A DNA stretch of 64,000 nt from Candidatus Thorarchaeota archaeon (lineage in GTDB: Archaea > Asgardarchaeota > Thorarchaeia > Thorarchaeales > Thorarchaeaceae). A program made the translations under genes and the position numbers. Below, piece after piece: positions 1-64,000 of the stretch (positions are counted from its first letter, which is position 1; each line of letters starts with the position of its first letter). Under the pieces are notes generated by a model, which did no database searches, had not been told where the DNA came from, and saw only the letters and a program-made list of their open reading frames with translations. Location of the stretch: assembly GCA_019057475.1 (NCBI GenBank), contig DXJO01000022.1, forward strand, positions 1 through 64,000, read 5' to 3'.

Positions 1-110
1 TGCAGACCCCAGTTGTAAGCAAAACGCGCACACCCGGCATGTTGAGAGAGCCTGGTCCTCTGCTGGTTGTTTGGGTCCAGTTCATATTTGAAGGCCCTGA
101 CAATCAGCAT
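1..110 (-). mobile_element. tnpB: 5' end of IS200/IS605-family TnpB (RNA-guided nuclease) gene, truncated by window edge; probably tnpB-only (IS1341-like)
   Basis: Manual translation from ATG at 110: MLIVRAFKYELDPNNQQRTRLSQHAGCARFAYNWGL, the typical TnpB N-terminus (xAYKYxLxP...GxxRFxYNxxL); GGTG SD-like element upstream; no tnpA ORF immediately upstream. Confidence 0.85.
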
Positions 111-266
111 TGAACATCCACACCACTCAATCCTGAGCAGTATGTTTTAACCACCTACAAAATGTCTAAGATTGTGCAAGTTCTTGGAAGCTGCTGCATC
201 CCCCAAGAGAACAACTATTAAGCACACGTAGACCGACTTAGCTGGCCAATACTGGAGGCACACTCT

Positions 267-479
267 GTGACTGACTGGAAGAATGTATTCCAAGAACTGA
301 AGGGAACCGGGGCTACTTTTACTGTCTACCTGCGATACATGCAGAAAGACACTCTGGCGAAGATTCCTAACGTAAGAGTCAAGGAAATTTACGATGACCA
401 TGTCAATCTAGAGAACCCGAGTGGGTTTGGAATCCTTGGCTATGAGGACATACTTTACCTGTCAATTCCCCGACAATAG
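267..479 (+). CDS. Small hypothetical protein, possible Sm/Hfq-like beta-barrel
   Basis: 70-aa ORF with GGAGG SD; N-terminal helix followed by short beta strands (TFTVYL...RVKEIYDDHVNLE...ILYLSI). Fold call is inference. Confidence 0.6.
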   Translation: MTDWKNVFQELKGTGATFTVYLRYMQKDTLAKIPNVRVKEIYDDHVNLENPSGFGILGYEDILYLSIPRQ

Positions 480-523
480 CATCCTCGTCTTTTTAGGATT
501 CATCTCTTGGCTACGCCACACCT

Positions 524-2425
524 TCAAAGACTTGGTGCATATTTCTTTGTCCATTCTAGGGACAGTGAACGTATTTTCTTCTCAGTAGGCAAACCAGTTT
601 CCAAGTCCCAACCTCTGAGCCGGTAGTAGTCGTCCAACATCGGCTCAAGATCTACGGTCTGTCCCTTACCTGGCCCCTCGGGCATTGGTTCATGGGTGAA
701 CCGCTTCGGAAGCTTGTCATCAGCTCTAGTGATTCCCTCTCGTGCATTGAAGAGTCGTTTGAGGGTTACCTGTCTTTCCGCGATCTTTGTAAGGTTCTTG
801 ACATCTCCGAACGACTTCTCACCAGTAGCTAGAGGCAACATCTCCGCGAAATCTTCCATCCAGAAGATGGGAGGCCATGACACAGAATACCAACAGACAA
901 TGAGAGTATCTCGAATGCAGTAGGCGTTCTCGCTCTCAACCACCGCTGTGGCCTTGTACTTCTCAGTATACGGGTCAATGATTTCGGGAAGCTTGTCTGC
1001 ACCCCATCTATCGGCAGCAACTTTTTCGTAGCCAAGCTGATCGACGACAACAAGGCTCCGGAGGTGATCTGCACCTCGAGCTCCTGTCGCATGCCCTAGG
1101 GCAATGCTGCGATGTGTACGCCCGTCCTGCCCAGAAACCTCAAGACCCTTGACATGGATTGCATACTGCTCAGTTCCTCGTCCCAACCGCTTTGCAGCAG
1201 CCCGACTTCCCTCTGCTAAGATATCGCCAAAGCCTTCTCGCTTGCCCATCATCTCCAGTAATTTGATGACAGTTTGGCCGTCACCCCATTCCAGTTGAAG
1301 CCCACCAGTGTCTTTCGTGGTGATTAAATCGTTCTCGAATGCCTCGAACGCAAAACCAATTGTCGCTCCAGCAGAGATAGTATCCATCCCATATCGATTG
1401 CAGATCTGGTTCGCTTTTAGAGTGGTGGGATAATCTGCAATGCCAAGACTGCTGCCAAATGCCATCAACCCTTCGTACTCCGGTCCTTCCCCCAATGTAC
1501 CAGCAAATGGACCTTCACGAACATAGTTCATCTTCTTGCAGCCAAGACTGCAACCGAAACAGGCCCTATCGGAGATTGTGTACCTTGGGCGTATGTAGTC
1601 CCCGCTCAGCTTCTCCCATCCGGGGAACACGCCAGTGCGATGATTGTAAGTTGGAAGCTCGCCTATCTCCTGTTTCACAGCAGTAAGAATCCAAGTTCCC
1701 CACTTCCCCATCTCCTGAGCCTGTGGATTCATTCGGACCCTCCTGTGCGCCGCTTTTGCGAGCTTAGTAAACGCTTCATGGTCGCTAACTTCAACGGCTC
1801 CATGACCTCTTATTGCGATGGCTTTCACGTTTTTCGCACCGAGGACTGCCCCCATGCCAGTCCTTCCAGCGGCTCGAGCATTGTTTATGATAAGAGCCGA
1901 GAATCGAACCTTCCTTTCACCGGCTGGACCCACGGCAGCTATCTGGATGCCTGGATCGCGATGTTCCTTCTTGATGGCAGCAGTAACCTTATGGGTCTTC
2001 ATTCCCCAGAACTTGCTGGCATCCAGAATCTGCAAGTTCGAATCCTCGATTAGAACGTAGACAGGTTTGTCGGACTGACCTTCGATGACCAACATGTCGT
2101 ATCCGGCATACTTCAGTTCGGGCCCAATGAAGCCGCCTACGTGACTTTCCCCCCATATTCCCGTTTGGGCTGCCTTTGACACAAACACTGTGCGCCCGCT
2201 CATCGGCCAAAGAGTTCCTGTTATCGGACCGGTGCTCATGATCAGCTTGTTGTGGCTACTAAGTGGGTCACATCCTGCGGGTACTTCTTCGTACAGCAGT
2301 TTCGCTGCGAAACCGTCACCGCCTATGTAGTCCCGTATCCATTCCATGGGTAATTTGTCAACCTTGAAGTCCCCTTCGCCAAGCTGGACTCTGAGAATGC
2401 GTCCCGTGTAGCCACCAGCTGCCAA
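524..2425 (-). CDS. aor: Aldehyde:ferredoxin oxidoreductase (W/Mo AOR family)
   Basis: GYTGRILRV, GGDGFAAKLL, AAGRTGMGAVLGAKNVKAI, CxxCxxxC, GPEYE, RLFNAREG...DKLPKRF, YYRLRGWD motifs. Confidence 0.95.
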   Translation of the reverse strand: MAAGGYTGRILRVQLGEGDFKVDKLPMEWIRDYIGGDGFAAKLLYEEVPAGCDPLSSHNKLIMSTGPITGTLWPMSGRTVFVSKAAQTGIWGESHVGGFIGPELKYAGYDMLVIEGQSDKPVYVLIEDSNLQILDASKFWGMKTHKVTAAIKKEHRDPGIQIAAVGPAGERKVRFSALIINNARAAGRTGMGAVLGAKNVKAIAIRGHGAVEVSDHEAFTKLAKAAHRRVRMNPQAQEMGKWGTWILTAVKQEIGELPTYNHRTGVFPGWEKLSGDYIRPRYTISDRACFGCSLGCKKMNYVREGPFAGTLGEGPEYEGLMAFGSSLGIADYPTTLKANQICNRYGMDTISAGATIGFAFEAFENDLITTKDTGGLQLEWGDGQTVIKLLEMMGKREGFGDILAEGSRAAAKRLGRGTEQYAIHVKGLEVSGQDGRTHRSIALGHATGARGADHLRSLVVVDQLGYEKVAADRWGADKLPEIIDPYTEKYKATAVVESENAYCIRDTLIVCWYSVSWPPIFWMEDFAEMLPLATGEKSFGDVKNLTKIAERQVTLKRLFNAREGITRADDKLPKRFTHEPMPEGPGKGQTVDLEPMLDDYYRLRGWDLETGLPTEKKIRSLSLEWTKKYAPSL

Positions 2426-2426
2426 T

Positions 2427-2990
2427 CTAAGACCCTCCGCCGGACGACTGTGTCTCTGCGCTGTGTTCTATCTCTCTTAGATAACTTACAACCTTGCCAT
2501 GGCGTTCGAATGTTGTGGCACTGGATATGGGCCCATATTGAATTGCGCCGGTCGGGCAGACCTTGGCACACTCGGGGTCCCCACCGCAGTGGTCGCACTT
2601 GATGATGCGCATTTCCGTTGTATCCAACAGAATGACTCCATTGACACAGGCACCAACACAGGATTTGCAGAGAATGCACTTGTCATGGTCGAGGAAGACC
2701 ATCTTAGATATAGGATCTCGCCTCATGGCGTATACGGGACACACCTCAACACAGGGGGCCTCCTCACAAGGCCCGCAAACATTAGGTATGTCAATGCCCA
2801 AGTCGTCGTATCGAAGTATCTTGAGCCGAGCTAAGCTTGGCTGAAAGCGGCCTTCGTGTTCTGCGGAACAAGCTAGCTCACAGATTCTGCATCCAGTACA
2901 TTTCGTATAATCAACTGTCAGCTGTGATGGCAGCCACACCACCTCGGGGGAGCGCACTTGCATGTGTTTGTACGCTAAAAGCTTTGGCAA
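2427..2990 (-). CDS. 4Fe-4S dicluster ferredoxin-like subunit of AOR
   Basis: Four Cys-rich CxxCxxCxxxC/CP clusters; 1 nt from aor. Confidence 0.92.
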   Translation of the reverse strand: MPKLLAYKHMQVRSPEVVWLPSQLTVDYTKCTGCRICELACSAEHEGRFQPSLARLKILRYDDLGIDIPNVCGPCEEAPCVEVCPVYAMRRDPISKMVFLDHDKCILCKSCVGACVNGVILLDTTEMRIIKCDHCGGDPECAKVCPTGAIQYGPISSATTFERHGKVVSYLREIEHSAETQSSGGGS

Positions 2991-3054
2991 TCAGCAAATG
3001 TCAGCTGAACAATTTATTAGGCTATCAAGTTGCTAGAAATCCAAGGTATTAACT

Positions 3055-3306
3055 ATGAGCACCCCCGAGAAGAAAGCTAAGAAGAAGGACAACTACCTGG
3101 AGATTGAGTTTCAGCTTGGAGACCTGAAGTTCGCGGCGAGAGGAAAGACTCTCAATGTGGAACGGAATTTCAGGATGCTCATTGACTTGGTTGAGGATGG
3201 TAAGCTCAACTTGAGCATGACAGAACAGCTTGAAGAAACGATTGAGGAACTTGGCGAACCTTTGGAGAAGGAAGCGGAACTGGATCCTGCGCCCTCATGG
3301 GAATAA
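3055..3306 (+). CDS. Hypothetical protein
   Basis: 83-aa ORF with plausible composition and acidic tail; divergent from aor operon. Confidence 0.65.
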   Translation: MSTPEKKAKKKDNYLEIEFQLGDLKFAARGKTLNVERNFRMLIDLVEDGKLNLSMTEQLEETIEELGEPLEKEAELDPAPSWE

Positions 3307-3412
3307 ATAAGCTAGAGGTTTTCTCCCAAGGTACTGTCTAGAAAAGGCAGAAAGCCAAAACGAAAAAGGAAATGCACACACAAACACAATGCATCAGAGA
3401 ATTCCTTAAGAG

Positions 3413-4054
3413 ATGCACTTAGCTAATGACGGGTTGATTTTGATGAGTCACGGTGACGGAATGCGGCACGACGATGAGGGCCCATACTATCTTGAGCCTA
3501 GCGAGGTGGTTTCACAGTACAGTGTGGAATGGATAGCGCTCAGGCAATCGTATGGGGAAGTGAAAGCAAAACTCAGTGCTGTGCAGAGTCAACTCACGGA
3601 GCTAGATCTCAAGCTGCAAAAGGGCGTGATAGACGATGACGCTCATCTAGAGCAGTATCGAGAGCTATGGCGCACTTCAACGCAGATTGTCCAGGTGAAA
3701 AGAGAGGTTGAAGGACGTCTTTATGAAATCCAGCGAGATATTAGAGCTGCCAACAGAAAACCAAAGGAACTGGAAGCGGACAGATTTAGGCGTGAACACA
3801 TTGAGCAAGAAAAGAACAACGCAATGATTGAATGGATGGGACTCAAGCCAAGTTTCGACCTAATCGCGGAAAGGCGGAAGGAAATCGCTTTGGAGATGAA
3901 CAAGATTGAATTGCAGAGAAGAAACCACGAAATCGCCGATGAAGATTATAGGCGTCTGAAGGTCGATCAGATAAGCCAGCTCGCCCAACTGAGGACTGTG
4001 GAAACTGACGTTAAGGGTCGTCTAAACGAGCTACTTGATGTAATCAGAAAGTAA
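3413..4054 (+). CDS. Coiled-coil protein with two internal repeats (possible CdvA-like helical region)
   Basis: Halves align: EWIALRQSY...KGVIDDDAH...VEGRLYEI vs EWMGLKPSF...NHEIADEDY...VKGRLNEL. Confidence 0.7.
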   Translation: MHLANDGLILMSHGDGMRHDDEGPYYLEPSEVVSQYSVEWIALRQSYGEVKAKLSAVQSQLTELDLKLQKGVIDDDAHLEQYRELWRTSTQIVQVKREVEGRLYEIQRDIRAANRKPKELEADRFRREHIEQEKNNAMIEWMGLKPSFDLIAERRKEIALEMNKIELQRRNHEIADEDYRRLKVDQISQLAQLRTVETDVKGRLNELLDVIRK

Positions 4055-4080
4055 CGATATCAAACGACATGTGCACTCTC

Positions 4081-4129
4081 AAAAAGGCATAGAAAAAGAG
4101 AGTGCAGAGCCCCCGTGATGGGGGCCTGC
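4081..4129 (-). terminator. Hairpin + U-tract terminator of gdhA
   Basis: GCAG-AGCCCCC-GTGAT-GGGGGC-CTGC stem (4104-4129) followed on - strand by T-rich runs. Confidence 0.6.
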
Positions 4130-4138
4130 CATTTCATT

Positions 4139-5485
4139 CTAGGACAAGTAGCCCATTGCAATCATGGAATCGGCAACCTTCAGGAAGCCTCCAATGTTTG
4201 CACCTAGGACATAGTTGCCCTTGTCACCGAACTTCTCTGAGGTTTCGTAGGCAATCTGGTGAATGTTCACCATGATCTGATGCAGCTTGGCATCAACCTC
4301 TTCACGCGTCCAGAAGAATCGCATGCTGTTCTGAGCCATCTCAAGGCCAGAAGTTGAAACACCACCTGCGTTTGCAGCCTTGCCTGGTGCGTACAGGACC
4401 TTGGCCTCTTGGAATATCTCTACAGCCTCAGGAACACAGGGCATGTTGGCGCCTTCTCCAACGGCAATTACGCCATTGTCGACAAGTGCTTTAGCCTCCT
4501 TTGCGTCAACCTCGTTCTGGGTTGCGCTGGGCAGGGATATATCACACTTAAGGCTCCAAGGACTGCCTTTGGCGGAATAGTCCACCTTGAAATGCTCTGC
4601 ATATTCCTTGATGCGTCCTCTGCGGACATTCTTGAGGTCCATGACCCATGCGAGCTTTTTCGCATCGATGCCATCTGGATCGTGAATCCATCCGCTCGAG
4701 TCGCTCAAGGATATGACTTTCGCCCCAAGCTGGGTGCATTTCTCAGTAGCGAACTGAGCGACGTTGCCTGAGCCAGATACACAAACGGTTTTACCCTTCA
4801 TGTCATCCTTACGAGTCTTCAGCATCTCCTGCACAAAGTAGACTGTACCATAGCCTGTGGCCTCGGGACGAATCAACGAACCGCCAAAGGTCCGACCCTT
4901 TCCGGTGAGTACACATGTGCCGTGGAGATTTGTGATCTTTCCGTATGCACCATATAGATAGCCGATCTCACGAGCGCCAACACCGATGTCTCCAGCGGGA
5001 ACGTCGATGAATTGGCCCACATGCCTGTAAAGCTCCATCATGAAGCTGGTGCAGAAATTCTCCACTTCAGAGTCGGTCTTGCCCTTAGGATTGAAGTCTG
5101 AACCACCCTTAGCACCACCCATTGGCAGGCCAGTAAGGCTGTTCTTGAATGTCTGCTCAAAGCCTAAGAACTTCAATAAGCCTTGTGTGACCGACGGATG
5201 TAACCTCAGACCGCCCTTGTAGGGGCCAATTGCTGAGTTGTACTGAATCCTGAAACCCCGATTAAGTTGTATTATGCCATCCCGATCCTTCCAAGGTATG
5301 CGGAACTGAATGATCCGCTCTGGCTCGACAATCCTCTCAAGAATTGCGAATTCCTTGTACTTGGGGAACTTCTTGATGGCAGGTTCCAATGTTTCAAGAA
5401 CCTCAAGCACGGCCTGATGGAAAACAGGCTGATCGGGGTCCTTCTCTTTAATACCTTCATAAACACTCTCGATGTAGCTGTCCAT
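4139..5485 (-). CDS. gdhA: NADP-specific glutamate dehydrogenase
   Basis: GPYKGGLR, GGAKGGSDF, DVPAGDIGVG, RPEATGYG, GSGNVA, PGKAANAGGV. Confidence 0.96.
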   Translation of the reverse strand: MDSYIESVYEGIKEKDPDQPVFHQAVLEVLETLEPAIKKFPKYKEFAILERIVEPERIIQFRIPWKDRDGIIQLNRGFRIQYNSAIGPYKGGLRLHPSVTQGLLKFLGFEQTFKNSLTGLPMGGAKGGSDFNPKGKTDSEVENFCTSFMMELYRHVGQFIDVPAGDIGVGAREIGYLYGAYGKITNLHGTCVLTGKGRTFGGSLIRPEATGYGTVYFVQEMLKTRKDDMKGKTVCVSGSGNVAQFATEKCTQLGAKVISLSDSSGWIHDPDGIDAKKLAWVMDLKNVRRGRIKEYAEHFKVDYSAKGSPWSLKCDISLPSATQNEVDAKEAKALVDNGVIAVGEGANMPCVPEAVEIFQEAKVLYAPGKAANAGGVSTSGLEMAQNSMRFFWTREEVDAKLHQIMVNIHQIAYETSEKFGDKGNYVLGANIGGFLKVADSMIAMGYLS

Positions 5486-5598
5486 TGGTCCTCACTCACC
5501 ATGATGTGTTTGACGAGTGCGCCCCCATTCCATCCGATAGATAAATTCATCGGAACACACCCCATGGCTTCCGGTTTCGTTGGGGCTGAACCTTCATC

Positions 5599-6336
5599 TT
5601 ACTGAATAGACCCATCGGGTGAGTCATCCTTTTCAGTTCTGCCATAGCCCAATCGATCCCTTTCGCGTGAAGGAGCTGTGGAATTTGGCGTCCTCTCACT
5701 TGAGATGTCTTTATCACACTCCGGACACAAGAGAGCATGGGTTTCTCTCACTTCAACTATCTTGCCACAGGAGATGCAGGTCCATAGTCCGGACTGAAAC
5801 ATCCTCGTCTTTCGAAAGACAGATCTTGCCATTCCGCGGAGTTCAACGGGACAGTCTGCGGCAACACCTCTCATCCCTCCTGCCGACCACTCACAGACAA
5901 TGGAAACGAGCGTTGTCGTTAACTCAATCATTCTTGTTGTCAGGTCCTCAATCTCATGCGAGGTCTCAGACTTGATGTCATGACGGGTATCAGGCACATC
6001 GGCGAGAATCTCCAAGAATGCAAAGAATGCCGGAACAGGGAAACGGTCTTTTTCTGTAGACTCCACCATCTGTGCCAACACTGCGGAAATCATGAGCGTT
6101 TGGGTGTAGTCTTCTCGGAGAATCTTGTCAATAGCTCTCACGATGGCCTGGGAGTCTAGCGAATACTTGGAGGAATCGAGTGCACTCTCCTTTGCGATAT
6201 TCTCTATAGCTTGCTTCAGGCCATTCCCTGTTGCCATCGCTTGATTGATTCTCTTCGCCACATCTCGATACGACACTCCAGCGTCATCTGCGAGCTTCTG
6301 TAAGACATCGCGGGCAGTCAAACTCAACGTCTTCAC
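5599..6336 (-). CDS. Hypothetical helical protein with C-terminal zinc ribbon
   Basis: WTCISCG...LCPECD motif; 245-aa ORF. Confidence 0.7.
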   Translation of the reverse strand: MKTLSLTARDVLQKLADDAGVSYRDVAKRINQAMATGNGLKQAIENIAKESALDSSKYSLDSQAIVRAIDKILREDYTQTLMISAVLAQMVESTEKDRFPVPAFFAFLEILADVPDTRHDIKSETSHEIEDLTTRMIELTTTLVSIVCEWSAGGMRGVAADCPVELRGMARSVFRKTRMFQSGLWTCISCGKIVEVRETHALLCPECDKDISSERTPNSTAPSRERDRLGYGRTEKDDSPDGSIQ

Positions 6337-6431
6337 GTACCTGTGGGGGCACGGTACAGTGGCACGACAATCATTTTAGGTTGTCGCAGATAGTATTGAG
6401 AGCGTACCAGGATTTCAGAGGATGAACATTC

Positions 6432-6977
6432 ATGATGTTATCGGATGTGGACATCGAGAAAGCGATTGAGAAAGGAGCAATTCGTATTGAACCATTTGAC
6501 CCCGATGCGTTAGGGCCTTGTAGCATTGACTTGAAGCTCGATTCCGTCTTCAGGTTATACAATCCGGGGTCTCCGGTGGATATAGCGTCCGGACACGACC
6601 TGGGAAAGGATACCAGACTCATCGATACAAAAGGGGAACCATTCATGATACTGCCGGGGCAGTTCGTCCTTGGCCAAACCGTGGAGCATCTTGCTATTTC
6701 ACATGAATATGCCGCTCTTCTAGAAGGCCGCTCAAGTGTAGCAAGGCTGGGGATAATCGTCCACGCTGCAGGGTTAGTTAATCCAGGGACAGGGACTGAG
6801 AAACCTGGAAGGCTCACGCTAGAGATATTCTGTGAGAACCTGAGTCCCGTGATGCTTCATCCAGGAATGCGGATTGTTCAGATTATGTTCATTCCTCTGA
6901 GTAGCCCCGCCAGAGTCGGATATGATGATAGACGGGGGAGTCGCTATGTGGGTCAAGAAGAACCCGAGATTCGGTAG
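6432..6977 (+). CDS. dcd: dCTP deaminase
   Basis: MLSDxDI, SIDLKL, GRSSVARLG, LTLEI, GMRIVQ, YxGQ motifs. Confidence 0.9.
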   Translation: MMLSDVDIEKAIEKGAIRIEPFDPDALGPCSIDLKLDSVFRLYNPGSPVDIASGHDLGKDTRLIDTKGEPFMILPGQFVLGQTVEHLAISHEYAALLEGRSSVARLGIIVHAAGLVNPGTGTEKPGRLTLEIFCENLSPVMLHPGMRIVQIMFIPLSSPARVGYDDRRGSRYVGQEEPEIR

Positions 6978-7031
6978 TTGGGCACAAGTCTCATATAGGC
7001 GCAATCTCCGCAGACAGCCCGGTGGTCATCC

Positions 7032-8018
7032 ATGAAAGACTACGACGTGATACTGGCGAGTGGTGCAGAGCATCTCCGCGAGAGATTTAGAGACCTAGGA
7101 TTCAGGGTTTTCTCTTCTGACTGGAACTACGATGGACGCAGGCTTTTCCCTAACACTGACCTGTACGCGAGAATCGCTGAAGTCCACAAACTAGCGAACC
7201 GGAAAGTTGTCGTCATTCAGAATTGCACTGGGTCGGGTCCTGCAGAACAAGAACCTCGGACCACATCAGACCGTATTGTTGAGATTCTCCTATTGCTAGA
7301 TATACTACGGGCACCAGTTGATGTCGACAAAAGAGGCCATAAGGAGTACAAGACCACTCCAATTCCACCGCCATCAAGCGTGGAAGTCGTATTGACATAC
7401 CAACCCTTCGCTTTGCAGGATAAGGCGTTCCTGACTGGTGAGGCATCGTCAAGCAGATGGGCAATAGAAGAGATCTCCAAGGCGTGCAATAAGGTATGGG
7501 TAGTAAACCCACATGCCGTTGAAACCATTGATTGGATGCAGAAATTGCAGGATCGGGACTTGCTCGAAATCATTGATGTCATACCCGACCTCATTGAATT
7601 CGCTGTGACCCAGTTTGGCTTTGATGATTATATTGTCGTTACACCTGACGAAGGGGGTCAGGAACGGTTCAAGGTTGCCGGTTTCGGCAAGAGTAGGAAG
7701 AATTCCTTCACGGTAGAGCTGTCTGGCGATGTCGATGTATCCGATCGGAATGTACTCATTGTTGATGACCTCACAAAAACCGGAAGCACGCTAATCAAAG
7801 CGCGCGCGCGATTGAAGAAGATGAAGGCCAAGAATATCGGGCTTGTTGTTGCACATACTCTGCCAATCATGAAACGTGGCGAAGAACTTCTGGAGAAGCT
7901 CATCTCCAAGAGCAAAGGGCGGATTGTCGCCACCAACACCATTCACACACGTTGTTTCTGTCACAACAACCCGGCGCTTACGTTTAACATCGTCGATTCG
8001 CTTGTGAAGGCAATCTAG
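7032..8018 (+). CDS. Divergent ribose-phosphate pyrophosphokinase-like / type I PRTase
   Basis: VLIVDDLTKTGSTL PRPP motif, VTPDEGG, LQDKAFLTGE (RQD-like loop), TNTI. Confidence 0.75.
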   Translation: MKDYDVILASGAEHLRERFRDLGFRVFSSDWNYDGRRLFPNTDLYARIAEVHKLANRKVVVIQNCTGSGPAEQEPRTTSDRIVEILLLLDILRAPVDVDKRGHKEYKTTPIPPPSSVEVVLTYQPFALQDKAFLTGEASSSRWAIEEISKACNKVWVVNPHAVETIDWMQKLQDRDLLEIIDVIPDLIEFAVTQFGFDDYIVVTPDEGGQERFKVAGFGKSRKNSFTVELSGDVDVSDRNVLIVDDLTKTGSTLIKARARLKKMKAKNIGLVVAHTLPIMKRGEELLEKLISKSKGRIVATNTIHTRCFCHNNPALTFNIVDSLVKAI

Positions 8019-8100
8019 ACAGTGGCTTTAGATTCGTCAGGCTCTGGAGCGAGAGAAAAGACATAATTAGCCAAGAGTATAGACTTCCAACGTCGTGTAG

Positions 8101-9768
8101 GTGTTCATCATGGTTCGACAGCTTGCATTGGACTTTGTGTATGGAAAGCAGGATTCAAGGCCCAAATCTGAAAGCGTTGGCTTAGCATTGGCTTTCGCCT
8201 TGGCGGAATCAAGCAAAGGAACACGGAAGAGGATTGCCAGCCTAAGTCAAACATCTATACCATACTGGATCGTCCAGGTTTCGGGAAGCAGTTCAATTCT
8301 ACTTGCTGCCGCTGGAGAACCTTCGCAGTCGATTACCTTCACAGAGAGTCCAGCATCAGGAGAGATTCGTCGAGTACTCAGCACTGAGATTACTGAAGCA
8401 AAGCAGATACCTGAAGCAGTAAGCAATCTGCTGACGCTTCTTGACAAAATCGAGCTTGTCACTCATCGAATAAGGAACCTGGAAAAACCGGGTCCGTTCA
8501 CTGCGCAGGGCAAGATGGTTGTGGAGATAGACCCGTCAGCTCAGCCTAATCGGCTGGAGATAAAAGTTGATTCTCAAGCAGCTCTGAACATCAGCGAAGA
8601 ATTCCAAGGTCTCACAAGCGAAGCATCATCTCGTCTAAACAGTATGGAAACCCTTCAGAAGCTTGTGGATGAGAAGATGAGGAACCAACTCAACATCATG
8701 GAGCACGTAATGGTAGCTGAAAAGGGGAAATGGGAACAGCGTGCAAGGTTGATGAAGGAAATCGCGGAGATAGAGATGGATGAGCTGAAAAAGAAGAGGG
8801 AAGATCAGATCTATGAACTCGAAGATAAACACAAGATGGATCTTCGCGCCATGACAGCGGACTTTGCAAGAGCTATTGCAGACATTGAGCAATTCTTTGA
8901 CGGGATGATTCAGAGAGTAAGGGAAACAAGGACCAAGATTGGAAGAATGGGAGACAATGTGGAAGGAGGCATAAACGAGCAACGCTCACTCATAGATTAC
9001 CTTACAGAAACCGTTCCACAGTATACGGAAATATTGGAGAGGATGAATGAGAAGTCCGAACAAGTCCTAAAGACGATGGCGGAGTTCGAGAAAGCACTTG
9101 ATGAGAAAAGCAGAGAGACCTCTCAGGATACAGACGCGCAGATTAGTCAGCGCAAACACAGACTTGTCGATTTCGCAATGGAACAGCAACAAAGGCAGAA
9201 CGAGCTTGAAGAGTTGGATGAGAGTGCAAGGGCGGCGGTTCAGAGTATTGAGATGGCAATTGACGAGAAAGTTGTCAAACTGAAAAACGAGTTGGATGAT
9301 TTGACGACCCTAACACTTGGTAACGACTCCATTAAGGGTCTCGCGCCTCTGTCACGGTTGGATGTTGTTACCTATGTTGCATTCTATGATGATGGGAGCT
9401 TTGAGATCTTCACGCCTTGCTTCTTGCCGGAGAAGCACATAACAACTCGGGTGGGTCACATTCCAATCGATACGTCGTTTGATGACCATATCAAGAGGGC
9501 AATAGCCAACTGGGAGAAAGCAGACTCATCTTTTGCAGACAGCTTCAAGAGAGCCTGCACGCGGGGCAATACCCTGATGAAAGATGGCGCAGAAGCCTTA
9601 CTACTGGATGGCCTGAATGAACTCCAAAGAAAACACCTGCTTCAAGAAGACACCAAGGAGAAAATGAAAAACCTCTGGCAGAAATATGCCGCTAGGTGTC
9701 CCGAATGCGGAGCGAAGATAGAATCAAAGGCCAAGTTCTGTCAGAGCTGTGGTGCAGTGAATATCTAG
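8101..9768 (+). CDS. Long coiled-coil protein with C-terminal zinc ribbon
   Basis: About 250 aa heptad-rich core; CPECG...KFCQSCG zinc ribbon. Confidence 0.8.
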   Translation: MFIMVRQLALDFVYGKQDSRPKSESVGLALAFALAESSKGTRKRIASLSQTSIPYWIVQVSGSSSILLAAAGEPSQSITFTESPASGEIRRVLSTEITEAKQIPEAVSNLLTLLDKIELVTHRIRNLEKPGPFTAQGKMVVEIDPSAQPNRLEIKVDSQAALNISEEFQGLTSEASSRLNSMETLQKLVDEKMRNQLNIMEHVMVAEKGKWEQRARLMKEIAEIEMDELKKKREDQIYELEDKHKMDLRAMTADFARAIADIEQFFDGMIQRVRETRTKIGRMGDNVEGGINEQRSLIDYLTETVPQYTEILERMNEKSEQVLKTMAEFEKALDEKSRETSQDTDAQISQRKHRLVDFAMEQQQRQNELEELDESARAAVQSIEMAIDEKVVKLKNELDDLTTLTLGNDSIKGLAPLSRLDVVTYVAFYDDGSFEIFTPCFLPEKHITTRVGHIPIDTSFDDHIKRAIANWEKADSSFADSFKRACTRGNTLMKDGAEALLLDGLNELQRKHLLQEDTKEKMKNLWQKYAARCPECGAKIESKAKFCQSCGAVNI

Positions 9769-9771
9769 CAC

Positions 9772-10038
9772 CTACTCTAGGTATTCATCTGCCTTTTTAG
9801 TTGCAATCCAAGCCTTGGATGTAAACCTCTCGACCAGACCCTCTTTCTCCAGGGTGTTCAGTGATTGCACTACACTGTTATTATCGCACTCAACATGACG
9901 ACCCTTGAGTATTCCAGTTATAGCAGAAGGTCTGTGGCTGTCAGTCTTAATGACGGCCAAGATTTGACGGTCAAGATCCGTAATTTCTTTGCTCATCGTC
10001 ATCAACAAGACCGCCGTCGGGTGCATTCTTTTAAGCAT
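9772..10038 (-). CDS. Small winged-helix protein
   Basis: LDRQILAVI...VVQSLNTLEKEGLVER pattern. Confidence 0.7.
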   Translation of the reverse strand: MLKRMHPTAVLLMTMSKEITDLDRQILAVIKTDSHRPSAITGILKGRHVECDNNSVVQSLNTLEKEGLVERFTSKAWIATKKADEYLE

Positions 10039-10127
10039 ATCTCTAGAACAGCAGTCTTGCCTGTTTCATCACAACCGGCATAATCCTTTTTACGCGGACT
10101 CATCCGCGTGGCGCAGGTTGACGATAG

Positions 10128-10874
10128 ATGTCAGATGAACGAGAGTACCACATCGGAATAGCCCCAAGGGAGATTCCTCCTCTTGTGCTCCTGCCTGGAG
10201 ACCCCGACAGGGCGCGACTGATTGCTGAGCAGTTTTTTGATAACCCTGAAGAAATAGCAAAGAAGAGAGAGTACTGGAGTTTCAAAGGAGAGTATAGGGG
10301 AGTTCCAGTGGCAGTCTGTTCAACAGGAATAGGTTGTCCATCTGCAGCTATTGCTATTGAGGAATTGATCAAAGTCAGGTGTACCACCTTCATCAGAGTA
10401 GGAACAGCTGGCGCGATTGATTCCACTCTGGAATCTGGAACTGTTGTCATCTTCACTGGAGCTGTGAGAGACGAGGGTACATCAAAGCAATACGTGCCAG
10501 TGGAGTACCCGGCCCTAGCGGATCCAGCACTAGTTATCGCACTTGAGAAGGCCGCTCGGGACAGAGGGGCCAAGTATCGAGTTGGGGTTGGCCACAGTAA
10601 GGATGCATTCTACAGTGAGCACCCGGGACTAGTAGCAGACCCAGCTCGAATGAAAGCCCGATGGGACACTCTAAGAAGAATAAACGTACTAGCAACAGAG
10701 ATGGAAGCAGCAGCGCTGTTTGTAATAGGACAAATGAGGGAAGTAAGCGTAGGGGCTGCTTGTGTCATCATAGGGGAGCCCATAGAGAACGAAACGAAGA
10801 TAGTTGGAAAGCCGCCCTTGGACGACCTCGTGACAATTGCGTTAAACGCCATCACTTCTTCCAGTCGCAAATGA
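10128..10874 (+). CDS. Nucleoside (uridine/purine) phosphorylase, NP-I family
   Basis: LLPGDPDRA, STGIGCPSAAIAIEEL, IRVGTAG, TEMEAAALF. Confidence 0.92.
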   Translation: MSDEREYHIGIAPREIPPLVLLPGDPDRARLIAEQFFDNPEEIAKKREYWSFKGEYRGVPVAVCSTGIGCPSAAIAIEELIKVRCTTFIRVGTAGAIDSTLESGTVVIFTGAVRDEGTSKQYVPVEYPALADPALVIALEKAARDRGAKYRVGVGHSKDAFYSEHPGLVADPARMKARWDTLRRINVLATEMEAAALFVIGQMREVSVGAACVIIGEPIENETKIVGKPPLDDLVTIALNAITSSSRK

Positions 10875-10907
10875 ATTCTTTGAATGAAACATTGCTGGGT
10901 CCCGAGA

Positions 10908-11720
10908 TTAAATATCGCCAAACCAGACTTTCTTCTGAACCAGCATATGAAGGTCTTCAGCGCTTTTCCTGTCAATCCCAGTGGCTGCAACCAGCTGGTC
11001 AGGACTTGTAGCTACAAGATCTGTGACTGTAGCGATGCCTGCATTCAATATCGCACTAATGGTTGTGTCTGGGGTTCTAAGCTCGGTGAGTAATGACCTC
11101 AGCTCGTTCTCACTGGCCGCGCTAGCAATTGGAGGTGCAACACCGGGCATCTCAGTTTCAATGGGTTCAGCACCAGGAGGTGGTCCTGCTTCGTCTGCAG
11201 CTGGTGGACTAATGTCATCCTTCAGTGCTTTCAATGCTCCGGGCTCACCAAGTCCCGTATGCTTAGCCAAGAAGGAAGGCCGCAGGATGATTATGCCAAC
11301 GAGAATCATCAGACTCAGCAGTGGAATGAGCAGGAAGGGTGGGATGTGGCCACCAACCAAGCTACCATCAGGTCCAAACCAGATTAGTCCGCTCTCAATT
11401 CCTCCTGTGAAAAGCCCGATAACCGAGCTGCCAGCCAATTCGGTTGCGAAGAGGAGCCATATAGGCGTAAACAGTGCCAAGCCTCCAACTTCAAACAACA
11501 GGAATTCCTTGAACGTATCACGCTTCACGAAATAAACGATTATGACGGGAGCAATTATGATTAGTATAGACACAACAGTCCAAATCTGAAATAAGCCCCA
11601 AAGCGCATCAAGCTCCGCTTGGTCTGTGACGCCTTTTCCTACGAGCCTGATGGCAGCACTTCCCAAGAAGATTATTCCAGTAATAATGGCTCCGTAGAGA
11701 ATTCCTAGGGCATATCTCAA
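10908..11720 (-). CDS. Multi-TM membrane protein with Pro/Ala linker and C-terminal helix-hairpin-helix domain
   Basis: About 4 hydrophobic segments; AGIATVTDLV...LVAATGIDRKSAEDL resembles RadA-N/HhH. Confidence 0.75.
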   Translation of the reverse strand: MRYALGILYGAIITGIIFLGSAAIRLVGKGVTDQAELDALWGLFQIWTVVSILIIIAPVIIVYFVKRDTFKEFLLFEVGGLALFTPIWLLFATELAGSSVIGLFTGGIESGLIWFGPDGSLVGGHIPPFLLIPLLSLMILVGIIILRPSFLAKHTGLGEPGALKALKDDISPPAADEAGPPPGAEPIETEMPGVAPPIASAASENELRSLLTELRTPDTTISAILNAGIATVTDLVATSPDQLVAATGIDRKSAEDLHMLVQKKVWFGDI

Positions 11721-11866
11721 TGTGCATCTCCACCTCTGGCATCAATAGCCGAGATTGCATTCGTTTGAATTGCTAATAGGTGTTTTTGGCATTCCCAGAA
11801 TGTAAATCTGGCTGCGCCCGTCAGCCTTATGAGGGCGTAGAGTGATTGAAACCAAAGTGAATCGAA

Positions 11867-12952
11867 TTGCGTCCGTTCTTCGTCCTCGGGACACGACCTG
11901 AGATAGTGAAACTCGCTCCAATCATCAAGGAATGCGAGAATAGGAATATCAAGTGTTTCCTGTTGCACACCGGCCAACACTATTCCAAGTTCATGAGCGA
12001 ATTATTCCTCAAGGATCTGAGCCTTCGAGAACCTGACAGGAATCTCAACATAGGCTCGGGTACACACGGAGAGCAGACTGCAAAAGCACTTGTTGGAATC
12101 GAGAAAGAACTCGTTAAGGAAAAGCCCGATGTTGTTTTAGTCCAGGGCGATACAAATGCAGTGTTGTCAGCAGCACTCGCATCAGTGAAGATGGGCATCC
12201 CTGTAGCTCACGTTGAGGCTGGATTGAGAAGCTATGACACACGAATGCCTGAGGAGCACAATCGTAGACTCACTGATCACGTTTCGAGCTACCTGTTCGC
12301 ACCTACTCAGAACTCAGCTGCGAATCTTCGCAAGGAAGATGTGTGGGGTAAGATTTTCGTCACCGGTAACACCGTAATTGACACTCTAGAAGAACGTCTG
12401 CCAGCTGCACGAAAAAGGGGACTCATAATTGAAGATGTAGAGCCAAACGCGTTCATCCTTCTTACGCTCCACAGAGCAGAGAATGTGGACAACAAGAAAA
12501 CACTCTCCGGATTGGTTGATGGATTGCTGCAGCTGGAAGCAGACATTGTCTTCCCAGCGCATCCTCGAACAGTTACTAGGCTGGAGAAGTTTGGTCTGAT
12601 GGGAGAATTGCAATCTAGAGGAACCGTGCATATTATCGAACCAACGGGCTACCTTGATTTTCTGGCGTTGTTGGATTCTTGTTCTTACGTCCTCACCGAC
12701 TCAGGAGGAATTCAGGAAGAAGTTACTGCGCCAACGATTAACAAGAGAGTCTTCGTTCTCAGAACCTCAACCGAGAGACCAGAAGCTGTTGAATCAGGAC
12801 ATGCATCAGTCGTGGGAGTGAACCCCAGCGAATTCCCCAAGGCAATACAGATTGCAGTAAGAGCTGGGCTGAATGGCAAGAGGTCCTGCCCGTACGGCGA
12901 TGGCACAGCGTCACAGAAAATCGTGAACATTCTGCTTGATCAGTTGGGATAG
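11867..12952 (+). CDS. wecB: UDP-N-acetylglucosamine 2-epimerase (non-hydrolysing)
   Basis: GTRPEIVK, TGQHY, QGDTN, HVEAGLRS, PEEHNR, HRAEN, TDSGGIQEE, TERPE. Confidence 0.95.
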   Translation: MRPFFVLGTRPEIVKLAPIIKECENRNIKCFLLHTGQHYSKFMSELFLKDLSLREPDRNLNIGSGTHGEQTAKALVGIEKELVKEKPDVVLVQGDTNAVLSAALASVKMGIPVAHVEAGLRSYDTRMPEEHNRRLTDHVSSYLFAPTQNSAANLRKEDVWGKIFVTGNTVIDTLEERLPAARKRGLIIEDVEPNAFILLTLHRAENVDNKKTLSGLVDGLLQLEADIVFPAHPRTVTRLEKFGLMGELQSRGTVHIIEPTGYLDFLALLDSCSYVLTDSGGIQEEVTAPTINKRVFVLRTSTERPEAVESGHASVVGVNPSEFPKAIQIAVRAGLNGKRSCPYGDGTASQKIVNILLDQLG

Positions 12953-13138
12953 AGTCAAGCTCCACAAGTGCATTTTCGTCCATTTTGAAGCTGAATCGCG
13001 GTTTTCCCTTATAAGGAAGGCATCAAAACAGTGTTAGAAACGCCTTAAACGCGCTTTCTGGCGCTATTCTTAGAGAAGTCTTATAAGCGACCGAGGCGCG
13101 TTCTAGATGACTCCTACGGGAGAGGAGATATCAAAACA

Positions 13139-13309
13139 ATGCCTTACATAGTAAAGAAAGCCGTTCAGGACTATGCACGCAGGAACAACATGAAAGTTTC
13201 AGCAGACTTCTATGCTGCAATGGACAAAGAAATCGATGCACTGCTTACCGCAGCTGCAACGAGGTGCAAAGACAACAAACGCAAGACCCTGAAGGCCTAC
13301 GATCTGTAG
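13139..13309 (+). CDS. Short histone-fold protein (alpha3-truncated type); not in ORF track
   Basis: MPYIVKKAVQDYARRNNMKVSADFYAAMDKEIDALLTAAATRCKDNKRKTLKAYDL (56 aa); VS.D loop-1 and RKTxxxxD loop-2 motifs; TTATAAG at 13081, GAGGAG SD, downstream hairpin/U-tract. Confidence 0.85.
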   Translation: MPYIVKKAVQDYARRNNMKVSADFYAAMDKEIDALLTAAATRCKDNKRKTLKAYDL

Positions 13310-13336
13310 ACCATGTGTACATCTAAGAAGGAAGAG

Positions 13337-13383
13337 CTGGAAGCGAGCACGATTTTGCTTCCAGGTCCCTTCCTCTTTTTTCT
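13337..13383 (+). terminator. Hairpin + U-rich terminator after histone gene
   Basis: CTGGAAGC...GCTTCCAG (13337-13364) then CCTCTTTTTT. Confidence 0.55.
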
Positions 13384-13433
13384 TACCGTCACTCTTATTT
13401 GAACTACCTTTTCTCCATGCTGCAGTTGTATGA

Positions 13434-14228
13434 ATGGAGAACAGGCTGTTGAAAAAAATCGTTCTTACCAACGATGATGGACCGTATAGTTCGGGGCTAC
13501 TGAAGCTGGCTGACACATTGGCCAAAGACATGGAGCTTATTGTTGTAGTACCAGATAGTCAGCGAAGTGCCACAGGAAAAGCGCTAACGTTCAACAGACC
13601 GATTCGTGTCTATGAACATGGTGAGAAGAATGGCTATCGACTTGTCACTCATGACGGAACCCCTGCAGACTCAGTCCCGCTTGCACAGGAGTTTGTGAAG
13701 GACATAGACATGTTTGTTTCCGGCATTAACTCAGGAGCAAACATTGGGTATCAGAGCATGCTGACCAGTGGCACCGTCGGTGCCGCCTTCGAAGCGGCGA
13801 TGCAGGGCTACCCCGCTCTGGCAACATCTAGAGTCGTAAACCCTCAAGAGTGGTTCAACCCGAGAGACTCCAGACATGAATACGCCAGAGAGTGCGAAAT
13901 AACTCGTGACATTGTCAAATGGGTGTTGAAGAAAGGACTGCCTGAAGGGATCGATGCATTGAATTTGAATTTCCCCTGTGAGATTGACGCCGACACCTCA
14001 ATCATTTACACCAAGCCCACAATCGTTCGTATGAGCAACGATATCGAGCGCAGACTGGATCCCAATGGAAGTCCGTACTACTGGCTTCGTGGCGTGGAGA
14101 AAGAAGCCGCAGAAGGCTCGGACGCGTATGAGGTCATCACCAATGGCAATATCTCACTCTCACCCATTGTGATTGAGAGTGCAAGAAACGAAGATGTCGA
14201 AAATCTTAGAAAATTCATGGTGGATTAA
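13434..14228 (+). CDS. surE: 5'/3'-nucleotidase SurE
   Basis: LTNDDG, GTPADS, SGINSGANIG, SGTVGAA, DPNGSPYYW. Confidence 0.93.
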   Translation: MENRLLKKIVLTNDDGPYSSGLLKLADTLAKDMELIVVVPDSQRSATGKALTFNRPIRVYEHGEKNGYRLVTHDGTPADSVPLAQEFVKDIDMFVSGINSGANIGYQSMLTSGTVGAAFEAAMQGYPALATSRVVNPQEWFNPRDSRHEYARECEITRDIVKWVLKKGLPEGIDALNLNFPCEIDADTSIIYTKPTIVRMSNDIERRLDPNGSPYYWLRGVEKEAAEGSDAYEVITNGNISLSPIVIESARNEDVENLRKFMVD

Positions 14229-15225
14229 CTTTCTTCAGGGCGCTCCACAAAGCATCTGTGGACGGGCGAGCCAACTGCATTGCCGCCCCCTCGGAGTAAA
14301 TTAGACGTTTCTCTTCATCTTCGAGGATGCGACCCAGAATTGTTGCTTGGACATTCTCCGATTCTATTGCTGCTATGACATCATCCACATGGTTGGAATC
14401 GCAAGTCATGAGCATGCATCCACTGCTGATGAGCTCTAGCACGTTCACGTCAATTGCATCGCACAGCAGTTTCGTCGTGTGATGAATGGGTATCCGATCC
14501 AGTTCCACTTCAAAGCCCACTCCACTCGCATCACACAGCTCATGCAAACCGCCAGCCAGTCCTCCTTCTGTTGGATCATGCATCGCAGTCAGATGACCAG
14601 TTTTGAATGCACTTAGTCCCTCAGATACTACACTGATTTGACTCCTTAGCGCTAATGCCTCATCGAGAACGGCTACATCTAGCTCTTTGGAGAGTACTTT
14701 TCGGCCCTCGGCCGCTAATATGGCAGTCCCCTCAATCCCTACAGTCTTTGTCATCACAACTGCATTTCCGGGTTGTGCGCCTGATGAGGTCACATAATCC
14801 CCCTCACTGGTTTCCCCCAGCATGAAGCCTGCTACTATGGGCTTCTCAATACCTTCCGTAATCTCTGTGTGTCCTCCAGCAACGGTTATGCCAAGCGTCT
14901 TTGCGGCGCTATCTATCTGACTCATTATGCGACCCACTTCAGCTGCAGTGCTGCCCACAGGAAGCATGATTGATGTCAGGAACCATCTGGGGGCAACGCC
15001 GAACGTCGCCACATCGTTTGCGTTGATGTGCACTGCAAGCCACCCGATATCCTCAATTGACCCTGTAATTGGGTCTGTGGAAGCAACGATTACTCGGTTC
15101 CCAATCCTAATCAAAGAGGCATCTTGCCCTATTCCAGGACCAAGAATTAAATCTGGGTCACTTCTACCTAAATGTGTGAAAACCAACCGTTCGAGAACAT
15201 CTGGTGGGATCTTGCCAGGGAGCAT
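14215..15225 (-). CDS. AIR synthase-related (PurM/HypE-like) protein
   Basis: GPGIGQDA, STDPITG, NANDV, GGHTE, MHDPTEGG, ISSG. Confidence 0.88.
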   Translation of the reverse strand: MLPGKIPPDVLERLVFTHLGRSDPDLILGPGIGQDASLIRIGNRVIVASTDPITGSIEDIGWLAVHINANDVATFGVAPRWFLTSIMLPVGSTAAEVGRIMSQIDSAAKTLGITVAGGHTEITEGIEKPIVAGFMLGETSEGDYVTSSGAQPGNAVVMTKTVGIEGTAILAAEGRKVLSKELDVAVLDEALALRSQISVVSEGLSAFKTGHLTAMHDPTEGGLAGGLHELCDASGVGFEVELDRIPIHHTTKLLCDAIDVNVLELISSGCMLMTCDSNHVDDVIAAIESENVQATILGRILEDEEKRLIYSEGAAMQLARPSTDALWSALKKVNPP

Positions 15226-15409
15226 ATCGTTTGACTCCTTTACGTCAAGAGGTGCGCATTGGTACTGTGCACAGGTGTATGAAAAGTGAAATCATAGAGT
15301 ACCCATACTGGGCTCTCCTCACTCACTATGACACAAGGCAATTCTCGCACCAATGCGCAACTCAAGCAGCAAGCAGATACTAATAACCTAATCGAGAGCA
15401 CTGATGCGC

Positions 15410-16903
15410 TCAATGTGACAAGTACGCTTCTGCTTCTACCAAGTCTGAGGCTCTAAAGCGCACCTTTTCGTGGCTTCCCTTGAGAAGCATACCAAGCACC
15501 GAGTCAGTCCGCATTAGCTCCCTTGATAGGTATGCACGTCCGCCTCCAGCGCGAGCAATCAGGTACGCACCGAACGTCTTTCGAAACTCCGGTACGGCCA
15601 ACAATGTTTCCATTGGATTGTTGTGACCCTCCTTTCGCATCCTGAGCATTGTGGCCAGCTCTAGCGCGTCATGGTATGGACGCTTGAGTATCCGAGCCCA
15701 CTGAACCTGTTCGGGATCGACATTGACTGTAGCCAACCGCACATTGGCCTTGCGAAGCATCCGTGAAGCCTTGACCAAATCCCGGACTGGAGTATACTTA
15801 GCTTGACCGGGTCCTACAGATTGAGCAAGGGGAACATTGGGCGCAAAGTCGGATATGATAATCACAAGAGGCTCGATGCTCTCCCTACGCATCCTCTCTC
15901 TCTTGATGGTTTCGAGGGATTTCATTAGCCCTTCAGCCAGAGGCGTAAGGCCTGATACTCTCAATCGGGTGAAACCGCGATAGAGCTTGTTCCAGTTCGA
16001 TGTGGGGGTCTGAACTTCGACTGCCCCGCTATCTTTGAATGCAATTATACCTGCGCGGTCTCTGGACCCTCGAGTTTCACGCTCTATGCGCTCTAGGAGA
16101 TCTCGTACTTGGCTCATACTCCCCTTCATGGACATACTTACGTCGATGACAAGGATGACCGTCAAGGGTATTCTTGCAGTGAAGACTTTCTCCCTGATGT
16201 CGCTCTTGGAGATTACTAGCTTCTGACCAGGCGTTATTCTACCTGTTCTCGCCACAGCTGCAACTACGGTGGAAGGCAAGTGAATGCTACTTGCGTTCTT
16301 CGGCGGTACTCGAAACCTCAAGGAGCGACCGTGTTGTGAGGTTTCAGATGCTTTTAGAGATCCCGCAGACCGAGAGCTGACCCTCTTGTTAACCCACCCG
16401 CCAGAAGAAACCTTTGACCGTTTCATAACCTTGGAACGAAGCTCCCTGGCGTCAAAGATAGCCTCACCACTGGCAAGGTCAGGAATCTTCACAAAGAATC
16501 CTGCATCGATACCGATTGGAGATTCTCTGATTTCAGACTTGAAACCAATGACCTTTGTGGGAGGCTTGAAGCTATAGGGTCGCGTAGCGAAGCCCCATTC
16601 ATCACCCGGTTCAGGAACCCCGTCCCCCGATTCTACAGTATCTATCCCTGCCGCGGGTCCACTCTTCCTTCGCATCATGGTTCGTAGCCAAAGGCGGATT
16701 GTGTAGTAACTGAGGGGAACGAACACAATGGTGTTCAGAATGAAAAGCGGAATCGTTGGGAATGTGCCCAACGGATAGCCTACTAGAAATGAAATCGGGC
16801 TGAAGTATATCCAAGCGAAATACAAAAACACAGTCACCATCATAATAGCACAGATCGTGCCCTTGATGGGGTCACCCCGGGGACGCCTTATTTTCCTCGG
16901 CGT
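15410..16903 (-). CDS. ChlD-like C-terminal part (2 TM + VWA), probably reached by -1 frameshift from upstream AAA+ ORF
   Basis: DIREK...VILVIDVSMSM (MIDAS), GLTPLAEGL, IISD; frame open from the A9 run at 16911-16903 through ATG 16843. Confidence 0.8.
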   Translation of the reverse strand, partial: TPRKIRRPRGDPIKGTICAIMMVTVFLYFAWIYFSPISFLVGYPLGTFPTIPLFILNTIVFVPLSYYTIRLWLRTMMRRKSGPAAGIDTVESGDGVPEPGDEWGFATRPYSFKPPTKVIGFKSEIRESPIGIDAGFFVKIPDLASGEAIFDARELRSKVMKRSKVSSGGWVNKRVSSRSAGSLKASETSQHGRSLRFRVPPKNASSIHLPSTVVAAVARTGRITPGQKLVISKSDIREKVFTARIPLTVILVIDVSMSMKGSMSQVRDLLERIERETRGSRDRAGIIAFKDSGAVEVQTPTSNWNKLYRGFTRLRVSGLTPLAEGLMKSLETIKRERMRRESIEPLVIIISDFAPNVPLAQSVGPGQAKYTPVRDLVKASRMLRKANVRLATVNVDPEQVQWARILKRPYHDALELATMLRMRKEGHNNPMETLLAVPEFRKTFGAYLIARAGGGRAYLSRELMRTDSVLGMLLKGSHEKVRFRASDLVEAEAYLSH

Positions 16904-16911
16904 TTTTTTTT
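16860..16911 (-). other. Putative -1 programmed ribosomal frameshift cassette
   Basis: GGC AAA AAA AAA CGC (A_AAA_AAA heptamer) followed by CGCC...GGCG and GGGG-TGA-CCCC stems. Confidence 0.75.
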
Positions 16912-18126
16912 GCCGTCTCCAGATCCTTTGGTTGCGAAGCTAGATTGTCTGCCGAAACTGCCTCCACTAGAACGACGGCCGGTTTCTTCCTTAGACGGTG
17001 GCACCTCAGTGGGGGATTTGCGCTTATCAGATTTCTGCGTAATATTAACCGCTTTTGTGATGGCTTGATCAATATCCGTGGACGAAGGCGGATCCAACAA
17101 ACCACCCCTTCGGGTTCTGTGACTCAACGTGAGCTGGGACGCTATCTTCATGTCGTCTAGGGCAACTTCCTTGCGCCCTTCAAGGGCGGCGCGAGTGATT
17201 GCTGTCTTGCTAATTATGATGTCTGGTCTGACTCCATCAACTTCAAGGGCGTCGCAGGCCATAGCAATAGCCCTGAGACTGTGCTCCGGCAAGACTACTT
17301 CTTTCAGTATCCCCTTTGCCTGGACAATTCGTTCGCGAAGACTTGCCTGCTCCTCGGACCATTCATGTAGGAATCGTTCCGGATCGATTTCAAAAGAGAG
17401 GTTCCTGCGCACCAAGTCCATCCGTTGCTCAATTGTGAAGTTACTGTCCACTGCAACGTGCAGAGGAAATCTGTCAAGCAGCTGTGGACGCAGTTCTCCC
17501 TCTTCTGGATTCATAGTGCCTATGAGTACAAAGTCTGCTGGGTGTGAGATGGATATACCCTCGCGCTCGATTACGTTGACTTCAGTTGCAGCAGCATCAA
17601 GAAGGTCATCAACCAGATGATCAGGCAGTAGGTTAATCTCGTCAACATAGAGTACATTCTGATGGGCCTCAGCGAGAATCCCAGGCCTGAGTGCTTGAAT
17701 GCCCTCCTGCAGAACCTTTTCGATGTCAAGAGCACCGATCAGTCGATCCTCCGTCGTGGAGAGCGGCAGGTTCACGACTCGCATCTTCCGTTTGTGGGAC
17801 TTCAATTCCTTGCTGGATTTCATGCGTGCTAGGCACTCAGCACATAGGAACTCCTTTCGTGATGGATTGCATCCAAAACGACAATCATCAACCACGTCGA
17901 CCTCAGGCAGTAGGTCTGCCAGGGCTCTCACAACAGTGGTCTTCCCAGTACCTTTTGGTCCTGAGATGAGGACACCTCCTATTCGTGGGTTGACTCCATT
18001 CAGAATTAGAGCTAGCTTGAGATGTTCAAGGCCGACGATGGATGTGAATGGCAAAACAGATCTCTTTAGCTCGCTCACAAGTTTTCCAGTCCAATTTGAT
18101 GCTGCTTGTTGGAAAGTTAAAGACAC
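16888..18126 (-). CDS. ChlI/BchI-like chelatase-type AAA+ ATPase
   Basis: LPFTSIVG, GPKGTGKTT, TEDRLIG, LYVDEINLL, GTMNPEEGELRPQLLDRF. Confidence 0.93.
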   Translation of the reverse strand: MSLTFQQAASNWTGKLVSELKRSVLPFTSIVGLEHLKLALILNGVNPRIGGVLISGPKGTGKTTVVRALADLLPEVDVVDDCRFGCNPSRKEFLCAECLARMKSSKELKSHKRKMRVVNLPLSTTEDRLIGALDIEKVLQEGIQALRPGILAEAHQNVLYVDEINLLPDHLVDDLLDAAATEVNVIEREGISISHPADFVLIGTMNPEEGELRPQLLDRFPLHVAVDSNFTIEQRMDLVRRNLSFEIDPERFLHEWSEEQASLRERIVQAKGILKEVVLPEHSLRAIAMACDALEVDGVRPDIIISKTAITRAALEGRKEVALDDMKIASQLTLSHRTRRGGLLDPPSSTDIDQAITKAVNITQKSDKRKSPTEVPPSKEETGRRSSGGSFGRQSSFATKGSGDGKKKRRGK

Positions 18127-18165
18127 AAATAAGGCTGCGCGTTAACGTAGGTCTGGGTCTATTGA

Positions 18166-19338
18166 GTGATATCACACATCTCACACCTTGAATGCCCCCG
18201 GTGCAGCAGGAAGTATAATGCTGAAAGGACGGCGTCCTATTGCATCTGTGGTTCACCTCTCTTTGCAATCTATGACACGATAGGTGTGAGTGAGGCTGTA
18301 GGACGGGGCGAGTTCCCGTCAAGAGTGAACTCCATGTGGAGATACTCTCAGCTCCTCCCTGTGAAATCGCCATCCTTTATTGTAAGCCTGGGGGAAGGCT
18401 GGACACCACTGAGTCTGTCACGACGACTTGGCCGTCATCTGGGTCTCAAGATATTGAGGATTAAGGATGAAGCCCAAAACCCCACTCTGAGCTTCAAAGA
18501 CCGAGGTCTCTGCGCGGCGATATCAAAGCATCTCGAACTCGGTAGCAATGCATTCGCTCTACCCTCCGCCGGTAACGCGGGAATATCCACAAGCGCATAT
18601 TGTGCGGCTGCAGGAGTACCGGCCCATATCTTCATGCCAACAGAAACCCCAGAAGCATTCTTTCGGGTTTGTGAAACATTTGGAGCGGAAGTTGTCAAGG
18701 TCGACGGCACTATCTCAGACAGCGCGGCTGAGATGAGAAAAAGAAACGGTGACTGGATGGACCTTTCAACAACAAAGGAACCCTATCGTGTTGAGGGAAA
18801 GAAGACATTGGGCTTCGAAATCGCTGAACAACTGGGATGGAAAATGCCTGACGTAATTATCTGTCCGACAGGAGGAGGAACCGCCCTGATTGCCATTTGG
18901 AAGGCGTTCGATGAACTCGAAGCCATTGGATTGGTGGGAAACGAAAGACCACGCATGTATGCCGCACAGAGCGGCGCATGCGCACCGGTAGTACGGGCTG
19001 TTGAAAGAAACGCAGAAGAGATTGAACCATGGCCCAATGGGAACACAATTGCCTATGGTCTTAGGGTTCCAAGCCCTTTTGCGGGGCATCTATTACTCAA
19101 TACAATTAGGCGCTCCGGAGGCAGTGCAGTCGCTGTTGCTGAACAGGAGATTGAACCAAGCCGCAGAATGGCGGCACTGATGGAAGGTCTGGAGATATGC
19201 CCAGAGGCGGCTGTTGGACTAGCAGGTCTCCGAAACTTGATTGAATCGGGAGAAATCGACTACTCTGAGGACATCGTGCTTCTGAACACCGGTTCCGGTG
19301 CTCGATATCCCTTCACGAAAACCAATCTGAACCATTAA
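18166..19338 (+). CDS. thrC: Threonine synthase (PLP, fold type II)
   Basis: SLGEGWTPL, NPTLSFKDRG, SAGNAG, EGKKTLGFEI, PTGGG, LNTGSG. Confidence 0.9.
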   Translation: MISHISHLECPRCSRKYNAERTASYCICGSPLFAIYDTIGVSEAVGRGEFPSRVNSMWRYSQLLPVKSPSFIVSLGEGWTPLSLSRRLGRHLGLKILRIKDEAQNPTLSFKDRGLCAAISKHLELGSNAFALPSAGNAGISTSAYCAAAGVPAHIFMPTETPEAFFRVCETFGAEVVKVDGTISDSAAEMRKRNGDWMDLSTTKEPYRVEGKKTLGFEIAEQLGWKMPDVIICPTGGGTALIAIWKAFDELEAIGLVGNERPRMYAAQSGACAPVVRAVERNAEEIEPWPNGNTIAYGLRVPSPFAGHLLLNTIRRSGGSAVAVAEQEIEPSRRMAALMEGLEICPEAAVGLAGLRNLIESGEIDYSEDIVLLNTGSGARYPFTKTNLNH

Positions 19339-19991
19339 ACAATGTACTCAAGTATATGCCTTAGATCATTACCCTCGATTGTGACCATTGCGGCCTCAGC
19401 TACTTCCTCGGTTTCAGGCCGGAAGGCTATGGATAATCCAACATGGGAGAAGATTGTCATATCGTTCTTCCCATCACCAACGTATGCAGTTTCGCTCAGT
19501 GGAACTCCAAAATGGTTGAGGATCTCTCTAATCTCATGAATCTTCTCACCCCATCCCACTTTAACCTCGACGCCCCCAGTCAGTATCCCGTCTGAAATAA
19601 GCAGTCTATTTGTTAGAACATACTCTATGCCCACTCGTCGACCGATATCATCAGCTAGGATATCAAGTCCACCAGAGAGGATTGCTACTTGGATTCCCTG
19701 CTCTTTCAGCCGTGCGATGGTTTCTTGAGCGCCAGGGACTGTTCTTGTTTCCGCGACTACCCTCATCACTTCCTCGACGGGCTGCCCCTTCCAGAGACCT
19801 GCATCAAGCTCGGCCCATTGATTGTAGGTAATTTCACCTGCAAAGAACTGACCGAAATATGTCTTCCCTAGTTTCTCTGTCCCAAAATGCTCGTGGAGCC
19901 GCCACCAGATGCTGGAGTGACAGGTTAGAGTGCCGTCAGCATCAAAAACAACCAATCGAATGGGCAAAACAATAACACCTTCCGAACCCAT
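19335..19991 (-). CDS. HAD-IB phosphatase, phosphoserine phosphatase-like
   Basis: FDADGTL, LSGGL, VGDGKND. Confidence 0.88.
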   Translation of the reverse strand: MGSEGVIVLPIRLVVFDADGTLTCHSSIWWRLHEHFGTEKLGKTYFGQFFAGEITYNQWAELDAGLWKGQPVEEVMRVVAETRTVPGAQETIARLKEQGIQVAILSGGLDILADDIGRRVGIEYVLTNRLLISDGILTGGVEVKVGWGEKIHEIREILNHFGVPLSETAYVGDGKNDMTIFSHVGLSIAFRPETEEVAEAAMVTIEGNDLRHILEYIV

Positions 19992-20009
19992 GGGAGGGGT
20001 TCTGTTTTC

Positions 20010-20669
20010 TTAGCTCTCAGCTTCACGCTCTCGTTCCTCACGGGCTTCCCTTTCCAGGTTGGCCAGAAGATCGTCGATCCGCTTCTCTTCAGACTTGCCT
20101 TTCTCACTGGAGATTGCTTCTCCCTTCGTTCGAAGTGGTGGCAGAACACCCTCTTTCTCCAGCAAGATTTCCGCTTCCATAGAATCAAGCTGGCGGTCAA
20201 TTCGCTCTTCTGCTTCTACTGAAGCCCCTGTTGTGGAAAGGTCCTCCGACAACAGCTCCCCGGCAATAGTTATGTGTTCGAAAGATTCTGATAGCTTATC
20301 AAGCTGCGTCTGAATCTCGATTGGAGTCAGAAGAGTCCGTGCCTCCATCAACGCTTCGTTTGCAATGCCGAATGCTCGCAGAACCTCAGCCTGATCTCTT
20401 GCCTCCTCAATATTTAGGAGTGCAGTTTCGAGGGTGAGAAACTGCTGCTGATAACGCCCCTTGCGATTCTCAAGGTCGACAACTATGCTCAGGTGTGATC
20501 TTGCAGATGTACGGTCGCCCTTTGCCATGGCTTCCTTCGCAGATTTTTGTTCCTCAGTCATTCTTGTTTCGAGACGTCGAACTCTAAGTGTCAGAGCATT
20601 CATTGTGCCCTTCATCTCAAGCATTCCGCGCTCAGCATCAACTTTCTTCTTGCCGCTCAGAAAACCCAT
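20010..20669 (-). CDS. ESCRT-III/Snf7-family protein (Vps20/32/60-like)
   Basis: Likely start MGFLSGKKK; helical core AKEAMAKGDRTSAR...LETALLNIEEARDQAEVLRAF...ANEAL; acidic C-terminus with LPPL and terminal helix. Confidence 0.82.
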   Translation of the reverse strand: MGFLSGKKKVDAERGMLEMKGTMNALTLRVRRLETRMTEEQKSAKEAMAKGDRTSARSHLSIVVDLENRKGRYQQQFLTLETALLNIEEARDQAEVLRAFGIANEALMEARTLLTPIEIQTQLDKLSESFEHITIAGELLSEDLSTTGASVEAEERIDRQLDSMEAEILLEKEGVLPPLRTKGEAISSEKGKSEEKRIDDLLANLEREAREEREREAES

Positions 20670-20780
20670 AGTATACACCGATGTTGGCCTTTCACAGTAA
20701 CTTGCCTTATAACGCCATTTAACCATTACGGGCAGATAGTATTATAGATAGTCATTCCTTCAAAGACATGAGAAGATACT

Positions 20781-21599
20781 ATGACGCTCATGCAGGTTCT
20801 GAGAAGGGCAGTAGAAGCTGCAAAGAAGAATGTCCTGGACAATTTAGATTTGGCAGCGGAGCAAACTGGGACGCTTAATCCATTCGGTGACAGAACTCTG
20901 CTACTTGACCAGCAAGCAGAAGATATCATTGTAAGAGTGCTGCGGGAGTCCGGGATGCAGTTTGATATCATGACTGAGGAGCGGGGCGTAATCAAAGCTG
21001 AGGGGAACCCAGAATTCCTAGCAATAGTGGATCCAATTGATGGTTCAGCCAATCTAGAGAGAGAAATCCCTCTCTGTTCTATCGGAATCTCGGCTATTCC
21101 ATTCTCAGACATCATAACGACCGATGACGTAACTCTAAGCATCATCGACTCCATCTTCACGGACGAAACCTACGTGGCTACCAAAAGTCAAGGCGTGAAA
21201 AAGAACGGGAAGAGTGTTCGTCCCAGAAAGGGCACACCAATCGAGAATGCAATCATCTCCTATGACACAAAGCGAAAGTGGGAAGGGCAATTTGCTAAGG
21301 CATCCTCCAGAACTTTGACAGCTGTTTATGACATGCGAAGAAGTGCCAGCAACTTGCTGGATCTCTGCTGGACAGCGGCTGGTTCACTTGATGCGATGGT
21401 TGACCTTAGGGATATGCTGCCGATTGTGCATGTTTGCGGAACTCATATGGTTCTGGAAGCGGGAGGTGTTGTACTGGACAAGAATGGGTCACACTTCACG
21501 GTGCCCATTGATATGAACGTAAGGATGAGCTTTGTCGCTGCTTCCACAAATGAACTTGCCAAAGAGATACTCGCCGCGTTCAAAGGGGTTACATTCTGA
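20781..21599 (+). CDS. Inositol monophosphatase / FBPase family
   Basis: TEE, IVDPIDGSAN, LDLCWTAAGSLD, EAGG. Confidence 0.88.
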   Translation: MTLMQVLRRAVEAAKKNVLDNLDLAAEQTGTLNPFGDRTLLLDQQAEDIIVRVLRESGMQFDIMTEERGVIKAEGNPEFLAIVDPIDGSANLEREIPLCSIGISAIPFSDIITTDDVTLSIIDSIFTDETYVATKSQGVKKNGKSVRPRKGTPIENAIISYDTKRKWEGQFAKASSRTLTAVYDMRRSASNLLDLCWTAAGSLDAMVDLRDMLPIVHVCGTHMVLEAGGVVLDKNGSHFTVPIDMNVRMSFVAASTNELAKEILAAFKGVTF

Positions 21600-21675
21600 A
21601 ACCCATCTGCAGGTCTAGGTCACATCTAACAGCTTAAAACGGATTACTTTTTCCAAGAAGGACACGTGATGCAGT

Positions 21676-22491
21676 ATGTCGAAACCGATGGCCTCCCCTG
21701 AAATTCTCGAAGCTATGAAAGATATCAAGTACAAGATTGTAGTACTCTCAGGAAAGGGAGGAGTGGGAAAGACAACTGTAGCCACAAACCTTGCGATTGT
21801 CTTTGCAAAGAGGAAGCTTGCGGCTGGTGTGCTCGACGTTGACATCTATGGACCCAACGTTCCAAAGCTCCTTGGGCTTGAGGGACAGCGTCCAACAGTG
21901 GAAGAGAATTTCATACAACCAGTAGTTGGTCCGTTGGGTCTCAAAGTGATGAGTATGGGATTCCTCTTGCAGAAGAGCGATGATGCTGTTGCTTGGAGAG
22001 GCCCACTAGTAGCCAAGGCAATAAACCAATTTCTTGGCAATGTGCGATGGGGCAAGCTTGACATCCTTGTTGCTGACCTTCCTCCGGGAACAGGGGACGA
22101 AATTCTAAGTATTCTTCAGCTAATACCCGACATCTCAGGAGTCGTGATAGTATCAACTCCCCAAGAAGTAGCTGTGCTTGACGCCAGACGTGCAATCCAA
22201 CTTGTCGAGAAAATGGGTGTACCTGTACTTGGCATCGTTGAGAATATGGCGGAGTTTGTATGTCCCAACTGTGAAGAAGTTCACAAGATCTTTGGAGAAG
22301 GGGCGGCAAAACAAGCTGCTAAGGAATACAATATTGAACATCTGGGAACTCTGCCCTTGGACCCAAGAGTCATTTCTCTGAGCGACGAAGGCACGCCGTT
22401 CGTATTAGAAATGCCAGACTCCAAGGTGGCCAAGGCATTCGAGAATCTTGTGGATAAGCTAGCAAAGAAGATAGGAATGAAAGCGGCTTAG
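21676..22491 (+). CDS. mrp: Mrp/NBP35 Fe-S carrier ATPase
   Basis: SGKGGVGKTT, DVDIYGPN, WRGP, DLPPGTGD, ENM..FVCPNC. Confidence 0.93.
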   Translation: MSKPMASPEILEAMKDIKYKIVVLSGKGGVGKTTVATNLAIVFAKRKLAAGVLDVDIYGPNVPKLLGLEGQRPTVEENFIQPVVGPLGLKVMSMGFLLQKSDDAVAWRGPLVAKAINQFLGNVRWGKLDILVADLPPGTGDEILSILQLIPDISGVVIVSTPQEVAVLDARRAIQLVEKMGVPVLGIVENMAEFVCPNCEEVHKIFGEGAAKQAAKEYNIEHLGTLPLDPRVISLSDEGTPFVLEMPDSKVAKAFENLVDKLAKKIGMKAA

Positions 22492-22531
22492 AATGCTCTT
22501 GCACAAGCAAATGTTTCGGGCTTGCGAGTAA

Positions 22532-22945
22532 CTATTCGTCAGACTTTTCATTTTCCATTTCGTTTGGTGATTCGGGCGCCTCTTTGGTGGCTTCAACTTC
22601 CTCCGGCTCGGCTTCTTCTTCCTCTGGAGCTTTGCTGGAATCCCCTTCCTCAGCTTCTTCGCTACCAGGTGAGAGTTTCAAGACCATGACATATCCAAGG
22701 GCAAAAGCAACTATCCCGAGAAGGATTGTGATCCAGAAAGTCCCGCCCGATCCGAACCACGCATTTGGATTGATCAACAGGTTTGACAGAGGAGTACCTA
22801 GCAATACATGCTGAACCCACATCGGCACTGTGAAAACAAGGGGCAGAGTGATAATCACTAGTATGATTGCCGACAGAACGATCTCGTATGTGTACGCGAG
22901 TATTCTACGAAAGGTGCTATCAATTGCGTTCTTTGCCTTGGACAA
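22532..22945 (-). CDS. Two-TM membrane protein with acidic tail
   Basis: Hydrophobic segments; AAGGAG SD upstream of TTG. Confidence 0.75.
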   Translation of the reverse strand: MSKAKNAIDSTFRRILAYTYEIVLSAIILVIITLPLVFTVPMWVQHVLLGTPLSNLLINPNAWFGSGGTFWITILLGIVAFALGYVMVLKLSPGSEEAEEGDSSKAPEEEEAEPEEVEATKEAPESPNEMENEKSDE

Positions 22946-23030
22946 TGTGTTCTCTCCTTAGCCAGTCGACCTGTGCCGCCTTTTTAATACTTACTCCAGA
23001 CGGATGCTATTCACATCAAGTCATCTACTC

Positions 23031-23135
23031 AAAAAGAGTGTAGGGGCCCAGAAAAAGCAAGTTTGCCAGCGCGTGTGTCTTAGGATGGATTCTTGAGAGA
23101 GGGAGGGAGAGATGGCAAACCGTTCGGGCCCCGCC
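23031..23135 (-). ncRNA. Candidate small hairpin RNA 1 (CU-rich loop)
   Basis: GGGGCCC/GGGCCCC and GTTTGCCA/TGGCAAAC stems (23043-23132); CTTATATG box at 23165-23158; CTCTTTTT downstream. Confidence 0.5.
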
Positions 23136-23250
23136 GAGTATTATTAGTTCCTATTAGCATATAAGTATATTGTCTGCGTAAGCATCCAACTCAATTCCAA
23201 GATGCTGATAGATCCTCTAAGCCGTAGTCAGGTCCGGGGAAAGAATAGAG

Positions 23251-23342
23251 GAAAAGTCAAGAAGGTGATGGCGGGGGGCCAGAGAACACTGAAGGAGGAG
23301 AGAGAATGGTGAATTTCAGGAGATGGCCCCCTTAGCCTTCAT
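23251..23342 (-). ncRNA. Candidate small hairpin RNA 2 (CU-rich loop)
   Basis: GGGGGCCA/TGGCCCCC, CTGAA/TTCAG, GAAGG/CCTTC stems (23261-23340); TTTAATAA box at 23370-23363; CTTTTCC downstream. Confidence 0.5.
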
Positions 23343-23574
23343 ACATGTTATTGTGGAATTTATTATTAAAGGAAATTAGGATATATACGCCACAAATATT
23401 ATCGCGATTTTCTCAATTCGGAGGGCTCAATTCACACATCCGCCCCTCTCAAGCAAGCAAAAAGGCAAGGCCTGATTTTGTTTGTGCCCCCCCACACTCC
23501 TCACTTGTTCATTGTTGGTGCGGCAATAAGCGTAGAAGTAGTTGCAGACCGGGGGGTTTGAGCAAAACGATGCA

Positions 23575-23979
23575 TTACAATTCGTGCGCTTGTTCCATTC
23601 GGGTTTGAATATGCATATTGGTGGGAGTACAGCCGTGAGAGAACACCTCGACGATAAAGGGGTTCCGAGCTTCCGCTACCTTAGTCCACATTGCGTTATC
23701 CCGTCGGTAGTATCGATAATCCAGATTACCGTGACGGACCTCTAGAATGGATTTTGCTGGCAGTTCCTCCAGATTGGTGACTTCAAGCTGATGACCGGGG
23801 TTTTCAGTGCCAACTGGGTTGGATAGGAAGAGCCTGAACACTTCGTCATTGGATGGCATGAGAACAGCAACATGTGGGCGATCGACAGAGTTCCACTTGG
23901 ATGGAACTGGGGGCTTGCGGCATGTGTACGCACCGATAGCGGAGCGCAACATCAGATAGGCACCCTTATCGATTATCAC
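23575..23979 (-). CDS. Hypothetical protein
   Basis: 134-aa ORF, GTG start with purine-rich leader. Confidence 0.55.
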   Translation of the reverse strand: MIIDKGAYLMLRSAIGAYTCRKPPVPSKWNSVDRPHVAVLMPSNDEVFRLFLSNPVGTENPGHQLEVTNLEELPAKSILEVRHGNLDYRYYRRDNAMWTKVAEARNPFIVEVFSHGCTPTNMHIQTRMEQAHEL

Positions 23980-24226
23980 TTTCTATATCCGTCCTTTCGC
24001 GTTTTCCGTTGAGGAAAATTTACAGGTATGAAAGGATATCGCTGGTGAGCAGTATATAACTATCCACGACTTACCGCATCGCGGCAGTGTCGTTAGAAGC
24101 GTTCGTATGGCATCAGCAGAGCCCTGCGCATTCCAAGTGTGATTGGCTACAGTTCGTTCGAAGGAAGCATTGCACGACAAGACCTTGATAGGTCATTCCA
24201 ACTTAACAAACGGCCAAAAGAGAAGA

Positions 24227-24910
24227 CTACTTGTCCACACCAATCCGAATACGAACTTCAGCAAGAACACGCGATAATGAGTCCAGGGTCAATGAAGCTC
24301 CTGCACGTCGTAGTGATTCATGATTGGTTTCTCCGGTAGTGACTCCCCAGAACTCTACGCCTGCTCTCTTCGCGGCAACGGCATCTATGCCAGCATCTCC
24401 CACGTAGACAGATTCGTTCCGCTCGACGTCGAGTCGTGCAACGATTTTCAATAGACCATCAGGGAATGGTTTTGCTCTTGGAGATTCGTGACGTGTCTGG
24501 ATGATATCGAACAGACCACCTAGCTTCGTCTGCTCAAGAATGGTGTTAACTGAACCACGACCGTTGTTCGTGAGTATCGCAGTTTTGAGTCCAAGGTCTT
24601 TTATCCCGTTGATAACCTCGACAGTGTCCTCAATAAGGATGACTTGCTTCGTAGCGCTAGCTTCGTGCTTATCGAGAATTGCATCCATCTCGGACTCATA
24701 TTTATTCCATTTATCAGGAGATATGCCACCGGAGAGGAAGTACTCCCGTGCCTTTGTGGTGGAACTAGAAATCCCATCAGCAGGCTCAAAAAGCTCTCTC
24801 GGCGCGCCCCTGCTGATGAAGTATGCTTTGGTGTCTCTGCGCATTGCTTCCAGTGGCAGATTCAAGATAGTGAGCGTTCCGTCAAGGTCAAAAACCACAG
24901 CTTTCAGCAT
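24227..24910 (-). CDS. HAD-IA hydrolase (phosphoglycolate phosphatase-like)
   Basis: MLKAVVFDLDGTL, LTNN, KPFPDG, YVGDAGID; start moved to ATG 24910. Confidence 0.9.
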   Translation of the reverse strand: MLKAVVFDLDGTLTILNLPLEAMRRDTKAYFISRGAPRELFEPADGISSSTTKAREYFLSGGISPDKWNKYESEMDAILDKHEASATKQVILIEDTVEVINGIKDLGLKTAILTNNGRGSVNTILEQTKLGGLFDIIQTRHESPRAKPFPDGLLKIVARLDVERNESVYVGDAGIDAVAAKRAGVEFWGVTTGETNHESLRRAGASLTLDSLSRVLAEVRIRIGVDK

Positions 24911-24997
24911 CGAGTGACACCGCGTCGGGTGCCACAGGGGTCCCACTTAAGCATGCCCCTGTGTTCCAGAGGTAAGATTTTCTTGATTGTGAACTGC

Positions 24998-25504
24998 TTA
25001 ATCGGATTCATCAGGACTGTAGACAAGTGCCTTAGTGCACGTAGCATCCATAGTTGCTGGTTTTGGAACCTCCATCTTGACTCCAGGCGCAATACCTTCA
25101 GCTACGGCGCTTACGTATGGCCAACAGACTGATTCACAGTAGAGTTTCCCCTTCTTGAGGAAGCCTTCGTGCTGCGGACAATACGGATGATCTGTTTCCA
25201 CGCGATTGTCAGAAATCCATCTTGGTTTCATCTTCGCGCCCATCACGTGGCCAATGACAATCCACGCATCCAGAGCATCTTTGAGCATGTTCCCAAGGCC
25301 AAGGGTTTCCTTCATTGCAATCGCGTCCTCATTCCCTAATCTTTGAAAGACCTCGGCGACCGCATCTAACCCATCCTTGCCAAATCGTTCTTCCATCACA
25401 ATGGCAGTTTCAGTCATCAAGCGACCCAAGTTGCTTCTCAGTTCCGAAACCTTATTTCCAGCAGGGATAATCCCTTTGACAGCTGCGGTTTTCATTATTC
25501 CCAT
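24998..25504 (-). CDS. Hypothetical protein, V4R / ATC-hydrolase-like ligand-binding fold
   Basis: ERFGKDG...; YCP...YCESVC...TC Cys pattern. Confidence 0.65.
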   Translation of the reverse strand: MGIMKTAAVKGIIPAGNKVSELRSNLGRLMTETAIVMEERFGKDGLDAVAEVFQRLGNEDAIAMKETLGLGNMLKDALDAWIVIGHVMGAKMKPRWISDNRVETDHPYCPQHEGFLKKGKLYCESVCWPYVSAVAEGIAPGVKMEVPKPATMDATCTKALVYSPDESD

Positions 25505-25635
25505 AACGAGTCCTCGCGATATTGCGGAGCGTTCAATCTAATGAAGATTGCTGACGAACCGCAGAGAACTCGATTGCCGCCATGTAGGAATCAGCTTTAA
25601 GATGGAATACTGTTCTTCTCGATTGGTGATCTGCT

Positions 25636-26658
25636 GTGAAGAGTGTAAAAGGGATAGACACGAATGACATGAGAGCAATGGTCGAGGCGTTTCCTTCGCT
25701 TCTGAGTTTGACGAAACCGGACCCATCGATAATGACCATGGCATCGCAGGCGTTCTCTTCAGGACTTCATGGGATCTGCATAGCAGGAATGGGGGGCAGT
25801 GCAATTGCGGGTCAGATGGCCAAGGCACTCTTGGCTCAAAAGGCACAGGTGCCCCTCATCACATGGAGAGACTACGAGCTTCCGCGCTGTGTCACAAAGG
25901 ATTGGGCGGTTATCTGCGTAAGCTACTCGGGCAATACAGAAGAAACACTCTCAGCATTCGAAACGGCCAAGAAGGTGGGTAGCGCGTTGTTTATCGTAAC
26001 AACCGGCGGCGCGATATTGGAGCAATCCAAGGACCTGCCAGTTGCATTACTTCCTAAGGGCATCCAGCCAAGGGCTGCGCTTCCAGTTATTTTCTCGCTT
26101 GCCCTGCCGATTGTCGAGGCCTTGATCGGGATTGATAGCACTGATTTTTCCAAGCTGTCAGTGGTTCTGGAGGGCTTGGTGAAGCGTTGGGGAAATGAAA
26201 TTATGTCCCCAAGAAACCTTGCTGAACGCATCAGCTCGCTTGTTCCGCTCTTCATAGGTTCAGGACATATGGTGCCGGTGTCTTATCGAGCCAAGTGTCA
26301 AATCAACGAAAACGCAAAGACTGTTGCCTTCAGCGCGGAGCTGCCTGAAGCAAATCATAATGAAGTCGAGGCGTCCCACACGTACAAGGAGTACGGAATC
26401 GTGCCCATCTTCCTAAGGAGCACTCATGAGAGTAAGAAAATGTCCGCGCGGTTTGAAGCCACAGACGCAGTGTACAGGCAGAGCGATTGTGCGCCAGTTC
26501 ATGTTCGACTGAGTGGATTGAGCGAACTGGAAGAAACTCTCGCGATTGCACATTACTTGGATATGCTGTCAGTCGACGCCGCAGACATCCGAGAAGTTGA
26601 CTCTGTTAGAGTTGACAAGATTGCGGAACTCAAGCGAAGACTCGCAGAGGGGTTCTAA
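25636..26658 (+). CDS. Bifunctional phosphoglucose/phosphomannose isomerase (SIS)
   Basis: GMGGSAIAG, SYSGNTEET, TTGG, QPRAAL, QINENAK, PEANHNE. Confidence 0.92.
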   Translation: MKSVKGIDTNDMRAMVEAFPSLLSLTKPDPSIMTMASQAFSSGLHGICIAGMGGSAIAGQMAKALLAQKAQVPLITWRDYELPRCVTKDWAVICVSYSGNTEETLSAFETAKKVGSALFIVTTGGAILEQSKDLPVALLPKGIQPRAALPVIFSLALPIVEALIGIDSTDFSKLSVVLEGLVKRWGNEIMSPRNLAERISSLVPLFIGSGHMVPVSYRAKCQINENAKTVAFSAELPEANHNEVEASHTYKEYGIVPIFLRSTHESKKMSARFEATDAVYRQSDCAPVHVRLSGLSELEETLAIAHYLDMLSVDAADIREVDSVRVDKIAELKRRLAEGF

Positions 26659-27209
26659 GTGTGACCCTCATGAGTGAATGTTATGCGCATGGGTGATGCC
26701 GATGCACCGAATACATCATAAGATAAGACTAGGAGTATGCTGAAGGTCCAGTCATCGGAATTTTCAGCATCGTAGAGTATCTGCTTGTCAAGAATCTCAT
26801 AGATCGTTTCGCCCACAGTGAAGTTCGTATCATAACCTGGATACAGCGGTTGGTCCGCTAGGGGAATATATCTTCGCCATTGTTGTGTGTAGAGAAACGG
26901 CCTTTCGTTCAACTCGACCTGTACTCGGAAGTACGTGATCGATGCATCACCGGCAGAACCCGTCGACACGTTAGCGTTGAACACGAGTGTGATACGAGGA
27001 TTAATCGATTCGTTCGTAGGATCCAAGCCTGTAATCCTGACCTCGAGTAAATTCAATTCCAAATTGGCGACGAGCGAGTAGCTCCCAGCAAAATAGGAGC
27101 TGCTTGTCGCAAATCCCAAACCGCTCACGATTCCAAGTATGAGTGTAGCAACGACTATAATGTTCTGTGTCTTTGTGTCCGCAATCATATTGACCAACAC
27201 CATTTTCAC
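26655..27209 (-). CDS. Membrane-anchored beta-rich (LEA2-like) protein
   Basis: N-terminal TM then beta-strand pattern with N-x-S/T sequons. Confidence 0.65.
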   Translation of the reverse strand: MKMVLVNMIADTKTQNIIVVATLILGIVSGLGFATSSSYFAGSYSLVANLELNLLEVRITGLDPTNESINPRITLVFNANVSTGSAGDASITYFRVQVELNERPFLYTQQWRRYIPLADQPLYPGYDTNFTVGETIYEILDKQILYDAENSDDWTFSILLVLSYDVFGASASPMRITFTHEGHT

Positions 27210-27260
27210 CTGAAACGGTCGGATATCTCCCTTGTGCTCTGCGCATATGAACAGAGCGGA

Positions 27261-28130
27261 TTACCCAACAATGAATGTCAACGCCACCAAATGAACAATC
27301 CACGGAAACAGGGCGAGAAGCGCAGGCAGCGGAATTGCAGGGAGTATCTCACCTTCCTTCGAGATGACAGTGGCGTTAATCACAATGCCAAGCAAACACA
27401 ACAAGATGGATGCCGCCCATACGAAGGAAGGGAAGTAGACAAAGGAGTGCGCCGAGATAAGGGCAAACGTGATGAAGTCGCCGGCCCCCACCGCAACTCT
27501 CTCTGACTGAATACGCGCATAATCAAACGGATCTGAAGCAATCCTTCTTGATATCGTCACTGGCTGAGCTGCAGGTGAGAACTTCGTGAGGAAGAAGTCT
27601 TCGAGGATTATCGCTATGATCAGTACGAACATGGTCGATGTAATCATGGTGATTCCCATGAATATCCCGAAGATGCTACTGTAAAATGCAACGTATAGAT
27701 TCCGAAGCATGGGCGGGATGGCATCGATTATAATCATTACAATCGACAACATTGACACGCCCAATGAAACAAGCAACACAACTCCTTGGAAAATTCCTGT
27801 GGTCCCCTTGAAAAGTACCAAGAGGAGGGATTGGCCTAGAAACATTGATACGAAGAACAGAATGGGAGACGCGACGAAGGCCACTACTAACTTCCTTGTG
27901 CCACGCCCTCTCCTTTGAATCACCCAGAACAGCAAGAATACGACAGTACCACCGAGGAGAACCGACACCACGGCCTCGATCACTACTTGCATGGGACTGT
28001 AGCTACTAGCAGTGCCGATGAGTCGGCCGATGATTGCGGTGTCCAAGACAACCATTGCCACGTAGGAACCCAGCAGCAGAGGAACGGCAGAGAGCAAGAT
28101 CAGGATTGCACGCGATCGGTCCAGTTTCAT
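27261..28130 (-). CDS. Presenilin/SPP-like GxGD intramembrane aspartyl protease homologue
   Basis: Polytopic; LEDFF (YD-equivalent), VGAGDF, LPAIPL (PAL-equivalent). Confidence 0.8.
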   Translation of the reverse strand: MKLDRSRAILILLSAVPLLLGSYVAMVVLDTAIIGRLIGTASSYSPMQVVIEAVVSVLLGGTVVFLLFWVIQRRGRGTRKLVVAFVASPILFFVSMFLGQSLLLVLFKGTTGIFQGVVLLVSLGVSMLSIVMIIIDAIPPMLRNLYVAFYSSIFGIFMGITMITSTMFVLIIAIILEDFFLTKFSPAAQPVTISRRIASDPFDYARIQSERVAVGAGDFITFALISAHSFVYFPSFVWAASILLCLLGIVINATVISKEGEILPAIPLPALLALFPWIVHLVALTFIVG

Positions 28131-28200
28131 CCCATTGTCTCCAGAGTGACTTACATTGGCCGGGGTTAAAGAAGCTGAGTTCTCCGCAAGCCTTTATGAG

Positions 28201-28225
28201 AACCTATAGTCAACTCGCTCTTAGG
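28201..28225 (+). repeat. Dispersed repeat AACCTATA..(C/T)AACTCGCTCTTAGG, copy 1 of 3
   Basis: Also at 36128-36155 and 36698-36725. Confidence 0.75.
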
Positions 28226-28235
28226 TTGATAAGGG

Positions 28236-28268
28236 AAAAAAGAAAGGGGATGGGGACGAATGTCCCCA
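28236..28268 (-). terminator. Hairpin + U-tract terminator of peptide-binding protein gene
   Basis: TGGGGAC-GAAT-GTCCCCA then CTTTCTTTTTT on - strand. Confidence 0.6.
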
Positions 28269-28278
28269 ATAGATTGCT

Positions 28279-30111
28279 CTACTTCTGTCTCATTAAAACA
28301 TATCCACCGACGAGGATAACCACCGCAGCACCGACTGCACCGGCTACAATAGCCATTGTGAAGTCAGGAGGAGCTACCGTTGTTGTGTCAGTGTCTGGCG
28401 TTTCCACAGTTTTGTCAGGTCCGAAGAAGTAGTTCGGGTTGTACGTCAACTCAGTGAACTCACCCGCAACATACTCGGTTATGATGAATGGTCCAGAGGT
28501 CACAAATTCCTCAACTGGTGGATTGGGGCTCCATTCGGCCCAGTCCTCAATCACAATCTCCTGCATGATATGCTTCGGAAAGATTGGCTTGAATGCGACG
28601 CCGTGCAGGTGCCAGTAGGACTCAGTGTTGAACTCCACAACAACTGTGTAGGTTGATGGAGCATATGCGGCACTCATCTCCAGCAGGTCTGGCCGATATC
28701 TGTTTCCAGGTGCGTCTCTTAGGAAGTTCAGTGAGAACGCGACATCCTCAGCCGTCAATGGAGTACCATCAGTCCAAGTGGCATTCTGGAGGATGTTGAA
28801 GGTGAACCGGGTGTGCCCTACAGGAATTGCGTCATTTTCAGCATGCGTTTCAGCCAAGTATGACTCAGCCAGCCACAACATGTCCAAGCCAGTGGAATCA
28901 AGAGTCATCAAGCTGTCATAGAGCTCGGTCAACACTTGAATGGTGTAAGCTGAGCTAGCACCCAATAGGTTGAATGTGTCAAGGTCGAGCGAGTTGCTCC
29001 AACGGAATGTTCCGCCGAACGGACCACCCTGATCAGCCTTTAGATGGACTTTCTTGTTCGTCCAAGTGCCGGGGACTCCATCGGACCAATCGTTGACGTG
29101 ACCCGCGAACTTGTCATCTCGCCAAGCGTGGTACTTTATGTTCTGGTAGGTGATGATGTACGGACACTCATAGACCCAGATCTCCTGCAGCTTGATTGCG
29201 GCAGCATAGACTGTGTCATAGTCCGTTGAGTGGAGCAAGTCGTCGATGTAATAATCGTAGGTAGAGTTCTTAAAGTTCGGGAAGTTTAAGAATGGCTCGT
29301 CTGCGTTCCATGAAGCCCACTCTTTACCTAGGAAGTCAACGTCAGCTGAACCAAATTCCCAAGCAAGGAAGCACATGTCGTAATCGAGGTGGTTGTTAAG
29401 CCTACCGAGATACTCGTAGAAGTCAGTGGGTTCAGAGGTAGCCTCAATACCCAGATCAAGTAGAGCATCTGCGATGAAGGCTCCAACCTCGATGGCGATT
29501 GGTGAGGATGATGCACACTCAACCAGGATTGGGTCGAAATCACCTTTAGGACCAGTTAGGAATTCAGCTCCTTTTTCATAGTAAAACCCGGCGGCTTCCA
29601 GAAGATCTTTACCCTTCTGTACCTGTGGTTCATAGTAAGTATAGGGTAGCTGCCCCTCAATGGACCATCCGTTCTGCTTAGGTACAGGGGAATCTTGTGA
29701 TCCTGAGAATCCTTCGAATATGTCAGCAGAGATTGCATTCTTGTCTAATGCGAATGCTATTGCTCTCCGGACAGCTGTATAGTTGAGCGGATACCTATCA
29801 CAATTGATTGTGACGAATCCATAGCCATTTCTCAGTACATTGGTAAGTTGTATGTTCTCAGCTACCTCGAGTGCCGGAATAAAGGTTGGATCAAGGAAGC
29901 TATCGATAACATCGATTTCGTCATTTTGTAGTGCAAGAACTTGCAAGTCGTCGCTCGTAATCACATCGAATCTAAGCTTGTCAATATACGGACCGGTCTT
30001 AGCATGACCAGGTATCGTTTGAGCTGTGGCAAAAATCGGTGAGATTGCCATCAATGCGAAAGCAGCAACGAGCGTAATAGCAATTGTTCTCTTAGCACGA
30101 GTGCTTGCCAT
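28279..30111 (-). CDS. oppA: Peptide ABC transporter substrate-binding protein (family 5), circularly permuted, C-terminal TM anchor
   Basis: Signal peptide; VRRAIAFALD, YDSL, WLAESY, WTDGTPLTAEDVAFS, SGPF; AAGGAG SD before ATG 30111. Confidence 0.88.
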   Translation of the reverse strand: MASTRAKRTIAITLVAAFALMAISPIFATAQTIPGHAKTGPYIDKLRFDVITSDDLQVLALQNDEIDVIDSFLDPTFIPALEVAENIQLTNVLRNGYGFVTINCDRYPLNYTAVRRAIAFALDKNAISADIFEGFSGSQDSPVPKQNGWSIEGQLPYTYYEPQVQKGKDLLEAAGFYYEKGAEFLTGPKGDFDPILVECASSSPIAIEVGAFIADALLDLGIEATSEPTDFYEYLGRLNNHLDYDMCFLAWEFGSADVDFLGKEWASWNADEPFLNFPNFKNSTYDYYIDDLLHSTDYDTVYAAAIKLQEIWVYECPYIITYQNIKYHAWRDDKFAGHVNDWSDGVPGTWTNKKVHLKADQGGPFGGTFRWSNSLDLDTFNLLGASSAYTIQVLTELYDSLMTLDSTGLDMLWLAESYLAETHAENDAIPVGHTRFTFNILQNATWTDGTPLTAEDVAFSLNFLRDAPGNRYRPDLLEMSAAYAPSTYTVVVEFNTESYWHLHGVAFKPIFPKHIMQEIVIEDWAEWSPNPPVEEFVTSGPFIITEYVAGEFTELTYNPNYFFGPDKTVETPDTDTTTVAPPDFTMAIVAGAVGAAVVILVGGYVLMRQK

Positions 30112-30347
30112 TATTCTCTCTATCTCCTTTTCCGAGTCGAATCGGATGTCGTTCAGCTGTTGGTGCATGATAAAAGTGTTTTGTTGCAAGCGGACACACA
30201 TAGAAGTCAATCAGCATAAAGGACAAAGAATTGTTAAGCGAGCGAGGAATATGGATAGATGTTAGTCAACGAATGTATGCACTCCCAGAGAAACAGAACA
30301 AAAGCAAGGGAAGGGCGTGATGCCCTTTCCTACTAGGTAGTGCCATG

Positions 30348-31397
30348 CTATCCGTATTTGATTCGCGGATCCAACACGCCATACAACAGGTCAGCTATGA
30401 AGTTCGCGAGAATCGCAGTAATCGCTATGACCATGAATATCGCCTGTACAACAGGGTAGTCCAAAATGATGAGACTTCTGAAGATGTACCGGCCCAACCC
30501 ATACCAGCCAAACACTGTTTCCGTAAGCGTTGCACCGTTGATCAGGAACCCGAATGTCATCGCGATTATTGTAACCATCGGGAGCATTGCATTCTTCAGG
30601 CCATGTTTGTATAGAACCTGATTCTCATCCAACCCCTTTGCACGCGCAGTCAAAATGTAATCCTCTGTCATAACATCAATTAAGCTATTACGCATGTAAA
30701 GGAAGTATCCGCCATAGCCACCGACACCGAGCGTGACCATAGGCAGAACCAAATGATGAAGGATGTTACCGGCGATTATCAGCCCGCCAAGTGGATCATC
30801 TTTTGAAGCGATCCAAACATCAGGGGTTATCGTGCCGCCAGACGGAAACTGAATCAGCCCCCCGGTCAAGTTTGGAACATAGAATGAGAACGTCATTAAT
30901 AGCATCATACCTACCCAGAAGACCGGCAATGCATAGATGAACAGAGCTACTGTCACTGCTCCAACATCTCTATTTGACCCTGGGTCTGCCGCAACTTTGA
31001 CTCCTGTGAAGATACCTAGGATGATGGCGACAATAGAAGAGGTACCCATCAATAGAAGGGTGTTTGGCAAACGAGCCATAATCTCATCGGTTACAGGTCT
31101 CTGGCTGACAAATGAATATCCAAAGTCGCCTGTGAACATGTTGACTACATATCTCCAGAACATGTAGATCCAGTCAAAGATGTCAGGATTAGGTACCAAA
31201 CCAAAGCGCGCATAAATCTCCTCGAGTAGCTCTGCGGTCATATTGCGACGCAGGTTTACATCAATCATGAGGTCAACCGGGCTAACACCGAAGAGGAGTG
31301 TTGGAAGTCTGAAGAGGAAAAAGTTGAAACATACTACTGCCACCACTAGCAGAAACATGTAGATGAGTCTTCTAATGACATACTCGCGCAATCCCAT
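30348..31397 (-). CDS. oppB: Peptide ABC permease (OppB/DppB)
   Basis: GDFGYSF, EDYILTARAKGL, ETVFGWYGLG, LYGVLDPRI. Confidence 0.93.
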   Translation of the reverse strand: MGLREYVIRRLIYMFLLVVAVVCFNFFLFRLPTLLFGVSPVDLMIDVNLRRNMTAELLEEIYARFGLVPNPDIFDWIYMFWRYVVNMFTGDFGYSFVSQRPVTDEIMARLPNTLLLMGTSSIVAIILGIFTGVKVAADPGSNRDVGAVTVALFIYALPVFWVGMMLLMTFSFYVPNLTGGLIQFPSGGTITPDVWIASKDDPLGGLIIAGNILHHLVLPMVTLGVGGYGGYFLYMRNSLIDVMTEDYILTARAKGLDENQVLYKHGLKNAMLPMVTIIAMTFGFLINGATLTETVFGWYGLGRYIFRSLIILDYPVVQAIFMVIAITAILANFIADLLYGVLDPRIKYG

Positions 31398-31589
31398 TGT
31401 TCATGCTCCTTATTCATTTGTCCGCAGTACATAGTGTCACTGAGTACTGCAATGATGTACAATTTCCACCGACCTAATAAGGATACCGTTCAAGGAGACC
31501 AGCAGAGATTGGACGATCAGTGAATAGAATAGTGGAAGAAAAAAGAAATGATAGAGGCCCTGTAAGGGCCTCGGGATTCAAGAGAGCGG

Positions 31590-33194
31590 CTATCTCTGTC
31601 TAAGTCTTGGATTGAGAACTTGGTCTAAGGTATGTCCGACAAAGGTGAATGCCAAGGACAAGATGGTGATCATCAGACCTGGGAAGACAACCACCCACCA
31701 GGCACCGTGAGTAAAGCCACCAGTACCTTGAGCGTCAGCAAGCATCCTACCCCAACTTGGTTGACCTGGATCAGTCAGACCAAGGAATGCAAGACCAGAC
31801 TCGGATAGAATAGCTCCCACAACACCCAGAGTGATGTTGGCGAACAGAATGGGAGTCACGTTTGGCAATATGTGCCTCATAACGATGTAAGTGTCTGAGG
31901 CACCAATCGCCCTTGCAGACTCGACATAGGCCTTGTTCTTCTCAGCCATCACTTGAGATCGTATAAGCCGCGATGTCCCAGTCCACCCTAATATCGCGAT
32001 CACTATAATGATATTGTCTGTGGTGGGTCCGAGAAATGATGCCATTATCATCATTAGCGGTAATCCCGGAATGACCAGAAGGAAATCCACAAGTCGCATG
32101 AGAATCTCGTCAGTTTTTCCACCAAGGTACCCGGCAGTCAGACCAACTATTACACCGATTGCTGTTGATATTGCGGTTGCAAGAATTCCGATGGTGAGAG
32201 AGATTCTTGACCCAAATATTAGCTGACTGAAAGCATCACCCCCCTTGTCTGTTGTTCCCAGCAGACCAAAGTAGGAACCGAAAGCAACCAAGCTTATCGA
32301 TTTGACTGATACAGTTACTGAGCCTGTGTACTCAAACTCGGGAGTTGATCCAAGATAGTTGTGGAAGACCGCTGTTGGGACAAGGCCAACGGCTATTGTG
32401 AGAATATCTTCGAGATCTTCCTGCCAACCAGTCGCGTTTTCGGCCATGCCTCTCCAGCCTTCAACGATATCAAGGTAACTCAAATCTATTTGCCGGGCGC
32501 GATAACTATCCGAATATAGTGGGTAGGACCTGTAAACGTTGCGCCAGTTCCCACTGTAGTCGATAAGCCAAACATACACTTTGAACATAAGACCCCCTTC
32601 CAGCCTGGCAAAATCGCCTGTCTGAGTAATAGCGAAGTCAATGGTCATGTTTACGTCGCTGGGAATAGCCTCGTAGGGCCATTCAAACTGCTGTGTGAAG
32701 TAGATGAAATCATTAGAAGCAGGTAGATCGTCATCTGGATCTGGAGGTGTTCGCCAAGACATCGATTCATTGGAATGAATCCATGTGAGATTCACATGGT
32801 TGAAATCATTATCTCCAGTCGATTCATGGTACAAATAATCGAATTCGTCTTGGTTGGAACCGTTTTTGTAGAACACGGGGGCAGCAGGATCAATCATCCA
32901 TGAGTCCGGATCCTCCAAAGCTGTATCTGGCATCCATTCGGCAGTTATAACTCCCTCTGGATCAAATACTGACACCCATTGTGGAGCCATGTAATTCGGT
33001 GCAACCCTTGCTGTGGGCGAAGGATCATGAGTTGCTATCCATGGAGCTCCGATTGCCATTCCTACATACAGAACAAGCAAAACTATTCCAAGCAAGCCGA
33101 TTCTATGTTTCTTGTATTCTAGCCAAAAGCCAGACAGACTTACATACCAATTGCGATCTCTCCAACCAGCTGATTTTTCCGCACTCGTAGACAA
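31590..33194 (-). CDS. oppC: Peptide ABC permease (OppC/DppC) with large extracytoplasmic insert
   Basis: LLGTTDKGGD, GSRISL, YVESARAIGAS, HILPN, SWGRML, LNPRLR. Confidence 0.92.
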   Translation of the reverse strand: MSTSAEKSAGWRDRNWYVSLSGFWLEYKKHRIGLLGIVLLVLYVGMAIGAPWIATHDPSPTARVAPNYMAPQWVSVFDPEGVITAEWMPDTALEDPDSWMIDPAAPVFYKNGSNQDEFDYLYHESTGDNDFNHVNLTWIHSNESMSWRTPPDPDDDLPASNDFIYFTQQFEWPYEAIPSDVNMTIDFAITQTGDFARLEGGLMFKVYVWLIDYSGNWRNVYRSYPLYSDSYRARQIDLSYLDIVEGWRGMAENATGWQEDLEDILTIAVGLVPTAVFHNYLGSTPEFEYTGSVTVSVKSISLVAFGSYFGLLGTTDKGGDAFSQLIFGSRISLTIGILATAISTAIGVIVGLTAGYLGGKTDEILMRLVDFLLVIPGLPLMMIMASFLGPTTDNIIIVIAILGWTGTSRLIRSQVMAEKNKAYVESARAIGASDTYIVMRHILPNVTPILFANITLGVVGAILSESGLAFLGLTDPGQPSWGRMLADAQGTGGFTHGAWWVVVFPGLMITILSLAFTFVGHTLDQVLNPRLRQR

Positions 33195-33546
33195 TGGCTC
33201 TTATCTCCTTTCACGTGATCGATTGTTCTCTGTTCAATGTGTTTCGCAGTTTTGCAGAAACCAACGAATCCTTGACCGATTCTTCGCTTTCACCCATTAA
33301 AAAAGGTCACTATAGGCGCTTCCGAAACCAGTCGCATTGGGGATACGGAGATTCAAAACAACCAGTGTAGGAAGTAAGGGGTCGCGAGGAATGGCGACTA
33401 TCTCGACGATCAGTGGAATATCTCTTGAAATCCACCCGTCAAGGATTGTCCAGAAAAGGTCAACGTACTCAGGTCTTCGATTCCAAGTGCAGAATGGATT
33501 GATCCAAGTTCTGATAGATAGGTACTAGCGTAGGTTCTTGATGATG

Positions 33547-33861
33547 TTACTTTTTGTGATCCTCATCGAATAGTGTATCAACAAACGGATCCTCATCAAT
33601 TGGTTCTTCAAGATCCTCGATTCCTCTGGCATTTCTTGCTTTGATTATATCCTTGGTCCGTCTTGATGCAGCCCATAAATCAGCGAAGACCACGCCAACC
33701 AGGAACATGGTAAAAACTCCGGTTAATGATAGCACTATTCCAATAAAACGAAGCACTTGTATCGTCGTGAGAAGGAGCCCACCAAAAATGAGCAGAACAG
33801 GAATCAGCAGTATTCTCTTCTGTGGTTCCTTTCTGGTTATCGGAAAAGATCGTACTGTCAT
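33547..33861 (-). CDS. Small two-TM membrane protein
   Basis: Hydrophobic hairpin and acidic tail. Confidence 0.65.
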   Translation of the reverse strand: MTVRSFPITRKEPQKRILLIPVLLIFGGLLLTTIQVLRFIGIVLSLTGVFTMFLVGVVFADLWAASRRTKDIIKARNARGIEDLEEPIDEDPFVDTLFDEDHKK

Positions 33862-34068
33862 TATCAGTCGATAGGTCGTCCTACTGCTATCCTTTTACTC
33901 TTTTCGAACTCATAGGTTGAAGGCATAGTTTTGTCTAGAGCAAAAAGCTGTCGCAGAAAGCAAGTTATATAAGTGCGACACAGAAGGACGACAAATCAGT
34001 GAAGGGATAGTGAAGTCATTTCGTAGTCCCGATAGTCAAAGATTCATATCCCCAAAGGAGATAGAGGA

Positions 34069-35058
34069 ATGACCCTGCTTGACATACAGTCGCTTAGAAT
34101 GTACTATCAGACACAAAAAGGTCTTGTAAAAGCAGTTGACAATGTATCCCTACAGCTTGAGTCAGGAGAGTCCATTGGGCTTGCAGGCGAATCAGGTTGT
34201 GGTAAGTCTAGCCTTGCTTACTCAATTATGCAATTGCTACCGCCAGCAGCCAACATCGTAGGTGGTAACATCTACTTCAAGGGAGAAGACCTCCTGAGAA
34301 AGAGCGCACGTGAGATGCGAGACATCAGATGGAAGAACGTGGCAATCGTGTTCCAAGGCGCCATGAATGCGCTGAATCCAGTCTTCGAGATCGGTGACCA
34401 GATTGCAGAAGCCATCCTGATGCACGAAAATGTTACAGAGGAAGAAGCTCTCGACCGTGTTTCAAAGCTGTTTGAAATGGTCGGGCTTGACCCGTCTCGA
34501 ATTCACAACTACCCACACGAGTTCTCAGGAGGCATGCGCCAGAGAGCCATGATTGCAATGGCTCTGGCCTGTAATCCGGACCTTGTGATTGCAGACGAGC
34601 CTACCACAGCTCTCGACGTAACAATTCAGGCCCAGATACTGAAGCTTATGCAAAAGCTGCAGAAAGACCTAGGTCTATCACTAATCCTGATCACGCACGA
34701 CTTGAGCGTTATCGCGGAAACCTGCGACAAGACAGCGATCATGTATGCCGGCTGCATTGCGGAGCTCGCAGACGTTGTGTCGGTGTTCAAGGAGCCAATC
34801 CATCCATACGCGGCGGGACTGGTAGCTGCTATTCCGAGCATGGTGAAAGCCGAGCATAAGAAACTCTCATCCATTCCGGGTTCACCTCCAGATCTCATTG
34901 ACCCGCCATCAGGGTGTCGATTCCACCCGAGGTGCCCGTACGCAAAGGACATCTGCAATAAGGAAGAGCCTGCCTTCGAGGAAATCGATCCTGGAAGATG
35001 GGTAGCGTGCCACTTTGCTGAGCAGTTGAAGGGCGAACTCACCGTAAACATAGATTGA
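34069..35058 (+). CDS. oppD: Peptide ABC ATPase (OppD)
   Basis: [37 protein letters not shown]. Confidence 0.95.
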
Positions 35059-35071
35059 GGAGGTTCATAGA

Positions 35072-36136
35072 ATGACAATTGAAGATTATTCAGGAGCACT
35101 TGGCCGGTCCGAGGATATCGCAGACGGAGAACCCCTAGTTCAGATACTCGGCATGCGCAAGTGGTTCCCAGTAAATGTTGGCTTCCTCTCGTCAATGTTG
35201 TACAAGCAGGAGCTTTACGTGAAGGCCGTCGATGGTGTTACCTTTGACATCATGAAGGGAGAAATCTTGGTTCTGGCAGGTGAATCAGGCTGTGGCAAAA
35301 CAACCACAGGTCGATGCCTTCTCTACCTTGAAGCCCCTACAGATGGAACTGTAGTCTATGCGGGCATTGATTTGGCCACATTGGATCGTACTGAGATGAA
35401 GGACTTGAGAAAGCGAATGCAAATCACCTTTCAAGATCCGTACGAATCTCTTAATCCAAAGCAGAGCATCCATAGCATTGTTGCAGAGCCACTCGTTGTA
35501 CATAAGATTCCGTTGACACCCAGTCAGAAGAGACAGCGTGTGTTAGAGGCTTTGGAGAGTGTTTCCATCACGCCGGCAGAAGATTTCATCGACAGGTATC
35601 CTCACGAACTGTCAGGAGGACAGAGACAGAGGATATCAGTCGCTAGAGCACTAATCCTTCACCCCGAGTTCATGGTTGCTGATGAGCCAGTATCAATGCT
35701 GGACGTTTCAATCCGGGCAGAGATTCTCAATCTTCTACTGAAGCTCAGAGAGGATCTTGGGCTCACTTATCTGTTCATCACACACGACTTAGCAGTAGCA
35801 AGCTACATTGCAGATCGCATTGGGATCATGTACTTGGGAGTCATTGTTGAAATCGGTCCAGCGCATTCTGTTGCATTCGAGCCGCAACACCCCTACACTC
35901 GAGCTCTGATCTCCGCGGTACCTTCTGGAGACCCCACTGTGAAGCGCCGTGTTGAGTCACTCAAGGGAGAACCGCCAAGCCCAATCAACATCCCAACGGG
36001 CTGCAGGTTCCATCCAAGGTGTCCGTACGCTCAGGAGATCTGCGTGCGTGAGGTTCCTGAAGACAGGGATATGGGTGAAGGTCACTACGTGGCATGCCAC
36101 TTTGCCGGCGAGCTTGGTGAACCGACCAACCTATAG
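35072..36136 (+). CDS. oppF: Peptide ABC ATPase (OppF)
   Basis: [37 protein letters not shown]. Confidence 0.95.
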
Positions 36137-36194
36137 ACCCTAACTCGCTCTTAGGCGACACACACGAAGACTCACGCCATCGTGAGGCGTTCAT

Positions 36195-36632
36195 ATGACT
36201 GAAGTGTCCGATCGACCTCGAGTGCTAAAAGCAATCAAGAAATGCATCTCTGACGCTCACGAGCATTTCCAGGAGGCTATGGACGCGCTGGATGAGATAG
36301 GTCGCGCGTCACTTGCGACGGGGATGACATCACTCTTCGGAGGATACCAGTTGAAAGACCCGAAGAGAAAATACCGAATAGCAAGAATAGAGATTAAGGC
36401 CGCAGAGAAGGCTCTTTTTCCGCTCACCAAACGATTTCGTGATGGCAGAGTCAATGCAGAGCACTTCAAAGATGAGAAGGCATTGTCGCTTCTGAAGGAC
36501 CTGACTGAATTCGACTACCAAATACTAATCAGACTCCTATGGGAACACAAAGGCAGAGAATCGGCATGGTATCGATTGGAGGAGCTCAGCAATAAAGCCA
36601 AGGCAGTCTTTGAAAAAGTTGCAGACCTATAG
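36195..36632 (+). CDS. Hypothetical helical-bundle protein, paralog 1
   Basis: 145 aa; ORF preserved in both copies. Confidence 0.8.
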   Translation: MTEVSDRPRVLKAIKKCISDAHEHFQEAMDALDEIGRASLATGMTSLFGGYQLKDPKRKYRIARIEIKAAEKALFPLTKRFRDGRVNAEHFKDEKALSLLKDLTEFDYQILIRLLWEHKGRESAWYRLEELSNKAKAVFEKVADL

Positions 36633-36764
36633 AACATATCATGGGCGGAGGTCACTATGTGGCATGCCACTTTGCTGGCGAGCTTGGTGAGCCGGCCAAC
36701 CTATAAACCTCAACTCGCTCTTAGGCGACACACACGAAGACTCACGCTATCGTGAGGCGTTCAT

Positions 36765-37202
36765 ATGACTGAAGTGTCCGATCGACCTCGAGTGCTAAAA
36801 GCAATCAAGAAATGCATCTGTGACGCTCACGAGCATTTCCAGGAGGCCATGGATGCGCTGGATGATAAAACTCGCTGGTCACTTCGTCCGGTGTTGACGT
36901 CAATCTTCGGAGGGTACCTAACAAAGAACCGGAAGGCAAACTACCATAAGGCAAGTATGGAGGTTGCGCTGGCAGAGAAGGCCCTCTATCCGCTCACCAG
37001 ACGATTTCGTGATGGCAGGGTCAATGCAGAGCACTTCAAAGATAAGGAGGCCTTGACGCTTCTAAAAGACCTGACTGAATTCGACTACCAGGTACTTATC
37101 AGACTCCTATTGGAACGTAAAGGGAGAGAATCTGCATGGTATCGATTGGAGGAGCTCAGCAAGAAAGCCAAGGCAGTCCTTGAAAAAGTTGCAGACATAT
37201 AG
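36765..37202 (+). CDS. Hypothetical helical-bundle protein, paralog 2
   Basis: 145 aa; near-identical to paralog 1 outside residues ~35-68. Confidence 0.8.
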   Translation: MTEVSDRPRVLKAIKKCICDAHEHFQEAMDALDDKTRWSLRPVLTSIFGGYLTKNRKANYHKASMEVALAEKALYPLTRRFRDGRVNAEHFKDKEALTLLKDLTEFDYQVLIRLLLERKGRESAWYRLEELSKKAKAVLEKVADI

Positions 37203-37302
37203 GCCATATCGTGAACCATTTACCAGAGTGCCAACAAAGGTAATAACAGTTCGCGAAGACTGTGAATCCTGAAGACAGTCAGATTGGAGTGGTTCGAGTT
37301 TC

Positions 37303-37980
37303 ATGAGTAGTGCGCCTGTCGGGAAATCCCTGAAACATAATCTTGAGAGAACAATTCGTGTAATGGAGAACATCTCTCACTCGCTGACCCTCATGGAAAG
37401 ACACCTGACATCATTGGAGAACTCACACCTAATGAAAGACCTCATCACTGAGGGCGAGTATGTCGTCGGAAATTTACCTGGGGTCATTTGCATTCCCTCG
37501 ACTCTGAAGCAAAATGACCCACTGCAGCCAGCACTGAATCAAATGAAGGCGAGAGGGCGTAGGATGCCTTCGATGATTAGACTAGGTGACTCCATGGAAT
37601 CCGTGGAAACATGTGACAAGGTCGTGAGAATAATCAAATCCGAGATCTTGCCAGCATTGGATGACAGTGCGTTCGTAGTCAATCTCAGATGGGATGAAAT
37701 GATTAGTCCTTTTGAATCCAATCGTACCATAGTCATAGGAAAGAGGTATAGCAAGGGCTCTAGGAAACGATTCAAGCGCTTGGAGAGGACTCTTGGAGAA
37801 CTCGGTGTGCACGTATTGTCTGACAGTGGAGAGTACGGAGGGGGACCACTGGTTTATGCCATTACGAGAGCATTGCCGACTAAAACCAATCTGCTGGTAT
37901 TCGAACTTACGCTATCGATGTCTGTGGCGTGCGAACCCAACATCGTGACACAGATACTTGAATCTCTCCAAGGACACTAG
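37303..37980 (+). CDS. Hypothetical protein, possible degenerate N-formylglutamate amidohydrolase / Zn-peptidase-like fold
   Basis: GEYGGGPL...LVFELTL resembles the PYxGG...QxEI pattern; metal His residues not evident. Confidence 0.55.
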   Translation: MSSAPVGKSLKHNLERTIRVMENISHSLTLMERHLTSLENSHLMKDLITEGEYVVGNLPGVICIPSTLKQNDPLQPALNQMKARGRRMPSMIRLGDSMESVETCDKVVRIIKSEILPALDDSAFVVNLRWDEMISPFESNRTIVIGKRYSKGSRKRFKRLERTLGELGVHVLSDSGEYGGGPLVYAITRALPTKTNLLVFELTLSMSVACEPNIVTQILESLQGH

Positions 37981-37990
37981 GTGCTTAGAT

Positions 37991-40900
37991 ATGACAGAGG
38001 AAACGGCTGGTACAGAGGAAATGCAATTGCCGTTTCCACATGGTATCGAGGTTGAACTCCAGGTCATCATGAGAGATGGAAACTGGTTCCGCGGGGAGGA
38101 GATCCTGGAAGTATTCGATAGGCTGGTGTCCAGCGCGAAGAACCTGCTTGACAAGAGGATTAGAGCGGCAAGTGTGCCCTCAGTTAGAAGCAAGTATAGG
38201 CACTCATCGCAAACTGAGGAAGGTGAGCGTGGTTCCAGAATCGTAGTGAATTACGAGGACCCAGCAGGGGAGGCAAAGGAATACACCATTATCGGCCATG
38301 ACCCGAATGTCACGAGCCTGACGTGGATACTCGAAGTGGCAACACCCCCATGCACAACACTAGAAGAACTTGCCTGGTGGGTTCAGACACTCATCGCAAT
38401 CTCATATGATGCTCTACCCAAGGACATGTATGTGCTGCTCATTTCAACTGGCCTGAATCCCACTCAGGAATACATGAGGAATCTCTCATTTGGAGAACAT
38501 CATCATATCCTCAGTCCCGAGATCGAAGAGAGTTCACGCCTCGCGGTCTACAATATGATCCGAAACTTCACTCCTCATCTAATTGCGTTGTCCGTGAATT
38601 CCCCATTTGAAAACAAGAAGTCCACAGACGAGGTCTATATCGACTCAGAAGGAAGAACACGCGCTCCAAGATGCAAGAGATCAATCAGACTTCTCAAGAA
38701 CACCACACAGATGGGACCCACAAATAAATTCGAGCTCATACCATACATGAAGAAACCAGACAAGGAATTCTTTGCAAAGCATGTTAATCGTAGCTTCGCA
38801 AGAATGGTAGATATGTACCCGTTCACGGATTATGGTACAATAGAAGTAAGAGTCTTTGACACACAGTTATCAGTCCCTCGAAGGGTCGGTATCGCCTTGA
38901 TCTTGCAGGCGCTCGCCCTGAAGGCGATACGACTGTCCGCGAAAGGTGTGCCTATTCCAGATATGGGCGCCAAGTCGATTGCTGCCAACAGGGCTTCTGC
39001 TGTTGCGGCCGGTCTATGGGGACCGTTCCATCCGGGAGAGGACAGTAAGAATCTGGAGTTCATAGAGATCTACAACCATCCAATTAACGATGATGGAACA
39101 TTGGACAATACACGGCGAAATCGATTCATGGGAGATGCTGTTGCTTCGATGCTCTATCTCATCAGAGATGAGCTCGAAGACATGAGAGCGATTGATAACC
39201 CATTCATGCAGCCCTTGATGGTTTCGGTGTTTGGGAGCGAGTTCGTGGAGCCGAGAACTACATGTGCAGACTACCAGCTTGATGTCTACGCGAAATCAGA
39301 ACAAAACATGGTCACATTACTTGGACGCCTAGGAAGTATCACTAGGGAATGCTGTACCAATTGGCTTTACGACCCGCTGGAAGGAGTCCCACGACTTCCA
39401 ACCTGGCTTTGTTGGTGGAAGGGTCTCGAGCCGGAGATCATAACTGATAAGGAGAGGATCTTCGCGGGTCAAGAAGCAGGATTCGACTTATCTATCCGAA
39501 ATCGAACCGACCGAGACCTTCACAATCTCACTGTATCCTACAGGATAGAAGATTCTGAAAGAAATGTCATAGAACAGAACATCCTGCCAATCTCAAGAAT
39601 CGAATCAGGCGAGATTCATGTCGCTCGGATCACATTCCCAACTAAGCGTCAGGTCCATGCCTACAACATCATTGCATCAATCGGTGTCGCTGGCAAGGAA
39701 ATCAACCTGAGAAGCACTATCAATACATACTGGATGACAGCAAGCGTCAAGCCTGCTACAACCACACAGTTTGCCGATAGCAGGACTCCAATCCTGTTTT
39801 CTGGTGAGATAGACACGAACTACCCCACAAGGACTACAGTCACTTGCGAGATTGCAGTGATTAGCCCAAAGAAAGAAACTGTCATTGCCAATGTGTACTA
39901 CCCTGTTGTCGTTGAGGGAGGAGACCTTCTCTTCTTTGAGTCGTCTGACCTGCCACCTCTGGTAGTATCTGCAGAAGCCTCCAAAGGGGTCGAAAGATGC
40001 GTTCTGCGAATTAGATTGATTGATCATGATAAGAGTACAATCGCACTTAGCACGTCGAAGCCCTTCTACATTGGTTTTGTAAGACGAGGCCCAGAAATAA
40101 CCATCCAAGCGAATCTCAAAGGAACACACAGTCCTGGGGGGATTCTTCAAGGCGAGGTGGTGCTCAAAGCCGGACAACACGAAATGCCTAAGGGTTCAAG
40201 ATTGATTGTTCATTACAAGACAGATACAGGGGACACGCACGTAGTAGCGGAGGCCGATGCTTGGGAAGCTGTATCGAGCCCGCTCAAATTCGATTGGCAG
40301 ATTCCGCCAGCAGATCCGGGAATGCTGGCGCGAAGAACTGCGTCCATCCGAGCATCACTGGTTTCCAATGGAATGGAGATTGCATCGAGTGAATCTGATG
40401 CCTTCATAGTGGCTCATGTCGAGGTCAGAACCAGCATTGATTCGCTGAAGGCGCCAGACAGATCCCAGATAGGCGGCATGGTGGCAGGTTGGCTCAGAAT
40501 AAGACGCAACACGGAACAGGGAGAGCCTGCCACTTTGACTATGTCTTTGCGATTCACAGATGATGACGAACACATTGTCTTGAATCAAGCTGTCAAGCAA
40601 AGCAGGAACCTGTCTCTTGCGTATGGGCCATTTACCATACCTGAACCGAGAACGAAGAATGTGCCGTCAAGCGTCACTCTTGTGGCCAAGCTAGACTATG
40701 CAAATGCTCAGATGGACTGCAAGACAGCAGAAATATCGCTTGTCGCCATGGATGAAACCAGACCTGCTAGTCTGAACTTCAGCGGAGTCCCAACATATGT
40801 TTCTCCTGATGACCAAGTTCATGCTGCGATTCACGTCACCAACTCATCTGCTGAAGCTATGAAAGGAATGCTGTCGGTGCGTCTTGAGTCGGTAATTGGA

Positions 40901-41428
40901 ACGGAGGAAGTATTCATTCGGGAGATTGATCTAGCGGCTGAGGAAACTCGCGTCTTCGCGATTCCTGTGAGAATACCTTTGAGTGCGGAAATGAGCACAG
41001 CGCATCTGAAAGCAGCCTTGCGTCTGGAAACCATGCTTCTGGAAAAAAGGCATAGATTCAAGGTGAAAGCGATTGAAGAACCACTCTTTCATGTGCGTTT
41101 CTCCATCAAGGATGACAGGGGCCAGGAGATACCGGGCCTTGTTCCGCGTGAGTCAAATATCGTGATTGGGGTTCATGTTCAGGTCGTTAAGCGAGGTTTG
41201 GAAAACTTGATGGTTTCTCTGCGCGTGATGTCCAAAAGAGAAGTGGTAAGGGAATTCCGAATGCCGATCCCCGAATCTGAAACTGCGTTCAAGTCTGAGG
41301 TTCGTTGGACCACCCCCAAGTTGGAAACCATAACGGGGTACTACTTGGATGCAGCAATCATTCACGGAGAGATATCATTGCCTACGCGCGCGGTTAAATG
41401 CGAAAAGAAGACCTTCGCGGTATACTAG
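37991..41428 (+). CDS. GCS2/YbdK-family carboxylate-amine ligase fused to multiple Ig-like beta-sandwich domains
   Basis: HGIEVELQ, LEVATPPC, GLNP, FGEHHHI, ALSVNSPF, YGTIEVRVFDTQ; about 650 aa beta-rich C-terminus. Confidence 0.85.
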   Translation: MTEETAGTEEMQLPFPHGIEVELQVIMRDGNWFRGEEILEVFDRLVSSAKNLLDKRIRAASVPSVRSKYRHSSQTEEGERGSRIVVNYEDPAGEAKEYTIIGHDPNVTSLTWILEVATPPCTTLEELAWWVQTLIAISYDALPKDMYVLLISTGLNPTQEYMRNLSFGEHHHILSPEIEESSRLAVYNMIRNFTPHLIALSVNSPFENKKSTDEVYIDSEGRTRAPRCKRSIRLLKNTTQMGPTNKFELIPYMKKPDKEFFAKHVNRSFARMVDMYPFTDYGTIEVRVFDTQLSVPRRVGIALILQALALKAIRLSAKGVPIPDMGAKSIAANRASAVAAGLWGPFHPGEDSKNLEFIEIYNHPINDDGTLDNTRRNRFMGDAVASMLYLIRDELEDMRAIDNPFMQPLMVSVFGSEFVEPRTTCADYQLDVYAKSEQNMVTLLGRLGSITRECCTNWLYDPLEGVPRLPTWLCWWKGLEPEIITDKERIFAGQEAGFDLSIRNRTDRDLHNLTVSYRIEDSERNVIEQNILPISRIESGEIHVARITFPTKRQVHAYNIIASIGVAGKEINLRSTINTYWMTASVKPATTTQFADSRTPILFSGEIDTNYPTRTTVTCEIAVISPKKETVIANVYYPVVVEGGDLLFFESSDLPPLVVSAEASKGVERCVLRIRLIDHDKSTIALSTSKPFYIGFVRRGPEITIQANLKGTHSPGGILQGEVVLKAGQHEMPKGSRLIVHYKTDTGDTHVVAEADAWEAVSSPLKFDWQIPPADPGMLARRTASIRASLVSNGMEIASSESDAFIVAHVEVRTSIDSLKAPDRSQIGGMVAGWLRIRRNTEQGEPATLTMSLRFTDDDEHIVLNQAVKQSRNLSLAYGPFTIPEPRTKNVPSSVTLVAKLDYANAQMDCKTAEISLVAMDETRPASLNFSGVPTYVSPDDQVHAAIHVTNSSAEAMKGMLSVRLESVIGTEEVFIREIDLAAEETRVFAIPVRIPLSAEMSTAHLKAALRLETMLLEKRHRFKVKAIEEPLFHVRFSIKDDRGQEIPGLVPRESNIVIGVHVQVVKRGLENLMVSLRVMSKREVVREFRMPIPESETAFKSEVRWTTPKLETITGYYLDAAIIHGEISLPTRAVKCEKKTFAVY

Positions 41429-41669
41429 CTCGAATCCTTCAAGGCGGAAGTCGTTTTGCGCAAATCCAATCCCTCACCGCAATGAAATTAGCAATTCTAG
41501 CGATTCAAACTTCGACGATTTGTAATATTCGCTGCAAAGGTATAATAGGAGCAGGGCGAGCGCCCTGAGTTAATCAGACAACTTGACCATCAACTAATAT
41601 ATGCTCATAGAACAATCCTCGATGAACAATGATACGATTACCAAGTAACATGGTAAGGAATACGAAGAC

Positions 41670-42596
41670 GTGAACCGGATGTTGTTAGAGTTACTGTCAC
41701 ACCCAGTTGTTTCAGGCCTGATCGTGATGGGCTTCTTGGGAGTCCTGACATACAAGGTTCGCTTTGTTGATATATCTGGTCTAATTGCTGCGTTCGTCGT
41801 AGGGTTCACAGTCTGGGCTGCAGGTGGACCCGCTTCCTTTGTGGTTCTTCTCTTTTTCTTCATCAGTGCTGGAATTGCCACGAAATACAAGTACAAAGCA
41901 AAGGCAAAGAAGGACCTTGCTCAGGAAGGCAAGGGTAGAAGAAGCTGGAAGAATGTCCTCGGAAGCGGCATCATCCCAATGATTTTCGCTATCGGCATGC
42001 AACTTGCGGCGCAATCAGTAATACCCGTTGATCCATTCTGGATGTTTGGAGGCTTTGTGGGCGCGGTGGCCACAACTTCCGCTGACACTCTGGCGAGTGA
42101 AATCGGAGTTTTCAGCAAATCAAAACCAAGACTGATTACTAACCTAAGGAGAAAGGTGCCAGCAGGGACCATAGGCGCAGTTTCACTCCTAGGGGAGTTG
42201 GTTGCGGTCGCGGCTGGTGCGATAATAGGTCTGGTTGCCTTAATCTTTGCAGTGTTGAATCCAGCTAGTGTGTATGTATCTTCTTTCGAGCAATTGCTAT
42301 TCATCTTGCCTCTCTCAGTGCTTACAGCATTCATCGGATGCAACCTTGACAGTTTCTTGGGTGCCATTGCACAGAACAGGTTCGTGTGCGAGATATGCGG
42401 CGCCATCACTGACAAGGAGTTCCACTGTGACTACGAAACGAAGTATGTAGGTGGCTACAAGCAGTTCACCAACATGCACGTGAACCTTGGCTCCTCTGGA
42501 TTGGGAGCAACGCTGGGAATCGTTCTTGGAGCCGGGCTTTTTATCTGGATACTCGGTGCCCTATTCTTCTGGGTAGTGGTGTCGTCCAAGAACTAG
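41670..42596 (+). CDS. DUF92/TMEM19 membrane protein with Cys/His zinc motif
   Basis: GRRSWKNVLG, ADTLASEIG, GTIGAVSLLG, DSFLGA, CEICG...HC. Confidence 0.9.
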   Translation: MNRMLLELLSHPVVSGLIVMGFLGVLTYKVRFVDISGLIAAFVVGFTVWAAGGPASFVVLLFFFISAGIATKYKYKAKAKKDLAQEGKGRRSWKNVLGSGIIPMIFAIGMQLAAQSVIPVDPFWMFGGFVGAVATTSADTLASEIGVFSKSKPRLITNLRRKVPAGTIGAVSLLGELVAVAAGAIIGLVALIFAVLNPASVYVSSFEQLLFILPLSVLTAFIGCNLDSFLGAIAQNRFVCEICGAITDKEFHCDYETKYVGGYKQFTNMHVNLGSSGLGATLGIVLGAGLFIWILGALFFWVVVSSKN

Positions 42597-42770
42597 ATCT
42601 CAGATATCCACAGATTCTTGCCTATATTCTCGACTTCTCGATTGAAACTGCAGGATGGTCTGAAGGTGGATGCTATCACTCTGCACAGAATGGTCCAATA
42701 ATTTCAAATGCCGGAATGATATGTTCTGCTATGCACAGAATCGCTCATGTAGTCAGCCAAACTACAAGAA

Positions 42771-43574
42771 ATGAGCGGAGAGGATAGAATGTCAAGATTC
42801 ATTCGTTCAAGAGCTTACCCATGGGCTTTGACAGGTGTATTTGCTGCCATACATCTTGTGATAACACTGATCCCATTCAGCCTCAGTGTAAGCGGGTCGG
42901 GTCTAATCTCATTCGGTATGCTTTCTGCTCCAATAGTGGGCTTCCTTCTTGGTCCATTCTTCGGTACTATAGCTGTTCTCATTGGATCCTACTTGGGAAT
43001 CTTCGTCAACCCAGAGATTGCACTCATTGGACTTGCTACACCCATAGCTACCAGCGCTGGTGCGCTAGCTGCGGGCTTGATAAGAGCGAAGAAAACAATC
43101 TTCGTACCGATAATATACATAGTCGCCATGCTCCTTTACTTACTGAGCCCAGTTGGGCAACAGGTCCCAGAATTTGTGTGGTTCCACGTGATAGCGTTCG
43201 TGCTCTCACTTCTTCTGGTAATTCCACGGGTTTCGGGAAGGATTAGCGATGAGCTCGAACTGAAACAGACAATAACAGCCAGAGCTCTATTCTTGTTAGC
43301 CCTAGTTTCCGTTACTCTTGATCAAGCCGTGGGCTCTGCGATAGGTTCCTTTTATCTGGTGTATATTGCAGGTTTTGACTTATCATTGGTCGTGTCTTGG
43401 TTCGTGCTGGGAGCCCTCATATACCCCATCGAGAGAATCCTTGGGGCCCTAATAGTGGTTGTACTTCTGCGAGCTGTAGTCGAGAGCTTTTCGGCGGCCT
43501 ATTTCCAGCTGCCGTTAACTCCCTTAGGCGCTGCAGGTTCTGTAACTGCGGATTTCATCGACTTGGAGGAGTGA
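42771..43574 (+). CDS. Polytopic membrane protein, ECF S-component-like
   Basis: APIVGFLLGPFFG motif; PIER near C-terminus. Confidence 0.7.
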   Translation: MSGEDRMSRFIRSRAYPWALTGVFAAIHLVITLIPFSLSVSGSGLISFGMLSAPIVGFLLGPFFGTIAVLIGSYLGIFVNPEIALIGLATPIATSAGALAAGLIRAKKTIFVPIIYIVAMLLYLLSPVGQQVPEFVWFHVIAFVLSLLLVIPRVSGRISDELELKQTITARALFLLALVSVTLDQAVGSAIGSFYLVYIAGFDLSLVVSWFVLGALIYPIERILGALIVVVLLRAVVESFSAAYFQLPLTPLGAAGSVTADFIDLEE

Positions 43575-43685
43575 TGAAATACAAAAGGATTCGGAAGCTC
43601 TGCGATGTATCTGGTTCTGCGATGTATTCGAAGCTCTTACACCTTTAACAAGAGGCTACGACTTCGAGAAATTAGGAGGGCATCA

Positions 43686-44438
43686 TCAATTTAGAAGGAC
43701 TGCGCTGACGCTGGTTGCATATACCTCAAAGTACAACAGCGGTTCCGCATACGACGGCTCAGAGCTCCAGACACGAAGACCCCTACGGGGCCACCCGCTA
43801 ACAAATGCATGGTCCTCGTCAAAGACCCAAAGCTTGCCACGCATCTCACTCGGAAGGTCAACGCCGAGTGTGACAGCGGGTTCATCGCCAAGACCTCCAA
43901 GCCCGACTTCAAGACCGTAATTTCCGAATGTCACGTTTTCTTCCAAGATGAAGGTGATATGGCCAGTACTCACGAAGCTCATGCTGCGGCCCCCAATAAT
44001 CGCACCATTGTCATAGGTCACTGTCATTGTAACATTCTCGCACTGGCCCAAGAAGACATCATAGGGTGTACCCGTGCCAAGAACGACGCTAAGTGACCTG
44101 ATATTGCCATCCCGCTCTCCGCCCATCCATATCCAGACCTCTGTCGCCCCAGCGCCACCCATCTTGTCGATGTGGAAACTGGAGGACACGAACCCAGCAT
44201 CCACGAGAATCACATCTACCGAGTAAAGGAGTGCCGTGTCGTTGACAAAGGACACATCCACCGAGCAGTCCTTTAACCAAGTGAACCTTATCACAACAGC
44301 TCGGTTCTCCCCCTCTGGAATCTGCTCCTCGAAGTGGAAGTCTGTGCCGTAGGGATAGAACACAACGACGAAGAGTGCGCTGGATAATACCGTGACCATA
44401 ATGAGTACAAGTAGAACCTTCCGCTTGTTCATTGCCAT
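43686..44438 (-). CDS. Membrane-anchored beta-rich hypothetical protein
   Basis: MAMNKRK + TM, AGGAG SD; N-x-T sequons. Confidence 0.7.
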   Translation of the reverse strand: MAMNKRKVLLVLIMVTVLSSALFVVVFYPYGTDFHFEEQIPEGENRAVVIRFTWLKDCSVDVSFVNDTALLYSVDVILVDAGFVSSSFHIDKMGGAGATEVWIWMGGERDGNIRSLSVVLGTGTPYDVFLGQCENVTMTVTYDNGAIIGGRSMSFVSTGHITFILEENVTFGNYGLEVGLGGLGDEPAVTLGVDLPSEMRGKLWVFDEDHAFVSGWPRRGLRVWSSEPSYAEPLLYFEVYATSVSAVLLN

Positions 44439-44759
44439 CCTTCTCCTACTTGGGCGTTTAGCCTCATAAAGATGCAGGCTTGTGGCACTGCACAAATTGC
44501 CATGGAATTGGAACCCTGCTATGATTGAGAGCCTGCATTGTTGGTAGCCTGCAGAAGAACTGAAGTGCGACCTTTCCCCCGGAATGACCCGTGTCTATTC
44601 TTTCCTCTCATTAGGAGAAAACCCATTCCCGCCGAAATGGCGCCGTGATAAACGAAACTTCATATGGATTCGCGCGATAGAATCACTAGGGAATGGGGGG
44701 TTAAACCCGCTTCCGTGGTTGAATCACACGTAGAGTGTGTGGATAGGAGAAATAAGAAA

Positions 44760-45590
44760 TTGCAAATAGATTTAATGATGTTCACATTCGCGATTGTACT
44801 ACTCGCGTTCTTTGCGTTGATGTTCATCGCAAGCGGCATTAAGGTGCTGAAAGAATGGGAGAGAGTAGCCATACTCAGACTTGGCAAGTTCAAGCACATC
44901 AAGGGGCCTGGAATTATTTTCGTTGTGCCAATGCTTGATAAGATTGCAATGAAGGTCTCTCTCAGGCTTCTGACCTACGCTTTCAAGACTGAACGGTCTT
45001 TGACAAAAGACAATGTTCCGGTCGTCGTTGATGCGGTGATGTACTTCCGTGTCATAGATGTGGAGAAGGCGATTCTGACCGTCGAGAGATACGCTGTGGC
45101 GGTCGAACTCGCGGCACAGACCACGTTACGAGAAACTATCGGCAAAATCACTCTTGACGAGCTGCTCTCTGAGAGAGATCAGATTGCAGAGCACATGCAG
45201 GAACTCATCGACGAGAAAACTGAGCATTGGGGAGTTAAAGTAACAGCGGTAGAGATTCGTGATGTCGTCATCCCGTCGGCACTGCAGGACGCAATGAGCA
45301 GAGAGGCACAGGCTGAGAGGGAGCGCAGAGCGCGAGTCACACTAGCTACGGCCGAGCTCGAGGCTTCCGAGAATATGCTTCAGGCGGCCAAGAAGTACGA
45401 GCAGTCTGAGGTTGGCTTGGTTCTGCGGACTTGGAATATTATGCAAGAAATATCCAAGAACGCCAACCTGATTATCATGGTGCCAGCCACAATACCGGAG
45501 GTTGGATTGACAGCTGCTACAGCGGTAGCGTTGAGCGCTGGAACCGGTGGCATAAAGATGCCGAAGGACAAGGGGATGGTGCAGAAATAG
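44760..45590 (+). CDS. SPFH/band-7 (stomatin/slipin) protein
   Basis: ERVAILRLG, LTKDNV, AQTTLR, WGVKVTAVEI, QAERERRA. Confidence 0.93.
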   Translation: MQIDLMMFTFAIVLLAFFALMFIASGIKVLKEWERVAILRLGKFKHIKGPGIIFVVPMLDKIAMKVSLRLLTYAFKTERSLTKDNVPVVVDAVMYFRVIDVEKAILTVERYAVAVELAAQTTLRETIGKITLDELLSERDQIAEHMQELIDEKTEHWGVKVTAVEIRDVVIPSALQDAMSREAQAERERRARVTLATAELEASENMLQAAKKYEQSEVGLVLRTWNIMQEISKNANLIIMVPATIPEVGLTAATAVALSAGTGGIKMPKDKGMVQK

Positions 45591-45612
45591 ACACGGTCTG
45601 TGTCATAATGAG

Positions 45613-46326
45613 GTGGACAAGATAGACGCTTGGATTAAGATATTCATCGTGCTTGTGATGCTGTCAGCGTTGAGCTTGGTCGTAGGATATATGATCCACG
45701 ACCCATTCGTGGGATTGATTCTCCTAGCGGTCATCCTCACTCTCTTAGTTGTCACAGTCGAGCCGGCCACTGGAAAGGCGATGGCACAGGTGACGATTCC
45801 TATCGTCATCATTCTGTTTGTATTCCAGATCGTTCTGAACCCATCCTTCCAATTTGAGATCTGGATGCTGATCGTCGTAGGGGCAATCCTCTACTTGATG
45901 TTCACTCTCTTCACTGGAGGAGGCGCGCTCGAGGGGAGTCTGATTGATGCGAAGATGTCGCTGAAACTGTTTCCGATTTACGGCTTAGCGATATTGCTAG
46001 CGTCAATCGCAGATCCGTCGAACAGAACAACTGCCATCATGATGGCCGTTACTATCGGGGGGATGATGGTGCTCTACTGGGTATTCCTGAGGGACTACGA
46101 AGAGTGGCCAGAGGTCACCTATGGACCCACCAGTGTGATTGCTCTGACGGATTTGAATCCGCGAGGCAAGGTGAAGACGGGAGCCGAAGTTTGGTGGGCA
46201 AAGGCCACAGACCCCCCGATACAGGCAGGAGAGCGTGTCATGTTTCGGGGAGTCAGCGGGCTCACGATGGTCGTTTCAAGGTACAAAGACGATCAGGACT
46301 CAGAACACGAGTCAACCAACGATTAG
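45613..46326 (+). CDS. NfeD-like membrane protein
   Basis: TM segments + C-terminal OB domain (DLNPRGKVKTGAEVWWA...IQAGERV...GLTMVV); adjacent to SPFH gene. Confidence 0.85.
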   Translation: MDKIDAWIKIFIVLVMLSALSLVVGYMIHDPFVGLILLAVILTLLVVTVEPATGKAMAQVTIPIVIILFVFQIVLNPSFQFEIWMLIVVGAILYLMFTLFTGGGALEGSLIDAKMSLKLFPIYGLAILLASIADPSNRTTAIMMAVTIGGMMVLYWVFLRDYEEWPEVTYGPTSVIALTDLNPRGKVKTGAEVWWAKATDPPIQAGERVMFRGVSGLTMVVSRYKDDQDSEHESTND

Positions 46327-46351
46327 ATTGTGGGGTCGGCTAACCCGACCC

Positions 46352-47167
46352 TCAACCTCTTTTTTCTTGGCCCCGTTTTAGAATGAGCCAGATGATAGAC
46401 AGTCCGAATAGAAAACCCAATACCGTTGTTATGCCCCACTCGATTTGGAATATCTCAGGGCTAATGACAGGCTCTCTTGGATAGACTGGGAAGGCGATAA
46501 AGACAACGATATTCCACGCGAAGTGAAACCCAATAGGCACCCAAAGCCGTTCATTGGAATAGTAGTAGCCCAGACTCAGCACTGCACCGCCCACGAAGAG
46601 ATTGAGCGTGAAAAGTATGACTAGATGAAGCGGGACGGATCCAAGAGGCGTCCACCAAGAGAAATGAAGAAGCGCAAAGACTAGAGAGCTAATTGCTATG
46701 CCCTTGCCTCGTCCCCAGAGCTCGACCATTCGAGGCATCATATAGCCACGATAGCAGAGCTCCTCAAAGTAGGAAACCGGAATGGCGATGATAATCACTG
46801 ATAGTACAAGTTCTTCCGCAAACGACGATGGAGATGCGACTTGACCTCCAAAGGCGAAAGCTATTAAAAAAACTAGAGCGGCTGCTGCGCCTCCAGCAAT
46901 TCCCCCAACGATTAGATGTGGCCAGGTATTCTTGTCGGTTTCGAGGCCCAGCTCTGTAACAGAATCGCCTCCTTCCTGCTTCACGAATTGAAGTACTGTA
47001 AGGAACTTGAGAGGGAATGTCATCCAGGACAATAGGCTACGCACTGATTCGTACTCTTCGGTACCCAGAAAGAGTGCAGACAGCACGTGAGGCATTTCTG
47101 CAAGTAGAAGCATCAGAAGGCAGAACAGAATGATTCGCGCTACTTTGTCAGTTCGTTCTTCAGACAT
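46352..47167 (-). CDS. CPBP/Abi (Rce1-like) intramembrane metalloprotease
   Basis: FEELCYRG, FALLH, PIGFHFAWN. Confidence 0.9.
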   Translation of the reverse strand: MSEERTDKVARIILFCLLMLLLAEMPHVLSALFLGTEEYESVRSLLSWMTFPLKFLTVLQFVKQEGGDSVTELGLETDKNTWPHLIVGGIAGGAAAALVFLIAFAFGGQVASPSSFAEELVLSVIIIAIPVSYFEELCYRGYMMPRMVELWGRGKGIAISSLVFALLHFSWWTPLGSVPLHLVILFTLNLFVGGAVLSLGYYYSNERLWVPIGFHFAWNIVVFIAFPVYPREPVISPEIFQIEWGITTVLGFLFGLSIIWLILKRGQEKRG

Positions 47168-47405
47168 CGGATTCGCCGTAAACGGCCTGATATCTAATGC
47201 CTAAATCTCATCCGGTAGCGATATCCAGATAATTTGAAAACCTGCGCAAGCGAGCTGAGACGCATTCGCCACCGATATGTATACAGCTAGCCAACTGATT
47301 TAAGTGGGCGACACCATTTCGACTTCCAAGGCTTGTGAGTACTGCCGCCATCGAATACAGAATCACATTTGACGATGGCCTAAGTAATCCAAGGAGAGAG
47401 GTCTC

Positions 47406-48590
47406 TTGTCGAATGCTCGTAGACTATTGTTGGAGTTCGAAACGGAAGAGGTTGGCGTTCGTGCCAGAGACAATGCGAAGATGAGAAAAGCCCTAGTTCG
47501 TGCATTTTCAGACCCCTCAGAAATTGTTAGGGAACGAGCTTTGATTGCGGCGATTGACCTTGGAGACGCCAGCATTGTGACGGATATCAGGGCACCGTTG
47601 GATGATGATAATGCGGACGTTCGCGTTGCAGCAGCTCAGGCATTGGCCTGGTACCATCAACCAAGAACTATTCCGGCTCTGATTCACGGCCTGAAGGATT
47701 CAAACACTTGGGTGAGGTCACACTGTGCACTAGGCCTTTCCAAGTTGCTCCACGGCCCGATATGGGCACGGATTCCCGGAGAGGACATAGACATCATCCA
47801 CGCGGACTTTCCTGAAATGGATGAGGACAACATCAGGATATTTCTCCACAAACTGGAGCTCTCCGAGGAAGCAGTAGACCAATTCATAATGTGGAAAAGC
47901 GCGAAGTTCGAGATTGAGATTGACGAGAGCATTTTGATTAAGGAAACTGAAGGAAAACCAATCATCCTTTCAGCTGCAATGACCGAAGGCGCCGAACCAG
48001 TAAGAGATTCTGGCCTCTCTGAGGAAGTGGAAACGATCTTGAGCGAACTGCCAGATGAAGTCAGAGCGTCATTGCCTTCCGAAGACCTTCGCAGATTGAC
48101 CCCCTCAACTGCGAGGGAGCTTGTCACCTCATTGACCGCCAAAAAACCCAAGAAAAAGGCTGTCAGAGTCAAGCGGGTGAAGAGGGTACGCAAGAAGAAG
48201 AAAAAGCCTCTCGCTCGCGAGCAGCTCATTGAGAAGATACCAGCCGAGGTTCGAGAAACCGTTTCTGAGGACGTTCTCGAATCCCTAAGTACTGATGAGC
48301 TTGAGGCACTAGTTGCTGCAACACCTGAAGTAGAGGAAGCTGAACCCGCTGTAGAGGAGCCTGAGAAAAAGAAACGGAAGAAGAAGTCCGGTGAGGCACT
48401 TCCGCCCGTCGATGAGGAAGCGATCGAGGATCTGCGGTGGCAGGGATTCGTTGACAAATATGGCGAGGAAAAAGCCGACTTGCTTATCACGGTATCTCCA
48501 GAAATGCTTGAAGGTATTCCTCAGGAGCAGATTGCTGACATGGACATGGACACTCTCAGGAGCTTGATCCAAGCATTGGAACCTCGATAG
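47406..48590 (+). CDS. HEAT-repeat protein with three short helical repeats and polybasic patches
   Basis: DPSEIVRERA, DDNADVRVAAAQAL, DSNTWVRSHCALGL; KKPKKKAVRVKRVKRVRKKKKK. Confidence 0.85.
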   Translation: MSNARRLLLEFETEEVGVRARDNAKMRKALVRAFSDPSEIVRERALIAAIDLGDASIVTDIRAPLDDDNADVRVAAAQALAWYHQPRTIPALIHGLKDSNTWVRSHCALGLSKLLHGPIWARIPGEDIDIIHADFPEMDEDNIRIFLHKLELSEEAVDQFIMWKSAKFEIEIDESILIKETEGKPIILSAAMTEGAEPVRDSGLSEEVETILSELPDEVRASLPSEDLRRLTPSTARELVTSLTAKKPKKKAVRVKRVKRVRKKKKKPLAREQLIEKIPAEVRETVSEDVLESLSTDELEALVAATPEVEEAEPAVEEPEKKKRKKKSGEALPPVDEEAIEDLRWQGFVDKYGEEKADLLITVSPEMLEGIPQEQIADMDMDTLRSLIQALEPR

Positions 48591-48598
48591 GTGAATGC

Positions 48599-49894
48599 CT
48601 ATCCAGATCCCCGAATCACAACTGCGAACTCACTTGCTAGTTTACCATACCATTCTAGCAGGTCACGCATATTATCTACATGACGATAGATTCCGTTCCC
48701 ATACTGGGAGATGGCTAGCATCAGTTCTTCGTCAATTTCGCTGCGCTCTCCTAGTCCAATGCAATAGATGACCAAATTGACAGCCTCAGTGAAGCGCTCC
48801 TTCAACACTTTTAGTGGCGGGGGTCCAGATGTTGTCATTCCATCAGTAAGCAATATCAACATGGTTGGTTTCTTGGTATCGTCAAAAGCCTCGAGAATCT
48901 CGTGCGCTTTTATCAACGCGGAGCCCATGTCGGTCAGAGTGCCACCTTCTTCAACTTTGTCTACTACGTGAGTGCTGATTATCTGAAGGCCAAGTGCCTT
49001 TTCTCGGCCCGTGCATTCCACAAAAGGCTGAACTTCGCCTGTGTCGGAGCTGAGAAATGTCATCTCACTCACTTCCTTCTCGAAAGTAATGATACCAACC
49101 TTCTCACCATAACCCCTGCCGACTTTCTCAGCTAGGTATAGGAGGATAGCCATCGCAGCTGCTTCGGCACGGCTGACCATACTGCCCTCTTCAAACCGGT
49201 CAAGGAATGCCTGAACTTCCGGGTTATCACCCGCGAGGTCCTTCAGACCCTCCCGGGCATGCGCTATATCCTGAACTGGAACATCGGTGGTCTTCATTGA
49301 TCCACTAGTGTCAATACATAGTATTGCGTTGAAGGGTGTGGCTATGCCAACTGTCTTGAACTCATACCCGGTCTTCTCTCTCAATGCTTCAAAGGCAAGC
49401 TTTGCGAAGCTTTTCCCGGATAACAGCGGTCTGACATTCATTATCTCTACATTCGCATTCATCTCGGGCCAATTGAATGACATCCCCGGATAGACAAGCC
49501 GACCATCAATAATTTTCTCAAGAGACTTTACTCTTTCAGCTGCACGGGTGACCAAGTCATCTGTGTTGGCGTCTTCTGTAAGTGGCTTCAGACCGAACTC
49601 CACGTACTCTAGAGCTGTCATATCCTTATCATAGAGCGTTACTTCAACCATATCCGATTCCATAAGCAATGAAGCTTCCAGAATCAGTGTGTCAATCACA
49701 ATTTGGTCCGGAGGAACGTCCTTGCTCTTCCTAATCTCTGCAGCTCCCCAAAATGCAGATTGAGAGTCTTCAAAAACGACGATAGATCCCATCTCTGCGT
49801 TCAAAGCTTTAGCAGTCTTAGGATGAAGATTGGCGTAGCCTCTTAGGTCGCCACCGTCAACGATTTCAAGTTTCGCCTTCTTAGTGATGGCAAT
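48599..49894 (-). CDS. CDC48-N-like (double-psi barrel) + VWA domain protein; probable non-canonical start
   Basis: MIDAS IDTSGSM, GGTLTDMG, LLTDG, IGLG; frame open 30 codons beyond TTG 49804 (..GDLRGYANLHPKTAKALNAEMG). Confidence 0.8.
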   Translation of the reverse strand: MAITKKAKLEIVDGGDLRGYANLHPKTAKALNAEMGSIVVFEDSQSAFWGAAEIRKSKDVPPDQIVIDTLILEASLLMESDMVEVTLYDKDMTALEYVEFGLKPLTEDANTDDLVTRAAERVKSLEKIIDGRLVYPGMSFNWPEMNANVEIMNVRPLLSGKSFAKLAFEALREKTGYEFKTVGIATPFNAILCIDTSGSMKTTDVPVQDIAHAREGLKDLAGDNPEVQAFLDRFEEGSMVSRAEAAAMAILLYLAEKVGRGYGEKVGIITFEKEVSEMTFLSSDTGEVQPFVECTGREKALGLQIISTHVVDKVEEGGTLTDMGSALIKAHEILEAFDDTKKPTMLILLTDGMTTSGPPPLKVLKERFTEAVNLVIYCIGLGERSEIDEELMLAISQYGNGIYRHVDNMRDLLEWYGKLASEFAVVIRGSG

Positions 49895-49950
49895 AGCCTC
49901 CGCTACAAGTTTCCCGTCCTCATTTTATAAAGAATTGTGAGGTACTAAGG

Positions 49951-51450
49951 TCATCCAAGCATGGACTCAATCGCAGATGTGAATTCTTTGGGGGTTGAAA
50001 AGAGCTTCGAGTTGCTTGTCAGGTCAGTTGAGAGAATGGGGTGCTTCTTCTGTTGCGCCAACTCAGTAGAGAGCATAGTGGCCTTTTCGTAGTCGTTCAG
50101 GATGATGCAACTAATCATGTCATTGGGGTGCGATTTCACCCAGACTATGAATTCACGCGCATCATCTCGCGTTCGTAATGTCATGAAGTAGGAATCAAAG
50201 TATATGCCGTTGTCGCCCCCCGCAGACATCGGCCGCAGGTCAGGCCATGTCCTTTTGGGGGGCAGCATGTAGTCCACAGAGGCGAGATTTAGTGCACCCT
50301 CTGCTATCTTTGCGATAAGGCTAGTTTCCAATACTGAACGTGCAGACTTTTTCTTCTGTGTGCATGTTAGCATTTGGGGGTTCTCATGAGCCATACGCTT
50401 TGTTCGGAATGGCGTTCCAACGAGGGACAATGCGTTGCCTCCAAGGATCCTCTGAATGTCACTGAGAGACCCCAAGAAATCCCTAGATAGAAGGTGTAAA
50501 ATCACATCGGCGGCTTGGACTGAGAGAAAGCTGTAGTCCGTGCCGAAAAGAAATTTCTCTGACCAATGAAAACCGGCATTTGCCAGCATATCGGTGGCTG
50601 TGCGAAACAGAACAGGAACATCCTGATCATGAAGGGTTGAGGTTTCTCCATAGATGACAGGGTCTCTCAGCAGCTCGTGGAAATGGGGGTCTCCAGGACT
50701 CATCCCGCAATGAGCCAAAATAATTTTCAAACCTTTCATTGCTTTTGCATACTTTTGCTCGTTTCGCATGGCTTCGACCATGGCATGTATCCGTCGCGCC
50801 GTTTTTACGTTCCGAGTGTCGAATATAATTGGAACCTTCAGCTCGCCAGCCTTTCTCACGACACGTAGAGTCATTTCATCTTCGATTTCTTCAACGAAAA
50901 GCTGTGCTACCGGATGCAGCTTAAGACCCCTAAGTCCGAGCTTTGTTACTGCGCGATTAAGCTCTCGGACTGCTGCGGTTCTAGACCTCAGAAAGTCTTT
51001 TGGGTCAACTCTTGCGAAACCAATCAGCCGAGTTGAGTGAGGAGCACGAGTGGTCCATCCCGCGATTTTATCATTTGATACCTTGAAGGAAGCCCCCTTG
51101 CCTTCCTCTAGGTAGTCATCTGTGAAGGGAAAGACAATGGTTCTGTCTACAAGCCATCCATGATTAAGTCGCGCCCAACTCTTCCGACTGGAGAAACATT
51201 TGGAGGGTAGGTTGGAAGGCACCACATCCACGGGTTCGAACAAGAGTGCATCACTCTCTTTCAGGTCCTTGACCATGCGCTGCATTTCAAACCAGAGCAG
51301 AGCGTAAAACTCGTACGCGCCAGGAGGTGTGTTTGTGTGTCCTTTCTCGCGACCCATATGGTGATGCGCGTCTACGATATACAGCCTGAACTTCTGTCCC
51401 TTCTTGATGCCTTTCTCAGGCTGGTCCTCAATCGCTCGAACTACGAGCAT
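49951..51450 (-). CDS. Metal-dependent amidohydrolase (amidohydro_2 TIM barrel) with C-terminal extra domain
   Basis: VDAHHH, GLKLHP, ILAHCG, FLFGTDY, ILGGNA. Confidence 0.88.
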   Translation of the reverse strand: MLVVRAIEDQPEKGIKKGQKFRLYIVDAHHHMGREKGHTNTPPGAYEFYALLWFEMQRMVKDLKESDALLFEPVDVVPSNLPSKCFSSRKSWARLNHGWLVDRTIVFPFTDDYLEEGKGASFKVSNDKIAGWTTRAPHSTRLIGFARVDPKDFLRSRTAAVRELNRAVTKLGLRGLKLHPVAQLFVEEIEDEMTLRVVRKAGELKVPIIFDTRNVKTARRIHAMVEAMRNEQKYAKAMKGLKIILAHCGMSPGDPHFHELLRDPVIYGETSTLHDQDVPVLFRTATDMLANAGFHWSEKFLFGTDYSFLSVQAADVILHLLSRDFLGSLSDIQRILGGNALSLVGTPFRTKRMAHENPQMLTCTQKKKSARSVLETSLIAKIAEGALNLASVDYMLPPKRTWPDLRPMSAGGDNGIYFDSYFMTLRTRDDAREFIVWVKSHPNDMISCIILNDYEKATMLSTELAQQKKHPILSTDLTSNSKLFSTPKEFTSAIESMLG

Positions 51451-51563
51451 GTGTTCTTCGCTCCTCTAGGTAGGAGATACATCAAATGCTCGACATAAAC
51501 CATTGCGTGAGATACATTCATCTGATATTTCATCTTGGAAGACGTGACACGAGGTAAGACTCG

Positions 51564-54227
51564 ATGCTTGTGGCTGAAGACATTGCGGCAAACGAGATAA
51601 GACGGTTCTTTGTAGTGGACGCGTCACTTCATCTCGGGTCAGTTAGAGTCGGCACGACTCTCAGCACATTCGACCCCGCAAGAGCCTTTACATACTTTGG
51701 CGCTCTTGAGAATCAATTGATAGAATACGCGTCCCGCTTCTCCGAGTCATTCCAATACATTCCACGGCGAGCTTATAGCTACTTGAAGCATCCGCCTATC
51801 CTCTCAAGCTTGTGCCAGAGCACGCTAGAGGAACCTGAGTCCAGCTGGTTGGTCGACCAATTCTTGACATGTCCACTCATCAGTGTGGGACATACATCAC
51901 TTCCTAAAGCAGAACAGATGAAAAACACAAAGTCGATTCAGGAATGGTCCATGGGCCCCCCGTATGGTCCCAGATTGTACCATATCCAGGATATGCGTCA
52001 CGGACGTCACACCCGCTCCGGTTGGGGGTGCATAATGAAAGCTGCCGACCTCGGGCAACGCATGGAGGAAACGAATCTCAACGACCTTGATGGTTATATC
52101 CAGATGGGGCATCCAGTATTTGTGGAAATGGATGAGCCGGATGACATTGACATTGTATTGAAATGGCTCATTACCCTAAAGGAAGCAGGACACAAAAGAC
52201 CATCATTGCTGCTTGATCCAAGAGCTCACAAGGATTGGAACGCAGGAATCACAAGGCTAGTTGATATCCCAAGGAGCAGGATTCTGACTTCAGGAGCCAC
52301 TATCTCATCGCTCTCGACCCTTGTGCGGCACCTCAGGAAAACCAGCATAGAAGCAGATTGGTCATCAAGACTAGTTTTCGCCACCCGTTATCCTGAAACA
52401 CAGAGCGGAGATGGCGTTTCAGAGATTCTAAGCTATCTACTGAGTAAGAACCTGGCGGCCAGTCCACAAGAACTCCAGAGAGTGCTTGGTGGGAACATCT
52501 TGTCCATGATGCCTCCAAGACCGTCGTTCCTTTCTTATGCTGATAATGACTCTGCAGTTGTTGCAGAGGGACACCTAGGCAAGGCATCGCTAAACGAGAT
52601 TGCGCGCATCCTCCGATTGGTGGTTGGTCGCAGACTTCAGAGCGTCGCTTCGGTTGATTACATGATCGGAAATGATGGAGGAGTCGTGCACCTAGATGGC
52701 GCATTGGTAACTCTCACGACACCATCGACGAATACAGCTACTAGTATGGCAATAATCCTCGAGAGGAATGGTTCCTTGAAGCTCGTAGGATGGAAGCGTA
52801 CATTCACAGATACACTGCATACTAGGAACAGCGAGGCATTTTCCACACTTGCTAGATCAATAGCAATGTCAGATGGACTCATTTTGAGTTCTCCCTCCCA
52901 AATGACGCGGTTCGACCAAGCTGTGATGAGCTGCTTGCAAGTTAAGAACCCGCAGGAAATCTTGTCGGCTCTGCATTTCCAAATGGACATTGCTGACTAT
53001 GAACAGGGAGCGATTCTCGTTTCTCCTGACGATATGCGCGCGCTCAACGTCAGCGAGGGGGACCATTTGCTTGTGCTTGACACCGCAACAACCCGATGGT
53101 GGATCGGCAAGGCTGTGATGGACGAAGAACACCCGAGGAAGCGGATAGGAATCTCTTCGCAAGATGCGATGCTTGGGGGTTTCACTGAATCAAGAAATGT
53201 TGACCTCGCCAAAACTGAAAGGAAGGTAGTCAATCTTGGCGAAACGGTCCTTTCATTTGACAATGCGGATGGCCCCCCAAATGGAGAAACCTCTGCATCA
53301 TTGCATCTCCGAACTGATACTGTCAGAAGGATGTTGCATAATAGGTTCGTTGGCAAAGGTATGAAGTTCAGTATTGGAAACGGAGGGCACGAAATCTGCC
53401 TTACGTTCGCGCAATCCAGCCCCAGACTAGATCCGAGCCAGATCGGTCGCATGAATGGCGCGTCGATTCGATTCCAACCGTCCCAATCACTCAGGGAGTT
53501 CAATGTGATTATCAGTGTTTCAGCAGATCAGAATATGCGAATACGAGACATCACGCTAAAATCAAAGTACTCGATCCAATCTAGGCTCGAACCATTAGTA
53601 GAGAGGGTCCCAGAGCTAGGAGCCTTCTTGAGTGGCCTTGGTGACACAATTACAAGAGCTGAGCTAGCCGCCCTGTTTTCGTTACTTGTCGTGAGCACAA
53701 TTGCGGACAATCGCACTGGAGGGCGTCTAGGTATTGTCACAGTCACTGTTCCAGCTCAGAAGTTTTCTGTTCAGAAGAGAGGTGTTGTCCAGTCATTTGT
53801 GGAATTTCGGGAGGACCTATCTTCCGAGGAAGTCCTGATTTCCATGGTCTATTCAATACTTGATACCTTGCGACAATCCGTGCAAGCGGTCAGCATAGCA
53901 GATGGTTACAGAGCCGTTGCAGAAATGTTGGAGGATTTCGGTCCTGAACGACCGACCCTAGTGATGATTCTTGGAAGTGATGTGGATGATGACCATGGAA
54001 GACCCTTCCTTCGAGCGATAGCTGAAAGCGAGAGGTGTTTGTTTGACTTCATGGGACTTGGTATGACTTTTGATGAGAAGAAAGCGCTGCAAGTGTTTGA
54101 CGGTATTGTCGGAGGAGTCTACCCAATCACTTCATTCTCAACACGCGCCTTTGACGACTATCTACTTGGGGCAATCGACCACGTTGTGCCAATCGTTGAA
54201 GAGCCAGAATTTAAGGGAAATCAATAG
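51564..54227 (+). CDS. Fusion of degenerate amidohydrolase + CDC48-N-like + degenerate VWA (pseudoenzyme paralog of both neighbours)
   Basis: VDASLH, VFATRYP, VLGGNI, ASVDYM; ILVSPDDMRALNVSEGD; FNVIISVSADQNM, TRAELAA, PTLVMILGSD. Confidence 0.8.
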   Translation: MLVAEDIAANEIRRFFVVDASLHLGSVRVGTTLSTFDPARAFTYFGALENQLIEYASRFSESFQYIPRRAYSYLKHPPILSSLCQSTLEEPESSWLVDQFLTCPLISVGHTSLPKAEQMKNTKSIQEWSMGPPYGPRLYHIQDMRHGRHTRSGWGCIMKAADLGQRMEETNLNDLDGYIQMGHPVFVEMDEPDDIDIVLKWLITLKEAGHKRPSLLLDPRAHKDWNAGITRLVDIPRSRILTSGATISSLSTLVRHLRKTSIEADWSSRLVFATRYPETQSGDGVSEILSYLLSKNLAASPQELQRVLGGNILSMMPPRPSFLSYADNDSAVVAEGHLGKASLNEIARILRLVVGRRLQSVASVDYMIGNDGGVVHLDGALVTLTTPSTNTATSMAIILERNGSLKLVGWKRTFTDTLHTRNSEAFSTLARSIAMSDGLILSSPSQMTRFDQAVMSCLQVKNPQEILSALHFQMDIADYEQGAILVSPDDMRALNVSEGDHLLVLDTATTRWWIGKAVMDEEHPRKRIGISSQDAMLGGFTESRNVDLAKTERKVVNLGETVLSFDNADGPPNGETSASLHLRTDTVRRMLHNRFVGKGMKFSIGNGGHEICLTFAQSSPRLDPSQIGRMNGASIRFQPSQSLREFNVIISVSADQNMRIRDITLKSKYSIQSRLEPLVERVPELGAFLSGLGDTITRAELAALFSLLVVSTIADNRTGGRLGIVTVTVPAQKFSVQKRGVVQSFVEFREDLSSEEVLISMVYSILDTLRQSVQAVSIADGYRAVAEMLEDFGPERPTLVMILGSDVDDDHGRPFLRAIAESERCLFDFMGLGMTFDEKKALQVFDGIVGGVYPITSFSTRAFDDYLLGAIDHVVPIVEEPEFKGNQ

Positions 54228-54504
54228 CATCAGAAATCGCGGCGAGTCTAGTTTCGAAGGATTGTGTTTTGCGCTCCAGTTTTTCCAGAGTCATGCGAAC
54301 TCCTTCTATTAGGGTAACCAGATTCGATAACGTTCCAGTGCCAGATTCGGATACCCCCCTCATGTGCACCTTCAAATGATTGTCTAGATCCTTAGTAACT
54401 AGAAACACCCTACCTGCAATCTCTTCAAGTGCTCTCAACCGATCTGCAGTCTGTTCCATCTGGTCAACCAATTCACTCAGATCTCCATCAGCCACATGAA
54501 TCAC
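54211..54504 (-). CDS. Small coiled-coil protein
   Basis: Heptad pattern; 4-nt overlap with upstream gene. Confidence 0.7.
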   Translation of the reverse strand: MIHVADGDLSELVDQMEQTADRLRALEEIAGRVFLVTKDLDNHLKVHMRGVSESGTGTLSNLVTLIEGVRMTLEKLERKTQSFETRLAAISDAIDFP

Positions 54505-54803
54505 CCTTGCAGATGGTCGTCGGTTTGCGCCAGTGCGCGCTCAAGAGTTTCCAGCCGCTTTGATAGACTTTCAAGACGCTCTACGACTTCGCTGAGTCTG
54601 ATGTCTATTTGACTTGATACAGACGCCTCGTGCCGTTCAGTCGTGTCTAGTGATGGGCGCACCTGAGGTTCGCCTGATAGCTTAGCTAGTCCATCTTCTA
54701 GGTCCGCCACAGTTTGGAGAAGGTCTGGAATGGACACTTTGTCGAGTCGTTTGTTAATCAAGATAAGTGCACGTTCGATCTTCTCAAGCTTGCGCGCGCT
54801 CAA
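54501..54803 (-). CDS. Small coiled-coil protein
   Basis: Heptad pattern; GGAGG SD before TTG. Confidence 0.7.
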   Translation of the reverse strand: MSARKLEKIERALILINKRLDKVSIPDLLQTVADLEDGLAKLSGEPQVRPSLDTTERHEASVSSQIDIRLSEVVERLESLSKRLETLERALAQTDDHLQG

Positions 54804-54817
54804 ACAGATGCCTCCAT

Positions 54818-55981
54818 TCAGTATAGTCGTGTCTTGTAGATTTCATGTGCTAATGGTTTGGAACCATACAGAACCTCTACTCTAATGTTAGCTTTTCCTT
54901 TCTCATCCGACATTGGTACAAGCTTCAGCGTAATCTTCTGATCAGACCTGGGACCGACCTCATGCTTTTCATTGGTGACCTCAGACACTGAATCACCAAC
55001 GACAATTGAAACGATAACCCGAATTCCAACAGTGACTTGACTTGGGTTGACAATCCTGATTCGGTAATTAAACGCTTTGCCCCCAACAAGTGCATCAGGC
55101 ACCGCTCCGAGGTCCACAGACAACCCTAGATGGTCAGATGTCAGAGGTCGTCCCTTTGGCCATCTTGTGATTCGCCCCAGCTCTTGTAGTCTTGAAAGCG
55201 ATGTTTTGAGAACCCTCAACTCCAGGCCAAGCTCTTCTGCAGCTTCAGCCAGATCAAAGCTCCCATCATGGCGTTCATAAAACAAGAGGATGCGTCTGTC
55301 CTCCTCAATGAGATCGCCAACACTCTCAAGAATCTCCAAGATTGCTTCAGGCAGTTCATCAGCCTCACGAAGAGAGAAGTATCTTCCACTTTCTACGAAT
55401 TCTGCAATGCTTCTAAACGACGTTTCCACCAGGGGATTGCAGCCACATACAAACGGAAAGAATGTGGTACCGAAGTTGTCCTTCATGGCCTTAAGCTCAG
55501 CCTTTGGATCATAGCCCTTGGGACATCCATCGGGAAAGTAATCGTCACCTAGTGAATTGTAGTCCGTTCCATGTGGCGGCGCATCGCCCACTAGGAGGAG
55601 AACTTTGTACGCATCATTCGACCATGAAAGCTTTGTGCGGGCATCGAACAGTCCATCTGCCACAGCCTCAGGAGTATCACCACCTTCGGATGGCTTCAGG
55701 TCAGATATCTGGCGATGCACCTTTTTCATTTGGTCAGTGAAGTCAAAGACGCGTGTCACGTAGGTGCGGTCTTGAGGGGGATGATCCCTGTACGATACTA
55801 TTCCGAACCGAATTCTCAGGTCTTTGGTGCGAGTCACAACCTTATCCACGATGTCGAAGAGACTATCCTTGACTGCGCGGATGTCATCCTTCATGCTTCC
55901 TGTGGTATCAACTACAAAGGCAACGTCCAGCTTCGCAGGGGGCACCCCTATCGTCTCCTGCCGGACGAGAGAATTAGCCAC
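54818..55981 (-). CDS. VWA + winged-helix + Ig-like domain protein
   Basis: VVDTTGSM, YRDH, GGDTPEA, VGDAPPHG; DLAEAAEELG...LSRLQELGRI; beta-rich C-terminus. Confidence 0.85.
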   Translation of the reverse strand: MANSLVRQETIGVPPAKLDVAFVVDTTGSMKDDIRAVKDSLFDIVDKVVTRTKDLRIRFGIVSYRDHPPQDRTYVTRVFDFTDQMKKVHRQISDLKPSEGGDTPEAVADGLFDARTKLSWSNDAYKVLLLVGDAPPHGTDYNSLGDDYFPDGCPKGYDPKAELKAMKDNFGTTFFPFVCGCNPLVETSFRSIAEFVESGRYFSLREADELPEAILEILESVGDLIEEDRRILLFYERHDGSFDLAEAAEELGLELRVLKTSLSRLQELGRITRWPKGRPLTSDHLGLSVDLGAVPDALVGGKAFNYRIRIVNPSQVTVGIRVIVSIVVGDSVSEVTNEKHEVGPRSDQKITLKLVPMSDEKGKANIRVEVLYGSKPLAHEIYKTRLY

Positions 55982-56057
55982 AATTAAGCTTTTGGAGGAT
56001 AATTACAAACACAGCAGGCTTTTTGAAGGCTTGAAAGAATCGATGCACGTGAAACTG

Positions 56058-56435
56058 ATGAACGAGAGCGCAGTCGTTATTGAAATCGAGTTCGATGATG
56101 GAACTGTCTTGAAAGGAGTACTTGACAGAGTGTTAGGCCCGCTCATCATCGCAGATATTAAAGCCGCTGCACCAATCGATGGCAAGGCTGCCCTAATGAG
56201 AGGAGCTATGCAGATAACAATTGGAATCAAGAGAGGCAATCGGAGACCCACAAATGATGTGAAAAAAGGTGACATTGCATACATGCCACTCGGCGACAAT
56301 CTCTGCATCTACCTCAAGGATACGCGAACATTTAGTCCAGTAAACATCTTGGGCAAAGTCACATCAGATGATGTTCTTGAGAAGCTTGACAGAATTCGTC
56401 GTGGTAGCAGGGCCACGTTTCGGATTATGGAATGA
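56058..56435 (+). CDS. Cyclophilin-like fold protein (TM1367/DUF369-like)
   Basis: VKKGDIAYMPLGDNLCIY...SPVNILGKV motif. Confidence 0.8.
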   Translation: MNESAVVIEIEFDDGTVLKGVLDRVLGPLIIADIKAAAPIDGKAALMRGAMQITIGIKRGNRRPTNDVKKGDIAYMPLGDNLCIYLKDTRTFSPVNILGKVTSDDVLEKLDRIRRGSRATFRIME

Positions 56436-56445
56436 AGCAGAGGAT

Positions 56446-56997
56446 TCAAATTCGTTGTAGATTCCTAATGATCTCCTCATTCTCGTCAGGCGTTTTGACT
56501 GTTGGATCAACGGTCATTCCAGGTTCGTGGGTTTCAATCAGAACCTCCATTCCAGAGTCCTTGACTTTCTTGAACCCGTTGCTAGATAGCGCCCGAACTG
56601 TAAGATGAGTCGTATTGAATTCAGTCCTGGCGAGGGTTTCCACTGTTCGCAATTCTCTTCGCAACTTCGATCTAGTCATGCGAACTTGCTCTTTGAGCTC
56701 AGCAACTTGGACTTGCAATTCCCTACGTTGACTATGCTCAGTTTCAAGCCGCAACTTCAAATCGGCATAATCAGCCTTTGGGATGTAATCCTTTGTCCGG
56801 TCAATCCAAGTGACTGTTGTGCCATCGAACCGCCTTTTTGTAGCCACAAGATCCAGTGCATTCAAGATCGCGATGACATCATACACCCTTCGCTTTGGAG
56901 CGTTCAACATGTCGGCCAGAATGTCACTGCGAACCCCCTCGGTTCCGCTCGCCTTCAAGAGCCTAATTGACTCTTTTGCCAGTTCAACCAGCTTCAC
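56446..56997 (-). CDS. E2F/DP-like winged-helix transcription factor with coiled coil
   Basis: KRRVYDVIAILNALDLV...VTWI matches the E2F/DP RRxYD signature; GTG start at 56997 with GGGGTG SD. Confidence 0.8.
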   Translation of the reverse strand: MKLVELAKESIRLLKASGTEGVRSDILADMLNAPKRRVYDVIAILNALDLVATKRRFDGTTVTWIDRTKDYIPKADYADLKLRLETEHSQRRELQVQVAELKEQVRMTRSKLRRELRTVETLARTEFNTTHLTVRALSSNGFKKVKDSGMEVLIETHEPGMTVDPTVKTPDENEEIIRNLQRI

Positions 56998-57275
56998 AAT
57001 CGCACCCCAAGAATGTGCCGGCGTATGGCGGCCTCCGAGCACACTCCCAGTGGGTTTCGGGTAGGAAGTATTTAGATGTTTGTGTTGTGTAGCGATTTTC
57101 CGATGGTTCTCACTGATAACCAAAGCTATTATTACTCGAATGATTCTGCGAAAAATCGCCGGGTAAAATGAGCGGTTTGTATGACCAATGAGCATCCAGG
57201 GTGAGGTGCCGTCAACACCCAAGATTATTTATCATGCATGCTTCGCACGAGCCACCAGTTCACACACATTGACAG

Positions 57276-58619
57276 GTGGCAGTTGATATGGACAGAAGAA
57301 AAATAGTGATTATGGGCGCAGCTGGTCGTGATTTCCACAACTTCAACACATACTTCCGTGACAATGAACATTATGATGTTGTTGCGTTCACAGCTGAGCA
57401 AATCCCCGGGATAGGGGACAGAATATATCCACCGGAACTTACAGGTAAGCTTTATCCCGATGGCATTAGGATCTATCCGGAAGAGAAACTCCCTGAGCTG
57501 ATCGAGAAGTACAACGTCGAACAGTGCATTCTAGCATACTCTGACCTTCCATACTACACAGTAGGCAGCAAGATTGCATGGGTTAACTCTCTGGGACCGG
57601 ATATTCGACTGATGGGTCCTAAGCTCACCATGTTGAAGAGCAAGAAACCAGTGGTAGCCATCTGTGCAGTGCGAACTGGTTGTGGCAAGAGCCAGACATC
57701 TCGGAGGGTAAATCAGATACTCGTTGACAAGGGCCTGAAACCGGTGAATATCAGACACCCCATGCCCTACGATCCGGACCTGACCACTCAGATTGCTCAG
57801 AGGTACGAAGTGCTGGAAGACTTAGACCGTTACAACTGCACAATCGAAGAGCGCGAGGAATACGAACCCATGATTAGCATGGGAGTGATTCTCTACGCAG
57901 GAGTGGATTATGGCCAGATTCTGAAGCAAGCTGAGAAAGAGGCGGATGTAATTACATGGGATGGCGGTAACAACGATTTCTCATTCTACAAACCTGACCT
58001 TCTCATTACGCTTGTGGACCCTCTCAGGCCAGGACACGAGATTTCATACTATCCCGGCGAAACCAACCTAATAATGTCAGACGTCGTCATAATCAACAAG
58101 GTAGTTACGGCAGATTATGATGATATCGAGGAGGTTCGTGATAACATCATGGCGGTCAATCCCAACGCCATCATAATCGAGGCTGCCTCACCACTCACGG
58201 TTGATGATATGGACCTCATCAAAGGCAAGAGAGTGATTGTAGTCGAGGATGGACCGACAGTGACTCACGGCGACATGCCGTTTGGTGCTGGGTATGTTGC
58301 AGCGCGTAAGGCAGGCGCAATCATCGTTGACCCAAGGCCATTCGCTGTGGGCAGCATAAAGGAAACCTTCGAGAAGTATATGCACCTCGAGGATGTTTTA
58401 CCCGCGATGGGATATGGCGATACACAGATGAAGGAACTTGAGATGACCATTAACAAGTCCGATGTAGACGCAATAGTGATTGGAACACCAATTGATCTTG
58501 GAAAGCTCATCAAGATCAATAAGCCTAACACAAGGGTCAGATATGATCTACAGGAGATTGGGCGACCGAACCTTGAAGATATCCTGTCGGAATTCGTCAA
58601 GAAGCATAAGCTGAATTGA
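57276..58619 (+). CDS. COG2403 / cyclic-2,3-diphosphoglycerate-synthetase-like P-loop protein (possibly arginine synthetase-type)
   Basis: GAAGRDFHNFN, VRTGCGKSQ, RHPMPY, TIEEREEYEP, WDGGNND, EDGPT, PAMGY. Confidence 0.85.
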   Translation: MAVDMDRRKIVIMGAAGRDFHNFNTYFRDNEHYDVVAFTAEQIPGIGDRIYPPELTGKLYPDGIRIYPEEKLPELIEKYNVEQCILAYSDLPYYTVGSKIAWVNSLGPDIRLMGPKLTMLKSKKPVVAICAVRTGCGKSQTSRRVNQILVDKGLKPVNIRHPMPYDPDLTTQIAQRYEVLEDLDRYNCTIEEREEYEPMISMGVILYAGVDYGQILKQAEKEADVITWDGGNNDFSFYKPDLLITLVDPLRPGHEISYYPGETNLIMSDVVIINKVVTADYDDIEEVRDNIMAVNPNAIIIEAASPLTVDDMDLIKGKRVIVVEDGPTVTHGDMPFGAGYVAARKAGAIIVDPRPFAVGSIKETFEKYMHLEDVLPAMGYGDTQMKELEMTINKSDVDAIVIGTPIDLGKLIKINKPNTRVRYDLQEIGRPNLEDILSEFVKKHKLN

Positions 58620-58769
58620 ATGGATAGCTGAACCTGAGGATGATGCATTCCTCAGGACATCCTTTTCTTGCACATTGAAATGGGGATAGGAAGTCGCACC
58701 TGGACTGCTCCCGATGAACGAAAGAAAAAAACGTGGGAGGACGAGCTAATCAAGCCCGTCCTTTGTTGA

Positions 58770-59720
58770 TCACCAGTATTCTTTGGAAGCAACGCGTGAT
58801 CTGGACTCTAGGTCCCTGTAAAGCACTGCTGCAAAGATATAGTTAATCCCACTGAATAGCAGCGCATTGATGATTGCCAAAACGTACAACAGGACGTTTG
58901 GACCATAGGCCGCTAAAGGAAACGCCAGCAGAATCTGGGGCACTAATGCGATGACTGCCACCGCGATGCCTATAAAAATCTGACCACCGACGATGTGCCA
59001 GAAGTTACCTGTTGTCAGCTTCCAAGCTCTCTTTATCGAATCGATTGCACCCAAGTCCTCAGCGACAACGACTGCGGTAGTAGGAGACAGGCGTATACTG
59101 AAGTAGAGAGCCACGATTAATCCAACCATGAGGACAGCAAGGCCCGTCATCATCGCGCTTATGGCTTCCATTGAAGGGTTGAAGGGGTCAAAGGCTGCCA
59201 AAGAACCAAGAAGGAGAAACAGGCCAGGAGCCATCGCTCCGGTGACAATCAATGCAAGAAGAAACTGCGCCACAATCATAGTGGACAGCCTACTAAACGC
59301 AAACGAAAGGCTTGATCCCACATCAGCTTGGTGAAAGCCATAGTCATCAAGTGCGAATTTGATACCACCTCCAGCAATCACGGCAGTTACAACCATACCA
59401 ACAACAGCTAGCACGGTTCCGATGATGATTATTTCAATAGCCAAGGCTGGTTCGGCCATTGCAAAGCCCAGCAATGTGTTGATAATGTCTGAGCTTACGT
59501 AGACCACCAGATCAAACGCAAGCAAGTCGTAGAGTGCATAGAACACTGCAAGTTGAAGCACAATGTAGGCCACTCCAAGAAGGCCAACCATCAGAATGTA
59601 GCTCGGTAGCTTCCGCACCCATACACTCAACGTTCTCGTCGCAAGGTCCAATGCACTCACTGTGAAATCCTGTTCAGGTGGTGCAGAGGGCTCAAGTCCT
59701 AATCCTTCGTCATTTTCCAT
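58770..59720 (-). CDS. Polytopic membrane protein (GDPD-membrane-domain-like)
   Basis: Multiple TM; GAIDSIKRAWKLTTGNFW, VLYRDL; GGAGG SD before ATG 59720. Confidence 0.8.
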   Translation of the reverse strand: MENDEGLGLEPSAPPEQDFTVSALDLATRTLSVWVRKLPSYILMVGLLGVAYIVLQLAVFYALYDLLAFDLVVYVSSDIINTLLGFAMAEPALAIEIIIIGTVLAVVGMVVTAVIAGGGIKFALDDYGFHQADVGSSLSFAFSRLSTMIVAQFLLALIVTGAMAPGLFLLLGSLAAFDPFNPSMEAISAMMTGLAVLMVGLIVALYFSIRLSPTTAVVVAEDLGAIDSIKRAWKLTTGNFWHIVGGQIFIGIAVAVIALVPQILLAFPLAAYGPNVLLYVLAIINALLFSGINYIFAAVLYRDLESRSRVASKEYW

Positions 59721-59813
59721 AAATAGTCCTCCTAGGTGATTTTGATGTTGAGGTGCAATCTTATAATATCTCCGGACTGAATAGGGCAAAGGGGCGGAGT
59801 ACGCGACAAGCAA

Positions 59814-61406
59814 TCATGCAGGTTTCGGCCGGGCGTCGAAGATCTCCATGAACTTCATGCCTCCTGCCTTGTCAAGAAGCTCCTCGAAGGCAATGATGAC
59901 CACGTTCGGAGTGATTTCTGTGCTCTTCTTCGTGATGGAGGCGACCTCATGAATCAATGAGGTGTGGTCTGAATTGACGGCAGCCTTTGGAGCTACATAG
60001 AGATTCAGCACGTCCATGCTGTACGGATCATTCATGTCTTCCTTTGCTACCTCTATCTGGAGCTCCTCAATGCCAGCAAGTGTGAGAAGATCGGTGCGCA
60101 AAGCAGTGAGATTTACTGCCGCGCCCTTGACCTTCTTCTCGCTTATGCCCATGATTTGGATCTGCGCCTCTGCGTCGTTCGTCCGTCCGATGTCCCAGAA
60201 GAAAGGCCCGTCCATCCCGCATACCGGACACTTCCCTCGTTCCTGCCGAGATGCAACATCGCCTAGCAGGAATCCCTCCACTATCGTGCCAGTTCCGTCA
60301 AGGTGGAAAAGAGTCACGTTTCCGGGTTCATCCTCGCCCACAAACTCGTATGACCCATCATCGTTGAGCTTAACAAGCTCCTAGGCCATGAGAAGAGGAC
60401 TAACGTTATGATATGGACCATCATAGTCGCACTGAACAGCAAATGATGTCTTGCTCTCTGAGGAAGCATAGCCACCGATGATTCGAACCTCCTTAGCTCC
60501 CTTCTCTGTCAGCGTCTGAACTACATCTTCAGCAACACGAGGGTAGATTTTCTCTCCGGCTAGGAGAACCACAACCTTCTCCTGTGCCTTGTAGTCTGAA
60601 TCAGCCATCTCGCGGAAGAACCTGTTTCTCATGTAACTGGGCATGCCAGCGAAACCATTAGCCTTGAAGGCTCCAGCGATATCAACAAGCTTGTTCGTTG
60701 GAATTGCCCCGCCGCCACTAGTGGCAATGTAGAATTTTGACATCTGCCTGAGACCTAGATTCACAGCGTGCCATCCTAGGTGAGGAGCGTACGGAAACAG
60801 GTTCATGCTGACCATCTCCCAACCTTCATGAGCCCACGCATCAACAGCCATTTGACCAACTTTTACGCAGTTCTTGAAGAGCAAGTCGTTATCATGTCTA
60901 GTGAGAAAGACAGGGGAAGGAAGACCTGATGCTCTACCTGAGCTCAACCAGAATTGAAGAGGAGCATACAGGTACGTCAATCGTTTCTTGAGCCGCTCCA
61001 TTGCCTTTGCGCCTCCTAAGTGCAGCTTGACGCGTGCGCCGTTATTGCGGAGGAAACTATACAAATCATTGTAACCGGCTGCCTTGGAGAAGCTCATGAG
61101 GTTCTTGATGACATCTGCAGGATCGCGATCCTCTCCGTCAACCTGTGAAGGATTTAGTACAAAACTCGCAAGGTTATCTTTGTAGTCTATCTTGCGGACA
61201 AGGGGTATCTGATACTTTGCCCAATCTTCAATGCAAGTTATGTTGAATGGGTCTATGTTGTTCTCCTTGAACAAGCGCCGATAGTATGGATGATTAGGCC
61301 AGACTTGATATCTGATGAAAGCCCTAAACTTCTTGTCCTGCATTTCTTTGATTTCACGATGATTAGTCCGCTTGAGTTCCTGAAAAGTAAAAGTAGTCTT
61401 GGTCAT
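59814..61406 (-). pseudogene. Phenylacetate-CoA-ligase-like (PaaK/ANL) gene interrupted by one in-frame TAG
   Basis: HPYYR, IPLVRK, SSGRASG, LAGE, GYASSE, KVKG; TAG at 60383-60381 continues in frame as ELVKLNDDGSYEFVGEDEPG. Confidence 0.75.
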
Positions 61407-61583
61407 CAGACAGCCTCCTGCTGCATCTCTCTCAAGACCGGTTTAGACCAAATCGCAAATGATAAACATTCCGAGCCACATTCGAAGAGGTGTCAAACGT
61501 GTTAGGCTCTGAAGTAGAAACTCATAATAGTGTACTCTAATACTCCATTCAACGGGAATCGCATAGTAAGGAGATTTACAGCG

Positions 61584-62015
61584 TTGTCCGAAACTGACGA
61601 AAAACTTCAGAAAGGAATCATCGAACTAGACAAAGGCAACGACAAGAAGGCCTTCAGCCTCTTCAAAGAGGTGTTCGAGAATAGGCAAAACAGGCTCATA
61701 AGAAAAGTCCAGGAGAATCCGAAATCTCCAACGCTCATGCTGGATGCAATGTATATGGTCCATGGATTAGTTTGGCTCAGAGTGGCTGAGGCAGGCAAGG
61801 ACAAGAAAAATAGTGTAGAGCTCCTGGCCAAAGCGGTTGGTACAGTTGAGGCCGCAAGAACTGCACTCGGACCGCTCGTGACTGGTCTGGCTCAATGGGC
61901 GGGAGAAAAAAGAATTACCGCTGTAAAAAATAAAGCACTTGGTCTCCTTGCGGCCACGAAGGATCTTGAGGACATGGCAAAGAAAGCCCTCGAAACACAA
62001 GTCAAGATGGGGTAG
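61584..62015 (+). CDS. Helical (TPR-like) hypothetical protein
   Basis: LQKGIIELDKGNDKKAFSLF; AGGAG SD before TTG. Confidence 0.65.
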   Translation: MSETDEKLQKGIIELDKGNDKKAFSLFKEVFENRQNRLIRKVQENPKSPTLMLDAMYMVHGLVWLRVAEAGKDKKNSVELLAKAVGTVEAARTALGPLVTGLAQWAGEKRITAVKNKALGLLAATKDLEDMAKKALETQVKMG

Positions 62016-62042
62016 TCGAGGATCCGCAGGTCCCACCAAATC

Positions 62043-62387
62043 CTACGATTCACGGTCTTTCATGTATTGAATCCATTCTTCCGCAGGAAAACGCTCCTTC
62101 ATGATTTCAAGTTCTGACAGAACAGAGGACTCAAGGTCAACGTCGAAATGGTTCACTAGCTGCATAAACAGATTGAAGACCTGAGCGAACTCTCTGGGGA
62201 GATCGTCCTTATTTGGCGCATCATGACCGAGCCCTATCGCCTTGTAGCCCTCTTCAACGGTTATGTGGCGAGATATCTCTCCTAACTCTTCAACAAGATG
62301 TGTGAATACTTGAGAGGCTGGAAACTTGTCCCATCCGCGCTCGCGTTCGAATTCCGCGATTACCTTCTGAATTTGACTCAGGTCCAT
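62043..62387 (-). CDS. MazG-like nucleotide pyrophosphohydrolase
   Basis: ERGWDKF, LVEELGEI, REFAQV. Confidence 0.85.
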   Translation of the reverse strand: MDLSQIQKVIAEFERERGWDKFPASQVFTHLVEELGEISRHITVEEGYKAIGLGHDAPNKDDLPREFAQVFNLFMQLVNHFDVDLESSVLSELEIMKERFPAEEWIQYMKDRES

Positions 62388-63086
62388 CTACATCATCCTC
62401 TTGGTTATCTGCATGACTTGCGCTCTTGCTTGATCAAGCGCGGAATCAGGCGGGTTTGCCAGAGGCCCAAGTCCAGTCGCTTCTGGAAGCGCTTCTCCAC
62501 CCAAGAACATGGCCTCGCTCACAGCATTCATCATCTCTGCGGGAGGCAATACTGCACAAGATAGCTTCACGCCCGGTTTGACATCCGGAAGGTTGGTCAC
62601 TATGTGCCAAATACGAGAGCCGTCTGTGCATCTGCAGGAGAGTAGGTTCTTGGAATTCTCTACAGGATTTGCCTGACTGACCTCCACTGCGAGGATATCA
62701 ATGGCATATGCAGGATCCTCGTTATACTCAGCTAGCCTTGTCGGGATACCCTTCACAATGCGAAGCGCGTAGTCAACCTCGGATAGCATGAGGTGCTCCT
62801 TTCCAGTTTTAGGTTTGAAGCCGGCTGACTCAACCGCGGCATTATAGATATCCGCGAAACCATCGATGGCAGCAACCAAGTTATTGGTAGCCTCAAGGAC
62901 AGCCAATGCAGAGGCATCAATGTAGGAGTACTTGACCTCGTAGAAAAGACTTCCAGCAATCTTCAGCGCTTCAACGAGTTTGCCGTACTCCACGTGAACC
63001 TTGAGCCTTCTGCCACTTACTACGTCGTTTAGGCGCCTGAGTGCATCTTCAAGCACTAGTACCCTTGCATCCTTCGCAGTGTCCAT
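62388..63086 (-). CDS. tRNA-binding OB-fold (Trbp111/EMAP-like) protein with N-terminal helical domain
   Basis: IDILAVEV, IVTNL, LPPAEMMNAVSEAMFL. Confidence 0.85.
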   Translation of the reverse strand: MDTAKDARVLVLEDALRRLNDVVSGRRLKVHVEYGKLVEALKIAGSLFYEVKYSYIDASALAVLEATNNLVAAIDGFADIYNAAVESAGFKPKTGKEHLMLSEVDYALRIVKGIPTRLAEYNEDPAYAIDILAVEVSQANPVENSKNLLSCRCTDGSRIWHIVTNLPDVKPGVKLSCAVLPPAEMMNAVSEAMFLGGEALPEATGLGPLANPPDSALDQARAQVMQITKRMM

Positions 63087-63217
63087 TGGCTACACCGTGC
63101 TGAAGAGTGGCTAGAGTCCTGATAAAAACATCTCCCAATGGGCGAGTAGGCCACGAGAAGTGATATATAGCAATGCGGGGTATCGGTTCAAGAGTTCCCT
63201 GCTGTGAGAGAAGTATA

Positions 63218-63829
63218 TTGATTCAAGCCATCTACATCCTGGTAGCAGATAGCGGTCTTTGCGTACTTGACAGGAAGTATGGAAAGGCGGAAATGGACCC
63301 GAACCTAATCAGTGGTTTTCTAACAGCGCTCATTCAGTTTGGTCGTGAACTAAGTTCAGGTAACCGTGTACACGTCATCGATTTCGGCGCCTTTGATATC
63401 TGTCTCTCATTGAGGAACAACGTGATTGTCGCAGCTACAATCGACAAGACTGATGACACAAACGCGGCGATGGCAATCCTTAGTGATGTCAATAACGCAT
63501 TTGTAAAGGAGTACCGTGATACTCTGGAAGATTGGGATGGTAACCTAGAGCCCTTTGAGAAATTCAATAAGACCATCGATGAGATAACGAAGGACGGAAA
63601 AGCCTCAGAGAAGAGAGTTATTGTGCCGGTGATCAAGGGAAAGGTTTCCCCCATGCTAGTCCGTCTTGGTCAGATGAAACAATCCACCTTTGACGTTGCG
63701 CAGAAATGCAAGGGCAATCTGACTACACGAGCGATAGCTGATCAACTAGGAATAAAGCTGAAGGATGTCCAAAAAGCTATGCAAGAGCTTGAGGATGCGA
63801 GAATCCTCGAATGGAAAGAGATCGGCTAG
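63218..63829 (+). CDS. Longin-like domain + winged-helix protein
   Basis: IYIL..SGLC...DPNLISGFLTALIQFGREL (longin-like); TRAIADQLGI...MQELEDARILEW (wHTH). Confidence 0.78.
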   Translation: MIQAIYILVADSGLCVLDRKYGKAEMDPNLISGFLTALIQFGRELSSGNRVHVIDFGAFDICLSLRNNVIVAATIDKTDDTNAAMAILSDVNNAFVKEYRDTLEDWDGNLEPFEKFNKTIDEITKDGKASEKRVIVPVIKGKVSPMLVRLGQMKQSTFDVAQKCKGNLTTRAIADQLGIKLKDVQKAMQELEDARILEWKEIG

Positions 63830-64000
63830 CGGAACTCAGCATTCATTCTCAATACCCACCATACAAGAGCCAGTGTGCAGACGATTGACTTGAGATGAGC
63901 CATCTGGAGAGGCTATTGCACAGCTACTGCGTATGGCCCCATTCACTACCTGTAACAATCAGTATGAGGCCAATCACAATGAGTCCTGGAGCAAGAACTC

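Follow-up and report, generated by a model that had tools for sequence, protein, structure and literature searches.

A probable recoded chlD-like gene of Thorarchaeota in which a conserved A-run joins a ChlI-type AAA+ ATPase to a VWA protein with a predicted membrane hairpin

Recoding at poly-A runs has been published for chlD, or "magnesium chelatase", genes by Antonov 2013 (PMC3711429), in the Atkins 2016 review (PMC5009743) and by Kuznetsov 2022 (PMC9227772). In such frameshifted chlD genes (fs-chlD), a ChlI-type AAA+ ORF is followed by the VWA part of ChlD in the -1 frame, a conserved poly-A run is located at the overlap, and the two ORFs together cover full-length chlD; the small subunit is produced by standard decoding and the medium subunit by the shift, and in-frame fused homologues exist. 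Magnesium-chelatase genes with such A-runs, archaeal ones included, gave 10%, 40% and 63% frameshifting in E. coli reporters for 7, 9 and 11 A's, respectively (PMC3711429; PMC5009743). The original prediction for the locus described here had pointed to this behaviour of chlD, which is indeed documented, also in archaea (Methanocaldococcus, Methanococcus) and in organisms without cobN (PMC9227772), with Spirochaeta thermophila and Brevefilum fermentans as members lacking cobN/chlH (PMC3711429, PMC5009743, PMC9227772). Similarly, dnaX encodes both a long product, tau, and a short one, gamma, which share an AAA+ N-terminus and arise by ribosomal or RNA polymerase slippage on an A-run, in Thermus thermophilus by transcriptional slippage on A9 (summarised in PMC3711429); the product ratio is thought to serve the stoichiometry of the complex. 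The Thorarchaeota locus, located within a 64,000-nucleotide stretch of contig DXJO01000022.1 (the window), resembles fs-chlD in the order and offset of its ORFs, the conserved A-run and the existence of in-frame fused homologues, and probably in how the two products arise. Thus, the recoding mechanism itself is already known, and what the Thorarchaeota gene adds is a variant with a predicted membrane anchor. It differs from fs-chlD in its host, a member of the Asgard archaea, in a two-helix hairpin which replaces the acidic/proline linker of ChlD, in that the search for a conserved RNA structure downstream gave none (usual, but not obligatory, in fs-chlD), and in that CobN is missing from the sampled family. 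In dnaX, the shift leads to the short product, whereas here it would lead to the long one, and the protein families are unrelated. Our literature searches found no description of a membrane-anchored form of ChlD and no paper on recoding by transcriptional slippage in Asgard archaea.

At the protein level, the locus shares with ChlI/ChlD and CobS/CobT a ChlI-type AAA+ fold and a MIDAS-bearing VWA adaptor, and cryo-EM preprints on CobST/CobSTN provide the class I chelatase motor for comparison (10.64898/2026.10.09.757910, 10.64898/2026.07.21.739949). The expected logic is likewise the same, with a hexameric ATPase ring, an adaptor VWA docking there and a client on the other side of the VWA. In contrast to these systems, the CobN/ChlH client is absent and the adaptor is predicted to be tethered to the membrane; moreover, the AAA+ module of the adaptor would be identical to that of the motor, since both come from one gene. 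AAA+ ATPases of the MoxR type also pair with VWA proteins, some of them membrane-anchored, as in the BatA/BatB-like, CoxD/CoxE (for CoxD, PMC3471820) and NorQ/NorD systems. Here, too, an AAA+ protein and a MIDAS-bearing VWA adaptor act on a protein client, sometimes at the membrane, but the Thorarchaeota ATPase is of the ChlI and not of the MoxR type.

The features of the locus are compiled in Table 1. As had been claimed, the AAA+ ORF ends, on the minus strand, with GGC AAA AAA AAA CGC CGA GGA AAA TAA, the stop codon (16888..16890) being located 12 nt past an A9 run which includes the heptamer A_AAA_AAA, and the -1 frame has no start codon ahead of this run: it is open from a TAG at 16940..16942, 28 nt upstream of the A9 run, contains no ATG, GTG or TTG between this TAG and ATG 16843, and reads TPRKIRRPRGDPIKGTICAI-MMV into the VWA ORF. 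The C-terminus of the AAA+ ORF is a disordered Ser/Lys-rich tail. The start of this ORF is uncertain; GTG 18126 was used, with GTG 18078 as an alternative. Within the -1-frame ORF, the membrane hairpin is followed by a conserved segment next to the membrane, a pre-VWA region of the ChlD type, the VWA domain and, at the C-terminus, a helical region.

Table 1. Features of the recoded chlD-like locus (positions in the window).
Feature	Position	Strand	Remarks
Zero-frame ORF, ChlI-type AAA+ ATPase	16888..18126	-	412 aa counted from GTG 18126
A9 run (T9 on the plus strand), proposed recoding site	16903..16911	-	KKK in the zero frame
Junction segment, -1 frame, TPRKIRRPRGDPIKGTICAI	16844..16902	-	Annotated as intergenic; protein-coding selection
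Predicted membrane hairpin	16694..16861	-	TM1 ~GTICAI-MMVTVFLYFAWIYFSPISFLVGY, short loop, TM2 IPLFILNTIVFVPLSYYTI; hydropathy, AlphaFold, conservation
-1-frame ORF	15410..16843	-	477 aa from conserved Met
VWA domain, MIDAS intact	15701..16159	-	Pfam VWA_2/VWA; invariant columns in 17 orthologues

The AAA+ ORF matches positions 2-342 of TIGR02442 (E 2e-135) as well as TIGR02030 (E 1e-115), lies above the cut-offs of the Pfam Mg_chelatase and AAA_5 models, and is aligned by phmmer with Synechocystis ChlI (6l8d) at E 1e-95; its predicted fold compares with BchI/ChlI at target-normalised TM values of 0.86-0.91. The Walker A motif GPKGTGKT, the VDE of Walker B and the conserved Arg columns are invariant. 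Assignment to the MoxR type was also considered and rejected, AAA_3 (19.1 bits) and bpMoxR (23.8 bits) both remaining below the cut-off of 27. As the gene is the only ChlI-type gene in its genome, one gene must supply both subunits. The VWA ORF continues the ChlD profile, matching positions 401-621 of TIGR02442, the ChlD-type VWA part, and positions 319-566 of TIGR02031, and among solved chains the BchD VWA of 2x31 comes closest. Among 17 orthologues, the MIDAS residues D234, S236, S238 and D332 are invariant, while the MIDAS residue Thr300 is replaced by Ser in two genomes.

Between these two parts, hydropathy indicates two hydrophobic helices beginning at the Met, and an AlphaFold model of a 94%-identical in-frame allele places helices at 413-441 and 452-479 with disordered linkers on either side; both agree with the earlier claim that two transmembrane helices directly follow the shift instead of an acidic/proline linker. 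The hairpin occupies the place of the usual ChlD linker and is common to in-frame relatives in Asgard archaea and Bathyarchaeota, whereas an acidic/proline linker is found in the Asgard chlD genes without transmembrane helices (L025, L029). Since basic residues border both ends of the hairpin, the sequence suggests an in-out-in topology.

The arrangement is highly conserved. Of 54 distinct junctions of orthologues, collected from genomes and metagenome contigs of Thorarchaeota, 50 require a -1 shift at the A-run (A9 in 38, A10 in nine, A11 in two and A7 in one), three are in frame, and a single one needs a +1 shift; considering the family genomes only, 19 of 21, spanning 16 genera, need -1 at an A9 or A10 run. 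Both the A-run and the offset are thus kept in the orthologues, as the original prediction had asked to be checked, and these junctions strongly support its proposal that one gene provides a soluble ATPase and a membrane-anchored AAA+-VWA protein, of ~412 and ~905 aa, respectively. The -1 state is held over at least six configurations of run and phase (A9 in phases 0 and 2, A10 in phases 0, 1 and 2, A11 in phase 0), and inherited spacing alone is therefore insufficient to explain it. Some genomes have a TAA in the -1 frame which shares its A's with the first two of the run; there, the shift must happen within the A-run. In-frame fused homologues comprise 898 aa (L003), 893 aa (L018) and 880 aa (P0001). 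More distant relatives, which are in-frame fusions of 800-1060 aa, are encoded by a single gene, and a separate chlI is absent; thus, the short product is not universally required in this protein class. A word-based homologue search had returned 9 proteins only, and the full HMMER search exposed the wider clade bearing transmembrane helices.

The A9 run is no chance feature: the whole 3.34-Mb genome contains only eight A/T runs of at least nine nucleotides, and this is the sole one that links two long ORFs. Lys codons in long ORFs are preferentially AAG (66%), and the closest in-frame outgroup spells the KKK as AAG AAG AAA. The retention of a pure A-run against this preference, in a genome nearly devoid of runs of such length, suggests that the homopolymer is under selection.

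Taken from sequence and conservation, the two ORFs very probably constitute one chlD-type gene recoded at A9. Standard decoding would end at the zero-frame stop and produce the short, soluble ChlI-like AAA+ ATPase, while a minority of products would carry on in the -1 frame, owing either to a backward slip of the ribosome by one base on A_AAA_AAA or to one extra A which RNA polymerase inserts into the transcript. Either route would lead to the same long protein, in which this AAA+ module is followed by a disordered linker, the membrane hairpin of two helices and, in the cytoplasm, a ChlD-type VWA domain with intact MIDAS, and a junction peptide ..KKKTPRKIRRPRGDPIK.. / ..GKKKTPRKIRRPRGDPIK.. 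would be expected in it. In analogy to ChlI/ChlD and CobS/CobT, the short product may form the ATPase ring, and the long product may co-assemble with it as a membrane-tethered adaptor which docks on the ring and holds the client by its VWA domain; slippage would then set the ratio of the two.

Which machinery slips is a question on which the evidence divides. Efficient ribosomal frameshifting is usually accompanied by a downstream RNA structure, and the original prediction, a programmed -1 frameshift at a run followed by GC-rich stems, can be read as a strictly ribosomal -1 shift on A_AAA_AAA stimulated by these stems. The heptamer is present in the right phase in every configuration, in one lineage (L035) the long run is lost and CCA AAA AAA TAA leaves just the 7-A heptamer directly before the zero-frame stop, and A_AAA_AAR has been published as the site of the shift in the chlD gene family (PMC5009743). 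The stems, however, did not stand as a conserved feature: RNAalifold returned 0 consensus pairs for 17 orthologues downstream of the A-run, and the local fold after the A9 run was no better than that of shuffles (z -0.15), so that a conserved downstream RNA stimulator is rejected. In addition, 53 of the 54 junctions retain runs of 9-11 A's although the ribosome needs only 7, the two extra A's being invariant in these; the +1/-2 shift required on one contig (L051) is obtainable if the transcript loses one A, but not by a -1 ribosomal slip; and the published efficiency climbs with run length, as expected if polymerase slippage contributes. We therefore regard the strictly ribosomal version as possible, but rather doubtful. 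A bacterial promoter/terminator scan, which is ill-suited to archaea, yielded nothing above shuffles.

The remaining alternatives dispense with slippage during expression. Public records list a separate 'AAA family ATPase' and 'VWA domain-containing protein', the latter with 477-534 aa, and every genome has a Met where TM1 begins, in either of two neighbouring columns, which makes some independent initiation of the TM-VWA protein possible. That the two ORFs are ordinary adjacent genes, with initiation at ATG 16843 and the A-run as a mere Lys tract, is nevertheless very unlikely. Coding periodicity in the VWA frame extends 5' of this Met: within the 42 nt upstream, the last of the junction, variation falls mostly on VWA-frame third positions (codon-position entropy 0.54/0.38/1.58, 17 genomes), and a start codon is absent from this stretch in most loci, which together indicate that the junction is translated as part of one recoded gene. 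Moreover, no purine-rich ribosome-binding motif is found in the sequence 5-10 nt before the ATG, the -1 offset recurs across the run and phase configurations, the KKK is always a pure A-run despite the codon preference, and fused relatives are known. Replication slippage might instead toggle the DNA between A9, which would give the short product alone, and A10, which would give the long one alone, and the in-frame alleles (L003/L032, L044 and, probably, L018, judged by its GGC-A10-CG context) indeed each carry one additional A compared to relatives with the same flanks; together with the +1 allele, they demonstrate that the DNA itself varies in run length. Such phase variation is, however, highly improbable as the explanation, as the states are strongly unbalanced (50 to three to one), the -1 state is restored in differing configurations, the VWA ORF in the -1 state is under strong purifying selection, which is unexpected for an off state, and an always-fused form would have no separate chlI partner. 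Finally, both the window and those related records that carry names come from metagenome assembly, homopolymers are error-prone, and the VWA part of one orthologue (G007/L008) is interrupted by a TAA; an assembly or sequencing error, or a decaying pseudogene, is still barely credible, as contigs of many different metagenome and genome assemblies concur, the offset is kept while run length and phase vary, and both halves of the gene are highly conserved.

With regard to the function of the proposed recoded gene, the original prediction had noted that the window contains no cobN/chlH and had suggested that the product is perhaps a membrane remodelling chaperone instead of a chelatase. CobN/ChlH was not found in the window, and the suggested genome search likewise gave no PF02514 match in the organism's own genome, which is 96% complete, nor in any of the 25 family genomes, while positive controls worked; of the suggestion, this absence throughout the sampled family supports only the part that the product is not a classical chelatase. 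In other Asgard genomes, PF02514 adjoins the chlD genes without transmembrane helices. Of the hallmarks of a class I chelatase, the locus possesses a VWA domain with intact MIDAS and an AAA+ module with Walker A/B and Arg residues, but neither a large tetrapyrrole-binding subunit nor a medium subunit that is soluble and has an acidic/proline-rich linker. The presence of one ChlI-type gene without CobN/ChlH in the genome suggests that a chelatase subunit which binds tetrapyrroles is probably not the client. The gene neighbourhood, considered as a lead to a functional partner, gave none: in the 21 family genomes, the AAA+ and VWA ORFs lie between a threonine synthase-like gene on one side and a PurM-superfamily (AIRS-like) gene followed by SurE on the other, whereas the identifiable neighbours of distant relatives with the hairpin belong to other families (Fer4, radical SAM, DUF998) or have no Pfam match. 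It might tentatively be speculated, although we consider this unlikely to hold in full, that the Asgard and Bathyarchaeota proteins form a non-chelatase AAA+-VWA machine with a membrane-associated, non-tetrapyrrole client, whose subunit ratio in Thorarchaeota would be set mainly by RNA polymerase slippage on A9.

For annotation, two genes should be merged into one recoded chlD-like gene, by which an Asgard lineage would be added to a recoding device known across bacteria and archaea. The junctions, which differ in run length (A7, A9, A10, A11) and include three in-frame alleles and a +1 allele, offer a natural series for distinguishing ribosomal from RNA polymerase slippage in archaea. The hairpin and the absence of CobN throughout the family, as sampled, sharpen the question raised by Kuznetsov et al. 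(2022) concerning the role of ChlI/ChlD without a large subunit, and an adaptor that probably resides at the membrane would narrow the search for its client.

The AAA+ ORF matches NCBIfam TIGR02442 ('putative cobaltochelatase') at profile positions 2-342 and aligns with Synechocystis ChlI at E 1e-95, and the VWA ORF, whose nearest solved relative is the VWA domain of BchD, covers the C-terminal part of the same model. The AAA+ ORF ends with GGC AAA AAA AAA CGC CGA GGA AAA TAA, and the VWA frame, at -1 relative to it, is open from position 16939, 28 nt ahead of the A9 run, with no start codon from there to the ATG at 16843; the original prediction had described the two ORFs accurately. Where the AAA+ ORF begins is uncertain (18040-18175, reverse strand). 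The GTG at 18126 is only 39 nt from a divergent threonine synthase-like gene, and codon 7 is a stop in L003, a 95%-identical allele from another genome; the real start may therefore be a downstream GTG (~18078). Residues ~73-92 (17850-17910, reverse strand; DDCRFGCNPSRKEFLCAEC) lie in an insertion of the AAA+ module and contain four cysteines (C75, C79, C88 and C91 in L003 numbering), which are invariant across 20 relatives with a membrane hairpin between AAA+ and VWA (TM-forms) and none of which occurs in the aligned segment of Synechocystis ChlI. This segment may be a zinc-binding knuckle.

Features of the probably recoded locus, with the evidence by which each was assigned
Feature	Position	Strand	Evidence
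ChlI-type AAA+ ATPase ORF, 412 aa from GTG	16888..18126	-	Pfam Mg_chelatase, AAA_5, AAA_lid_2
A9 run	16903..16911	-	sequence read
VWA ORF, 477 aa from ATG	15410..16843	-	Pfam VWA_2; TIGR02442 positions 401-621

Orthologues are present in 21 of the 24 other genomes of the family (16 genera). Of these, 19 have the VWA part at -1 to the AAA+ part with the break at an A9 or A10 run, whereas the two in-frame alleles (L003 and L018) carry A10 in a context of the kind (GGC-A10-CG) in which the -1 genomes have A9. A metagenome scan seeded with VWA-domain peptides, and hence blind to the A-run, yielded 41 further loci; after removal of duplicates, family genomes and metagenome loci together gave 54 distinct junctions. 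A -1 shift is needed at 50 of them (A9 at 38, A10 at nine, A11 at two, A7 at one), three are in frame (A10 twice, A11 once) and one needs +1. The predicted A-run and offset thus hold up among orthologues, at least nine unbroken A's being found at 53 of the 54 junctions. The -1 requirement persists despite differing run length and phase, a pattern that favors selection on the offset over inherited spacing or error. In certain genomes the first two A's of the run form part of a TAA in the -1 frame (GGT AAA...), and the shift must therefore take place within the run.

In locus L035 (WJMJ01000071, Promethearchaeota RBin_111; junction at ~2930-3000) the long A-run is interrupted (GGG AAA AAG AAA CAG) and only CCA AAA AAA TAA is retained, a 7-A heptamer followed immediately by a zero-frame stop, with -1 still needed; L006 (genome G014) has both the A9 and this type of A7. 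At L051 (Ga0224495_10000237; ~1700-1800) the run is A9, and the AAA+ frame is one base off just ahead of it (GAG GCA AAA... versus the usual GAA GGC AAA...), which places the VWA frame at +1/-2; this reflects an error of assembly or else an allele rescuable only by a 1-nt transcript deletion. The VWA part of L008 (G007:C5:6671-8098) contains one internal TAA and may be pseudogenic or misassembled in genome G007; in L011, from a sister genome in that genus, it is intact.

The whole 3.34 Mb genome contains eight A/T runs of at least nine, among which the A9 run described here is the only one linking two long ORFs. Lysine is preferentially encoded by AAG (66% in the long ORFs of this genome), and the closest in-frame outgroup spells the same KKK as AAG AAG AAA; despite this preference, the A's run unbroken for nine or more at all but one of the 54 junctions, in line with selection for the homopolymer itself. 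The only other such run inside a long open frame, an A10 on contig C32 (617-626), lies ~57 codons from the beginning of one uninterrupted frame of ~560 codons and is a possible second site of slippage in a coding region.

In all genomes, the VWA-frame reading of the 42 nt ahead of the putative start Met is ..NPRGDPIKGTICAI.., and the codon-position entropy of this stretch (0.54 / 0.38 / 1.58 in 17 genomes) is, at the sequence level, the signature of a translated region, with ATG, GTG and TTG absent from it at most loci. A Met is kept in one of two adjacent columns in every genome, so that some internal initiation may occur at this residue; however, such initiation would not account for the coding constraint 5' of the Met. 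The predicted trans-frame junction, ..GKKK-TPRKIRRPRGDP.., is identical whether ribosome or RNA polymerase slips, and is also that of the in-frame allele L003. RNA polymerase slippage is a candidate contributor to the -1 product, as the run is at least two A's longer than the ribosomal heptamer at 53 of the 54 junctions, the +1/-2 shift of L051 is obtainable by deleting one A from the transcript, and published reporter efficiencies in the chlD family climb with run length (10%, 40% and 63% for 7, 9 and 11 A's; PMC3711429). It is further favored by the lack of any conserved RNA structure 3' of the run, a result that leaves the downstream stem-loop stimulator of the original prediction without support. 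Slippage of the ribosome on A_AAA_AAA is likewise a candidate, given the phased heptamer at all junctions and the L035 lineage, in which the zero-frame stop directly follows the sole 7-A heptamer.

As a proxy for the long product, L003, a natural in-frame allele of 94-95% identity, was modeled using 20 aligned fused relatives. The predicted AAA+ module (residues ~20-361) is confident, with a target-normalised TM of 0.86-0.91 on BchI/ChlI, and the Ser/Lys-rich linker (362-415), which is disordered in the model, holds the shift site. Long modeled helices at 413-441 and 452-479 match the two hydrophobic segments, in agreement with the two transmembrane helices proposed just past the shift site, and are followed by a second disordered stretch, a pre-VWA region, the VWA domain and a C-terminal helical region. 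With basic residues at either end of the hairpin and a short loop joining its helices, both the AAA+ part and the VWA part are likely to be cytoplasmic. The residues of the metal site motif (MIDAS) of the VWA domain (D234, S236, S238 and D332) are invariant, and the juxtamembrane segment ..WLRTM..RKSGPAAGIDTVE..GDEWG.. is strongly conserved.

HMMER, run in full against 1.8 billion representatives, returned 1631 matches, and the best 150 of these include at least ~25 single-ORF proteins (~740-1060 aa) that carry a Walker A motif and have one to seven, mostly two, hydrophobic helices between AAA+ and VWA. The named TM-bearing relatives belong to Thorarchaeota, Promethearchaeota, Hodarchaeota and Bathyarchaeota and carry no annotation beyond 'AAA family ATPase' or 'VWA domain-containing protein'. 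Distant TM-forms readable as DNA are in frame with no A-run at the junction, indicating that the recoding site is specific to the Thorarchaeota family within this clade. Only the fused gene is present in at least one distant relative (G035); thus, the short product is an addition in the Thorarchaeota family and not something that this protein class requires in general. No match to CobN/ChlH (PF02514) was obtained in any of the 25 family genomes, control genomes being positive; these 25 include the 96%-complete genome studied here, for whose window the original prediction had noted no cobN/chlH. In other Asgard genomes PF02514 adjoins TM-less chlD genes. The genome holds one ChlI-type gene, so that 'I-like' and 'D-like' subunits both have to derive from this locus. 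A PurM-superfamily (AIR synthase-related) gene (14215-15225, reverse strand) lies ~185 nt downstream of the VWA ORF on the same strand; it is syntenic in 21 of 21 family genomes, was not found beside distant TM-form relatives, and scores under the cut-offs of HypE, ThiL and SelD alike. A Snf7/ESCRT-III family protein (20010-20726, reverse strand; Pfam Snf7 E 4e-14) is encoded three genes upstream of the AAA+ ORF.

Recoding at poly-A or A_AAA_AAR has been reported for 'magnesium chelatase' (chlD) genes, archaea (Methanocaldococcus, Methanococcus) included, and shown by reporter assays (PMC3711429, PMC5009743). Frameshifted chlD genes, with which this locus shares a poly-A recoding site in a chlD-type gene, occur in organisms without cobN/chlH that also lack the pathways for B12 and chlorophyll, their function being given as unknown (PMC9227772). 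In the literature searched, neither a TM hairpin in the ChlD linker nor its Asgard/Bathyarchaeota clade was found described; poly-A recoding of chlD is already published, and the membrane-anchor variant is what this locus adds. The sequence comparisons support the central proposal that one gene gives rise to two products by -1 recoding. Classical tetrapyrrole metalation is unlikely because CobN is missing, and nothing in these comparisons specifically backs the membrane remodelling role suggested in the original prediction. In class I chelatases, the ChlI/CobS AAA+ hexamer is engaged by a ChlD/CobT adaptor, whose VWA sits at the ring with the large subunit bound on the other face (preprints 10.64898/2026.10.09.757910, 10.64898/2026.07.21.739949). 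By analogy with ChlI/ChlD and CobS/CobT, we infer that the ATPase ring would be assembled from the zero-frame product and that the trans-frame product would be a membrane-fixed adaptor whose MIDAS would hold a client, their ratio being set by the length of the run.

What the first reader, a model, noticed from the sequence alone, without database searches (positions are those of the whole stretch)
23031..23370. Two tandem hairpin-RNA candidates displaying anti-Shine-Dalgarno/anti-AUG sequence
Seen: in a ~630-bp ORF-poor gap two units share architecture but not sequence on the - strand: TATA-like box, about 25 nt, an 80-90-nt hairpin closed by a GGGGCC/GGCCCC stem, then a U-rich tract. Their CU-rich parts (CCAUCUCUCCCUCCCUCUCUC; UUCACCAUUCUCUCUCCUCC) are exact complements of a purine-rich leader + AUG. 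Genes here have such AG-rich leaders (oppA AAGGAGATAGAGAGAATAATGGCAA; oppD AAGGAGATAGAGGAATG). Inference: trans-acting translational repressor sRNAs, possibly an undescribed Asgard RNA family. Alternative: + strand mini-ORFs MANRSGPAEYY (ATG 23112) and MVNFRRWPP (ATG 23306) within hairpins.
Basis: partly seen in the sequence, partly recalled or inferred. Interest (0 to 1): 0.75.

Follow-up and report, generated by a model that had tools for sequence, protein, structure and literature searches.

The report
Two conserved CU-loop small RNA genes
The gap holds two real small non-coding RNA genes, separately promoted and conserved across one family of Asgard archaea, each holding open a pyrimidine-rich strand that resembles the ribosome's mRNA-docking sequence; they probably block translation starts, but no transcript or target has been shown.

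Summary
On the minus strand there are two hairpin units, unit 1 at 23043-23132 and unit 2 at 23274-23331 (extended form 23266-23341). Each follows a TATA-like box about 26 nt upstream, is closed by a GC-rich helix and is followed by a U-rich tract.

Both units are conserved, single-copy and in the same gene order in one archaeal family:
- The unit 2 model matches 45 of 86 genomes in 8 of 16 genera. By eye, homologues occur in at least 11 genera.
- It matches none of 124 sampled genomes outside the family.
- The closing helices change sequence but stay paired: unit 2 is 95% paired with 6 of 7 pairs doubly changed; the unit 1 outer helices are 89-98% paired with 9 of 10 pairs doubly changed.
- The loop strand UUCUCUCCUCCUUC is invariant. 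It contains CCUCCU, also found at this genome's 16S 3' end.

Rfam has no match. The plus-strand mini-ORFs are not conserved as peptides.

The most likely function is masking of AG-rich Shine-Dalgarno leaders in trans. That is inference only: no RNA data are available, no single strong target was found, and the enrichment test was not significant.

This scan has already noted look-alike tandem CU-loop RNAs on other Thorarchaeota DNA. I file this as a new member of a known kind, of moderate interest.

The parts
23043..23132 (-). Unit 1 RNA hairpin. Outer helix GGGGCCCGAA/UU.CUGGGCCCC, inner helix GUUUGCCA/UGGCAAAC, and a large loop.
   Evidence: Fold. Models R1/R3 score 101-125 bits here. Outer helices are 89-98% paired, with 9 of 10 pairs showing changes on both sides.
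23095..23115 (-). Unit 1 pyrimidine tract CCAUCUCUCCCUCCCUCUCUC, unpaired in the predicted fold. Its length varies within the genus by insertions of 1 or 5 bases (C, or CCCCU).
23159..23166 (-). TATA-like box of unit 1 (CTTATATG), 26 nt before the helix.
   Evidence: The box ACTTATAT sits at a similar distance in genera g1, g3 and g9, and an AT-rich box in g8.
23031..23035 (-). U5 tract after unit 1, a likely archaeal terminator.
   Evidence: T-rich tails follow unit 1 in most genera.
23266..23341 (-). Unit 2 RNA. Core hairpin GGGGGCC/GGCCCCC at 23274-23331, with an outer extension UGAAGGC/GCC.UCA.
   Evidence: Fold z -2.7. Model R2 scores 83.8 bits. The helix is 95% paired, with 6 of 7 pairs changed on both sides.
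23291..23306 (-). Invariant loop strand of unit 2, UUCUCUCUCCUCCUUC. It contains CCUCCU, as at the 16S 3' end, and is the likely seed.
   Evidence: TCTCTCCTCCT is invariant in A4/A7 and conserved in all R2 matches. The 13-mer occurs about once per genome in 67 of 86 family genomes. The 16S tail is GGAUCACCUCCU.
23358..23372 (-). BRE/TATA-like box of unit 2 (CCTTTAATAATAAAT), 26 nt before the helix.
   Evidence: Conserved within the genus. Equivalent boxes (TTTGCTTAAATA, ATTATATTATATG) lie 30-40 nt before the helix in g2, g3, g4 and g5.
23238..23262 (-). U-rich tail after unit 2 (CUUGACUUUUCCUCUAUUCUUUCC).
22979..22990 (-). Separate TATA-like box (GTATTAAAAAGG) of the downstream gene. It is conserved as GTTTTAAAGG or ATGTTAAAAGG in other genera.
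22532..22945 (-). Downstream gene in conserved order: a 137-aa two-helix membrane protein with an acidic tail, TTG start and SD AAGGAGAGAAC. No family assignment. It is context, not shown to be part of the system.
23575..23979 (-). Upstream gene in conserved order: a 134-aa protein with no Pfam, NCBIfam or Atlas match. Context only.

Best explanation
Two small RNA genes, each roughly 75-110 nt, are transcribed from the minus strand. Each has its own TATA-box promoter and ends at a U tract.

In each RNA the 5' and 3' ends pair in a GC-rich helix. This helix holds a 40-75 nt loop open and presents an unpaired pyrimidine strand. In unit 2 that strand is the invariant UUCUCUCCUCCUUC; in unit 1 it is a CUCCC/CUCUC tract. 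The strand contains the ribosome's anti-Shine-Dalgarno core (CCUCC) with CU-rich flanks.

The RNAs most likely pair in trans with purine-rich leaders (GGAGG with AG-rich flanks) of a set of mRNAs. That pairing would compete with the 16S 3' tail and lower translation initiation.

Shown here: the genes, the strand (by promoter and terminator conservation), the fold (by covariation), the conserved exposed strand, single copy and lineage restriction. Inferred: transcription, pairing with mRNAs and repression.
For: - Conservation pattern: within the genus there are two sharply conserved blocks, each made of a TATA box plus a hairpin, and conservation decays after the U tract.
- Order across genera: the same sequence of upstream gene, unit 2, unit 1, downstream gene, all on one strand.
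- Strand: TATA-like boxes lie 26-40 nt before the helices in several genera and T-rich tails follow them, with nothing comparable on the other strand.
- Fold: closing helices differ in sequence between genera (GGGGCC, GUGCUUGGGGC, AACUCAAGAGUC, GGCUUGGGGGUC, CUGGGAC, GACCCGA) but always pair.
- Seed: the loop strand is invariant across genera and unpaired in nearly all single-sequence folds.
- SD use: the genome uses SD sequences. GGAGG peaks at -16 to -12, and the 16S tail is GGAUCACCUCCU.
- Candidate sites: 52 candidate start regions have 9 or more contiguous pairs including GGAGG with the unit 2 core, against 19 for the 16S tail itself.
- Precedents: RBS-masking archaeal sRNAs (M. mazei sRNA154 and sRNA41, PMC5867862) and CU-loop bacterial sRNAs (cuckoo family, PMC4615179).
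Against: - No RNA data: no listed sequencing run that holds the stretch is RNA.
- No single outstanding target: the best ungapped complementarity elsewhere scores 35-39 against 75 for a perfect match. RNAduplex energies over 15,184 candidate start regions form a continuous distribution. The top candidates are functionally mixed.
- The excess of matching start regions is not significant against controls with shuffled CU flanks: 38-46 of 300 shuffles reach the observed count.
- Invariance of 14 nt is more than a generic SD mask would need. It could instead reflect a protein site or one specific partner that I did not find.
- My start-site set is crude, because no gene caller was available.
Confidence: 0.5

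Rival explanations
1. The RNAs are real, but the invariant pyrimidine strand is a protein-binding platform, for example a sponge or scaffold for a pyrimidine-tract, KH, RRM or Sm-type RNA-binding protein. Alternatively it pairs with one conserved non-mRNA partner. In either case it is not a mask for many SD sites.
For: - Fourteen or more nucleotides are invariant across genera while everything around them drifts.
- No conserved perfect 13-mer target beyond the gene itself was found in 86 genomes. Counts are about one excess copy per genome, otherwise at the level of the reversed-pattern control.
- There is no significant enrichment of matching leaders.
Against: - No candidate protein was identified. 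The neighbouring genes have no recognisable RNA-binding domain.
- Seeds of bacterial base-pairing sRNAs are also often invariant over 10-16 nt (my own knowledge).
- The strand contains the exact anti-SD core of an organism that uses SD sequences.
Confidence: 0.22
2. The two hairpins act in cis on the downstream membrane-protein gene. Read-through from their promoters would give a long leader in which a CU strand pairs with that gene's SD, in the manner of an anti-SD switch or RNA thermometer.
For: - Units 2 and 1 sit on the same strand directly upstream of the same small membrane-protein gene in every genus examined.
- In this genome the gene's leader AGAGAACAC is complementary to GUGUUCUCU of unit 2 over 9 nt (sequence).
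Against: - Each unit is followed by a T tract, and the gene has its own conserved TATA box 40 nt before its start.
- The 9-nt match is not kept in other genera: their leaders read GGAGACAGC, GGAGCGAG, GGAGAAGAA and AGAGGAAUAC.
- The upstream gene is equally conserved in position, so conserved order alone does not single out the downstream gene.
Confidence: 0.12
3. The functional strand is the plus strand. On it, SD-like GGAGG tracts are followed by tiny ORFs (MANRSGPAEYY, MVNFRRWPP). These would be leader peptides, or the toxin side of a type I toxin-antitoxin pair.
For: On the plus strand a start codon lies 5-10 nt after GGAGG in g1, g2, g3, g4 and g9 (sequences). The plus-strand folds are at least as stable, z -2.2 and -3.0.
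Against: - The peptides are unrelated in sequence and length between genera (MVNFRRWPP, MTLYERMAP.., MRENGP, MDRAKQNGP..).
- The start codon is missing in g5, g7 and g8, and one species of the same genus has a 1-nt deletion in the ATG.
- Conservation is highest in the 'SD' tract, not in the ORF.
- There is no conserved promoter on that side and no plus-strand gene downstream.
- The peptides are too short and too polar for type I toxins.
Confidence: 0.04
4. The units are a known guide RNA (C/D box or H/ACA), a tRNA-like element or a repeat element.
For: Unit 1 in this genome is followed by ACA directly after the helix (UACAC). The hairpins have large internal loops.
Against: - The ACA is absent in g2 and g3.
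- There are no conserved C/D boxes.
- Rfam gives no match at gathering thresholds over the whole window, and only noise at E up to 10 in the gap.
- ARAGORN finds no tRNA.
- The units are single-copy in the genome.
Confidence: 0.02

Closest known systems
Methanosarcina mazei intergenic sRNAs sRNA154 and sRNA41 (review PMC5867862; Buddeweg et al. 2017, cited there)
   Same: Archaeal, intergenic and separately transcribed. They are structured, with loops carrying anti-RBS sequence that masks ribosome-binding sites and represses translation. They are conserved only within a narrow lineage.
   Different: No sequence relationship. The fold differs: here a single end-to-end helix closes a very large loop. 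There are two tandem genes. The lineage is Asgard. There is no expression or target evidence here, whereas the Methanosarcina RNAs have experimental targets.
Cuckoo RNA family (CcsR / RSs0680 / alpha-r14) of Alphaproteobacteria (PMC4615179)
   Same: An invariant CU-rich anti-SD-like motif is displayed in loops while the stems vary freely in sequence. Copies occur in tandem.
   Different: Cuckoo RNAs are one transcript of 2-4 adjacent short hairpins, each with the loop motif CCUCCUCCC, and they are bacterial. Here there are two separately promoted RNAs with 40-75 nt loops, the motifs are UUCUCUCCUCCUUC and CUCCCUCCCUCUCUC, and the host is archaeal. No Rfam model matched.
C-rich-loop sRNAs of Firmicutes such as RsaE/RoxS (own knowledge; RsaE appears in the list)
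   Same: Unpaired C/U-rich motifs that pair with SD regions of several mRNAs.
   Different: Bacterial, with short UCCC motifs in small loops. There is no homology and the architecture differs.
Look-alike loci noted earlier in this scan on other Thorarchaeota genomes (e1-5639636, e1-5485398, e1-5560393)
   Same: Separately promoted 'closed-loop' CU-rich RNAs conserved across a Thorarchaeota family. Those notes draw the same inference and meet the same lack of transcript and target data.
   Different: They lie on other DNA. I did not compare the sequences, so I cannot say whether e1-5639636 is the orthologous locus.

Membership tests
Trans-encoded base-pairing sRNA (generic class) | Own promoter and terminator, no coding potential | tested here: met
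   TATA-like boxes are conserved 26-40 nt upstream and T tracts lie downstream. The ORFs on both strands are tiny and not conserved. Transcription itself has not been observed.
Trans-encoded base-pairing sRNA (generic class) | Conserved, accessible seed region | tested here: met
   UUCUCUCCUCCUUC is invariant and unpaired in the folds.
Trans-encoded base-pairing sRNA (generic class) | Demonstrable mRNA target(s) | tested here: inconclusive
   No outstanding target was found, the enrichment was not significant, and the start-site set was crude.
Cuckoo / CcsR (alpha-r14) RNAs | 2-4 adjacent hairpins in one RNA, each loop carrying CCUCCUCCC (PMC4615179) | tested here: not met
   The motif CCUCCUCCC is absent. 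The loops are 40-75 nt and the two units have separate promoters.
Cuckoo / CcsR (alpha-r14) RNAs | Match to the family's covariance model | tested here: not met
   There is no Rfam match at gathering score. At E up to 10 there are only three unrelated noise hits.
C/D box sRNA | Terminal C (RUGAUGA) and D (CUGA) boxes, with internal C'/D' boxes and 12-nt guides | tested here: not met
   No conserved boxes appear in the alignments. The only Rfam C/D hit scores 11.6 bits against a gathering score of 90, and it lies outside the hairpins.
H/ACA sRNA | ACA immediately 3' of the lower stem, a pseudouridylation pocket and a K-turn or K-loop | tested here: not met
   ACA follows unit 1 only in g1 and is absent in g2 and g3. 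No K-turn was seen.
Type I toxin-antitoxin | Opposite-strand ORF for a small hydrophobic toxin (about 20-60 aa), conserved as a peptide | tested here: not met
   The plus-strand ORFs are 6-16 aa, polar and unrelated between genera.
M. mazei sRNA41/sRNA154 | Sequence or structure homology | not tested
The comparison is functional only.

The most novel reading that the evidence does not exclude
The pair may be a lineage-wide 'anti-SD mimic' system. Each RNA would copy the 16S 3' tail core with extended CU flanks. Acting as titratable competitors of the small ribosomal subunit, they would set translation of a whole class of AG-rich-leader mRNAs. This would be a global, RNA-based translation governor in Asgard archaea. 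The second RNA (unit 1, with its own conserved ACACGCGCUGRCAAAC element) would give a second input or target class.
Probability: 0.15. Interest if true: 0.7.

Novelty: new member of a known kind. Interest (0 to 1): 0.48.

Why it matters
In the papers I could search, nothing is described about regulatory RNAs in Asgard archaea: two searches found no Asgard or Thorarchaeota sRNA study. These two genes are cleanly delimited and supported by covariation. They have an obvious candidate seed, which gives concrete probes for metatranscriptomes and enrichment cultures. They also offer a way to ask whether SD-masking sRNA control operates in the archaeal lineage closest to eukaryotes. The covariance models built here could seed an Rfam family. 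The finding is not unique within this scan, and the function remains an inference.

Tried and rejected
- Rfam: nothing at gathering score over the whole window, and only noise at E up to 10 in the gap.
- tRNA/tmRNA scan: none found.
- Sigma-70 promoter and intrinsic-terminator scan: at shuffle level, and not applicable to archaea.
- Paralogues in the own genome by BLAST: none.
- Public runs: no RNA holder listed. Only DNA holders from marine sediment and cold seep samples, one of which may be the source. Read laying was not used because contigs of DNA runs cannot show expression.
- Target search:
  - Exact 11-mers, ungapped scoring with G-U pairs, RNAduplex on 15,184 candidate start regions (the first attempt, timed out) and Pfam on the top candidates gave no coherent or outstanding target.
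  - A family-wide search for the 13-mer target sequence found essentially only the sRNA gene itself.
  - The flank-shuffle enrichment test was not significant.
- Neighbouring proteins: no informative Pfam, NCBIfam or Atlas result.
- MAFFT alignments across genera (A4-A7) were out of register for the helices, so RNAalifold on them found few pairs. Model-based alignments replaced them, with the caveat that such alignments lean towards the model's structure; the slid-partner controls argue against an artefact.
- Rejected readings: C/D or H/ACA guide RNA, type I toxin-antitoxin, repeat element, and functional peptides from the plus-strand mini-ORFs.
- Taxon: 'Thorarchaeota' comes from earlier notes of this scan. 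I saw only consistent signs, an Snf7 gene and an archaeal-type 16S tail, and did not verify it.

Full report
**What is there.** The 630-bp gap lies between two minus-strand genes, 23575-23979 and 22532-22945. It contains two hairpins on the minus strand.

Unit 1 spans 23043-23132:
- It is closed by GGGGCCC/GGGCCCC, extended by G-U and A-U pairs.
- It has an inner helix GUUUGCCA/UGGCAAAC.
- Its loop carries CCAUCUCUCCCUCCCUCUCUC.
- CTTATATG lies 26 nt upstream and a U5 tract lies 7 nt downstream.

Unit 2 has its core at 23274-23331:
- The core is GGGGGCC/GGCCCCC. With an outer GAAGGC/GCC.UCA extension it spans 23266-23341.
- Its loop carries AUUCUCUCUCCUCCUUC.
- CCTTTAATAATAAAT lies 26 nt upstream and a U-rich tail lies downstream.

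Only the stated hairpin length of 80-90 nt is too long for unit 2. Folding of the single sequences is only mildly better than shuffles, z -1.5 and -2.7. The case therefore rests on comparison with relatives.

**Conservation within the genus.** Four genomes of the same genus carry the whole gap at 80-88% identity. Aligned on the minus strand (A1), conservation is concentrated in two blocks. Each block begins at the TATA-like box and ends shortly after the hairpin. One species (G006) has a U-A to C-G double change in the inner helix of unit 1, and a 1-nt deletion that removes the ATG of the plus-strand mini-ORF in unit 2.

**Conservation across genera.** Short BLAST and nhmmer hits led to the same arrangement in other genera of the family. 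The order is upstream gene, unit 2, a spacer of 100-250 nt, unit 1, a TATA-like box, then the small membrane-protein gene, all on one strand. tblastn with both flanking proteins confirms this order in most loci.

I built three covariance models: R1 (unit 1, genus seed), R2 (unit 2, nine sequences) and R3 (unit 1, 18 sequences).

| Search | Matches at E <= 0.01 |
|---|---|
| R2, family | 45 of 86 genomes, 8 of 16 genera, almost always one copy |
| R2, phylum sample outside the family | 0 of 124 genomes |
| R3, family | 25 of 86 genomes, 5 of 16 genera |

- In the genomes where I compared the coordinates, the R3 match lies about 160-330 nt downstream of the R2 match.
- These searches used strict filters, and the models miss diverged copies.
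- The 13-mer complement of the unit 2 core occurs in 67 of 86 genomes in 14 of 16 genera, with about one copy per genome in excess of the reversed-pattern control.
- Inspecting those sites added clear unit 2 homologues in g7, g10, g11 and g12, each in the same gene context but with a quite different closing helix. That gives at least 11 genera.

**Structure.**

| Helix | Alignment | Cells paired | Pairs changed on both sides |
|---|---|---|---|
| Unit 2 closing helix | A11 | 95% | 6 of 7 |
| Unit 1 outer helix 1 | A14 | 97.9% | 6 of 7 |
| Unit 1 outer helix 2 | A14 | 89.3% | 3 of 3 |
| Unit 1 inner helix | A14 | 66% | 8 of 8 |

- For unit 1, sliding the partner columns by one drops pairing from 83% to 52-55%.
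- The inner helix of unit 1 appears to be placed differently in g3, so I treat it as lineage-specific.
- These alignments were fitted to the models, which favours the structure.
- Independent single-sequence folds of every genus give the same end-to-end helix with different sequences: GGGGCC, GGGGACC, GACCCGA, GUGCUUGGGGC, AACUCAAGAGUC, GGCUUGGGGGUC, CUGGGAC.
- The pyrimidine strand stays unpaired in nearly all folds.
- R1 and R3 weakly match unit 2 as well. The two units share architecture and may be old paralogues.

**Strand.**
- TATA-like boxes lie 26-40 nt before the helices in g1, g2, g3, g4, g5, g8 and g9. Their forms are ACTTATAT, TTTGCTTAAATA, ATTATATTATATG and TTTTATTATATG.
- T-rich tails follow the helices.
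- The sequence on the other side has no such box.
- No plus-strand gene lies downstream.

I therefore take the minus strand as the RNA strand.

**Plus-strand mini-ORFs.**
- A start codon lies 5-10 nt after GGAGG on the plus strand in g1, g2, g3, g4 and g9, but not in g5, g7 or g8.
- The peptides are unrelated and 6-16 aa long.
- Conservation peaks in the purine tract, not in the ORF.

A functional peptide is unlikely. The frequent CAU in the RNA strand may mean that the RNA mirrors a whole start region, but this feature is not conserved enough to rely on.

**Function.**
- The genome uses Shine-Dalgarno sequences. GGAGG peaks at -16 to -12 and GGTGA at -11 to -9 before first ATGs, and the 16S rRNA ends in GGAUCACCUCCU.
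- The invariant strand of unit 2 contains CCUCCU with CU-rich flanks. It can therefore pair with GGAGG leaders that have AG-rich flanks, over a longer stretch than the ribosome can.
- 52 candidate start regions offer 9 or more contiguous pairs including GGAGG, against 19 for the 16S tail.
- That excess is not significant against versions with shuffled CU flanks.
- No single site in the genome stands out.
- The best candidates have no functional theme: an AMP-binding enzyme, an EEP nuclease-like protein, an FAD-binding protein, a HerA-like ATPase and an ABC ATPase.

Masking of SD regions in trans is thus the best-supported mechanism by analogy with M. mazei sRNA154 and sRNA41 (PMC5867862) and with the cuckoo RNAs (PMC4615179). 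It remains an inference. A protein-binding role, or a cis role on the downstream membrane-protein gene, cannot be excluded.

**What it is not.**
- No Rfam family matches, and there is no tRNA.
- There are no conserved C/D boxes, and the ACA after unit 1 is not conserved.
- It is not repeated in the genome.
- There is no type I toxin ORF.

**Novelty and verdict.** This is a real, uncatalogued, family-restricted pair of small RNA genes. The host is an Asgard archaeon, called Thorarchaeota in earlier notes of this scan. I did not verify that name beyond an Snf7 gene and an archaeal-type 16S tail. Two literature searches found no paper on Asgard or Thorarchaeota sRNAs. The design, a variable stem that displays an invariant CU-rich anti-SD strand, is a known kind. 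This scan has already reported look-alike tandem or clustered CU-loop RNAs on other Thorarchaeota DNA (e1-5639636, e1-5485398, e1-5560393). I class it as a new member of a known kind, of moderate interest.

Noticed in passing
window 23575-23979 (-): This is a 134-aa ORF with no Pfam, NCBIfam or Atlas match. It is 87-96% identical within the genus and 41-59% identical across genera, and it always sits upstream of unit 2. It is a conserved family-specific protein of unknown function.
   Followed up: partly
window 23400-23570 (-): This is the 3' region of the upstream gene. It holds a small hairpin GGCCUUGCC followed by U5, a likely terminator at about 23455-23475. Next to it is a partly conserved GC-rich element (GAGAGGGGCGGAUGUGUGAAUUGAGCCCUCC) that might be a further structured element.
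   Followed up: no
G000 contigs outside the window: C42:332715-332747 (-), C24:50375-50457 (-), C29:258098-258182 (-), C26:71548-71612 (+): A crude scan found further intergenic hairpins with GC-rich closing stems and CU-rich loops. The C42 one carries UUUCUCUCCUCC, nearly the unit 2 core. The genome may hold more RNAs of this design.
   Followed up: no
L055:2619-2676 (-) and L054:377-434 (+) (genus g5): These are second R2-like hairpins (GAGGUU...AAUCUC closing helix, UUUCUCUCCUCCU loop) about 1.1 kb from the main unit 2 copy. In G053 (g10, L098) a single hairpin carries two CU motifs. In G066 (g5, L105) the motif CUCUCUCCUCCUUC sits in the 3' tail of unit 1. The copy number and layout of the CU strand therefore vary between genera.
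   Followed up: partly
window 30118-30129 (-) and 34055-34066 (+): The identical leader AAGGAGATAGAG sits before an SBP_bac_5 (OppA-like) gene and before an ABC_tran/oligo_HPY (OppD-like) gene of a divergent peptide-transporter cluster. Two matches were found against 0.47 expected.
   Followed up: partly
window 20010-20726 (-): An Snf7 (ESCRT-III) family gene, consistent with an Asgard or TACK-type archaeon.
   Followed up: no
G000:C51 about 129,947-129,960 (-): This is the longest perfect complement to the unit 2 core outside its own gene (AAGGAGGAGAGAGA, 14 nt). It lies about 100 nt upstream of the ATG of a 187-aa-plus ORF near a contig end. It is not at a start codon.
   Followed up: partly

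Follow-up and report, generated by a model that had tools for sequence, protein, structure and literature searches.

The question raised by this locus is what keeps in an archaeal genome a long gene whose product aligns with both of its neighbours and lacks their catalytic residues. The window, that is, the whole stretch of 64,000 nucleotides analysed here from a Candidatus Thorarchaeota archaeon, holds on the minus strand the genes for a VWA-domain protein (P0001, 48599-49804, 401 aa as called from a TTG codon) and an Amidohydro_2 hydrolase (P0002, 49951-51450, 499 aa). Separated from this pair by 113 bp and transcribed divergently is a third gene (P0003, 51564-54227, plus strand, 887 aa), encoding a fused double pseudoenzyme with a dead amidohydrolase-like half and a half made up of a Cdc48N-like domain and a vWA domain without MIDAS. 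These three positions, reported in a first-pass annotation, agree with the ORF listing.

The in-order alignment of the 887-aa protein to both divergent neighbours, already described in that annotation, was borne out by BLASTP (amidohydrolase against fusion, 1e-9, with 0.009 for the N-terminus taken separately; vWA protein against fusion, 5e-11) and by hhalign. The pairwise profile alignments, one of the checks proposed at that stage, were significant, the amidohydrolase family matching the fusion family at 99.7% (E 1.5e-25; amidohydrolase 5-435 on fusion 3-393) and the Cdc48N-vWA family at 99.9% (E 1.7e-33; 4-415 on fusion 460-857), while the motif pairs originally quoted (e.g. VDAHHH to VDASLH, FGTDY to FATRY, ILGGNA to VLGGNI, SRAEAAA to TRAELAA) were all located in the sequences. 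Judged by these alignments, the similarity is far beyond chance, spans almost the entire length of both neighbours, and the N-terminal half of the fusion is homologous to the Amidohydro_2 family. Along the plus strand, the fusion comprises a degenerate TIM-barrel amidohydrolase-like domain without the HxH, His and Asp ligands (51564-52523, residues 1-320, delimited by hhalign); an alpha/beta domain corresponding to the last ~150 aa of the stand-alone hydrolase (52554-52967, residues 331-468; secondary structure taken from the AF2 model), recognized from an SVDYM block present in both, from BLASTP (266-386 against 296-427) and from hhalign up to residue 393; a two-lobed Cdc48/NSF-N-like domain (52968-53468, residues 469-635), which hhalign matches to the Cdc48N-vWA family's N domain; and a vWA fold whose MIDAS motif has been lost (53469-54197, residues 636-878). 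A protein atlas lookup gave no fold lead for the alpha/beta domain. The AF2 model of the fusion, poor in confidence and unreliable over residues 1-100 and of moderate confidence beyond, matched DEPDC5, p97/Cdc48 and NSF N-D1 in Foldseek, with 9xzy (DEPDC5/Iml1) as the top match at 1.3e-11.

Amidohydro_2 proteins are metal-dependent hydrolases and decarboxylases of the ACMSD and LigI type. The stand-alone neighbour scores 50.6 bits with Pfam PF04909 (E 3.1e-13), above the threshold of 26.4, and keeps all the superfamily ligands on its TIM barrel, namely HxH on strand 1, His, His, and Asp on strand 8; no variation occurs at D26, H28, H30, H180, D212, H246 and D304 among 15 Asgard relatives. The Asgard family differs from other members in carrying the extra ~150-aa C-terminal domain and in being remote in sequence from every solved structure (best PDB match by sequence, E 0.0055), whereas the fusion half differs in having no ligand and no Pfam match at all, only its distant copies P0052 and P0053 giving weak, sub-threshold Amidohydro_2 matches. 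In all 22 aligned fusion proteins the former ligand positions read DA-x-L-Q/H-LG, FASSYPET and C-I-S-x-x-x-x-M, and the same replacements are found in P0052 and P0053. In 22/22 members plus the two distant copies the HxH has become S/A-L-H/Q, the strand-8 Asp has been replaced by Ser (by Arg in the present genome) and nothing aligns with the Lys/His strand; in the vWA part DxSxS has given way to CIS-x-x-x-x-M, the T and D positions being changed as well. The claim that catalytic residues are missing thus holds in every relative examined, HxH/His/Asp and MIDAS being absent.

Such a protein might still be an enzyme that has acquired new catalytic residues in a remodelled pocket, as new invariant motifs (PRRAY.YLK.P, QDMR, GWGC, YPET..GD) are found in and around the old barrel, where Y276, P277 and T279 are invariant and E278 nearly so. 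Nevertheless, renewed catalysis seems very unlikely, given that the canonical ligands of both metal sites have all disappeared, that no catalytic family in Pfam or NCBIfam is matched and that the dN/dS of the fusion is above that of the active paralogues.

The loss of catalytic residues, together with the most relaxed selection among the three genes, could also be expected of a decaying duplicate in which stops have not yet been acquired, but this reading is effectively refuted. Intact full-length ORFs occur in 16 genera (29-93% identity) and, at ~20% identity, in two other families, the family alignment has 83 invariant columns, and in three within-genus comparisons dN/dS was 0.17, the hydrolase having 0.10-0.12 and the adaptor, as the VWA-domain protein will be called, 0.04-0.065. 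The fusion gene is therefore the most relaxed of the three, yet under purifying selection. A total of 48 full-length relatives (35-91% identity) were collected, and the gene was present in 69 of the 76 sampled genomes of the organism's own family (f1), in the single f2 genome and in 5 of 6 genomes of f19 (Freyarchaeia), that is, in the sister family and Freyarchaeia as well. The first-pass view of an intact and probably maintained ORF consequently stands, and the dN/dS and cross-Asgard co-occurrence analyses which it suggested place the gene as neither neutral nor unique to this genome.

A different outcome was obtained for the idea that P0003 is a fused copy of its present neighbours. In the trees of both halves, a branch with 99% SH-aLRT support separates every fusion half from every stand-alone sequence, and the AU test rejected an origin of the N half by duplication within Thorarchaeia (p 0.002, for a group defined after the tree had been inspected). 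The fusion branches are long, so that the grouping may in part reflect long-branch attraction. Since both halves branch outside all sampled stand-alone sequences, the fusion is an old paralogue, built from relatives of its two neighbours and not a copy of the latter.

The adaptor, a Cdc48N-vWA protein, keeps its MIDAS intact; its gene extends on the minus strand from 48599 to about 49894, P0001 being the part read from the TTG at 49804. The start at this TTG, as first adopted, had to be abandoned, for the frame is open and conserved over ~35 further codons upstream, to about 49894, with synonymous changes. No ATG, GTG or TTG exists in this extension; an ATC at 49888 is kept in four congeners, and a 431-aa ORF results when ATT is taken as the start, the orthologues being 425-442 aa long. 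The vWA fold is present (Pfam VWA_2, 2.4e-10 with the 401-aa protein), and the MIDAS residues D202, S204, S206, T328 and D358 are invariant, the window protein reading DTSGS. Pfam CDC48_N (PF02359) is matched by 9 of 15 adaptor relatives (best E 1e-8), P0055 reaching 16 bits where 35.1 are required. Adaptor-type proteins stop after the vWA domain, at 425-496 aa, and longer forms add only N-terminal barrels and proline-rich linkers. Unlike other MIDAS-type vWA proteins (CMG2, alpha2-delta, BatB, ITIH1, TFIIH p44, Rpn10), the adaptor has its vWA domain placed after a Cdc48-type N domain, counts no AAA+ partner within its gene set and has a fused counterpart in which the MIDAS site is lost.

In the first-pass view of the locus, a third core gene of the system, 7 kb upstream of the pair, had been missed. 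This gene (37991-41428, plus strand) encodes a 1145-aa carboxylate-amine ligase of the GCS2 family with a long beta-rich tail, unrelated to ATP-grasp; it matches the ligase adjoining the pair in L024 (BLASTP 3e-122, 30% identity, 1083 aa), Pfam GCS2 is found in its orthologues, and it was also recovered by neighbour clustering. All three genes of the trio are thus present in the window, and in other Asgard families the ligase lies directly beside the pair. In a phyletic survey of 301 sampled Asgard genomes, near-identical tallies were obtained for ligase, hydrolase and adaptor: 66-67/76 in f1, 1/1 each in f2, f6 and f28, 5/5 in f7, 61-62/68 in f9, 6/6 in f19, 15-16/21 in f22, 4-7/7 in f24 and 10-11/11 in f27, with none in the other 20 families of the sample. 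The three genes are adjacent at the f6, f7, f19, f22 and f27 loci, the conserved neighbours of the adaptor are the hydrolase and the GCS2 ligase, and the hydrolase and adaptor trees resolve the same sub-lineages. The trio is a co-inherited Asgard gene set. No paper describing this set or the architecture of the fusion was found in the literature, in agreement with the initial remark that no described system of this kind was known.

It is very probable that hydrolase and adaptor work within a single complex, given their common phyletic pattern, adjacency in five families, matching trees and predicted binding, all of which supports the one proposed at the outset. The model of the two proteins scored 0.68 (best of three controls, 0.00), a mark attained by 58 of 80 solved complexes as against 2 of 110 mismatched pairs, with at least 76% of the contacts common to the runs and a partner pLDDT of at least 80. 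In this heterodimer model the N domain of the adaptor lies against the TIM barrel on its catalytic side, and the hydrolase contacts flank H28/H30, H246 and D304.

Our preferred reading, to which a probability of roughly 55% is assigned, is that the fusion represents an inert, covalently linked version of the hydrolase-adaptor heterodimer, working as a non-catalytic binding protein and accessory of the ligase-hydrolase-vWA system. Copies of the hydrolase and adaptor genes were joined, in operon order, into one polypeptide, both metal sites were lost after the joining, and the product is retained under purifying selection in Thorarchaeia and Freyarchaeia. The fusion would probably still bind whatever the heterodimer binds, presumably the ligase's amide-linked product or target, and would not cleave it, serving instead as a non-enzymatic reader, protector or scaffold and as an accessory of the ligase system, not as an obligate subunit. 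VVDAxLQLG (former beta-1) and FASSYPETQxGD (former beta-8) are among the best conserved stretches of the fusion, a pattern which would fit a retained pocket. Residues mapped from the heterodimer interface were not significantly more conserved in the fusion (0.73 against 0.68, p 0.08; 0.55 against 0.56, p 0.6).

A tighter association was put forward in the first-pass annotation, where the dead copy figured as a heteromeric scaffold or inhibitor of its active neighbours. A stoichiometric partner of this kind would recall the MPN-/MPN+ pairs (e.g. Rpn8-Rpn11), in which an inactive paralogue is paired with an active enzyme, since here too a conserved dead paralogue is encoded next to an active one; the difference is that the dead fusion includes the adaptor and can exist without the active enzyme. 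The head-to-head layout over 113 bp, preserved throughout Thorarchaeaceae and the sister family, and the presence of the trio in 66 of the 69 fusion-bearing f1 genomes argue for such a partnership, as does the somewhat faster divergence of the fusion after trio loss. Nevertheless, three Thorarchaeota genomes that are 95-98% complete (G005, G016, G046) hold an intact fusion ORF of 862-886 aa and give no match to the hydrolase and adaptor queries, the ligase query finding nothing in the first two and no more than a truncated 708-aa frame in the third. In Freyarchaeia at least 12 kb lie between the fusion and any hydrolase-adaptor pair, and ~100 sampled genomes from seven Asgard families have the trio without the fusion. 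Because each occurs without the other, any coupling of fusion and trio is dispensable; an obligate partnership is contradicted and a stoichiometric one unlikely, while a looser functional tie is possible. In the trio-less G005 and G046, the fusions have diverged from their congeners by 10-14 identity points more than these congeners differ among themselves, against -3 to +11 points for the flanking HEAT, WHD and cobW genes, which may be taken as a weak hint of coupling.

The persistence of the fusion after trio loss could also point to a new role outside the ligase system, such as that of a soluble partner for the flanking membrane SPFH/protease genes. The gene order in Thorarchaeia is Band7-NfeD-Rce1-HEAT-(pair)-fusion, and in Freyarchaeia the fusion is immediately preceded by a Band_7 gene and immediately followed by a zf-AN1/Peptidase_M50 gene, so that a Band_7 gene accompanies it in two distant lineages. 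However, this neighbourhood may be merely inherited synteny, the HEAT neighbour is kept in genus g4, which is devoid of the fusion, and no fusion was found outside the trio-carrying lineages among the sampled Asgard genomes, all of which makes a role of this sort improbable.

As regards the system which the preferred reading assigns to the fusion, pupylation offers a working analogy. Its ligase PafA and its depupylase Dop belong to the carboxylate-amine-ligase superfamily, and in both cases an enzyme of this superfamily, an amide-cleaving enzyme (a putative one in the trio) and a binding adaptor travel together, a layout that would suit the writing and erasing of an amide mark. The trio differs in that its candidate eraser is a TIM-barrel amidohydrolase and not a homologue of the ligase, no Pup-like tag gene was identified with it and no proteasomal ATPase is linked to it.

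A second comparison concerns Iml1/DEPDC5 (SEACIT/GATOR1), in the front half of which an NSF/Cdc48-N-like domain precedes a Sec23-trunk/vWA-like one (PMC8534245), the same NTD-SABA order as in the adaptor. Iml1/DEPDC5 was the top Foldseek match of the whole adaptor model (8ae6_W, 8.3e-14), and the top seven matches (8ae6_W, 9xzy, 8adl_W, 9v0j_C, 9o5e_H, 9o5a_B, 8fw5_A) span ~430 columns, that is, the whole query. The likeness is non-exclusive, as p97, Cdc48 and NSF N-D1 come close behind at 1.8e-11 and weaker; identity is only 9-14% and global superposition poor (TM 0.25-0.28, rmsd 13-19 Å). The Pfam IML1 profile had no match in 15 adaptor members at E up to 1, and no DEPDC5/Iml1 chain appeared among the PDB sequence matches of the adaptor at E up to 10. 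Moreover, the adaptor is devoid of the SHEN, DEP and C-terminal domains and is partnered by a ligase and a hydrolase instead of longin proteins. It is doubtful that the Cdc48N-vWA module, in the adaptor and its MIDAS-less fused copy, is the archaeal ancestor of the NTD-SABA half of Iml1/DEPDC5. If this were true, a subunit of an amide-mark ligase/hydrolase system would have given rise to the scaffold of the eukaryotic GATOR1 nutrient sensor, and the dead fusion would illustrate how an enzyme partner becomes purely a scaffold.

No group is known to be more closely related to eukaryotes than the Asgard archaea, whose conserved gene sets without known function are therefore candidates for pre-eukaryotic machinery, to which the likeness between adaptor and DEPDC5/Iml1 would add an angle on eukaryogenesis if due to descent. 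In this context, the fusion is a clean case of a double pseudoenzyme long maintained by selection and a natural Rosetta stone, which points to hydrolase and Cdc48N-vWA adaptor as parts of a single working unit. The locus also offers a way into a system of ligase, hydrolase and adaptor by which an amide-linked modification may be written, erased and read.

The fusion gene (51564-54227, + strand), coding for an 887-aa protein with no match in Pfam and, like the rest of the region, gaining nothing from NCBIfam, is divergent from two minus-strand genes and separated from them by 113 bp. These encode a hydrolase of 499 aa (49951-51450; Pfam Amidohydro_2, 3.1e-13) and a Cdc48N-vWA protein, here called the adaptor, of 401 aa counted from a TTG start (48599-49804; Pfam VWA_2, 2.4e-10). 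The first-pass annotation had proposed that the fusion aligns in order with both neighbours, and this was borne out, every motif pair which it quoted being found in the sequences. BLASTP related the fusion to the hydrolase at 1e-9, with a further co-linear N-terminal segment at 0.009, and to the adaptor at 5e-11, while the alignment of family profiles with hhalign placed fusion residues 3-393 on amidohydrolase residues 5-435 (99.7%, E 1.5e-25) and residues 460-857 on adaptor residues 4-415 (99.9%, E 1.7e-33). On sequence comparison, the ordered paralogy of the fusion to both neighbours is unambiguous. A protein atlas search with the whole fusion as query returned vWA clusters only, at low scores, and such a search gave no usable match for the domain of about 150 aa which follows the hydrolase barrel.

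The loss of catalytic residues in both halves, which had been claimed for this genome, extends to the whole family. The metal-site residues D26, H28, H30, H180, D212, H246 and D304 are invariant in all 15 stand-alone amidohydrolases compared, from ten Asgard families, and the MIDAS residues D202, S204, S206, T328 and D358 are kept in 15 of 15 adaptors. The equivalent positions in 22 fusion proteins read DA-x-L-Q/H-LG, FASSYPET and C-I-S-x-x-x-x-M, and the distant fused forms P0052 and P0053 are likewise degenerate. Nevertheless, as had been supposed from its intact reading frame, this double pseudoenzyme is maintained. Public data hold 48 full-length relatives, with 35-91% identity, the named ones being nearly all from Thorarchaeota MAGs, and when 301 genomes were sampled evenly across the phylum, the fusion turned up in 69 of the 76 from Thorarchaeaceae (f1), the window's own family, in the single genome of its sister family (f2) and in 5 of 6 Freyarchaeia genomes (f19), a family which takes in the closed MAG CP147778.1. 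In three within-genus comparisons, dN/dS was 0.17 for the fusion, 0.10-0.12 for the hydrolase and 0.04-0.065 for the adaptor; the fusion is under purifying selection, although less tight than that on its active relatives.

The domain order of the fusion is that of the operon, hydrolase and then adaptor, and it had been regarded as a copy of its present neighbours. This part of the annotation did not hold, since in the trees of each half eight fusion sequences (from f1, f2 and f19) split from all stand-alone ones on a branch with 99% SH-aLRT, and a clade joining Thorarchaeia fusions with Thorarchaeia hydrolases was rejected by the AU test (p 0.002); these results are to be read with the long fusion branches in mind, and the group tested had been named after the tree was seen. 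Judged from these trees, the fusion is not a recent copy.

When the neighbours of the hydrolase-adaptor pair were clustered in other Asgard families, one further conserved gene emerged, in 11 loci, encoding a carboxylate-amine ligase (Pfam GCS2) of about 1000-1400 aa or, in some families, of about 570 aa beside a second ORF of about 600 aa. In f6, f7 and f19 the ligase gene and the hydrolase-adaptor operon converge directly; the ligase gene adjoins the hydrolase gene in f9, f24, f27 and f28, and sits between both genes in f22; the copy in the window (37991-41428, 1145 aa) matches that of f6 by BLASTP at 3e-122, with 30% identity over 1083 residues. Counted by family in the same 301 genomes, ligase, hydrolase and adaptor occur, in this order, in 66, 67 and 67 of 76 genomes of f1, in 61, 62 and 61 of 68 of f9, in 16, 15 and 16 of 21 of f22, in 4, 4 and 7 of 7 of f24, and in 11, 10 and 11 of 11 of f27; all three are present in every genome of f7 (5/5), f19 (6/6), f2, f6 and f28 (1/1 each), and none in the other 20 families. 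Moreover, the hydrolase and adaptor trees have sub-lineages in common, including two or three old pair-lineages found together in f7 and f19. Tallies and matching trees together establish that the real unit is a trio of ligase, hydrolase and adaptor, which is co-inherited. A literature search found no paper linking Asgard archaea with an amidohydrolase and vWA, nor any relevant one linking GCS2 with either.

In f9, f24 and f28, where the ligase is also divided between two ORFs, of about 570 and 600 aa, the adaptor is longer (664-764 aa; L032 4480-6645, L033 11837-14131, L034 9712-11769, L037 5467-7461), its Cdc48N-vWA core being preceded by a long proline-rich linker and, at the N-terminus, by one or two additional barrel-like domains.

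The dead copy had been proposed as a heteromeric partner of the active proteins. The trio occurs without any fusion in seven families, and an intact fusion of 862-886 aa is kept in three genomes (G005, G016 and G046, 95-98% complete) whose fusion locus has lost the pair together with the coiled-coil and vWA genes downstream; searches of the rest of these genomes found no hydrolase or adaptor. Fusion and trio are therefore separable, which leaves an obligate heteromer unsupported. Among high-quality genomes of the window's family, none has the trio without the fusion and four have neither. A weak sign of coupling may be read from sequence divergence, which seems faster where the trio was lost: the fusions of G005 and G046 share 37% and 40-44% identity with those of their congeners, compared with 50% and 54% among the congeners themselves, the differences for the flanking HEAT, WHD and cobW genes being -3 to +11 points. 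The HEAT-repeat neighbour was also considered as a partner of the fusion and rejected, since its gene persists in g4, a genus without the fusion. In G046, the ligase is represented only by a truncated frame of 708 aa (C27:82037-84124, L047), which covers query residues 3-693 at a distance of 7 kb from the intact fusion and looks like a decaying relic of the trio.

As regards structure, AF2 modelled the fusion with a mean pLDDT of 73.5 (poor for residues 1-100, good for 450-880) and a two-lobed N domain at residues 469-635, and the model of P0055, a full-length adaptor orthologue, reached a pLDDT of 87; Pfam CDC48_N matches 9 of 15 adaptor family members (best E 1e-8). The complex prediction, which took in hydrolase and adaptor, scored 0.68, with 0.00 for the best of three controls. 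Of 80 solved complexes 58 reach such a score, as do 2 of 110 mismatched pairs; these counts are only roughly valid here because the model was built from our own alignments. At least 76% of contacts are common to the runs, partner pLDDT is at least 80, and since we know of no like complex, it is unlikely that the score reproduces a known structure. On the hydrolase, the modelled contacts (32-54, 86-94, 123-134, 250-252, 271-279 and 307-311) lie around H28/H30, H246 and D304, that is, on the catalytic face of the barrel; on the adaptor they fall mainly in the N domain, with vWA residues 267-271 and 300-307 in addition. The model thus supports a predicted binding between both proteins; in the fusion, residues mapped from this interface gave no significant conservation signal.

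In a Foldseek search of the PDB with the adaptor model, the top seven matches were all Iml1/Sea1 or DEPDC5 (8ae6_W at 8.3e-14, 9xzy, 8adl_W, 9v0j_C, 9o5e_H, 9o5a_B and 8fw5_A), each spanning about 430 columns, the whole query, with Cdc48 and NSF N-D1 next, from 1.8e-11; with the fusion model as query, too, DEPDC5 came first. The NTD of DEPDC5 has been described as resembling the Sec18/NSF N domain, and its SABA as resembling a Sec23 domain (PMC8534245), which, together with these matches, indicates that the layout common to the adaptor and the front of DEPDC5 is real. Nevertheless, identity is only 9-14% and global TM 0.25-0.28, the adaptor lacks the later DEPDC5 domains, and its partners are of a different kind. 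The adaptor had no Pfam IML1 match, a PDB profile search gave no DEPDC5 chain, and in rigid-body alignment (VIA) DEPDC5 was not among the best 50 matches listed, all of them single vWA domains. The papers found on GATOR1 and Asgard archaea treat longin and NPRL2-like proteins only, describing NPRL2-like longins in Thorarchaeota and no DEPDC5 counterpart. A common origin of DEPDC5/Iml1 and the adaptor is possible.

The adaptor gene has about 35 conserved codons (49805-49917, - strand) upstream of its first canonical start, the TTG at 49804, and the N domain's first strand is encoded there. Four congeners keep this stretch, varying by synonymous changes, and in none of them does an ATG, GTG or TTG occur in frame; the ATC at 49888, which is in frame, is conserved and is preceded at about 30 nt by a TTTATAAAA box. 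Translation probably begins non-canonically, or else on a transcript that is leaderless or nearly so. A frameshift or assembly error, hinted at by an out-of-frame ATG at 49923, was rejected, since that ATG is missing in one of the four congeners and the conserved frame is start-less in each of them. A sigma-70 promoter scan, with a model not applicable to archaea, stayed at shuffle level.

Downstream of the fusion, other Thorarchaeota genera have a gene of 318-409 aa (L003 10946-11902; L001 12103-13332) with weak resemblance to the Cdc48N-vWA family (2e-6 to 6e-8). At this position the window's genus has only a 100-aa coiled-coil ORF (54501-54803, - strand) matching part of that gene (1.1e-7), which looks like a shortened extra paralogue. 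Just beyond lie genes for a third vWA protein (VWA_4/integrin-beta-like, 1e-13; 54818-55981, - strand) and for a winged-helix protein of E2F/DP type that carries a coiled coil (7e-8; 56446-57222, - strand), both syntenic across Thorarchaeia but absent from the loci which lost the pair. In Freyarchaeia CP147778.1, a Band_7/SPFH gene and a zf-AN1 plus Peptidase_M50 gene flank the fusion (L019 7350-8354 and 11331-12311), and in Thorarchaeia Band7-NfeD and an Rce1-like protease are encoded a few genes away (44664-47167 in the window); two distant lineages thus share the proximity of the fusion to an SPFH scaffold and an intramembrane protease.

We infer that the fusion would be an inert, covalently linked counterpart of the hydrolase-adaptor heterodimer, which may still bind the ligand of the latter and act as a reader, protector or scaffold. 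As for the trio system itself, its chemistry could possibly be that of reversible amide tagging.
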